From Candidatus Thorarchaeota archaeon (lineage in GTDB: Archaea > Asgardarchaeota > Thorarchaeia > Thorarchaeales > Thorarchaeaceae): a DNA stretch of 34,810 nt. The notes beneath the pieces were generated by a model. It did not search any database. It had not been told where the DNA came from and saw only the letters and a program-made list of their open reading frames with translations. The DNA is taken from NCBI GenBank assembly GCA_048882045.1, contig JBHLRZ010000030.1:1-34810 (forward strand), given 5' to 3'. The translations under genes and the position numbers were made by a program. The first letter of the stretch is position 1. Every line of letters starts with the position of its first letter. This document shows, piece by piece, positions 1-34,810 of the stretch.

Positions 1-563
1 ATCAGGTCGTCAATACAGTCCTCATTGTAGCCACGTAGGACTGTCATGTTGACTTTGACGGGAGTCAGACCTGCATCAACTGCACTCTTCACACCGCGTT
101 TCACTCTCTCCAGGTCGTCAAAACCTGTGATACGATTGTATATTTCTGGGTCCAACGAATGGATGCTAACATTTACTCGTGTCAATCCTGCTCTCTTTAG
201 GCTCCTTGCCATCTCTTCCAAGAGAACGCCATTGGTGGTCATCGAAAGATCCGAAACATACGGTGAAATTCTTTCTATGATTTCAAGGATATCTTTCCTG
301 AGAAGAGGTTCTCCTCCAGTGAGTTTCACGTTGTGTATCCCATGTCTGCTTGCATGTCTGACGATTCGCTCGACATCATCAGATGATATCTCCCCCTCAG
401 TATCTCTCTCTCCCTCTCTATGGCAAAAGAAACACGAGAAAGAACAGTCTTGTGTCAGAGATATTCTCAGATTGTCAATATGCCTGCCAAATCTGTCAAC
501 ATATTGTTGTTCTTCTGAAGCATAGTCCTCTGAATCTGGTAATACTTGCTTGTGAACAGTCAT
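1..563 (-). CDS. moaA: GTP 3',8-cyclase MoaA (radical SAM, molybdopterin/tungstopterin biosynthesis); partial, runs off the left edge
   Basis: Absent from the ORF track; translated by hand from ATG at 563: MTVHKQ...DRFGRHIDNLRISLTQDCSFSCFFCHREG...VKLTGGEPLLRKDI...SMTTNG...RVNVSIHSLD...PVKVNMTVLRGYNED. Shows the CxxxCxxC motif, GGEP and the MoaA-type LRISxT motif; lies next to a tungstate transporter. Confidence 0.93.
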   Translation of the reverse strand, partial: MTVHKQVLPDSEDYASEEQQYVDRFGRHIDNLRISLTQDCSFSCFFCHREGERDTEGEISSDDVERIVRHASRHGIHNVKLTGGEPLLRKDILEIIERISPYVSDLSMTTNGVLLEEMARSLKRAGLTRVNVSIHSLDPEIYNRITGFDDLERVKRGVKSAVDAGLTPVKVNMTVLRGYNEDCIDDL

Positions 564-597
564 GGTCTGGAGCGCAAATCCGAGTAGCGATAATAAG

Positions 598-621
598 TGT
601 TATGTTTGGTCGTGCATATCG
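598..621. promoter_or_regulatory. Putative ModE-box-like operator upstream of moaA
   Basis: TGTTATGTT-N6-TGCATATCG. Its right arm is identical to that of the site at 3414-3437. It abuts a minus-strand TATA-like CTTATTAT (590-597). Confidence 0.6.
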
Positions 622-637
622 GCATCGCGTTTTCTGA

Positions 638-1711
638 TCAGAACACCCTCACTGAGGAAGCCTTGAATGTCACATAGACCTCATCATCTATAGAGATGTT
701 GAGTCGATCCTGGGATCTATTTGTAATTTGGACCCAAAGATTCACCCCCACATCAACAGCTATGAGAGCTGTGGACTCGCGAACCTCTATTCTAGTAACT
801 CGGCCCAAAAGACAGTTTCTGGCGCTAGACAGGATCTTCTCCCTTGATACAATAATATCTTGAGGAGGAATAAATGCAGTCACTTTTCCTACCGGTCTAC
901 CAAGAGCTTCTATCGTCACTCCGTTCTCTAGTTCTATATTCAGTAGTCTTCTTCCCTGGTCCACGCTTCCATTGAACCTTGCTACACCTGTGAATGTGTT
1001 ATCGCTATATTCGTCCTGCAAAAGGTCGTCCAATTCGGATCTAAATATCTCCCTCACTGTCCCACTCTTGGAAACTCTACCATGTTGAAGTATTGCAGCT
1101 CTATTTGCAAGAACCTCTGCTTGCAGAAAATTGTGTGTCACCATCACAATTGTTGTACTCCTCTCCGAGTTCAGACGTTTCAAGGTGGTCTCTACAATCT
1201 CAGCACTCTCATTATCCAAGTATGCAGTTGGTTCATCCACCAGCAGGAGTTCAGTGTCAAGAGCAATTGCCATGGCTAGCGATGCCCTTCTCTGCTCTCC
1301 TCCTGATAGGGTTCTCGCCAATCTGTTCTGAAGGTCTGTCAGTTGAACTAAATCGAGTGTTTCCAGGACTGATCTTCTGACCTGTGACTCAGAAATACCT
1401 CTCACTCTGAGTCCATAGGCTACATTCTTGAAAACAGTCGTGTTGAAGAGAACAGGTTTCTGGAATACCATTGGTGACTGTCTTCTTAGGTTCTGTCTGT
1501 TGTCATCGGTGATAGATCTATCGTGAAAAAGTAGATCTCCCTCTGAAGGACTGAGGAGGCCTCCAAGGACTTTCAAAGCGGTAGTCTTGCCTGCACCATT
1601 TGGGCCAATAATTGAGACCATCTCCCCTCTATCTACAGATAGATTGACTTCATCAAGTGCTAGCACATCTCCGAATGATACAGACACATTGTCCAACTGG
1701 ATTATTCCCAT
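638..1711 (-). CDS. tupC: Tungstate/molybdate ABC transporter ATP-binding subunit with C-terminal TOBE domains (TupC/WtpC-like)
   Basis: Walker A GPNGAGKTT, signature LSGGEQRR, Walker B LLVDEPT, and TOBE motifs SSARNCL.G.V and VYVTFKASSV. Likely start is ATG at 1711 (the ORF track extends to GTG at 1720). Confidence 0.9.
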   Translation of the reverse strand: MGIIQLDNVSVSFGDVLALDEVNLSVDRGEMVSIIGPNGAGKTTALKVLGGLLSPSEGDLLFHDRSITDDNRQNLRRQSPMVFQKPVLFNTTVFKNVAYGLRVRGISESQVRRSVLETLDLVQLTDLQNRLARTLSGGEQRRASLAMAIALDTELLLVDEPTAYLDNESAEIVETTLKRLNSERSTTIVMVTHNFLQAEVLANRAAILQHGRVSKSGTVREIFRSELDDLLQDEYSDNTFTGVARFNGSVDQGRRLLNIELENGVTIEALGRPVGKVTAFIPPQDIIVSREKILSSARNCLLGRVTRIEVRESTALIAVDVGVNLWVQITNRSQDRLNISIDDEVYVTFKASSVRVF

Positions 1712-2364
1712 AGCCACCACTGAACCTTCTTTCGTAAGACCCCAAGACCAGCATTCACAACAAGAATGAGCACTAGAAGAATCACCACCAGTCCTAGACC
1801 AAGTGCAATCTCTCCCCTCGTGGTTTCAAGGGCTATAGAGGTTGTGAGAACTCTTGTCAGACCTCTAATATTGCCACCAATCATCAGTGCAACACCAAGC
1901 TCAGCGATTGCTCTACTGAAACTTGCGGAGCTCGCCAGTAGAATTCCCCCGGTAGATTCACGAACAACTGAGAATGCTGCAGCCTTCTCATCTGCTCCAA
2001 GGGTGAGAGCCAGGTCTCTTATTGAATCATCCACACTTGTGATGGTTTCAGTTGTTATGCTGATCATTATTGGAATCACTAGAATCGTCTGGCCGATGAT
2101 GATTCCAGCTGGGGTGTAGAGTAAATCCAAAAATCCTAGAGGTCCCGCATTTGAGAATGTCAGGTATAGGACAAGACCAAGAGCAACTGTTGGAAGACCC
2201 ATCAACGAATTGAATCCCCCTACTATGATCGATCTACCTCTGAATCTCTTGAGCCCCAAAAGAAGACCAATCGGCAATCCAATTGCAGAAGCTATAAGAG
2301 CTGCAGAACCTGAAATGAAGAGGCTTTGCAACGTTATCTGTATCAGGTCACTTTCCACGGTCAT
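1702..2364 (-). CDS. tupB: Tungstate ABC transporter permease TupB
   Basis: Hydrophobic; carries the TupB-typical motifs LMGLPTVALGL, GPLG.L.LLYTP and ELGVALMIGGNIRGLTRVLTTSIALET. Overlaps tupC. Confidence 0.92.
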   Translation of the reverse strand: MTVESDLIQITLQSLFISGSAALIASAIGLPIGLLLGLKRFRGRSIIVGGFNSLMGLPTVALGLVLYLTFSNAGPLGFLDLLYTPAGIIIGQTILVIPIMISITTETITSVDDSIRDLALTLGADEKAAAFSVVRESTGGILLASSASFSRAIAELGVALMIGGNIRGLTRVLTTSIALETTRGEIALGLGLVVILLVLILVVNAGLGVLRKKVQWWLWE

Positions 2365-2402
2365 TTCTTGTTTCAGCCTCCATTCAATTATGAGTCACCT
2401 CT

Positions 2403-3401
2403 CTACGTATAGAGTCCAAAATCGCCAGTTCGCCACATTGGAGGGCACTCATAGAAAGTTCCGCCCTCGTCAAAGAAGGCATAGTTCCGTATCCATCCAA
2501 AGATTTGTACTGGTGATTCGTTGTCAAGAATATCTACAGCAGGGAAAAAGAAACTCTGTCCATAATCGGCCACACCATAGTCCGCTATCATTTGTTGCAC
2601 AGAAGGAGTGACAAGCCACAGAAGAAACTCCATTGCAGGTTCGAATTTCACTGCTGTTTCAGACGTACTATTTACAGCAATTGCAGAATAGACGTTCAGA
2701 AGGTCTTGTCCTTCATCAACTAGCTGATCTAATGTTATCAGTCCATCTGCTTTATACTTCAAATAAGTGCCAATGTCAGATAGCGTGTATAGTGACTGCT
2801 CATTTGCCACATTTAGAGTCGAACCCATTCCCTGACCTGAAGATACAAACCAAGGTAGGTCTTTGAGCTCTGTGTAGTTATAACCTGCGGCAGTCCACAG
2901 TGCAATCTCTTTCGAGTTTGTACCAGAAAGATCATCGCGACTCACCCACAGACTTGTATTGTGAGCATTCCCATAGTTGTGAATCATCTGCAATGCTGTG
3001 ATGGGATCTGTCTGGTTTATCCCAGTCACATCATTTGAAGGTCCAACAATAGTGAAGTAGTTGTATGCGAATATCTTCCTATTTACCCCGTAGCTCTCAT
3101 TCATGAAGACATATTCCTGTGAGGGTGAGTGGACCAGAATCATGTCTGCATCACCATTCTTGGCGTGTGTGATAGCTATTCCAGTTCCTGCTGAAATGAA
3201 TGCTACAATCACGTTAGGGTGATTCTGCTCGTACTGATCTTTCAGCAGATCTAATAGGCCTGTGTCATAAAGACTAGTGGTCGTTGAGATGGTTAGGGTC
3301 TCTCTTCCTTGCGTTTGAATCCAGTAGATGTAAACGCCCGCGCCAGCTACAATTCCTATGATCAGCAACGCTGCAGCTGCCATCCTTGTTTCTCTACGCA
3401 T
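2403..3401 (-). CDS. tupA: Tungstate ABC transporter substrate-binding protein TupA
   Basis: N-terminal membrane anchor, TupA signature STTTSLYDTGLL, GTG.A...A..GDAD.ILVH, SR.D.SGT..KE and GQGMG.TL. Confidence 0.92.
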   Translation of the reverse strand: MRRETRMAAAALLIIGIVAGAGVYIYWIQTQGRETLTISTTTSLYDTGLLDLLKDQYEQNHPNVIVAFISAGTGIAITHAKNGDADMILVHSPSQEYVFMNESYGVNRKIFAYNYFTIVGPSNDVTGINQTDPITALQMIHNYGNAHNTSLWVSRDDLSGTNSKEIALWTAAGYNYTELKDLPWFVSSGQGMGSTLNVANEQSLYTLSDIGTYLKYKADGLITLDQLVDEGQDLLNVYSAIAVNSTSETAVKFEPAMEFLLWLVTPSVQQMIADYGVADYGQSFFFPAVDILDNESPVQIFGWIRNYAFFDEGGTFYECPPMWRTGDFGLYT

Positions 3402-3413
3402 GAATGTACACTC

Positions 3414-3437
3414 CGATATGTATCATTGTGCATATCG
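3414..3437. promoter_or_regulatory. ModE-box-like palindromic operator in the tupA promoter
   Basis: CGATATGTA-TCATTG-TGCATATCG, 9-bp arms with one mismatch. It lies between the minus-strand TATA (TAATATATAG, 3456-3465) and the tupA start. Confidence 0.7.
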
Positions 3438-3494
3438 AACTGAACTTTTCTTTCACTATATATTATTGTTTCTGAATTTGTAATGTTTCGATGT

Positions 3495-4322
3495 CTATTC
3501 GACATCTACGACTGTGGACACTCTCTCGATGGAGTCTTCCACAAAATGCGAGTTATTGATGGTCAGTCTTATTGCACTCTCTGGGCAGACTTCCACGCAC
3601 CTTCCACAGCCCCGACACTGAGCATCAATTACAGCTCTGTCATTAACTAGTGTGATTGAATCAACAAAACAGACATCCTCAGTACATATTCCACAGCCAA
3701 CACAATCCTCAGTAACTTCAACTTGAACACCCTGCATCTTTGTGACCTTTCTTCCTATCTCTGGATTGATGTCCGGAAGTATCTTCCATAGACAGCAACA
3801 AGGACAGCAGTTGCAAATGGTCAACAGTTTATCTCCAGGTGACACTCCAAGCCAAGATGCATCGAGCTTGTTGCGTCCGATAAGATGGACGAGACCTGCC
3901 TCACGACAGCGTCTTGCATGATCATGCGCCTCCTCCTTGGTCACACGTCTGCCTAGTTGGGGATTGATCCCGTCGATAGCTTCTCCAAGGAACATACACC
4001 CATAGTCAATAGGATAATCTTTACACTTGGATGAATCACGACATATACAGAAATTCATGATCCAATGGTGGTTTGCTTTTTCAATGAAATGGTGAACAAT
4101 CTCTGAAGGTAATGGGATTTCTTCCGGTCTGTCGAGCTTTTGGTTGATCTGGATCGTCTTCAACACCACGTCATCCTTGGGCAAGTAGATGATGTCGTCA
4201 CCTTCAAAGAGTAGCTTGTCGACGACTCTTCCAATGAGTGGGACGTTTGTCGCTTTTGCGATAAGTCCTCTATTTGGGAACGTCTTCTTCAGGAGTCTTA
4301 CAAACCACAGTGGTCGTGCCAT
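3495..4322 (-). CDS. Cys-rich 4Fe-4S dicluster (ferredoxin-domain) protein
   Basis: C-terminal CVGCGIC...C and CRGCGRCVEVCP, plus CICR...C..YP...GC and ICNCCPCCC motifs typical of an anaerobe Fe-S protein family. Confidence 0.85.
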   Translation of the reverse strand: MARPLWFVRLLKKTFPNRGLIAKATNVPLIGRVVDKLLFEGDDIIYLPKDDVVLKTIQINQKLDRPEEIPLPSEIVHHFIEKANHHWIMNFCICRDSSKCKDYPIDYGCMFLGEAIDGINPQLGRRVTKEEAHDHARRCREAGLVHLIGRNKLDASWLGVSPGDKLLTICNCCPCCCLWKILPDINPEIGRKVTKMQGVQVEVTEDCVGCGICTEDVCFVDSITLVNDRAVIDAQCRGCGRCVEVCPESAIRLTINNSHFVEDSIERVSTVVDVE

Positions 4323-4397
4323 GGAACAACGACTTGCAATACCTCTGATATTCCTATCGAAACCACAGCTTCATATCAGAACAATGCCTCTGAAAGC

Positions 4398-4895
4398 GTG
4401 ATGACCATTCGAGAGATTCTCAAGCTGGGCAATCCTCTTCTGTATGAGACATCCTATGAGGTAGAGGAGTCAGAATTAGAGAACATTCGAGAAGTGGTCA
4501 AAGATCTTCATCACACAATGATGGCCTTCAGGACACGTTATGGGGTCGGTAGAGCGATTGCAGCCCCTCAGATCCGAGTCATGAAACGTATCGTATACAT
4601 GCACATCGACTCACCTGTTGTCTTTCTCAATCCTATCCTTAAGAACAGGAGCGAAGAGATGATAGAGCTCTGGGATGACTGTATGTGCTTTCCAGACCTA
4701 CTAGTAAGGGTCAGGCGACACAAAAGCTGTACAATCGAATTTCGAGACATGGATTGGAATCTCAGGTCCATAGACCTTGAGGATGATCTCTCAGAACTTC
4801 TCCAGCATGAGTATGACCATCTTGATGGTATATTGGCAGTCATGAGAGCAATAGATGGAACTTCCTTTGCTTACAAGGACCAAGTTCCAAGGTAA
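4398..4895 (+). CDS. def: Peptide deformylase family protein (divergent motifs)
   Basis: ILKLGNPLL, GVGRAIAAPQI, F.NP.L, DDCMCFP (in place of EGCLS) and QHEYDHLDGIL. Confidence 0.88.
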   Translation: MMTIREILKLGNPLLYETSYEVEESELENIREVVKDLHHTMMAFRTRYGVGRAIAAPQIRVMKRIVYMHIDSPVVFLNPILKNRSEEMIELWDDCMCFPDLLVRVRRHKSCTIEFRDMDWNLRSIDLEDDLSELLQHEYDHLDGILAVMRAIDGTSFAYKDQVPR

Positions 4896-4951
4896 TATGC
4901 AGGAATAAATCCTAGGATGATTAATTATCCAATGCCGCCAAATCTGGAGAA

Positions 4952-5632
4952 GTGAATACAATGAGAAAGAGATCGATGGGTATCTGCTTTGTAGTTCTGT
5001 TGGCAACAGCACTGGTCGCTGGAGGACTCTATGTTCTTCTGACAGCCACAGAAATAGTGCCATATAATGAAACCGAAGTCTTCTATGAGGCTGACTACCC
5101 TTATCTCCAGAACATTTCGATCTACTATGATGTCTGCTTCCATAATGTGACATTCAATGTGGTCGATGATCCTGGGTTTGTGATCAAGATCAATATGAAG
5201 CTGACAGTCCTTGTTGAAGGTGCTAAGGGTAAGAACACCAACCTCCAAGTAGTCAATTCATCCAACGATCAGTATCTTTCTATTCAGATTCTTAAGGAAA
5301 ATCCTTCTGACGTTTGCGCATTGAATAAAGGAGATGCTAGAGCAATAGTGAATGTGACCATCAATAGGGCATACACAATTGACATCGAGGCATCGGCTGG
5401 ACATGGCAACATCAACATGACAGCTATAGGTGCGACCTTCATGGACATCAACTTCCACCATGGTATAAACTGCCCAGGGAACAATGGAATAGGCCTCACC
5501 AATTCGACTGTCTACGGGGACATCACCTGCCGAGTCGATACAGGACATTACTGGGTAAGACTCGATAATGTATACGTTGTGGGCGACGTGGTATGCACTC
5601 CCGAGAGCAGTGGGACACTGATTATCATCTAA
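4952..5632 (+). CDS. Membrane-anchored extracellular beta-rich protein (adhesin-like repeats), function unknown
   Basis: Basic N-terminus plus a TM helix, many N-x-S/T sequons, and repeated G.I/V beta motifs near the C-terminus. Confidence 0.6.
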   Translation: MNTMRKRSMGICFVVLLATALVAGGLYVLLTATEIVPYNETEVFYEADYPYLQNISIYYDVCFHNVTFNVVDDPGFVIKINMKLTVLVEGAKGKNTNLQVVNSSNDQYLSIQILKENPSDVCALNKGDARAIVNVTINRAYTIDIEASAGHGNINMTAIGATFMDINFHHGINCPGNNGIGLTNSTVYGDITCRVDTGHYWVRLDNVYVVGDVVCTPESSGTLIII

Positions 5633-5751
5633 AAATCAATCAGGTGCCGAACTTTAGTTCGATGAGTTTGCGTTTCTCTTACCCTGAAACACCAAGCCTT
5701 TATGCATAAAAACTAGCTTTCTCTCAGGATTACTGAGAGAGGAAAAGGTCG

Positions 5752-8700
5752 ATGAGATACTTACGGGTCATCATTATTCTGGCAATTGTTGCTGTAGCTG
5801 GAACCCTTATTGCAGCCACCATCTATGGCTGGGTCCTTGGACAGAGCATCTACAATTCTGTCTACAGCAATAAGGCAGATGTCAACTTCTGGAACACTTG
5901 GACATTGAATAACAACATCTTCACTGCTTCTCTTCTCTTAGCCCTTCTTAGCAGTGTGTTCACGTTCTGGACTCGTTCGTCCTTTCTCTCATTTCTATCG
6001 GCACTCTCTCAGACCGGTACTCATCTGAAGAGCCTGGACATACGAACAGGTGTCATCTGGAGAGTTGTTGAAATCGGAGCTTTCTTCCTCTATTATGTTT
6101 CAACAGGGGGATACTCTATCACTGGTCAGAATGTTGCATTTCTCATGATGCTGATGGGAGATGGATCGATATCAGTCACTCCCGATCAAGTTGCGACAAT
6201 GTTCTCGCTTCCATTCGCTCCTGAAACACCAGCCGCCTCAATCCAGACCTTAATACCAGCAATGGAGGCATATCAGCTCTATGTCGGTCTGATCTCGACA
6301 GTACTCATTGTGACTGCTGCAAGATTGGTGCTAGGAATCATCACCGACCTCATGCTTCAGCGACGTGACATCTTTGTTATCATCTCAAAAGGTCTTCTCG
6401 TGGTTGCTCTCGCAGTTGGACTTGAAATCCTCAGTGTGCCCACGTGGACAGTCAATGCTGGTACCTGGATGAGCTACTTGGCACTACTCATAGCACTGGG
6501 TGCAAGTATCACTGGTTCGATAGCCTTCATGGTATTCCGTGTCAAATCGGGTGACGCCCGCCAGCGACTACGGAGTAAGATAGCCTCCTTAGAGGGTGAT
6601 CTGGCTCGACTCCAAGGCGAACTCCTCTCGCTTCGTCAGGAGTACGAGGCTGGAGCCATAGCAGCTGAGGACTATCGGAAAAGGGTCAACCTACTGATGG
6701 AAGACCGTGTGAACATCGCAAACGAACTCCGTCGATTAAAGCTTGAACGACTAATTCCATTAGGAGGGTCACCTAGATCCTTTGCCTTTGTCGCTGCATT
6801 CCTGATAGTCATTGTCATAGCCCTCCCAATCGTTCAAGGATTCTACTATGGCATTCAGATGGAGGGTGATCAGTACATAGACTGGAAGTTCAATCCGGAA
6901 ACGACCAAAGAGATAGAGATAACCAACTGGGCGGCTGGGCTCAGTGACTTCGAATTGAAACAAATGGATGATCTAACAGTAAATGCAACACCTCAGAGTG
7001 AAGTGGAATCACTCACAACAGTGCGACAATGGGACCAGACAGCGAGTTACTTACGGATGCGGAACCAAATAGGAACGAACTGGATGCAATTGGCGGATTC
7101 AGATATTGTGTATCTGAAGGGTCATGAGTACTGGATTGCTCCTCTCACATTCGACGTTGGAGCCACTTGGACCAGTTTCATCAATCAGCGTATTCTCTAC
7201 ACTCATACAGAGGGTATTGTGGTTCTCGATGCATTCAGTGGTGAACTGGTTGAGGGGGCTGCCCTGATATCTCTATTCAACCGTTCTACAGACATCAACT
7301 TCTATTATGGAGAAGGTACAGGATTCCAGGATATCGTCTTTGTCAATGTACCGAATTTCCAAGAGGTTGGGAATACAACCTTCATTGGCACACCTGACTA
7401 CACATTGAGTGGATTCGAGTCCTTCTTCTACATTCTCACATTGGGGCCGGATGCATGGTCATATCTAGGTAGAGACATGGACATACTTGTAGAACGTGAT
7501 GTTGTTTCACGTGTGCAATCCATTCTCCTTCAGGGGCTGAATGTCGACAACGATCCATACATTGTGATTGATCCATCTGGCAACATCTTCTATGCAGTGT
7601 CTGTATTCATAGATTATCCTCTGGCGACAGGATATGCACATGAGAATTACATGAGATTCATGGGTGTGGCACTTGTCGACATTGAGAATGGTGGCATTAC
7701 GTTCTATGAGTCTCCTGCTGCAAGTGATGGGCTCTTCTTGGACAACACCTACAAGAGCTACTATGACTGGAAAGAGACCCCTACGTGGCTTCATGCCCAG
7801 CTGAAGTGGCCTGAGGATCTATATGAGCGTCAACTTGATACCATATACTTGACGCATGTTAGTGACGGTGCGGAATGGAGAGCAGGCGTAGACTTTCATC
7901 AGAAACCTGAAGACTCTGATACAAGATATGTAGTCATGAACATTGAAGGTGAGGAGCGATTCGTCGCATACCACAATGCTGAGTTTAGGTTATCTGAGGC
8001 TCACAACCTTGCTGGAATCTATATCATGGGATGTGGGGAAACAGACTTTGGTAGGTTCACGTTCTACAGGGCTGGAGATGTAGGATACTCTAGCTGGCTC
8101 GGACCTAATGCGGCAATCCAGGCGTTCGAAACGAATGATGTTGTGAGGACGCAGCTCCAGCTATGGGGTGAACACAGGTATGGTAATCGACTTCTCTATC
8201 ATCTTGGCGGTGACCTATTCTTCGTAATTCCAGTCTTCCTTGAGGTAGAAACATCAATCAACCGAGTCATCCAAAAACTGGGTGGCGTAGGTCTTGTCGA
8301 TGTGCAAACAGGTGATCGGGTTGAACTTGGTGAGAGTGTAGTAGAAGCCTATTACAAGATGTTTGGCCTCCTCAACCAGACAATTGTTCAGGAAGGTGAG
8401 GTCGGATTCGAGAGCGTCGTCTTTGAACCTGTGACCATTAACTCTGGAGAGTTTGCCAACCTTGTAGCACTATTGCGAAACAATGACAATGTGTCTCACC
8501 ACCTGTATCTTGACATTGTTACTATAAGTGGCAACTTCTCTGTCAATTGGCATGGGTCTGACATCCTCCCAACTGTCAATCCAACAAACATCACATTCTC
8601 TCTGGACATCGGTGATGTTGGTGCAGGCGACCTCTATGGAACTGCTCCATTAGTAACGGCCTATCTACCACCAGGTATTGTACTTGCCCAGTATCTGGTT

Positions 8701-8766
8701 GAGATTATACTGCGCACTGAGGATGGTGTTGTCGATCACATCAACATACTCTTGACAGTCACATAG
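5752..8766 (+). CDS. UPF0182 (COG1615) family large membrane protein
   Basis: Multi-TM N-terminal half, then UPF0182-like motifs TVRQWD, WTSFINQRILYTHTEG, FYYGE, D.DPYIVI, NYMR, L.WPEDL...Q and GN.LLY...G.L.FVIPV. Confidence 0.8.
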   Translation: MRYLRVIIILAIVAVAGTLIAATIYGWVLGQSIYNSVYSNKADVNFWNTWTLNNNIFTASLLLALLSSVFTFWTRSSFLSFLSALSQTGTHLKSLDIRTGVIWRVVEIGAFFLYYVSTGGYSITGQNVAFLMMLMGDGSISVTPDQVATMFSLPFAPETPAASIQTLIPAMEAYQLYVGLISTVLIVTAARLVLGIITDLMLQRRDIFVIISKGLLVVALAVGLEILSVPTWTVNAGTWMSYLALLIALGASITGSIAFMVFRVKSGDARQRLRSKIASLEGDLARLQGELLSLRQEYEAGAIAAEDYRKRVNLLMEDRVNIANELRRLKLERLIPLGGSPRSFAFVAAFLIVIVIALPIVQGFYYGIQMEGDQYIDWKFNPETTKEIEITNWAAGLSDFELKQMDDLTVNATPQSEVESLTTVRQWDQTASYLRMRNQIGTNWMQLADSDIVYLKGHEYWIAPLTFDVGATWTSFINQRILYTHTEGIVVLDAFSGELVEGAALISLFNRSTDINFYYGEGTGFQDIVFVNVPNFQEVGNTTFIGTPDYTLSGFESFFYILTLGPDAWSYLGRDMDILVERDVVSRVQSILLQGLNVDNDPYIVIDPSGNIFYAVSVFIDYPLATGYAHENYMRFMGVALVDIENGGITFYESPAASDGLFLDNTYKSYYDWKETPTWLHAQLKWPEDLYERQLDTIYLTHVSDGAEWRAGVDFHQKPEDSDTRYVVMNIEGEERFVAYHNAEFRLSEAHNLAGIYIMGCGETDFGRFTFYRAGDVGYSSWLGPNAAIQAFETNDVVRTQLQLWGEHRYGNRLLYHLGGDLFFVIPVFLEVETSINRVIQKLGGVGLVDVQTGDRVELGESVVEAYYKMFGLLNQTIVQEGEVGFESVVFEPVTINSGEFANLVALLRNNDNVSHHLYLDIVTISGNFSVNWHGSDILPTVNPTNITFSLDIGDVGAGDLYGTAPLVTAYLPPGIVLAQYLVEIILRTEDGVVDHINILLTVT

Positions 8767-9715
8767 ACTTACCAAACTTGTACCACGAGACGGTGCGTTC
8801 CAGCCCAGTTTCAAGGGACACCATAGGAGTGAAATTGAGGAGCTTGGAAATTCTTTCAATATCCCCTATGCTGTCCCTGACATCTCCCAAGCGCGCAGGA
8901 CCATGAGTAATCTGGGACCTTGTATCTGCCACAAACTTCAGAACCATAGACGCCAGTTCAACGATGCTTATCGATTCACTACCAGAAACATTGAGAATGT
9001 GAAAGTCTGTTTCAGTAGATTGTCCTGCAAGTGTTGTTGCTTCTACAACATCGTCCACATGGATGAAGCTTCTTGTCTGTAGTCCGTCTCCATCAACGGT
9101 GATAGGCTGATCATTCATTGCTTGATCGATGAAGATTGGAATCACACCACTATACTCAGACAACTCCTGACGCGGGCCATAGACATTGAAATATCGTAGA
9201 ATAGTGGGTCTGATTCCGTATGTTTCTCCATATGCTATGCAATACATTTCTGCAGCCAATTTTGATGCTGCATAGGGACTAAGTGGATAGACCGGTGCGT
9301 CTTCAGTCACAGGCAAGCTTGCTGGGTTTCCGTAGACAGCAGCACTGGAGGTGTATACGAAATGTTTCGCTTTTTTCTCTCTAGCAATATCCAAGATATT
9401 GAGTGTCCCTTCAACATTGACACTATTTACTGCAAAAGGTGCTTGGACTGAGAGTTTCACAGACGATATCGCTGCAAGGTGATATATTGTGTCTATGTCA
9501 TCCCATATCTTGTCGCCCAGGTTGCGATCACAAACGTCCTCTTCCAAGAAAATGAAACTGCTCGACCTCATAGCGTCCGCAATGTTCTCAATGGCTCCGG
9601 TTCTCATGTTGTCGATACCAATGACCCTGTAACCCTGCTCCAACAATCTGTCGACAAGATGACTTCCGATGAACCCTGCTGCTCCTGTGACTAACACGGT
9701 CTTTATCATAATCAA
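8759..9715 (-). CDS. NAD-dependent nucleotide-sugar epimerase/dehydratase (extended SDR, GalE/WbpP-like)
   Basis: VLVTGAAGFIGSHL, SSAAVYG, YAASK catalytic motif and LRYFNVYGPRQ. Confidence 0.92.
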   Translation of the reverse strand: MIMIKTVLVTGAAGFIGSHLVDRLLEQGYRVIGIDNMRTGAIENIADAMRSSSFIFLEEDVCDRNLGDKIWDDIDTIYHLAAISSVKLSVQAPFAVNSVNVEGTLNILDIAREKKAKHFVYTSSAAVYGNPASLPVTEDAPVYPLSPYAASKLAAEMYCIAYGETYGIRPTILRYFNVYGPRQELSEYSGVIPIFIDQAMNDQPITVDGDGLQTRSFIHVDDVVEATTLAGQSTETDFHILNVSGSESISIVELASMVLKFVADTRSQITHGPARLGDVRDSIGDIERISKLLNFTPMVSLETGLERTVSWYKFGKSM

Positions 9716-9812
9716 TTCAGCAAGGCCATCGAGAGCTTGTTAACCTTTCTCATTTTCGAAGAACTGTAAAGCCTATAAAACAGGAAATCTGGTCAGGAGA
9801 TGAGTTGGTCAG

Positions 9813-10100
9813 TTGTATTTCGTCTACATCATTGAAACAGAGGATGAGACCTACTACACAGGAATGACGAATGACATCGCACGCAGGTTCCAAGAACACC
9901 TCTCTGGAGACTCAAAAGGTGCAGCATATCTCAAGATGCACAAACCATTGTACGTTGTCTACATGGCTGAGTGCAAGACTAGAGGAGATGCGATGCGCCT
10001 TGAGAACCGGCTCAAGAGGGACCACAAGTTCAAGATGGAATGTGTTGGTCCACGTCGTGACATCAGAGAGGTCATTGATTCTGAACTCAGCTATCGCTGA
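9813..10100 (+). CDS. GIY-YIG nuclease family protein (UPF0213-like)
   Basis: YFVYII...YYTGMTND..RRF.EH..G..GA.Y, followed by AMRLE.RLK. TTG start. Confidence 0.85.
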   Translation: MYFVYIIETEDETYYTGMTNDIARRFQEHLSGDSKGAAYLKMHKPLYVVYMAECKTRGDAMRLENRLKRDHKFKMECVGPRRDIREVIDSELSYR

Positions 10101-10148
10101 TGTGTCTCTCGAAGCTTTCATATCGAGGGCTGTTTTCGCTGTTCATCG

Positions 10149-11678
10149 GTGACACTATTGACAGAAATTGTTCTCGCAATAGACGCTGGCACTACTGGTG
10201 TCAGGTCTATGTTCTTTGACAAATCTGGTAAAGTCCTCGGAAGTGCATATGCTGAGTATACGAGTCATTACCCAAGTCCATCCTGGGTTGAACAAGATGC
10301 CGAGAGTTGGTGGATGCAGTCTTGTGAAACCATCAAAAAGGCGCTCTCGAAAACGGGACTTGATTCAGAGCGTGTCATCGGCATCAGTGTGACCAACCAG
10401 CGAGAAACAATAGTACCCGTCGGTCAGGATGGACAGCCCCTGCGGAGAGCTATCGTGTGGCAAGACCGTAGGACTGTTCCTCAGTGTGACTGGATAGAGA
10501 AAGAGATCACACAGGATGCTGTCTATTCGACCACAGGACTGACAGTCGATCCATACTTCTCTGCTCCAAAGATACTCTGGATCAAGGAGAATGAGCAGCA
10601 GATCTTTGAGAAAACCCACAAGTTTCTCCTTGTTCATGACTATCTGATTTATAGGCTGTCTGACGAGTTTGTCACCGATTACTCGAATGCCAGTCGAACA
10701 ATGCTCTTCGACATTCGAAAGGCTGACTGGTCTGACAAGATGACAGACGGATTTGGAATTGCAAGAGAGAAACTTCCATCCACAGTCGAATCAGGGAAGA
10801 AAGTTGGTGAGCTGACAGGGAGGGCGGCAAAAGCCACCGGACTGAAGGAAGGTACGTCCGTGATAGCTGGAGGCGGTGACCAACAGTGCGCTGCGCTTGG
10901 TGTAGGAGTGGTCAGAGAAGGCATGTTGAAGTCCACCACAGGAACTGGAACCTTCCTCCTGTCACACTCGAAGACCATTCGTCTGGACCCAGGGTTACGA
11001 GTTCTGTGCAGTCGACACGTTGTACCTGACTCCTTTGTCGTTGAGGCAAGCATGTTTACGACGGGTTCCGCCCTGAAATGGTTCAGGGACAACCTGGGTC
11101 TGGAAGAGGTCACTGCTGCAGATGAGAAAGGGGTCGACCCGTATGAGATACTCACTGAGGAAGCGAGTACAATTCCTCCTGGTTCTGAAGGTGTTATCCA
11201 CATTCCCCACTTTGTAGGTGCAGGAGCTCCCAACTGGAATCCACATGCACGTGGCATATTTGCAGGTCTAGCTCTGGGGCATACCCGTGCTCATATCATT
11301 CGGGCCATTCTCGAGGGTGTTTCTTATGAGATTCGAACAAACGTTGAGGTCATGCGAGAATTGGGTCTCCCCTCACGCGAGGTTCGTGTCACTGGCGGCG
11401 CTGCAAGGAGCGAAACCTGGATGCAGATACAAGCGAACGTTCTACGTACACCTGTCATCCGTACACAAATGGAGGAAGCAACTGCTGTAGGCGCAGCCAT
11501 TCTCGCATTCAAAGGTGTAGGTGTCTTCAGATCCGTCGCGCAAGCGGCAGAAGAAATGGTGTTGACCCTGATCCCTCTTCAGCCTACAAAGGAAACCTTG
11601 GATGTCTATCAGAGTGGTTACAACACATTCAAATCGCTCTACTCAGCAATCTCCGGAATACGATGGGAGGAACCCTAG
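10149..11678 (+). CDS. FGGY-family carbohydrate kinase (xylulokinase/glycerol kinase-like)
   Basis: IDAGTTGVR, ISVTNQRET, AIVWQDRRT, DYSNASRTMLFDI, GGGDQQCA and VTGGAARS..W.QIQANV. Confidence 0.92.
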   Translation: MTLLTEIVLAIDAGTTGVRSMFFDKSGKVLGSAYAEYTSHYPSPSWVEQDAESWWMQSCETIKKALSKTGLDSERVIGISVTNQRETIVPVGQDGQPLRRAIVWQDRRTVPQCDWIEKEITQDAVYSTTGLTVDPYFSAPKILWIKENEQQIFEKTHKFLLVHDYLIYRLSDEFVTDYSNASRTMLFDIRKADWSDKMTDGFGIAREKLPSTVESGKKVGELTGRAAKATGLKEGTSVIAGGGDQQCAALGVGVVREGMLKSTTGTGTFLLSHSKTIRLDPGLRVLCSRHVVPDSFVVEASMFTTGSALKWFRDNLGLEEVTAADEKGVDPYEILTEEASTIPPGSEGVIHIPHFVGAGAPNWNPHARGIFAGLALGHTRAHIIRAILEGVSYEIRTNVEVMRELGLPSREVRVTGGAARSETWMQIQANVLRTPVIRTQMEEATAVGAAILAFKGVGVFRSVAQAAEEMVLTLIPLQPTKETLDVYQSGYNTFKSLYSAISGIRWEEP

Positions 11679-12958
11679 TTCTGATAGATTGCAATCTTGT
11701 TCCCTTTGTCAATGACAGTGATTCTTACTGATGGGTCTTCTGCAATCCATTGGTCAATGACTGCCTGTGGATCATCAGCTTTCTCAAGGTGTGCATTCCT
11801 GACCGTCTTCTCATCCAGTTCAGTGTACAATCTCACCTTTGACACTCGCTTGAGCAACTCTGCAAACTTGTATGCTTTGTGCTCATACAAATGGTATTTC
11901 CCACTGATTGAAGTGATTACGTCATCCAGTGGTGCAGTCAGCTTATTGTAGAAATTCTCAATTGCCAGTTCTGGAGCAATTCCATCCCGACATTCTGCTA
12001 AGAAGAGTATCTCTCCTCCATCTTCAACAGCATTCTTCGTGAGTTCAATAGCTCTCTGGGCATGATAGAGGCTCTTGTCCTGAGGATATCCTCCAGGCGA
12101 AACAACTATGCGAGAAGTTGGTTTCACAGTGAAGCTTGCGATGTCATCTAGAATCTTCATACCTTCCGCAGTCACCGGCTCATGATTACCTGCACCTGCC
12201 CACACAAGTCTACGTCTTTCGGTGACCAAGGCCAGAAGGAAGATCTTTGAATCTTTGACAATCATCTCCATTGCTTCACGCATGTCGTCAGCAAGTGGAT
12301 TATCGCGTCTCGTTTTGTCAGGATGATATGGATGAATTCCGAATGTTGAGTTTGGATTCAGTGCCCAAGAGTGGTTCCCTTCAATTGTTGCGAATCCGCA
12401 CACTCCAGGGAGGAAGTTCTTCATTACATTAGAGTATCCGGCGAAGTAGTGTGCCTTCATGTCCGAACATGAAACATAGACATCATGACCAATGGCTGCA
12501 GATGATACGATTACAGGTGTTCCACGACTTGTCTTACCCAAGTCCACCATGTCAGTTGACTGACAGTCATTGATCAGGACATCGAAGTCTGACAGACTTA
12601 TGGCTGCTGTCCCCTTGATCATATCTACAATCTCGAGGTTTCCAGGGTGATTGACTTCATGCGATCCTGTAGTGATGATGAACTGTACTCTGTCTGCTCC
12701 AGCTAGTCTTGGTACAATACCTGCTACCATTTCCTTGTGTGGGGCATCACGAGTATGGTCTTCAACCAGAACACATACGCTTTTACCCTCGACTATCTCT
12801 GATAGTTTTGGTCCGATTGGACTGTCCAAAGCCTTATTGATACCGTGTAGAACATCTGAAGAAGAATCAGTAGGCTTTGGCTCAATCACTCCAGCCAGGT
12901 TCTCCTCAGGAATATTGAGCAGTACCCATCCTTCTCCATAGGTCACATCGACTTCCAA
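11675..12958 (-). CDS. LarA family nickel-pincer-dependent alpha-hydroxyacid racemase/epimerase
   Basis: ED.TR, TGSH, GKTSRGTPV, AHYFAGYS..KNFLPGV, NHS, SPGGYPQD.SLYHA and AECRDG are LarA/DUF2088 motifs. Substrate is not determinable. Confidence 0.88.
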   Translation of the reverse strand: MEVDVTYGEGWVLLNIPEENLAGVIEPKPTDSSSDVLHGINKALDSPIGPKLSEIVEGKSVCVLVEDHTRDAPHKEMVAGIVPRLAGADRVQFIITTGSHEVNHPGNLEIVDMIKGTAAISLSDFDVLINDCQSTDMVDLGKTSRGTPVIVSSAAIGHDVYVSCSDMKAHYFAGYSNVMKNFLPGVCGFATIEGNHSWALNPNSTFGIHPYHPDKTRRDNPLADDMREAMEMIVKDSKIFLLALVTERRRLVWAGAGNHEPVTAEGMKILDDIASFTVKPTSRIVVSPGGYPQDKSLYHAQRAIELTKNAVEDGGEILFLAECRDGIAPELAIENFYNKLTAPLDDVITSISGKYHLYEHKAYKFAELLKRVSKVRLYTELDEKTVRNAHLEKADDPQAVIDQWIAEDPSVRITVIDKGNKIAIYQN

Positions 12959-13064
12959 TGGTTTGTCCTCCTGTTAATCGGTTTTCAAACATTCAAAAAC
13001 GTTGACCATGATGCACCTTTATTCTTACCAAAACAGATATTGCGACTGGGGAATGGGATGATTC

Positions 13065-13406
13065 ATGAGTTCGTCAGATAGCGCATCAAGCACATACGGT
13101 GGAATGGGGAGATGGATTGCTGTGGCTTCTGAACTCCCCTGTGCTGTCATCGCACTGTTGATGGCTGGACAGATAGTAGGACAGTCTGTGTGGGGTCCAG
13201 CGGGAGGTACATGGGGGGCGATCATCGGTGCCTTTGTTGGTTTTGCATTCGGTGCATACAGTGTCTATCTGACAATAGGGTATTTTGATAGGCTTGATCA
13301 GAGTTCTCAGCAGCCTCGGACCTATATGCCTCCAATGGAAGAAATCCTAGAGGATGTAGTCTTCGACCTAGAATCCACTGAAACAGAATCATATGAGGAA
13401 GAGTGA
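13065..13406 (+). CDS. Small 2-TM protein resembling the AtpZ/AtpI ('ATPase gene 1') family, with acidic C-terminal tail
   Basis: ASELPCAVIALLMAGQIVG..VWG....GAIIGAFVGFAFGAYSVY matches the EL......G...G.....G...G..G hairpin pattern; located near ATPase genes. Confidence 0.55.
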   Translation: MSSSDSASSTYGGMGRWIAVASELPCAVIALLMAGQIVGQSVWGPAGGTWGAIIGAFVGFAFGAYSVYLTIGYFDRLDQSSQQPRTYMPPMEEILEDVVFDLESTETESYEEE

Positions 13407-13411
13407 AAAAA

Positions 13412-13978
13412 TCACTCAAGGAACTCGGAATCGTCCGCATCCAAGACTTCGACAATCACCTTAGTCGCACTTCGTCCAACGCCCCCAATGATCAATTGAA
13501 CCAGCAGGGCGATGAAGAAAGCTCCAAGTGCAATCCCGAAAATCCTCATGGACAAGGAACCGAGACTTGCAGCCCATGGTGCCAAGTACATGGTGTCTAA
13601 GAGGTACCACACGTAGATACCTGTGATTCCCATAAGAGCAACCAGAAGAGCGTATACCGCAACCACAGCCTTAACTCGCGGAGTGTCCATTCTGACTTCT
13701 TCAATTCCCGGTCCTACGACAGCATCTCCAATTCGCCTTGAAAAACGAATGAACACGCTCATCGCAGCGAGAAAGATCAGTAATGCAATGATCCCTGTTA
13801 TCAGTAGCACAAGGATCTGTAGCTGCTCACCCAATGCAAAGAAGATGTCCCCTACAGTGTAGGCTGCAATCGTCGCAATCATAACAATGACAGAAATGAT
13901 TTGGATGACGAATGTGACAGTCGCTGAGCTTCTGAACAGACTTCCAAGATTGATATAATCATCACTAGACGCTGCCAT
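13412..13978 (-). CDS. Uncharacterised 4-TM membrane protein
   Basis: Four long hydrophobic segments and an acidic C-terminus. Likely start is ATG at 13978; divergent from ATPase subunit C. Confidence 0.7.
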   Translation of the reverse strand: MAASSDDYINLGSLFRSSATVTFVIQIISVIVMIATIAAYTVGDIFFALGEQLQILVLLITGIIALLIFLAAMSVFIRFSRRIGDAVVGPGIEEVRMDTPRVKAVVAVYALLVALMGITGIYVWYLLDTMYLAPWAASLGSLSMRIFGIALGAFFIALLVQLIIGGVGRSATKVIVEVLDADDSEFLE

Positions 13979-14121
13979 ATTGACCAACATTTCGGATGTA
14001 GGCTGCTTGTTATTTGAATTCTTCTACTCAAGCTTGAACAACTCTGCGACTTCGTCAAGCTTATATCGGGTCTAGCCGCCCAGATTTTAGTCCTCATCAG
14101 ATAGAGAAGAGGCAGAAAATC

Positions 14122-15186
14122 ATGATGGCGTCCAGAGCTGCAAACGAGTATGGCTTTGTCAATGCAAGGATACGAGGTATGAAGTCTCGATTCCTCTCAG
14201 TTGGCACCTATGAGAGCCTGCTTCAGAGTAAGAGCTATGAGGACTTCATCAAGATTCTCTCAAGTACCTACTATGGACAGGTCATAAGTAGAGAATCAAC
14301 AACTTCAATCCCAACTCCTGAGGATCTCGCACTGATTCTCTCAAAGGATTTTGCTGATGTCAGTACAAATCTTTCAAGGTCCATCACAGGAAAGGTCCAA
14401 GCTTTCACGAAGACCTACCTCGAGATGTTTCTGGCTGAGAGCGTCAAGTCAATCATTCGTGGAGTCCACGTTGGTCTGGACAGAGATGAGATACTTAGAT
14501 TCGCAGTACCTCTATCCCCTCAACAGGCTGACCAGTTCTCACTCCTTGTTGATTCAGGGTCTGTGAGTAAACTGATTGAATTGATTCCCTATCGTGACAT
14601 GAAAGTGGCACTTCTCACTAAGCTTCCAAAGTATGAAGACTATGACTCAACAGCGCCTCTCGATGTTGCCCTTGAGGAGTGGTATCTCAAGAAAGTTCTG
14701 AACGCACTCAATGAGTTCTCGAAGAAGGACCAGGAACGAGTCATGGATGTACTTGTAACTAGAGTCACACTCCGAAATGTTCTGACAATGCTACGAGCAT
14801 TGATTCTTCAGATGGATAGTGACGCTATTGAACAGTCCCTGATTCGGTTCAAACCGACCCGTCAGCTCACAGAGTCTATCAAAACGGCAAGTACTTGGAG
14901 AGAGGTTTTCACACGGCTTGATGCTACACGCTTTTCAGAGCTTAGCGGAAGACTTGCTAGGCTATATGATGAACACGAGGACCTCTCGCAGGTCGAACTG
15001 TCAATCGAAGACTATATTGCTCAGCGTGTCAAGCTCCAGCTCACAGCTTTCCCGTTCCATCTAGGTACTCTGACGGGATTCTTCAATCTCAAGTTCTATG
15101 AGATTCGAAACATCCGTTCGATTGCTGTAGGGATTGAGAGAAGGGAGCCTGCTGACGACATACGAAGAATGATCACTATCTGGTGA
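14122..15186 (+). CDS. atpC: A/V-type ATP synthase subunit C (V0 d homolog)
   Basis: YGFVNARIRGMKSRFL at the N-terminus and KFYEIRNIRSIAVGI at the C-terminus. Confidence 0.93.
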   Translation: MMASRAANEYGFVNARIRGMKSRFLSVGTYESLLQSKSYEDFIKILSSTYYGQVISRESTTSIPTPEDLALILSKDFADVSTNLSRSITGKVQAFTKTYLEMFLAESVKSIIRGVHVGLDRDEILRFAVPLSPQQADQFSLLVDSGSVSKLIELIPYRDMKVALLTKLPKYEDYDSTAPLDVALEEWYLKKVLNALNEFSKKDQERVMDVLVTRVTLRNVLTMLRALILQMDSDAIEQSLIRFKPTRQLTESIKTASTWREVFTRLDATRFSELSGRLARLYDEHEDLSQVELSIEDYIAQRVKLQLTAFPFHLGTLTGFFNLKFYEIRNIRSIAVGIERREPADDIRRMITIW

Positions 15187-15205
15187 GATTGGAGGAAACG
15201 ATCAC

Positions 15206-15589
15206 ATGAAACTCGATAATAGAATCACAAGTCTGGTCATGTTGCTTATTGGAGTAGTTCTACTAACCCTGGCATTAACTATGGCCAATGCCTTGATAGC
15301 AGCGAAAGCACCCGCCGGTCCTGGATTTATACTCGCACAAGTAACAGATGGTGCAGGAATGGCTATCCTAGGTCTTGCTATTGGTGCAGGTCTGGCACTT
15401 GGTCTGGCTGGTGTTGGTGCAGCCATTGGAATGGGTACTGCCTCGGCGGCAGCACTTGGTGCAATCACTGAGAAACCAGAAACCTTTGGAAAGAGTATCC
15501 TATACGTAGTGTTCATAGAAGCAGTTGCTATTTACGGATTCGTAATTGCATTCCTTCTTGTAGGTTTAATGCAAACCCTGATTGGTTAA
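15206..15589 (+). CDS. atpK: A/V-type ATP synthase proteolipid subunit K (c), single hairpin with N-terminal extension
   Basis: GAGLALGLAGVGAAIGMG, ITEKPETFGK and FIEAVAIYG with the essential Glu. Confidence 0.95.
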   Translation: MKLDNRITSLVMLLIGVVLLTLALTMANALIAAKAPAGPGFILAQVTDGAGMAILGLAIGAGLALGLAGVGAAIGMGTASAAALGAITEKPETFGKSILYVVFIEAVAIYGFVIAFLLVGLMQTLIG

Positions 15590-15629
15590 AGAATCAGGCA
15601 GCATAGTAGACGTGGTCTTCCTCCACGCT

Positions 15630-16262
15630 CTACTCTTTCTCTTTCTTTTCACTACTAAAGAGGATTTCAGAAATCTTGTCTCTTATTGCGCTCTCAAGTC
15701 TTTCAAAGCGAGCCTCGAAAGTGTTGTCGACCCATCTGGTATTGTCTTTGTTTCTGACAATAACCCCGCCAGTTGCTCGAACTGCGTCCTTTGCTACGCT
15801 GATATTCACTTTCTTCCCGATGTTCTTTGAAACTGCATCTTCGACAGTCTTGACAGTGATGTGAGAAGCGTGACCCTTGGGGAGAACAATTTCTAGATCT
15901 GTTTCTTCCAAAGAACTCGCGGCATCGATTGCGAGGCTCTCGAGGGTCTTTGAATATGCTTTCTTCCCCACCATGTCCTCAAGGTTCTTTTGTGCTGATG
16001 TGAGAATCTCGTCAATCAATTCCTCTTTAGCTTCTAGCATCTTGTATTTCGATTTCAGTTTTGCACTAGCTTCATATCTGCCAATCTCAGCCTTGGTTTC
16101 AGCTTCGGCCTTTGCAGTGATGGAGTCAGCTATCTCTTTAGCTCTCTTCTCTGCTTCGTTGAGTTTCTGTTCCTTATGCCTCTCAGCCTCATCGAGTATT
16201 TCTTTCTCTTTCTCGGTTGTCTTTGTGTTGATCATCTCAATGATACTATCTAATCCACTCAT
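15630..16262 (-). CDS. atpE: A/V-type ATP synthase subunit E
   Basis: MSGLDSIIE, an N-terminal coiled coil and C-terminal GGVIVR...VDNTFEARFE...I...LF. Confidence 0.93.
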   Translation of the reverse strand: MSGLDSIIEMINTKTTEKEKEILDEAERHKEQKLNEAEKRAKEIADSITAKAEAETKAEIGRYEASAKLKSKYKMLEAKEELIDEILTSAQKNLEDMVGKKAYSKTLESLAIDAASSLEETDLEIVLPKGHASHITVKTVEDAVSKNIGKKVNISVAKDAVRATGGVIVRNKDNTRWVDNTFEARFERLESAIRDKISEILFSSEKKEKE

Positions 16263-16266
16263 TGTT

Positions 16267-16590
16267 CTATTTCTCCCCCAACAACATCTTCAGGACAGAT
16301 TCGTAAGCTTGATCTCTTTTCTTCTTGGCTGACGACTGAATCTCTTTGATTTGTTGATCAGTAGTCTTTAAGATTGATGATTCGATCTCAACTTTTTTGC
16401 TCTCTATCTCCGAGAGCATTCTGGTTGCATTGTCCTTAGCCTCACGCTGGGCTTTCTCAACAACCATCTTTGCCTCTTCATCTGCCTGGTCGTGAATCTT
16501 CCGTGCTTTCTTTTCGGCCTTCTCAATCCTGTCTCGAGCGGCGCTCTCTGCTTCGTGAATCTCGTCAATCTCGTCGTGAGCTGAACTCAT
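16267..16590 (-). CDS. A/V-type ATP synthase subunit H (G homolog), peripheral stalk
   Basis: About 107-aa charged coiled coil (IDEIHEAESAARDRIEKAEKKA...) immediately upstream of subunit E. Start at ATG 16590 or 16596. Confidence 0.8.
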   Translation of the reverse strand: MSSAHDEIDEIHEAESAARDRIEKAEKKARKIHDQADEEAKMVVEKAQREAKDNATRMLSEIESKKVEIESSILKTTDQQIKEIQSSAKKKRDQAYESVLKMLLGEK

Positions 16591-16778
16591 AGGCATTCCT
16601 CTAGTTCCGACAGTACTGCTGCACAATTATATCTCCTTGATAAACATTGACTTTTGAAAAAGTTCGCGGGATACAATTCGCAAAGGTTATGTAGGGCATC
16701 GCAGGCACTCGTAGCTTACACGAATCAGCGGAGCACATAGTTTCTTGTGCTTCTGAATGGGTTCATGGTGGTGTCTCG

Positions 16779-18992
16779 ATGGGCTTGATGAGTCCCCAGA
16801 AAATGATAGTAGCCAAGGTGGTATCCCACCGCGATAACGAAAGACAAGTTCTAATGGCACTCGAAGACTTTGCACTCTTCGAGTTCATAGATGTCAGAAA
16901 ACAAGCTGGGATTGTTGACATAAAACGAACTCGAGAAGAGGAGACCGTCTTCTCTGCTCATGAACGACTCACTCGTGTGTTGGAGTCTCTTGAAATTGAC
17001 TTCACACGAAAGACTGGAGTCCGAATTGACATAGATGATACAACTCTTGAGAGTTCTCTGAATCTAGCATCAGAGGTCATTACTGCTGTAGAGGACGAGG
17101 TCCTTGATATCGATTCAAAACTTACTATCGCTAGAATGGAGCTGAACCGTCAACATGGTATCGCAGATGTTGCAAGGTCTCTAGAACCTCTCGGAATTGA
17201 TCCAAGCCTGATTGGAACTACTGAGTACACTTTCACAACAGCTGGAATTATTCCCTCGGGTCAAGAATCGGAGCTTTCTTGGAGTATTGGAGAAGTCACT
17301 GATGGTGCGTTCTCAATGAGGACTCTTCCTCTGAAACGAGGCGGCTCAGCCTGTGTACTAACTGTGCCTGTTGAGCTGAAGGAGGCGGTTGAACGGATTC
17401 TCTCAGCCATGCAGTATGAGGCGTTCGCAATCCCCGAAGGTTCTGAAGGCAGACCAGAGAAGATAGTCAAGGACGCTACCGAGAAGATGGTCGAGCTCGA
17501 GGAGGAGATTGAACAACACGAACTCCGTAAGAATCACATCGCTACCGAGTGGGGAAATCGAATTCTTGCTGCTTGGGAAGTTCTTCTCATCGAGAGTAAG
17601 AGGGTTGACATCAAGAGCTTTGTAGTCTACACAGACCAGTCAATCAAGATGTGGGGATGGATCCCTGACGGCAAAGAAGAGGAGCTCGAGTCCTTACTAA
17701 GTGCTCGGGTGGGTCCCGCTCTGGAGGTCACCTTTGACAAGCCTGACTTTGCGGAGCATGATGCTCCCACATACCTCTCAAATCCATCATTCATGGAACC
17801 CACTGAAGATGTCGTTAAGGCGTTTGGTATTCCTTCTCGTCATGACCTAGATCCTACAAAGGTCATGTTTCTGTCATTCCCATTGATCTTTGGCCTAGTC
17901 TTTGCTGATGTTGGACAGGGCTTTCTGATTCTTCTCATTGGGCTTGCAGCCCTGAGAGCCAAGAGGAAAGGACAGGACTGGGGCGCTATCATGGGCTACA
18001 TCCAGTCTGGAGCCCAAGGTCTCATAATGATGGGTATATTCGCGATAATAGGAGGTTTCCTCTTTGGAAGCTTCTTCGGTGCTGAAACTGTGGTCGAACC
18101 GCTATGGCCAACATTTGCTCACTTTATTGATGATGGACACGGACACATGATTGTCAATCCATACAGGGCAACTCACATGCTCAAGCTCTCGATTGAGATT
18201 GGAGCTATTCACATCCTGCTTGGTATCATTCTCAACATCTACAACAAGTTCAAGCACCGTGAGATGTCCGCGTTTATTGTTGGCATCTCATATCTCTGGC
18301 TCTACTATGGCTTCATCAACCTCCTCTTCGGAGTCAGCTACAGCAGTGTAGGCGACTGGTTCAGTTCCACTGGGCAGGTCAACCTCTGGGTCCCAATTGC
18401 TGGTATAGGGTATGGGATTGGAAACAATGGAATCTATCCTGCAATCCCCGTTTCACCAATGATATTCTCGCTACTAGCATTCATTGTCCCAATGATTGTC
18501 ATGGCACTCGCCTCGTTCAAGGGAGGTATGGATGGTGTTGTGCTGTTCCTTGAGTATGCAATCGGTATGATTAGCCATACTGTGAGTTATGCACGAATAT
18601 TCGCTTTGAACACTGTTCACATCATCCTTAGTGGAGTATTCTTCACACTCGTTCCAGCCATATTCTACATACCCTTCCCTGAATTGTCGTTATTCGGAGT
18701 AGAACTCATACCACTTGAGGTCCATACAACTGACGTGTTGGCACCAGGTTATGATCCGTTGACTGGTTTAGCAAGTCCGCACTTGCCAGTACTCGGAGCG
18801 ATTATCGGGACGTTTATTGTGGGCATTCTAGAAGGACTACTGGCGTTCATGCACACACTCAGGCTGCACTTTGTGGAGTGGTTCAGCAAGTTCTACCATG
18901 CTGGTGGCATCGAGTTCCTACCATTCCATGCAAAACGTCTATTCACTTCAAGAGCCGTCCAACCAGCTGCTATCACACCTTCGGTTTCGTGA
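16779..18992 (+). CDS. atpI: A/V-type ATP synthase subunit I (a)
   Basis: P.KM at the N-terminus, PTYLSNP, DPT...FPLIFG..FAD.GQG, SHTVSYARIFAL (essential Arg) and HTLRLHFVEWFSKFY. Confidence 0.96.
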   Translation: MGLMSPQKMIVAKVVSHRDNERQVLMALEDFALFEFIDVRKQAGIVDIKRTREEETVFSAHERLTRVLESLEIDFTRKTGVRIDIDDTTLESSLNLASEVITAVEDEVLDIDSKLTIARMELNRQHGIADVARSLEPLGIDPSLIGTTEYTFTTAGIIPSGQESELSWSIGEVTDGAFSMRTLPLKRGGSACVLTVPVELKEAVERILSAMQYEAFAIPEGSEGRPEKIVKDATEKMVELEEEIEQHELRKNHIATEWGNRILAAWEVLLIESKRVDIKSFVVYTDQSIKMWGWIPDGKEEELESLLSARVGPALEVTFDKPDFAEHDAPTYLSNPSFMEPTEDVVKAFGIPSRHDLDPTKVMFLSFPLIFGLVFADVGQGFLILLIGLAALRAKRKGQDWGAIMGYIQSGAQGLIMMGIFAIIGGFLFGSFFGAETVVEPLWPTFAHFIDDGHGHMIVNPYRATHMLKLSIEIGAIHILLGIILNIYNKFKHREMSAFIVGISYLWLYYGFINLLFGVSYSSVGDWFSSTGQVNLWVPIAGIGYGIGNNGIYPAIPVSPMIFSLLAFIVPMIVMALASFKGGMDGVVLFLEYAIGMISHTVSYARIFALNTVHIILSGVFFTLVPAIFYIPFPELSLFGVELIPLEVHTTDVLAPGYDPLTGLASPHLPVLGAIIGTFIVGILEGLLAFMHTLRLHFVEWFSKFYHAGGIEFLPFHAKRLFTSRAVQPAAITPSVS

Positions 18993-19110
18993 CGAACTTC
19001 CACTTTAGTGGATGGTACAGGGCTGTGCGGAGTGCAAGTGCAGTCTACTATAGAGAAATCTAGTTGAGTACAAGTATAGGATGTAGACAGGCAAGGGAAT
19101 CAATCGAAAA

Positions 19111-21450
19111 TCATTGACCGGTTGTCCCAAGATATAGTGCTACAAGCTCTGGTTCGCCCTTCTCGCTGGGTTCCTGATCCCTGTCAATTCTCTGTCTGTT
19201 GTCCCAGATGCTCCGTGCCAGTAGGTCTGTGGTCTTGGCCCTCGTGTCGACATTTTGTGCGGCCTGTGCATCACCTACCTGCTGAAACACCTGTGCAGCC
19301 ACCGTATAGTTGCCAACAGCCTCACGGAGCTGGTCGTTTGCATCTGAGTAGTGTATCTTGGCCTTTGACTTCTGCCCAGTTCTGAACAAATACTCAGCAA
19401 GAAAGTCGTTCTTAGCACCAAGAATACGTGAGAGGTCTCCCTTGAACTTCATCACGACACCCTGAAGCTGTCGCACCTGTGCATCAACATTGTTCTTTGC
19501 ACGGATGTCTCTTCCTATAACACTGTCCAGTTCGTTTGCAGCAGCCTCGAATGATGCCACCGTCTGTTTGATTTTTGTTATAGTGCTATTATGGCTATCA
19601 AGTGCATCCTCGATGGGATCATCCTCCTCGAGCATCGCAAGCTCATCCTCCATCTTCCTGAAGGCGTTCAACCTCTCTATCTGTGCTCTGAATGCCCATT
19701 GCTCGGATTGCCTTGAGTAGACCTGGGCTTCAGATGCAAAAGCTGTTGCGAGGGCAAGTTTTCCGAGATCCACGAGTTCCTGTGCAGGTGCTTTCTCTCC
19801 AATCACCTTGTAGTAGGAGGCTGCCTCGACGGCATGCAGGTTCTCTAGAATTCTTGACATGATGAACTTGACACCATGTTGGAGCTGAGAGCTCAACTGG
19901 AATTGGATCATGTACTTCACGTTGTTCAACAATGCCAAAGTCTTATTTCGTAGTGTTCCGACCTCTTCGTCTTCAGCCTCGAGGCTCAGGAGGATTCCAA
20001 GACTGTTCAGTCCCTCCCGGATTGCATCAAGTGCATCTGCTGGTTTGGAAGCCATAACCAAATATGCCTCATCTAGAGACTTGCTGACATCCTGGATGAG
20101 CCCTGTTTTTCTAAGGTCTTTTGCAAACTCGATCTGATCAATGAGGCCACTAATGTCTGTATTCTTGCCTTTCTTTTTCTTCAACTGATCCCTGACAAAG
20201 GTGTATGTCTTCATCTCCTCTTTGATGGCACTGGTCAACTCTCGAGTCTTAGCAAGTTTCTCAGCCTTTTCGAGGTGTTTGAAGATATCTTTCAATACTT
20301 GGTTTGCTTCGGTCTTATTGTTCACCTTGATCAGTTGCGTGAGTGTCCTCACGTTAGACTCAACACTGCAGAATAAAGATTGAGCCCTCTTCTGCTCCTT
20401 GTCGACCATAGACTGCTCAGCATTTGGTTGGAGTGCTAGTACTTGACGGAAACATTTCTCAGCCCTTCCAAAAGCGTCAGAAGCCACTTGATAGAGTTTC
20501 GACGCATCTTCCAAGTTGCCAGCTCTCATCTGGGCATCTGCAATGTCATTGTATGTCATAGCAAGGTAGACTTCACTCAGCCCAGCTGTGTTCTGTTTCC
20601 AAGAATTGATTGTGGAGAGCTTCTCCTTGAGCTCCTTCTTTTTCTTGAAGTGAGGAATAGCTTCGTTGTAGAGGTCTGTGGCTTGTTCAAAGATGAAAGA
20701 ACTGATAATGTCTCTCCATAGCAGCTCATCAAAGGGATTGAAGGCTTGTCTGAACGTGCTTTCCTGTCCGATTAGCTCGTTGAGAAACTCGTCATAGAAC
20801 TCCGCTTCTGCACTCTTGTTCTTTCCGAGAATTGAGGTCAGCTCTGAATCCGTTGCTTCATGACTTTCTTTGAGAAGATTGTACGCTTGCCTACCAAGAG
20901 CGACACGACGGAGCTTCTGTGTTCCGTCAATCTTGGAAGGAATCGCAGAGAAGGGTCTCTCAAGCATTGTATAGACTGCTGCAAGAAGCTTTGAGGCACT
21001 CTTGAGTTTCTCCTCGTCCTCCTCTTCAACAAACGGTCCACTGGCTGCTGCAGCCTGATGGAGCCATGCCATCACACGAGCCATCCAAACATCAGCGAGG
21101 TTCTTCTGTGATTCAGCCATCACTTCTTCCAGAGCTTCCTCAAGCTGTTCGCGTGTATCACCCTCGCTCTGTGCAATCCTGTTCCTGAGGTAGGAGATAT
21201 CAAAGTCTGCAATCATGATCTGTTCATTGAAATCTGCAAAGTTGTTATACAACTCTGTGAAGGCGTCATGCATTTCAATACGTTTGACTTCCAGTCCAGG
21301 ACGATCATCAATGTCATGAAGGGCGAAGTCTCGCACTGCATCTTGCGCCTTGATGTTCAGCTCAAAGAGTAGACTCGTGTAAATCACAGCATCGTCTGTG
21401 TCTGTCGTGTCCTCCTTTTTCTTCTTTGAGCTTGGTAGAACGTTACTCAC
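19111..21450 (-). CDS. Large all-alpha (TPR/SNAP-like solenoid) protein, function unknown
   Basis: 779-aa ORF with GTG start and an upstream GAAAGGAG Shine-Dalgarno. Repeated helix pairs such as AGNLEDASKLYQVASDAF.RA.KCF and AVGNYTVAAQVFQQVGD. Confidence 0.7.
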   Translation of the reverse strand: MSNVLPSSKKKKEDTTDTDDAVIYTSLLFELNIKAQDAVRDFALHDIDDRPGLEVKRIEMHDAFTELYNNFADFNEQIMIADFDISYLRNRIAQSEGDTREQLEEALEEVMAESQKNLADVWMARVMAWLHQAAAASGPFVEEEDEEKLKSASKLLAAVYTMLERPFSAIPSKIDGTQKLRRVALGRQAYNLLKESHEATDSELTSILGKNKSAEAEFYDEFLNELIGQESTFRQAFNPFDELLWRDIISSFIFEQATDLYNEAIPHFKKKKELKEKLSTINSWKQNTAGLSEVYLAMTYNDIADAQMRAGNLEDASKLYQVASDAFGRAEKCFRQVLALQPNAEQSMVDKEQKRAQSLFCSVESNVRTLTQLIKVNNKTEANQVLKDIFKHLEKAEKLAKTRELTSAIKEEMKTYTFVRDQLKKKKGKNTDISGLIDQIEFAKDLRKTGLIQDVSKSLDEAYLVMASKPADALDAIREGLNSLGILLSLEAEDEEVGTLRNKTLALLNNVKYMIQFQLSSQLQHGVKFIMSRILENLHAVEAASYYKVIGEKAPAQELVDLGKLALATAFASEAQVYSRQSEQWAFRAQIERLNAFRKMEDELAMLEEDDPIEDALDSHNSTITKIKQTVASFEAAANELDSVIGRDIRAKNNVDAQVRQLQGVVMKFKGDLSRILGAKNDFLAEYLFRTGQKSKAKIHYSDANDQLREAVGNYTVAAQVFQQVGDAQAAQNVDTRAKTTDLLARSIWDNRQRIDRDQEPSEKGEPELVALYLGTTGQ

Positions 21451-21542
21451 AGTAACCTACTCCTTTCTTTTGCGACCCGTTAGGAAAGGAGCTCTAACTC
21501 CCACTTAAGAGTACTTACGCCGGATGATATGTACTATGAGAA

Positions 21543-21923
21543 TTACTCATCCACTGTTCTGAATCGGATCGAGCGGCCATCTCTAACTTTCACAAGATGC
21601 CCCTCCTCAACGAGTTTGTTCAGAACCTCACTAGTCCTAGACCGTGACCTGCCCCACTTCTCAGCCAATTCCGTGGCTGTTAGGCCGAGGTCATCATCAT
21701 GTAATAGATTCACAAGCCTGTTCCAGCTGATGTCGCCCTCTGGGATTGCGCTACCCGCGCCAAATACGTTATACTGGCCTGAGTCATAGGGTGAAGAACT
21801 GAGCTCTGACCGCTCTTTGATCCTACTTGTTAGCTCCACAATTGTGTCCTTCAGCGTGTACACAGTCTGTTTTAGTTCTCGCACCTCTTTTCGTAGTTCC
21901 TTCAGTTCCTTTTCTTCAGCCAT
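21543..21923 (-). CDS. N-terminal coiled coil plus C-terminal winged helix-turn-helix protein (putative transcription regulator)
   Basis: Heptads LKELRKEVRELKQTVYTLKDTIVEL and wHTH LTATELAEKWGRSRSRTSEVLNKLVEEGHLVKVRDGR. Shine-Dalgarno GGAGGGGTG precedes ATG 21923. Confidence 0.85.
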   Translation of the reverse strand: MAEEKELKELRKEVRELKQTVYTLKDTIVELTSRIKERSELSSSPYDSGQYNVFGAGSAIPEGDISWNRLVNLLHDDDLGLTATELAEKWGRSRSRTSEVLNKLVEEGHLVKVRDGRSIRFRTVDE

Positions 21924-21938
21924 TCTCACCCCTCCGTT

Positions 21939-22262
21939 CTACGTTGAAATGTACTCAGGACGAAACTCGATGTAGTTTCTATTCTTTTTCTTCTTCTCTA
22001 AGGATTCCTTTACAGTTGCAGCTTCGCACTCTATCTTGTCGGTCGGTTCGTATGATTCCAAGTTCTCCAAACCATCTTCCGTGTCCTCATCCGCACCAGG
22101 TAGGGGATTGACTGTACCGTTATCTATGGCATTCGGTTTTGTTTCTGAAACCGTAGAGGCCAACTCGACCATCCTGTATTCTGCCTTTTCCATTTGCAGA
22201 ATCTCTTCTATGATCTCTCTGGTCTTCTTTGAACATGACTTACGTTTGTGCCGATATGACAT
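21939..22262 (-). CDS. Small hypothetical protein (basic N-terminus, acidic disordered centre)
   Basis: Fills the gap between trmI and the wHTH gene and is co-oriented with both; ATG at 22262. Confidence 0.55.
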   Translation of the reverse strand: MSYRHKRKSCSKKTREIIEEILQMEKAEYRMVELASTVSETKPNAIDNGTVNPLPGADEDTEDGLENLESYEPTDKIECEAATVKESLEKKKKNRNYIEFRPEYIST

Positions 22263-22348
22263 TGCTTCCGACAACCGTCAACAATAATCAACAATTAAGA
22301 TATTCACTGATTCTGTGCTAATAAGGATATCCTTGCGCGAGAATCTTT

Positions 22349-23131
22349 CTACTCTGGCGGGATCATTGTCCTAGCAAAGGTCATGTATCCTGTATGAGCG
22401 ACCATCCAAGTTGTGGGACGCGTCTTGTTCTCTCTAACCATGATCTCCCGCTGGAGGACTTCAAGGGTCTTAATCATCCCCCACTTACCATTCTCGCCAA
22501 GAGCTTTGCATGTCTTCATAGTCTGCTCGATTGTCGGACTGTAACTTGCGATATAGTGACTTGGACGAAGTACTCTGTGAACCTCGTCGGTTAGTTCCCA
22601 GGGTGTTGCCAAGTCGAGGACCACTGCATCAAGATTGCCTTCTTTGATTCCATCCAGAATGTCTTGGTTATACATCGTGACATTATCAGTGAGACCGTAC
22701 TTTTCCAGATTCTTCTTTGCTCCCTTGTACATGTCTTCTCTGATCTCATATGTGTAGACATGTCCAGTCGAACCGACTGCTCTTGCGAGGATTCCAGTCA
22801 GTGCACCTGATCCCGTACCAGATTCAACAACACGAGCTCCGGCTCCTATGCCCGCCTCCAAAAGAATCGTCCCAGCATCCTTAGGATAGACAATTTGCGT
22901 GTTTCGTCCCATAAATATCTGAATGTCAGTCGGACTGGGTCTGTGGATCTGAAATACCGTGCCTGAATGGCTCTCAATTCGAATTCCGAATGGCTTCCCT
23001 ATGATGTCGTCATACTTTATGATTCCCTTATTAGAGTGGAATTCTTCCCCAGTTGCAACTCTCCGAATCCAATTTCGCTTTGCGTCAAGGAATATGAAGA
23101 CATGACTGCCATCCTGAATCTGGTCTGACAT
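22349..23131 (-). CDS. trmI: tRNA (adenine-57/58-N1)-methyltransferase TrmI
   Basis: TQIVYPKD, VVESGTGSGALT, YEIRED, VLDLATPW, YSPTIEQ and RP...MVAHTGY. Confidence 0.95.
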   Translation of the reverse strand: MSDQIQDGSHVFIFLDAKRNWIRRVATGEEFHSNKGIIKYDDIIGKPFGIRIESHSGTVFQIHRPSPTDIQIFMGRNTQIVYPKDAGTILLEAGIGAGARVVESGTGSGALTGILARAVGSTGHVYTYEIREDMYKGAKKNLEKYGLTDNVTMYNQDILDGIKEGNLDAVVLDLATPWELTDEVHRVLRPSHYIASYSPTIEQTMKTCKALGENGKWGMIKTLEVLQREIMVRENKTRPTTWMVAHTGYMTFARTMIPPE

Positions 23132-23150
23132 AGGATGTCACTGAGAATCT

Positions 23151-23609
23151 TTAGTTTTGAGTGTTGCTAAGTTTGGAACTCTCTTCTATTTCCTTGAGCT
23201 TATTTCTCAGACTTATCCCGAGCACCAGTATGTAGAATCCCTCAAATGCTGTCATAAATCCCAGAATGTTGATTGTATCTGTTGAGATACCAAAGATTAC
23301 TACTATGGTCACGATTATCAAACTAGCTGCAAGAACTCCTGAAAATCCTTTATCATAAAAATCTAGTAACAGGTTTCCTTTTCTGGTATTCCATGCTATT
23401 GCGAGAAGGGTTCCGAGTGGTAGTATGATAGCAAGAGATAGGACAAAGATGTACGTTGCTTCTAGATCTGATATTGTGAATTGCTTTGGTTGATAATTGT
23501 GGTAATTCAAAGCTATGAAGGGTATAATACAACTGAACCAGAGTCCTTTATCGACCGCCATGTTCTCTATCAGGATTTCTATCGTTCTGAGGTAATATAA
23601 GTCATTCAA
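23151..23609 (-). CDS. Small AT-rich multi-TM hypothetical protein
   Basis: About four hydrophobic segments; the start is uncertain (TTG 23609 or an internal ATG). Confidence 0.55.
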   Translation of the reverse strand: MNDLYYLRTIEILIENMAVDKGLWFSCIIPFIALNYHNYQPKQFTISDLEATYIFVLSLAIILPLGTLLAIAWNTRKGNLLLDFYDKGFSGVLAASLIIVTIVVIFGISTDTINILGFMTAFEGFYILVLGISLRNKLKEIEESSKLSNTQN

Positions 23610-23663
23610 TAGGCGAATCGCGCCGCAAAATACTATCAGGCCAAACTTTATCCGAAGTCAAAA

Positions 23664-25856
23664 ATGAGTCGTCCGGAGGTTGCACCCTTGAGAAAACCAT
23701 CCACGCCAGATGAAGATGTAATTGACGCCGCCCAAATAGCTGACAAACCAGTTGAGCTTCTACCAAAGAAGGCTCTTCCTTACCATCCGCGAGTCGGAGA
23801 CCCACTTGATCTTCTTGTTGATCTCAGTGTTGGAGTAGTCATTGGACGCTCCGAATCATTCCATCGAAAGTATAGGAATGGGGGTCTAGGAATGATTGGA
23901 GGAGTTGCAGAGTCTTCTGATGATATCTTGACGTCATTGATGGGAATGCCACTAAACCTAGACCTGATGGGCCCTCATGTGATGCTGGTTGCAGGAAAAA
24001 GAGGCTCTGGGAAGTCCTATACACTAGGGATAATTGCTGAAGAACTTGCACTAGCAATGGAACGACGTGAGATTCAGGTCGCTGCTGTTGTGGTAGACAC
24101 TGTGGATGTCTTCCGACAGATGGTCGACTCCAATGATGAACAACAGGACCTGCTGGAGAAATGGGGGCTCGAGTCTCGTGGATTTCCGGTTTCCGTTTAC
24201 ATACCTCGTAGGACCTACGTTGGTCTGCCTGATGAAGTGAAGAAGAAGAACCGATTGTTCCCTCTCTCAATCGGTCCGCGTGAGTTGACCGTATCTGACT
24301 GGGGCTATGTTCTTGAGAAGGGTGGAACTCTAAGCACAACAATGGAGAACTTGATTGGCGAGGTCCTTGATAGTATTCGGAAAGGTTACGTCCTAGGGTC
24401 CGGTGAGAAGGTCACTCTCAAACGAGACTTCAGCATCAAGGAGATGATCAAGTGTATCGAGTCCAGTCCCACAATCACAGAGCTCTACAAACCAGCTACT
24501 AAGACAGCACTCATCCAACGCTTGAAACGGGCCGACAGACTAGGTGTGTTCAATCCTGGAGGAACAAGTGCACAAGACCTCGCAGTCGCTGGTCAAATCA
24601 CAATCATCGATGTTGCACCATTAGGTTCTGATGCAGAATCTGTCCTAGCGATCCTGACGAACATGCTTTGTCGACAGGTACTCACCTACAGGATGGCATG
24701 GACAGACGAAGGGACCAGTGCTCGCGAGGAACTTCCTCCAACGTGGTTGATAATTGACGAGGCTCACACCCTAGTTCCGAGAGCTGGTCACACTCCAGCG
24801 AAGGATGCAATCATTGGATATGCAAAACTCGGTAGACGTTTTGGATGTAGTCTTGTCCTTTGTACGCAACAACCATCTGCGGTTTCTGATGATGCAATCT
24901 CCCAAGCTGACATTATTCTCTCTCACTCACTGTCTCATGATAGCGACATCAAAGCTCTTCAGCAGAGAGCTCCTGCAGTTATGCCTGAACAGTTTCGCGA
25001 CAAAGTGTTCATCAGCAGCTTGCCTCGAGGTGTCGCTCTTGCGTTCGACCAAAATACTGAGAACAAACGTGGCTTCATTATGCAAGTGAGACCTCGGCTC
25101 TCCCAGCACGGAGGTACAGACCGCCTTTCTGGACTTTTCGAAGCGGTACGTCTCCTCATCCCTGAGGATGTTGAAGAAGAGTCAGAAGAAGAGGAGATCG
25201 AAGAGGAACCTGATGTAGAAGAGGAACTTGTTGAAGAAATACCGGAAGTACCACGACCACCACTGAAGCTAAGTAAGGAAGACTGGAAGGTCCTGGATGG
25301 CTGGTTGAAGGAGTACATCGAGGAACTCTTCAATCAGCAGAAGCAGGAATATGACATCATTGATGAACCAGCTCCGAGAGTAGAAGAACCACCTCCTTCA
25401 CCAATGTCTACGGAGATGGAGTGGGAACTGGAACGTGTGCCAATCACCGAGCTTGATGTTGATCAAATCCGGGTCCGACGGTTCAGTCCTTTGACCAAGC
25501 TACTTCTTGGGAAAGCCATGACAAGACAGGTCCTCTACAGCCGTGCATCACACGAGTTCCTGTTCACATCTGAAACCGACATCAGAGAAACTCTCCTGGT
25601 GGAACGAGAGGGAGATGACCCCACGGAGGCAATCGAGGATGTGACTTCTGGGCTGCTGTCAGCGGGAATGAACCTTGACGAGCTGCTTCACGAAGGTGAG
25701 TTCACGTTTGTGTGTTTCCGAAAGGATGGTATGAGAGCTGCTTTCACGGTGGGTATCAGTGAGTCGAACATCTCAGTTCCCATTGTCGTGATTGGGACAC
25801 ACAGGAAATCTGTGGGCGAACTTGCTGACAAAATCCGTAGCGTACTACCAACCTAA
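23664..25856 (+). CDS. HerA/FtsK-superfamily (DUF87-like) P-loop ATPase with acidic linker and extra C-terminal domain
   Basis: PHVMLVAGKRGSGKSYT (Walker A), WLIIDEAH (Walker B), K.GR.FG.SLVLCTQQPS and VRPRLSQHGG, followed by a Glu/Pro-rich linker. Confidence 0.88.
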   Translation: MSRPEVAPLRKPSTPDEDVIDAAQIADKPVELLPKKALPYHPRVGDPLDLLVDLSVGVVIGRSESFHRKYRNGGLGMIGGVAESSDDILTSLMGMPLNLDLMGPHVMLVAGKRGSGKSYTLGIIAEELALAMERREIQVAAVVVDTVDVFRQMVDSNDEQQDLLEKWGLESRGFPVSVYIPRRTYVGLPDEVKKKNRLFPLSIGPRELTVSDWGYVLEKGGTLSTTMENLIGEVLDSIRKGYVLGSGEKVTLKRDFSIKEMIKCIESSPTITELYKPATKTALIQRLKRADRLGVFNPGGTSAQDLAVAGQITIIDVAPLGSDAESVLAILTNMLCRQVLTYRMAWTDEGTSAREELPPTWLIIDEAHTLVPRAGHTPAKDAIIGYAKLGRRFGCSLVLCTQQPSAVSDDAISQADIILSHSLSHDSDIKALQQRAPAVMPEQFRDKVFISSLPRGVALAFDQNTENKRGFIMQVRPRLSQHGGTDRLSGLFEAVRLLIPEDVEEESEEEEIEEEPDVEEELVEEIPEVPRPPLKLSKEDWKVLDGWLKEYIEELFNQQKQEYDIIDEPAPRVEEPPPSPMSTEMEWELERVPITELDVDQIRVRRFSPLTKLLLGKAMTRQVLYSRASHEFLFTSETDIRETLLVEREGDDPTEAIEDVTSGLLSAGMNLDELLHEGEFTFVCFRKDGMRAAFTVGISESNISVPIVVIGTHRKSVGELADKIRSVLPT

Positions 25857-25921
25857 TGCAAATTGCCCCTAATGGTCGGGCTTATAAGCCCCTGAGAAGG
25901 ACGCCCTCTCGGTGCAAGTAC

Positions 25922-26281
25922 ATGACTAGGGAAGATATCAAACCGCCTGTCAACCTCAAAATCGCTTCGATGAAAGATCTTGCTAGGATGCTTGTGTCAT
26001 GGTCTCAGAGGGACCGACCTGCAAGCATGCTCTACTTTGAGCACGAGGGTAAACACATCTATGGTACGCTCATATCAAATCATGGTTACTTTGAGCACTA
26101 CGGGTTGCCACTATGGGTACACGCAGTAGGCGATGGACCTCCTGAGGGTAGTTTCTTGGCATACAAGGCACGACCGAAGGAAGACCTGTTTTGGGTTGAG
26201 TCACTAGAAGGTGCAGAACCTCAGACTGTTCACATGCCTGTCATCAAACTGGCAAAGAAGCTCGATATATTGGATATCTAA
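25922..26281 (+). CDS. Conserved small archaeal protein resembling the TACK 'cren protein' family
   Basis: I.SMKDLAR, KHIYG, GYFEHYGLPL and a terminal PVIKL pattern recalled from crenarchaeal conserved proteins. TATA-like CTTATAAG lies about 35 bp upstream of ATG 25922. Confidence 0.6.
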   Translation: MTREDIKPPVNLKIASMKDLARMLVSWSQRDRPASMLYFEHEGKHIYGTLISNHGYFEHYGLPLWVHAVGDGPPEGSFLAYKARPKEDLFWVESLEGAEPQTVHMPVIKLAKKLDILDI

Positions 26282-26442
26282 TCAAGATGTCCTGAGTTCC
26301 ACAACCTCCTACCATCTACTAATGTTGGCATGTGGGAAAAACACGTCCAAACACATGTTTCTGCTATCCATGCCTAGGAATATGGATAGACTGGAGTTCA
26401 ATATGGTCACTTGAACCTGTACGTCGTCCACTACTCGAAATA

Positions 26443-27483
26443 TCAGTAAATTTCTCTGGAAGAGGCTCTGAGATAGCTAACGACAGTCAATCCTCCATAG
26501 ACAAGGAATGCTAGCCAGATAATTGCAGTGATGAGTAACAGATTGGTTTTGAAGAAGAGTTCGACAACAAGAAAGAGACCAATGACAAAGAAATTCGATA
26601 TTCCTCCTATTGTTGTGTCATTTTCGACCTTCAGAACGAACTTCACAATATACATGATCGCTACAATCGACAATGATACCCAGTTAATGTAAAGATTGAA
26701 CAGATCAGACTGATCCAGGAAGTATATCGTACCTAAAGGGGTTGGTATGGGAGGTAGATAGAGATACAGAAATACAGCGAAGATGATGAACTCCACTATT
26801 CGTATCCATTTTGTTGGTGTCTTTGTATAGACCTCTCCATAGAGACCTCGATCATACTCCTGAGCTCCAAAGTAGATGAAATAGACTGGTGCTCCGAAAC
26901 TTAGTGCATTGACAAGACATTGAGCAAAGCCATAGACGACCCTCAACCAGAAGCTTTCCCAAGTCGATAGAATAGTATTCCACACATCAAGATAGAGTGG
27001 CATGAACTCAAGCATGACAATGACTGGAAGAATACAGAGGGCTATCGCTATTGGTATGGCAATCGCTGCACCAGCCCTTCCTCCTCCAAACTTACCAACA
27101 CCAATCCTATAGAACACTGTAGCCGCAACAAACACTCCCAGAATGATTGCCAAGGGGGGAGTCGCCATAGGTAACACGAATAGCATCAGTACAAATGCCG
27201 CATTAGCGCCATAGAAGACACGCCATCTTAGAGGCACACCAGCTATTGTTTCATCCATGATGTGTACCGTATTTGCCAGTCTGTATCGCTGATAATAGAT
27301 GAGTCCAACCCATGGTGCGGAGAAGACAATCGGCACGCCTATGTGATGGAAGAGTAAGTTCCACAATGGGTCTCCAAATGGCATCATCTGGGGTATGAAG
27401 AACATCAGCAGGAAAAAGTAGATTGGACCAATGATGGCAAGCACAACAACAGTGATCCGGGTCATTAACCAGTCTGGACTCAA
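26443..27483 (-). CDS. Uncharacterised polytopic membrane protein (about 9-10 TM)
   Basis: 346-aa, very hydrophobic ORF with a TTG start; no recognised motif. Confidence 0.7.
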   Translation of the reverse strand: MSPDWLMTRITVVVLAIIGPIYFFLLMFFIPQMMPFGDPLWNLLFHHIGVPIVFSAPWVGLIYYQRYRLANTVHIMDETIAGVPLRWRVFYGANAAFVLMLFVLPMATPPLAIILGVFVAATVFYRIGVGKFGGGRAGAAIAIPIAIALCILPVIVMLEFMPLYLDVWNTILSTWESFWLRVVYGFAQCLVNALSFGAPVYFIYFGAQEYDRGLYGEVYTKTPTKWIRIVEFIIFAVFLYLYLPPIPTPLGTIYFLDQSDLFNLYINWVSLSIVAIMYIVKFVLKVENDTTIGGISNFFVIGLFLVVELFFKTNLLLITAIIWLAFLVYGGLTVVSYLRASSREIY

Positions 27484-27585
27484 TGGTACGTCTCCAGACT
27501 ATCGTTGTCCTGAGTCTGATATAAGTTTACACGGGACATGAAGAGAATTTATTTGGACGCTTGGAACAGGGAGAATCAAGTAGGT

Positions 27586-28374
27586 GTGAGTCGAGTGTAC
27601 AAGAGGAAACTTACTGCATCTAGTTTTGTGAGAAAGAGCAAGCTGATCATAGGTCTGGATTTGACTTCTGACATGGCTGGCAAGAACGCTTCTGCTGTTC
27701 AAGCGGAGAAAAAACGGTTAGAGGATGAGGCACTCAAGATCATCTCACAAACTGCAGAACATGCAGTCGCATTCAAGATCAACCGTCATCTTGTCCTACC
27801 AGTCGGTCTCTTCGAGGGTATTCCTCGAATCATTGATGCAATCCATGATGCTGGAGTCACAGCAATAGCTGACATCAAACTGAACGACATCGGAAATACG
27901 AACAAACACATTGCCAAGTACTACTTTGATGCAGGATTTGACGCACTCATCGTAAATCCACTCGTTGGGATGGAGGGAGGTCTCGCAAGCGTCTTTGAAA
28001 TGGCAACTCTGAAGAAACGTGGAATAATCACACTGTGCTACATGTCACATCCAGGTGTAAAGGAGGGATATGGCCTCTACGTTTCACCTGATGGTAAGAA
28101 GCCTGAACCGTTCTATATTCACTTTGCGAGAATTGCGCGAAAATGGGACACCGATGGTGTCATTGTCGGAGCTACCTATCCCGAGAAGATTACTGAGATT
28201 CGAGAGGTTCTTGGATCAGAGATTCCCATAATCAGTCCAGGAGTCGGAGCCCAAGGTGGTAGCGCAAAAACAGCGATTGACGCAGGGGCAGACTTTGTCA
28301 TTGCTGCCAGGTCCATTGTCAATGCTGAAGATCCAGCAGCAGCGGCTGCTTCAATCAATTCAGAAACCAGATGA
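27586..28374 (+). CDS. pyrF: Orotidine 5'-phosphate decarboxylase
   Basis: LIIGLD, AFKIN, IADIKLNDIGNT (DxKxxD), MSHPG, VGAT.P and SPGVGAQGG. Probable GTG start at 27586; the ORF extends to ATG 27538. Confidence 0.95.
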   Translation: MSRVYKRKLTASSFVRKSKLIIGLDLTSDMAGKNASAVQAEKKRLEDEALKIISQTAEHAVAFKINRHLVLPVGLFEGIPRIIDAIHDAGVTAIADIKLNDIGNTNKHIAKYYFDAGFDALIVNPLVGMEGGLASVFEMATLKKRGIITLCYMSHPGVKEGYGLYVSPDGKKPEPFYIHFARIARKWDTDGVIVGATYPEKITEIREVLGSEIPIISPGVGAQGGSAKTAIDAGADFVIAARSIVNAEDPAAAAASINSETR

Positions 28375-28552
28375 GAATTACAATCAATCGCACATTTTTG
28401 ACGTTCACTTTTGTACATGGGAGTTCGGAAGCGTACGTTCTAAACAAGAATCCTGTGGAAAAGGATAAAGGCGTCTTGGAGTAGATGCATGTACAGAAGT
28501 GGACATACTTCTAATCTCTTGGATTGGTGTGGATCCTAGGGAGCGGTTATCA

Positions 28553-29827
28553 ATGGCCAGAATAATGAATGGGTACAGCTTTGCTACCTGGACTAGTTTT
28601 ATCGAAGAATCTCAGATTAGAGCTCTTCTCAAGTACAAGGTCAAGTACTATTTTGCTGGTGGAAAACCTGGTATAATGCCTACTGACATTTTCGCTGATA
28701 TTATGGCTGATCTCAGCGAGCAATACAAGAAGGACCCAAAACTTGCGCTAGAGGACTTCAATTATGGACCAACTGGAGGTCAACCTTGGTTCCTGAAGAC
28801 TTTGGCAGAACGTCTTAGCAGGGTCAGAGGTATTCCCATCGACTATGAGGAACAATGGGACAACGTATCAATTACTAATGGGTCTCAACAGGCGATATAC
28901 GCAATTCTTGATACTTTGATTAATCCAGGTGATGTCATCATCACTCCCTCTCCTGCCTATCTCGGCTTTCTTGTTCCTGCAGTGAAGCTTGGAGCAAGAG
29001 TCATTACAATTCCTACCGATCTCGATGGAATCATCCCGGAGGATGTCGAGAAAGCAGTTGAGGTTTCAAAGAAGAAGCTTGGAAAGTGTCCTGACATCAT
29101 CTATGTGGTACCTGATTCCGATAATCCCAAAGGCACAACACTCCCTCAAAAGCGGCGTCAAGCACTCTTTGATATAGCTGAAGCGGATGATATTCTTCTT
29201 GTTGAGGATTCTGCATATGCAGAAATCCAGTTCAAGCAGAATCCGAAACCAATCAAAACCCTCGACAAGGAGAACGAACGGGTTGCGTATCTGGGAACAA
29301 GCAGCAAAGAGGCTGCAGTACTTCGAGTCGGGTATTCAGTTCTTCCACCAACCGTAAGAGAACAGGTTCTGAAGGACAAGGGGTACTTGGATCTCTGCAC
29401 AACCACACTAGTACAACGAATCCTTGACATCTATTACAAGAACCACATCGATGAAGCTATGAGGGTAGGAATACCTCAGTATCGCGTCAGGTACGAGGCG
29501 ATGGCTAAGGCAATTGATGAATCATTTCCTGCTGGTACTCGAACCGATCCAACTGGAGGGTTCTTCATTTGGTGGCAGAGTGAAGACAAGAGCTTCAATG
29601 CTGGTGATTTCATGGAGAAGATTGGTATTCCCAATGATATTCTCTATGTTCCCGGTGCTGCCTTCTATCCAATCACAGGTCATAGACTGACCAAAGACAG
29701 CAAAGATCTTCGTGAGAGTCTTCCTGAACACAATACGATGCGACTCGGATTTTCATACGCTCCTCCTGAGATCATCACAGAAGGAATTGCGAGGCTGGGA
29801 GAACTGCTTACAAAGGAGCTCGGTTAG
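28553..29827 (+). CDS. PLP-dependent class I aminotransferase (2-aminoadipate transaminase/MocR-like)
   Basis: FAGGKP, YGPT.G, ITNGSQQA, NPKGTT, EDSAY, GTSSK (PLP Lys), LRVG, GGFFIW and MRL.FS. Confidence 0.9.
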   Translation: MARIMNGYSFATWTSFIEESQIRALLKYKVKYYFAGGKPGIMPTDIFADIMADLSEQYKKDPKLALEDFNYGPTGGQPWFLKTLAERLSRVRGIPIDYEEQWDNVSITNGSQQAIYAILDTLINPGDVIITPSPAYLGFLVPAVKLGARVITIPTDLDGIIPEDVEKAVEVSKKKLGKCPDIIYVVPDSDNPKGTTLPQKRRQALFDIAEADDILLVEDSAYAEIQFKQNPKPIKTLDKENERVAYLGTSSKEAAVLRVGYSVLPPTVREQVLKDKGYLDLCTTTLVQRILDIYYKNHIDEAMRVGIPQYRVRYEAMAKAIDESFPAGTRTDPTGGFFIWWQSEDKSFNAGDFMEKIGIPNDILYVPGAAFYPITGHRLTKDSKDLRESLPEHNTMRLGFSYAPPEIITEGIARLGELLTKELG

Positions 29828-29828
29828 C

Positions 29829-31556
29829 TCAGATTGAGAAATTGACAAACACTGTGGCGCCATTCTTCATGGATCCAACATAGGCTCGCTCATAGGGTCC
29901 AAAGAGATCTACAAATCCTGAATTGATTGCCCACTCAATCCAAGACCAAGACGACTCTTGACCTAGTTTATTTTCTGCAAATTCACCGAATGTCCAGCTC
30001 AGATATCTCTCGAGATCAAGTTTCACAAACTGGAGTTTCTCCTGTTCCTCTGCCGAAGAGGTCGATATCTTTTCTGAAACATCATCAAGAGATTTTTGCA
30101 GTTTTGCATGGGTGTCAAGAATCAGCCTTCCGAGTTCTTCCAACTTTTCGTTCATCTTGTCATCTTGTTGCTTTTTCCTGAACCTCGAGGCCTTGCCCAT
30201 GATGCTAAACATATCACCTCTATGAAGGACCTCTATCCCTTCCTTCTCGAGGCTCTTCGCCAGAGCCTCGTTCCATGGTGTATTGAAATAGATTCTTGGG
30301 TATTTCACGAAGAGTGGGAATGGTATAGACATGGCTGCTACTGATGGAATGATTTGGGCATAGTAGGCCGCCTCCCCTGGTCCTCCCACATGTGCCACAG
30401 TTGGTATGATGGTATCGACCAACATCTGTCTTGAGTCTACTCGGGGAGAGATGAGTGAGGCAATCTCTCCAAGAAATGGACTGTCAGCTGAAGTTTCAAT
30501 CTCTACAGGTTGCGAACATGTAGGACATTTCCCTCTGAGTATTGCTGTCGAACCTCTCTCCTCATAGTGGAGTTCAGTCCTGCTAGAGTTACAACCTGGT
30601 TCTGGACATTCGTAGAAGAAGGGCACATAGTCTGGATCACGACGCCCAATACCAGTACTATATCCACTACTCTCGATAAGATCAGTGATCTCTCCATGGG
30701 TCTTCAGGAATCGGTCTCTGTTATCCCTAGCTAACAAGAACTCCATGCCTTCCACCAGCAGTTCACGTATTTTCTTGTGGGATGCTGGGACCAGTGGAAT
30801 TCCCAGGTTTCCTACAACATTGAAGAGATGTGCCATGATTCGTTGAGACCACTCTCCAAGGGTGGATGTGCTCAGGAATGATTGTCTTACGCTTGTAATG
30901 GCCTGTTCAAGTCGTTCTTCGAATAGAAGACGTGAGTTGCCCTCAATGACCTTGAAGATTGGTCTGTAGCTTGATCTAAGGTCATCTTCGATTTGGTTCA
31001 ACCAATCGTGTCCTGGTAGTGGGATCACACTTACAGGGGAATTTTCGTACCCTTCTGGTACTGGAATACTTACGAGATTTCCATTCGAACCCATGATTGG
31101 TGTTCGTATATTTGTGAGTTCAGTCTGCACAATGTCATAGTCAGCCACACAGAAGAAAGGAGTGAGTGGAATCCCTCTGTCTGTTGAAAGTGAAGCCACA
31201 CGCACAGCAGTAATGGCCTTGTTCAGAATATATGCGGGACCTCCCATCACAACTGTTTGGTGCGCTGATTCAACTGCACCATCTGAGAGGTTGTTGATGT
31301 TCTCCACTACTTTAGGTGTCAATGCTCCAAGATCTCTGTTAACTTCCATCAGAGTTTCTTGAAGTATAGTATTCCTTTCTGGAATGTGCCAAAGTGTGTC
31401 CTTGTAGGCATTCAGAAGTGCAGGCGCTCTGTCAGCGACAGCATCCAATGTGATTGGTGGTGAATCATAGAGTTTCTCTGCGAGTTCTTGGTTTGCACCA
31501 TTCCAGACGAACTCTTGGTAGATGTCAAAGACACTCGGTTTCAATGTGAACCTCAT
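29829..31556 (-). CDS. bshC: Bacillithiol biosynthesis cysteine-adding enzyme BshC homolog
   Basis: SAHQ.V.MGGPAY...KAITA (compare bacterial TGQQ/HQ.GL.GGP.Y...K), PFF..AD.D, PTVAHVGGPGE.AYYAQ and P...PR; directly downstream of bshA. Confidence 0.88.
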   Translation of the reverse strand: MRFTLKPSVFDIYQEFVWNGANQELAEKLYDSPPITLDAVADRAPALLNAYKDTLWHIPERNTILQETLMEVNRDLGALTPKVVENINNLSDGAVESAHQTVVMGGPAYILNKAITAVRVASLSTDRGIPLTPFFCVADYDIVQTELTNIRTPIMGSNGNLVSIPVPEGYENSPVSVIPLPGHDWLNQIEDDLRSSYRPIFKVIEGNSRLLFEERLEQAITSVRQSFLSTSTLGEWSQRIMAHLFNVVGNLGIPLVPASHKKIRELLVEGMEFLLARDNRDRFLKTHGEITDLIESSGYSTGIGRRDPDYVPFFYECPEPGCNSSRTELHYEERGSTAILRGKCPTCSQPVEIETSADSPFLGEIASLISPRVDSRQMLVDTIIPTVAHVGGPGEAAYYAQIIPSVAAMSIPFPLFVKYPRIYFNTPWNEALAKSLEKEGIEVLHRGDMFSIMGKASRFRKKQQDDKMNEKLEELGRLILDTHAKLQKSLDDVSEKISTSSAEEQEKLQFVKLDLERYLSWTFGEFAENKLGQESSWSWIEWAINSGFVDLFGPYERAYVGSMKNGATVFVNFSI

Positions 31557-31562
31557 CCTCCC

Positions 31563-32723
31563 TTATGATACCACATCTTCGAATACTTTCTCGTACTTAT
31601 CTACAATCTGCTTGGACGAGAATGATTCTTCCACACGTTTTCTTCCAGCCTCTCCGAGACTCTTTCGTTTTGAGTCATTTTCTAACAGTTCTATAACTGT
31701 CTGAGCATATTCCTCCTGTTCGAATCCTTTTGTGACCGCCCCATCCTTCCCTGGACGCACGAGTTCAGGAATACCTCCTGCAGGTGTTGTTACCACTGGA
31801 AGACTACATGACATCGCTTCCAAGAGCACTAGTGGCATTCCTTCCAGTGTAGAGTTCAGGAGGAACATATCAGCGGAGCACATTATCTCCTGCATGTTAC
31901 TCTTCACGCCGAGTAAGTGTACATTGTTGCAGAGGTCCAAAGCCTCTATCTTTCTCTCCACTTCAATACGAGTTGGACCATCACCTGCGATGATCAACCG
32001 CACTTCAGGAAAGTGGTCAACGATTATCCTCATGGTTTCAATCAGTTCCACCACTCGCTTGACCTTTCGGAAGTTTGATGCATGGAGGAGAATCTTCTCC
32101 CCTGGATTGATTTCTGCAGCATCCGCTTCTGAACGGAGTCCGACACATCCACTCTCGACGATCAACCGCACACCACTCAGAGGTTTGAACCTTTCAACAT
32201 CTATGAAATTGGGAATCACATGTATTTCTCTCTCGATTCCGAGCTCCTCGTGAGCCTTCTTCTTCAGAAACTCGGAAACTGCAGTGACAGCATTGGCTTC
32301 CTCAACGGTATGTTTCACAACTGGTTGGTATGCTGGGTCTAGACCCAATGTGTGAACATCTGAACCATGTAATGTGACAACGTATGGTATCCCAATAATC
32401 TCCCTCGCCATGTATGCTGACATTGCGTGAGGAATCGCATAGTGGGAATGGACCACATCCAGTTTCGAGGACTTCGCGACTTTGATAATCTTGGAAGCGA
32501 GTGCCATGGCATAGGGTGGTCCAGTGGTCTTGAACAACGGATAATCAAACCGGTCGACGAGATCCACGTGTACTCCAGTCGTCTGCTCCCACATGAGAGA
32601 GAAGGGTCTCTGGTAGGTGATAAAATGTATAATGTGGTCTCTATGGGCCAGTTCCTGGCCAAGACGTGTGGCGAGATGTCCTGAGCCACCGACTGAGGGA
32701 TAAAGGTTGACTCCTATTCTCAT
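31563..32723 (-). CDS. bshA: N-acetyl-alpha-D-glucosaminyl L-malate synthase BshA (GT4 glycosyltransferase)
   Basis: RIG...YPSVGGSG..AT.LG.ELA...H..HFIT...PF, YPLF...PY...LASK, HSHYAIPHA, TLHGSD and HASNFRKVKRV, which is the diagnostic BshA pattern. Confidence 0.93.
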   Translation of the reverse strand: MRIGVNLYPSVGGSGHLATRLGQELAHRDHIIHFITYQRPFSLMWEQTTGVHVDLVDRFDYPLFKTTGPPYAMALASKIIKVAKSSKLDVVHSHYAIPHAMSAYMAREIIGIPYVVTLHGSDVHTLGLDPAYQPVVKHTVEEANAVTAVSEFLKKKAHEELGIEREIHVIPNFIDVERFKPLSGVRLIVESGCVGLRSEADAAEINPGEKILLHASNFRKVKRVVELIETMRIIVDHFPEVRLIIAGDGPTRIEVERKIEALDLCNNVHLLGVKSNMQEIMCSADMFLLNSTLEGMPLVLLEAMSCSLPVVTTPAGGIPELVRPGKDGAVTKGFEQEEYAQTVIELLENDSKRKSLGEAGRKRVEESFSSKQIVDKYEKVFEDVVS

Positions 32724-32833
32724 CCTTCCATACTCCTCTCTCCCTCACATCCCTCCATGCCCCTTTAAGGCAAATGGTCTGGACAAAGGTAGAGTGCCAA
32801 ACCTTGATTAGATGGTGTTAGAAAGAACTCAGT

Positions 32834-33502
32834 ATGAGCGGTTCTGATGAGGGAACAATACTTGTTGTAATTGCGCATCCTGATGATGAAACTCTGGGTG
32901 CAGGTGGAACCATCAAGAAACACGCAGAACATGGGATTCCTGTCGATGTAATCTGCATGACTGGGAATGAACAGCGGAATGAGGAGCTCAAGAGTGCATG
33001 CGGCATTCTCAGAGCGAGGAATCTGTTTCTCAGTGAACGTGACGACTTTTCAATTGACACGGCCCTAACGAACGAGGTTGTTGGAGCAATTCTAAAGTCC
33101 AGACCTAGGATTATTATCACTCATCATTCGGAGGACTATAACCGTAACCACCAGCAGTGCGCTCGCATCGTCGATGAGGCTGTGGAATGGGCCTCACACA
33201 CCACTATCTTTGATGATGCGCACAGGGTCGAGAAGATATACAATATGGAGATCAACACACTGATTTCCAGACCCAATGTACATGTTGACATCACTGATTC
33301 ATATCGAGCTGCATTGGCGGCCCTCAAAAAACACAAGTCTCAGGTCAAGAAAGCTGATACTTTCTATGAGAAACTCTATGATGCACGAACTCGTTTGCGA
33401 GGGGTTCAAGCTGATTGTGAAAGAGCAGAAGCATTCTCAATAACCCTTCCTAGACATGCTGGTCCCTTCTATCGTGAAAATAGTGTGGATCTATTGATTT
33501 AG
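32834..33502 (+). CDS. bshB: PIG-L/LmbE family N-acetylglucosaminyl deacetylase, BshB-like
   Basis: LVVIAHPDDE..GAGGTI, R..E...A..IL, VDITD, HKSQ and RG......AEAF; divergent from bshA. Confidence 0.8.
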   Translation: MSGSDEGTILVVIAHPDDETLGAGGTIKKHAEHGIPVDVICMTGNEQRNEELKSACGILRARNLFLSERDDFSIDTALTNEVVGAILKSRPRIIITHHSEDYNRNHQQCARIVDEAVEWASHTTIFDDAHRVEKIYNMEINTLISRPNVHVDITDSYRAALAALKKHKSQVKKADTFYEKLYDARTRLRGVQADCERAEAFSITLPRHAGPFYRENSVDLLI

Positions 33503-33507
33503 AGGTT

Positions 33508-33897
33508 CTATGCACCTTCAGACTTTCTTCTTCTGGCTGCGAGAAGTTGTTTGAGCTCTCCCATCATACTCATTCCACCACCAGCTCCAGCTGGTCTTGG
33601 AGTAGGTGCTTTGGCCATTGTTGGGATTGGCTCTCCACCACTAGCCGCGGCCGCTGGATCTGCAGCTGCTGCAGGTCCACGAACCGCCATTGAGGACATC
33701 CTGTTCTCCAACGCATCAACTTTGCTCTCTAAATCCATGATAGAAATCTGGATATTGGTTATGGCCTCAGTCAGCTTTGTTGTGATTATACTGACCACTT
33801 CTCCAAGCTGACGGATCTTCTCTTCATTTGGGTCTTTCAATGCCCATTCGAACTCATCCATGATTTCTGCTTCAAGCTCTTTCTTTTCATCTGGCAT
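33508..33897 (-). CDS. Small coiled-coil protein with Ala/Pro linker and C-terminal Ena/VASP F-actin-binding-like helix
   Basis: Coiled coil (ITNIQISIMDLESKVDALENRM), low-complexity linker and tail GGGMSMMGELKQLLAARRRKSE. Likely start is ATG 33897 after GGGGT; alternatives are 33921 and 33957. Confidence 0.7.
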   Translation of the reverse strand: MPDEKKELEAEIMDEFEWALKDPNEEKIRQLGEVVSIITTKLTEAITNIQISIMDLESKVDALENRMSSMAVRGPAAAADPAAAASGGEPIPTMAKAPTPRPAGAGGGMSMMGELKQLLAARRRKSEGA

Positions 33898-33964
33898 TAG
33901 AAATACCCCGTGATTTGACATGAATTGCTGTAGTCCCGCTATAAACCTTGTTTGCACTTAAGAA

Positions 33965-34810
33965 TCAAGCTGATTCTATTGCGGACTTGACGACCTGTTC
34001 AGCTGTTCTCAGAATCTCCTTCACTATGTCCTCTGTGGGACCTTCACAGGTGATTCTGATTACTGGCTCTGTTCCTGAAGGTCTCACAAGCACCCATCCC
34101 TGTTTCAGTGAGATTCCAAGCCCATCCACTGTGATGACATCCACCCTGTCCTTCAACTTCTCTGGCAATTCAGTTGTCAATCTGTCCATGACTGATTGCT
34201 TCTTCTCGTTCGGACACTTCAGTTTGCTCCTGAGGAGCGGATATTGTGGAATGTCTTTAATCAGTTGGCCAAAACTCTTTCCGGTTTGTGCCATGAGTTC
34301 GAGGACTCTGCATGTAGCCAAGAATGGTTCTGGTGCAAGATGCGCTTCAGGAAAGATATAGACCCCACAGGCCTCTCCTCCAATGACTCCCTTTGCTTCA
34401 CCCACCTTGATAGCCACTTGTATATCTCCGACTGGAGTGCGAATTGTTTTTCCACCAGCCTTCTCAACAGTTTCATCCAAGACCAATGAGCTGTCCACCG
34501 TAGTAACAACCGTCTTCTCTGTTGACCCTTTCAGCATCTGCTCTGCAAGGAGAGCAATCGTTCTGTCTCCTCGAATCACCTCCCCTTCCTCAGTGACGAA
34601 CACGACTCTATCAGAGTCTCCATCATGAGCGATTCCAAGGTCTGCACCCGTCTTCTTGATCATGTCCATGAGGTCTCCTAGAGACTCTTCTTCTGGTTCA
34701 GAGGGTCTTCCTGGAAAGTGACCGTCTAGTTGTCCGTTTATTGTGACAACATTGCAGTTGAGACGTTGCATCAGATATGGAGTGAGTACACATGCCGCTC
34801 CGTTTCCTGG
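33965..34810 (-). CDS. Phosphohexomutase (phosphoglucosamine mutase/PMM-PGM family); partial, 5' end off the right edge
   Basis: PGNGAA, FPGR.SEP, metal loop DGDSDR, T.VGD, GGEACG and WVLVRPSGTEPVIRI. The frame is open to 34810. Confidence 0.92.
   Translation of the reverse strand, partial: PGNGAACVLTPYLMQRLNCNVVTINGQLDGHFPGRPSEPEEESLGDLMDMIKKTGADLGIAHDGDSDRVVFVTEEGEVIRGDRTIALLAEQMLKGSTEKTVVTTVDSSLVLDETVEKAGGKTIRTPVGDIQVAIKVGEAKGVIGGEACGVYIFPEAHLAPEPFLATCRVLELMAQTGKSFGQLIKDIPQYPLLRSKLKCPNEKKQSVMDRLTTELPEKLKDRVDVITVDGLGISLKQGWVLVRPSGTEPVIRITCEGPTEDIVKEILRTAEQVVKSAIESA

Follow-up and report, generated by a model that had tools for sequence, protein, structure and literature searches.

Asgard archaea regulate their actin with profilins and gelsolins. 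To our knowledge, they have no described nucleator, elongation factor, or bundler of the formin, Ena/VASP, or WH2 kind. In eukaryotes, a proline-rich region followed by a WH2 motif is the usual arrangement, and bacteria have actin assembly factors that combine oligomerization, proline-rich segments, and WH2: Burkholderia BimA, a trimeric Ena/VASP mimic, and the dimeric VopL/VopF of Vibrio. The F-actin-binding (FAB) motif of human VASP comprises residues 259-278 (PMC10340426). The WH2 signature is L-K/R-K/R-T/V, and WH2-like LRRV/LKHV motifs are found in Asgard two-domain gelsolins (PMC9433394). According to a 2026 study of Asgard crawling motility, comparative genomics points to gelsolins and profilins as the main actin regulators (PMC13716822).

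The window analyzed here is a stretch of 34,810 nucleotides from a Candidatus Thorarchaeota archaeon (GenBank assembly GCA_048882045.1, contig JBHLRZ010000030.1). An earlier note on this DNA, made from its letters alone, had read one gene near the end of the window as a minimal actin regulator with VASP-like modules in a different order. The source genome, a MAG assigned to Thorarchaeota, measures 3.6 Mb and is 93% complete. As the note had presumed of its host, it encodes actin, with one Asgard actin (437 bits to PF00022).

The gene and its protein

The gene lies within an open reading frame that spans 33508-33957 on the reverse strand. We placed its start at the ATG at 33897, because the Met of MPDEKK (M9 of P0001) is invariant among the aligned orthologs and the part of the frame upstream of it is unconserved, being variable or missing. 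The resulting 129-aa protein (P0002), together with its TAG stop (33508-33510), fills exactly the span first proposed for it. The TATA-box-like hexamer listed in Table 1 and a GGGGT 8-12 nt before the ATG, both found by reading the sequence, suggest that the gene has its own archaeal promoter and a possible ribosome-binding site.

The gene is on the same strand as, and 3' of, a phosphoglucomutase/phosphomannomutase-family (PGM/PMM) gene. It is convergent with a bshB-like gene (PIG-L), beyond which lie others resembling bshA and bshC. Distant Thorarchaeota members keep this order: PGM/PMM, the family gene, convergent PIG-L (bshB), GT4 (bshA), and BshC. Within the window, positions 29829-33502 hold all the genes of a bacillithiol-type set, here in an archaeal genome, and their order is the same in three distant Thorarchaeota loci (L004-L006). 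Two of these loci also have an Arf/Ras-like small GTPase gene three genes upstream on the opposite strand (L004:4861-5385 -, L006:4971-5513 -); the counterpart stretch falls past the end of the present window.

An AlphaFold2 (AF2) model, built on an alignment of 22 ortholog sequences, confirms the order of parts that had been read from the letters: a helical N-terminus, a coiled coil, a linker, and a terminal motif (Table 1). F16, in the N-terminal helix, is invariant throughout the family. The description of the linker as Ala/Pro/Gly-rich holds in part. In Thorarchaeota it is Ala/Gly/Pro-rich with 19% Pro and has no polyproline, and it is strongly Pro-rich in the Loki-type relatives only. It contains a patch conserved in Thorarchaeota (EPIPTMAKAPTP), while its length and sequence vary among orthologs. 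The long helix is probably an oligomerization element, and the terminal helix probably a docking element.

A Loki-type profile matched trimeric coiled-coil stalks in the PDB, namely, fragments of the trimeric autotransporter SadA (E 5e-8 and 1.6e-7) and reovirus sigma-1 (E 7e-6), with weaker matches to P22 gp26 and Lpp; the Thor profile gave only weak coiled-coil matches. From the Loki-type matches, our working inference is that the stalk is probably a parallel homo-oligomer, a trimer. All of these stalks share a heptad pattern with polar core positions, and the likeness is one of sequence periodicity only: The 129-aa protein is archaeal and cytoplasmic, and has no signal peptide, lipobox, anchor, or head domains. 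Some Thorarchaeota members are labeled “Lpp” by JGI. We reject this name, as the acidic N-terminus (MPDEKKELEAE) has neither a hydrophobic leader nor a Cys and the host is an archaeon; the resemblance to murein lipoprotein is limited to the coiled coil. The Loki-type stalk also weakly matched BRICK1/HSPC300, a WAVE complex subunit (E 0.098); this match was set aside as generic coiled-coil likeness. Searches of Pfam, NCBIfam, PDB sequence profiles, and the ESM Atlas returned nothing for the protein or its family beyond coiled-coil noise.

Table 1. Coordinates of the gene, its parts, its neighbors, and tail-bearing proteins (residues in P0002 numbering; positions without a locus label are those of the window).
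Feature	Position	Strand	Basis
Gene, Thorarchaeota member of the Asgard-wide family	33508..33897	-	ORF list, translation, 289 homologs
TTTATA, TATA-box-like hexamer, ~43 nt upstream of ATG	33940..33945	-	Sequence reading
N-terminal helix, residues 2-21, conserved E-F-E-W-A-L motif	33835..33894	-	AF2, invariant columns
Long helix/coiled-coil stalk, residues 25-72	33682..33825	-	AF2 core pLDDT ~90, translation
Disordered Ala/Pro/Gly linker, residues 73-110, ~40 residues	33568..33681	-	pLDDT below 50
Terminal amphipathic basic helix MMGELKQLLAARRRKSE, residues 111-127, FAB-like tail	33517..33567	-	Translation, AF2 pLDDT ~76
Terminal motif GGGMSMMGELKQLLAARRRKSE	33517-33582	-	
BshC-like gene	29829-31556	-	Bacillithiol-type set
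GT4/BshA-like gene	31563-32723	-	Bacillithiol-type set
PIG-L/BshB-like gene	32834-33502	+	Bacillithiol-type set
Tail-bearing Arf/RagA-like GTPase	L043:166-1590	+	Tail profile, domains
Tail-bearing Arf/RagA-like GTPase	L046:1492-2727	-	Tail profile, domains
Tail-bearing Arf/RagA-like GTPase	L059:301-1566	+	Tail profile, domains
Tail-bearing Arf/RagA-like GTPase	L060:298-1545	+	Tail profile, domains
Whole family module fused behind HEAT repeats	L058:1492-2721	-	Tail profile
310-aa protein of G128, three motif copies	L062:1318-2247	-	…LMMNELKGLFSRYK…, …ALMMELQRLFAARRQ…, …LIEELRLFFARRSN
Pro-rich spacer and motif near the end of an integrase-like protein	L162:211-1851	+	Whole-family profile

An Asgard protein family and its conserved tail

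We find that the 129-aa protein belongs to a real, undescribed protein family. Its 289 close relatives are all from Thorarchaeota where named, and an exhaustive phmmer search of 1.8 billion representatives with the Thor protein returned only 12 clusters, all Thor-like. The wider family became visible only by per-genome profile searches, a word-indexed profile search having listed close relatives only. Profile matches (E ≤ 0.01) were present in 278 of 400 Asgard-phylum genomes, including 80 of the 85 from the Thor family. Many other Asgard families yielded full-length matches at 1e-9 to 1e-16, and whole-length relatives include proteins of MK-D1 and L. ossiferum. In addition, a scan of 185,579 species (one genome each), with the Loki-type alignment as query, produced 112 relatives. 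The best 80 of these are all labeled Promethearchaeota/-ia, Hermod-, Hod-, or Thorarchaeota, or “uncultured archaeon”, and include Promethearchaeum syntrophicum MK-D1. In the 400-genome search and among these best 80 relatives, the family is seen in Asgard archaea only.

The 18 non-Thor members that we fetched have in common an N-terminal pattern, a coiled coil, and a tail (NPVSLRGAIMGELKELFAKRKK). Their N-terminal pattern, M-A-E-E-F…P-x-E-E-K…G-x-I-V-E-K-I, aligns with F-E-W-A-L…D-P-N-E-E-K…G-E-V-V of Thorarchaeota. Gene neighborhoods of Loki-type members differ from those of Thorarchaeota, and comparison of Thor and Loki-type loci revealed no neighbor conserved across all lineages. In L. ossiferum and in G135, the family gene follows that of a 206-aa Elf1-type zinc-ribbon protein (see below), and in two other lineages it adjoins the gene of an unrelated 206-aa helical protein. 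The family gene is tandemly duplicated in a Helarchaeota genome (L033:3959-4363 + and 4368-4802 +), and tandem copies also occur in two other lineages (G124:C202 and G126:C93).

The earlier note had taken an unconserved tail, or orthologs common in lineages without actin, as evidence against its reading, and we observe neither. From Thor to Loki-type members, the residues E114, L115, K116, L118, L119, R122, and R123 vary little or not at all, while the linker drifts freely. L115 and K116 (with F16) are invariant across the whole family, E114 and L118 nearly so, and the most conserved element of the family is E-L-K-x-L. Even at 30-50% identity, a Thor-like tail, MMGELKxLLAARR(R/K)K, is still present, with a linker that differs in length and composition. 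Read from the alignments, conservation of the tail clearly exceeds chance. As for actin, two small family-bearing genomes in which it went undetected are 82% and 77% complete (G300 and G307), and genomes of the same genus (G298, G299, and G305) carry it.

The Loki-type tail reads SLRGAIMGELKELFAKRKK; the tail logos are LLAARRRK for Thor and LFAKRK[ST] for Loki-type members, the latter being partly circular, since the Loki-type set was gathered with a search pattern that included the tail. Several Loki-type tails have an acidic run straight after the basic cluster (KRRTDDDDDD in L. ossiferum). The two groups also differ in the segment before the tail, where polyproline runs directly precede the helix in Loki-type relatives. 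Linker runs of at least four prolines occur in 65 of 79 Loki-type members, and of at least five in 51 of 79, compared with none of 139 Thor-type members for runs of at least four. The Loki-type linker is 37% Pro, with typical stretches such as GGPPPPPGGPPGG and two or three repeats of PPPPPGR.

The tail also occurs on other proteins. When 15 good genomes were searched with a tail profile of 32 columns, the family gene was recovered in 14 of them, plus further proteins (Table 1). Four Arf/RagA-like GTPases (412-475 aa) from Loki-type genomes carry the Pro-rich-plus-helix module at their end. Each comprises an N-terminal extension, the GTPase, a coiled coil, a Pro-containing spacer, and an ELKxLF-basic end helix of the …VLNELKELFQKRKK type. 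A 705-aa protein (L042) has an internal motif copy after PPPPG and a hydrophobic, membrane-segment-like C-terminus, and the triple motif of the 310-aa protein is reminiscent of tandem WH2 repeats. The central part of the integrase-like protein reads by eye like a tyrosine recombinase/integrase, and the whole-family profile also matches a 336-aa Pro-rich protein (L156). In the source Thor genome, a genome search found the tail motif only once; thus, no GTPase there bears it. A helix that follows a Pro-rich spacer and is reused on many scaffolds would be WH2-like behavior, and would equally suit a docking peptide or a membrane anchor.

Comparison with Ena/VASP and WH2

The VASP FAB motif and the tail both consist of a Gly run, an amphipathic Met/Leu helix with a central Glu, and then Ala and an RRRK-type cluster. 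The FAB letters given in the earlier note are essentially right when set against human VASP 259-278 (PMC10340426). The Loki-type tail GAIMGELKELFAKRKK can be aligned gap-free with this segment; of 16 positions, 6 are identical and 6 conservative (BLOSUM62 37). The Thor tail scores 41 over 18 residues. The FAB 20-mer was scored against 17,110 six-frame ORFs of the source genome: The Thor tail took rank 2 (41), and an unrelated 486-aa ORF came first (43). Because this ORF outscores the tail, the FAB likeness alone is what one genome yields by chance. The proposed VASP-like resemblance is real, with a gapless alignment for the Loki-type tail and a high rank for the Thor tail, yet does no better than the best chance ORF; the likeness is without statistical significance and does not establish homology.

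At the level of architecture, a Pro-rich region upstream (in Loki-type relatives only) and an oligomerizing coiled coil stand together in one protein, as in VASP. Unlike Ena/VASP, the family has no EVH1, no GAB/WH2 (KLRK), and no right-handed C-terminal tetramerization domain; its coiled coil is N-terminal and looks trimeric, and the Thor copy has no polyproline. Pfam searches with P0001 and 12 family members found no WH1/EVH1 family, even at E ≤ 5-10, and no match to the VASP tetramerization domain (VASP_tetra). We know of no model of FAB in Pfam. The GAB motif (WH2-like, KLRK), as a 17-mer, scores 19 on the ORF (rank 2560 of 17,110), and the AF2 model has no second helix in the linker.

The tail resembles the WH2 modules of WASP/WAVE, WIP, and MIM in being a short amphipathic helix (R-G-A-I-M-x-E-L-K in Loki-type members) followed by basic residues, in ending a disordered Pro-rich arm, and in being portable on several protein types, with tandem copies. 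A relation to WH2, which had been suggested through FAB, finds no support at the level of sequence: Pfam WH2 (PF02205) gave 0 families at E ≤ 10 for ten 40-aa Thor and Loki-type tails, a search in which HMMER filters may drop very weak matches. LKKT/V at WH2 spacing is absent from the Thor and Loki-type tail logos, as is the wider signature L-K/R-K/R-T/V, and the basic cluster comes directly after the helix. On the other hand, true polyproline directly before the tail in the relatives makes the architecture look more like that of Pro-rich/WH2-type actin factors. BimA and VopL/VopF similarly present several Pro-rich arms on an oligomeric coiled coil, each arm with a short terminal helix, which in those proteins binds actin. 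They have a recognizable WH2 and target host actin, whereas no WH2 is detectable in the Asgard family, for which such an activity is at most predicted. Membership in the Ena/VASP or WH2 families is therefore not supported, and the claim should go no further than that the tail may “work like” these elements.

Candidate partners of the end helix

Published data from L. ossiferum bear on whether the partner is actin. We assigned its family member in the published tables by genome position and the molecular weights of neighbors. The gene at 2,628,799-2,629,257 corresponds to GNAMCCOK_02219, because its upstream neighbor has a computed mass of 24.03 kDa compared with 24.01 kDa for GNAMCCOK_02218, and an Arf GTPase also fits (GNAMCCOK_04696, 38.1 kDa listed, a 38.12-kDa ORF at 5,471,999-5,472,988). 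In the whole-cell proteome, GNAMCCOK_02219 has a mean log2 of 18.47, compared with 21.69 for actin. In a co-immunoprecipitation (co-IP) of formaldehyde-fixed L. ossiferum with a Lokiactin antibody, one profilin, five gelsolins, and one Arf GTPase were significantly enriched (PMC13716822). GNAMCCOK_02219 is absent among the co-IP rows listed, which run from log2 ratios of +10 to -1.06 (841 lower rows lie outside). An abundant protein that is not enriched with actin counts against a stable actin complex, although a transient or low-occupancy actin binder could be missed by co-IP. The enriched Arf, GNAMCCOK_04696 (L163:1999-2988 -; 329 aa), consists of a GTPase domain and a C-terminal domain of ~150 aa, and a reading of its sequence found no Pro-rich spacer and no ELK tail.

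Just upstream of the family gene in L. ossiferum is the gene of a 206-aa Elf1-type zinc-ribbon protein (L070; G138:C1:2628036-2628656 +), with a counterpart in G135 (L050:6230-6850). This zinc-ribbon protein, GNAMCCOK_02218, was enriched in the Lokiactin co-IP (log2 1.36, adjusted p 0.034); the family member GNAMCCOK_02219 was not.

Of the mechanisms considered, docking on actin ranks first for us, before another protein partner and then membrane binding, with a probability of roughly 0.35 that the end helix binds actin and the 129-aa protein is a multivalent actin scaffold. This reading draws on architecture and a chance-level motif likeness, and has one proteomic data set against it. The gene product would be a small cytoplasmic scaffold, whose homo-oligomeric stalk tethers several end helices per particle, each a docking peptide for a protein partner. 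With actin as that partner, the helix would bind in the manner of the FAB/WH2-type helices of Ena/VASP, WASP/WAVE, and MIM, its hydrophobic face (M111, M112, L115, L118, and L119) lying against actin and its RRRK cluster meeting acidic surfaces on actin. Being multivalent, such a particle could cross-link or cluster filaments or monomers, resulting in bundling or nucleation. Loki-type polyproline tracts could additionally feed profilin-actin; lacking such tracts, the Thor copy would be a bundler or tether at most. In published binding data, VASP polyproline is not bound by Loki, Odin, and Heimdall LC2 profilins and is bound by a Thor profilin (PMC8410842), the reverse of where polyproline sits in this family. 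In the Thor and Loki-type loci inspected, no actin, profilin, or gelsolin gene adjoins the family gene. Of the earlier reading as a minimal VASP-like actin regulator, the gene, its module order, the conserved tail, and the actin-bearing genome thus remain, and the EVH1, GAB, and VASP tetramerization domains and enrichment of the ortholog with actin are missing.

Since the tail is shared with Arf-like GTPases and other proteins, other partners are possible. The end helix might dock on a non-actin hub common to the tail-bearing Arf/RagA-like GTPases, for example, a GTPase regulator or a component of membrane trafficking or remodeling, with the small protein as a multivalent adaptor or competitor. 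We regard this as a tentative alternative, though a serious one. The module ends all four GTPases (L043, L046, L059, and L060) and is also found on the HEAT-repeat protein L058, the integrase-like L162, and the membrane-segment-like L042; the invariant E-L-K argues for a specific protein contact; an Arf/Ras-like GTPase gene stands three genes upstream in distant Thor loci; and the L. ossiferum ortholog is abundant and not enriched with actin. Nevertheless, no candidate for such a hub was found, no neighbor is common to all lineages, and the source Thor genome, with its single tail, has no tail-bearing GTPase to share it.

The presence of the tail on Arf-like GTPases would also suit a membrane anchor, in which the amphipathic helix and polybasic cluster hold the stalk and the GTPases on anionic lipid, much as Ras-family GTPases use their hypervariable region and polybasic tail. 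An amphipathic helix followed by RRRK/KRKK at the extreme C-terminus, behind a flexible spacer, fits such an anchor, which would also be compatible with absence from the actin co-IP. Lipid-binding helices normally conserve physicochemical character only, and a strictly invariant acidic residue and E-L-K would be unusual for them. Together with the acidic runs that follow the basic cluster in several Loki-type tails, such as that of L. ossiferum, and the internal and tandem copies in L042 and L062, this makes lipid anchoring unlikely in our view. It is highly improbable that the tail is a MIM1-like MIT-interacting motif through which the Asgard Vps4/ESCRT machinery would recruit the protein. 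MIM1 and MIM2 usually sit in a C-terminal helix behind a disordered Pro-containing linker, and the tail, also a C-terminal amphipathic helix, has just this setting. However, aligned by hand, the (D/E)xxLxxRLxxL(K/R) spacing fits the tail in no register, the two ESCRT-III proteins of the source genome end in acidic helices (…RIDELLEDLEREARE…, …EEDIKALERELGM) unlike the basic tail, and no ESCRT genes are near the family gene in the Thor loci inspected.

Returning to actin docking, a bolder form of this reading, which we hold to be a long shot, is that the Pro-rich spacer plus ELKxLF-basic helix is a pre-eukaryotic archaeal actin-binding element of the WH2/FAB type, used by a stand-alone trimer that acts as bundler or polymerase, and also by Arf-like GTPases as their output arm. 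With its stalk, its FAB-like helix, and, in most lineages, arms of polyproline, this conserved, abundant, Asgard-specific family is an obvious candidate for an actin factor of the kinds so far undescribed in Asgard archaea. If the bolder form is true, it would represent a prokaryotic forerunner, or an independent invention, of GTPase-controlled, profilin-fed actin assembly; its occurrence on Arf-like GTPases hints that a GTPase may connect directly to its effector. Should a membrane or a trafficking hub turn out to be the partner, the tail would still be a new portable docking motif in the closest archaeal relatives of eukaryotes.
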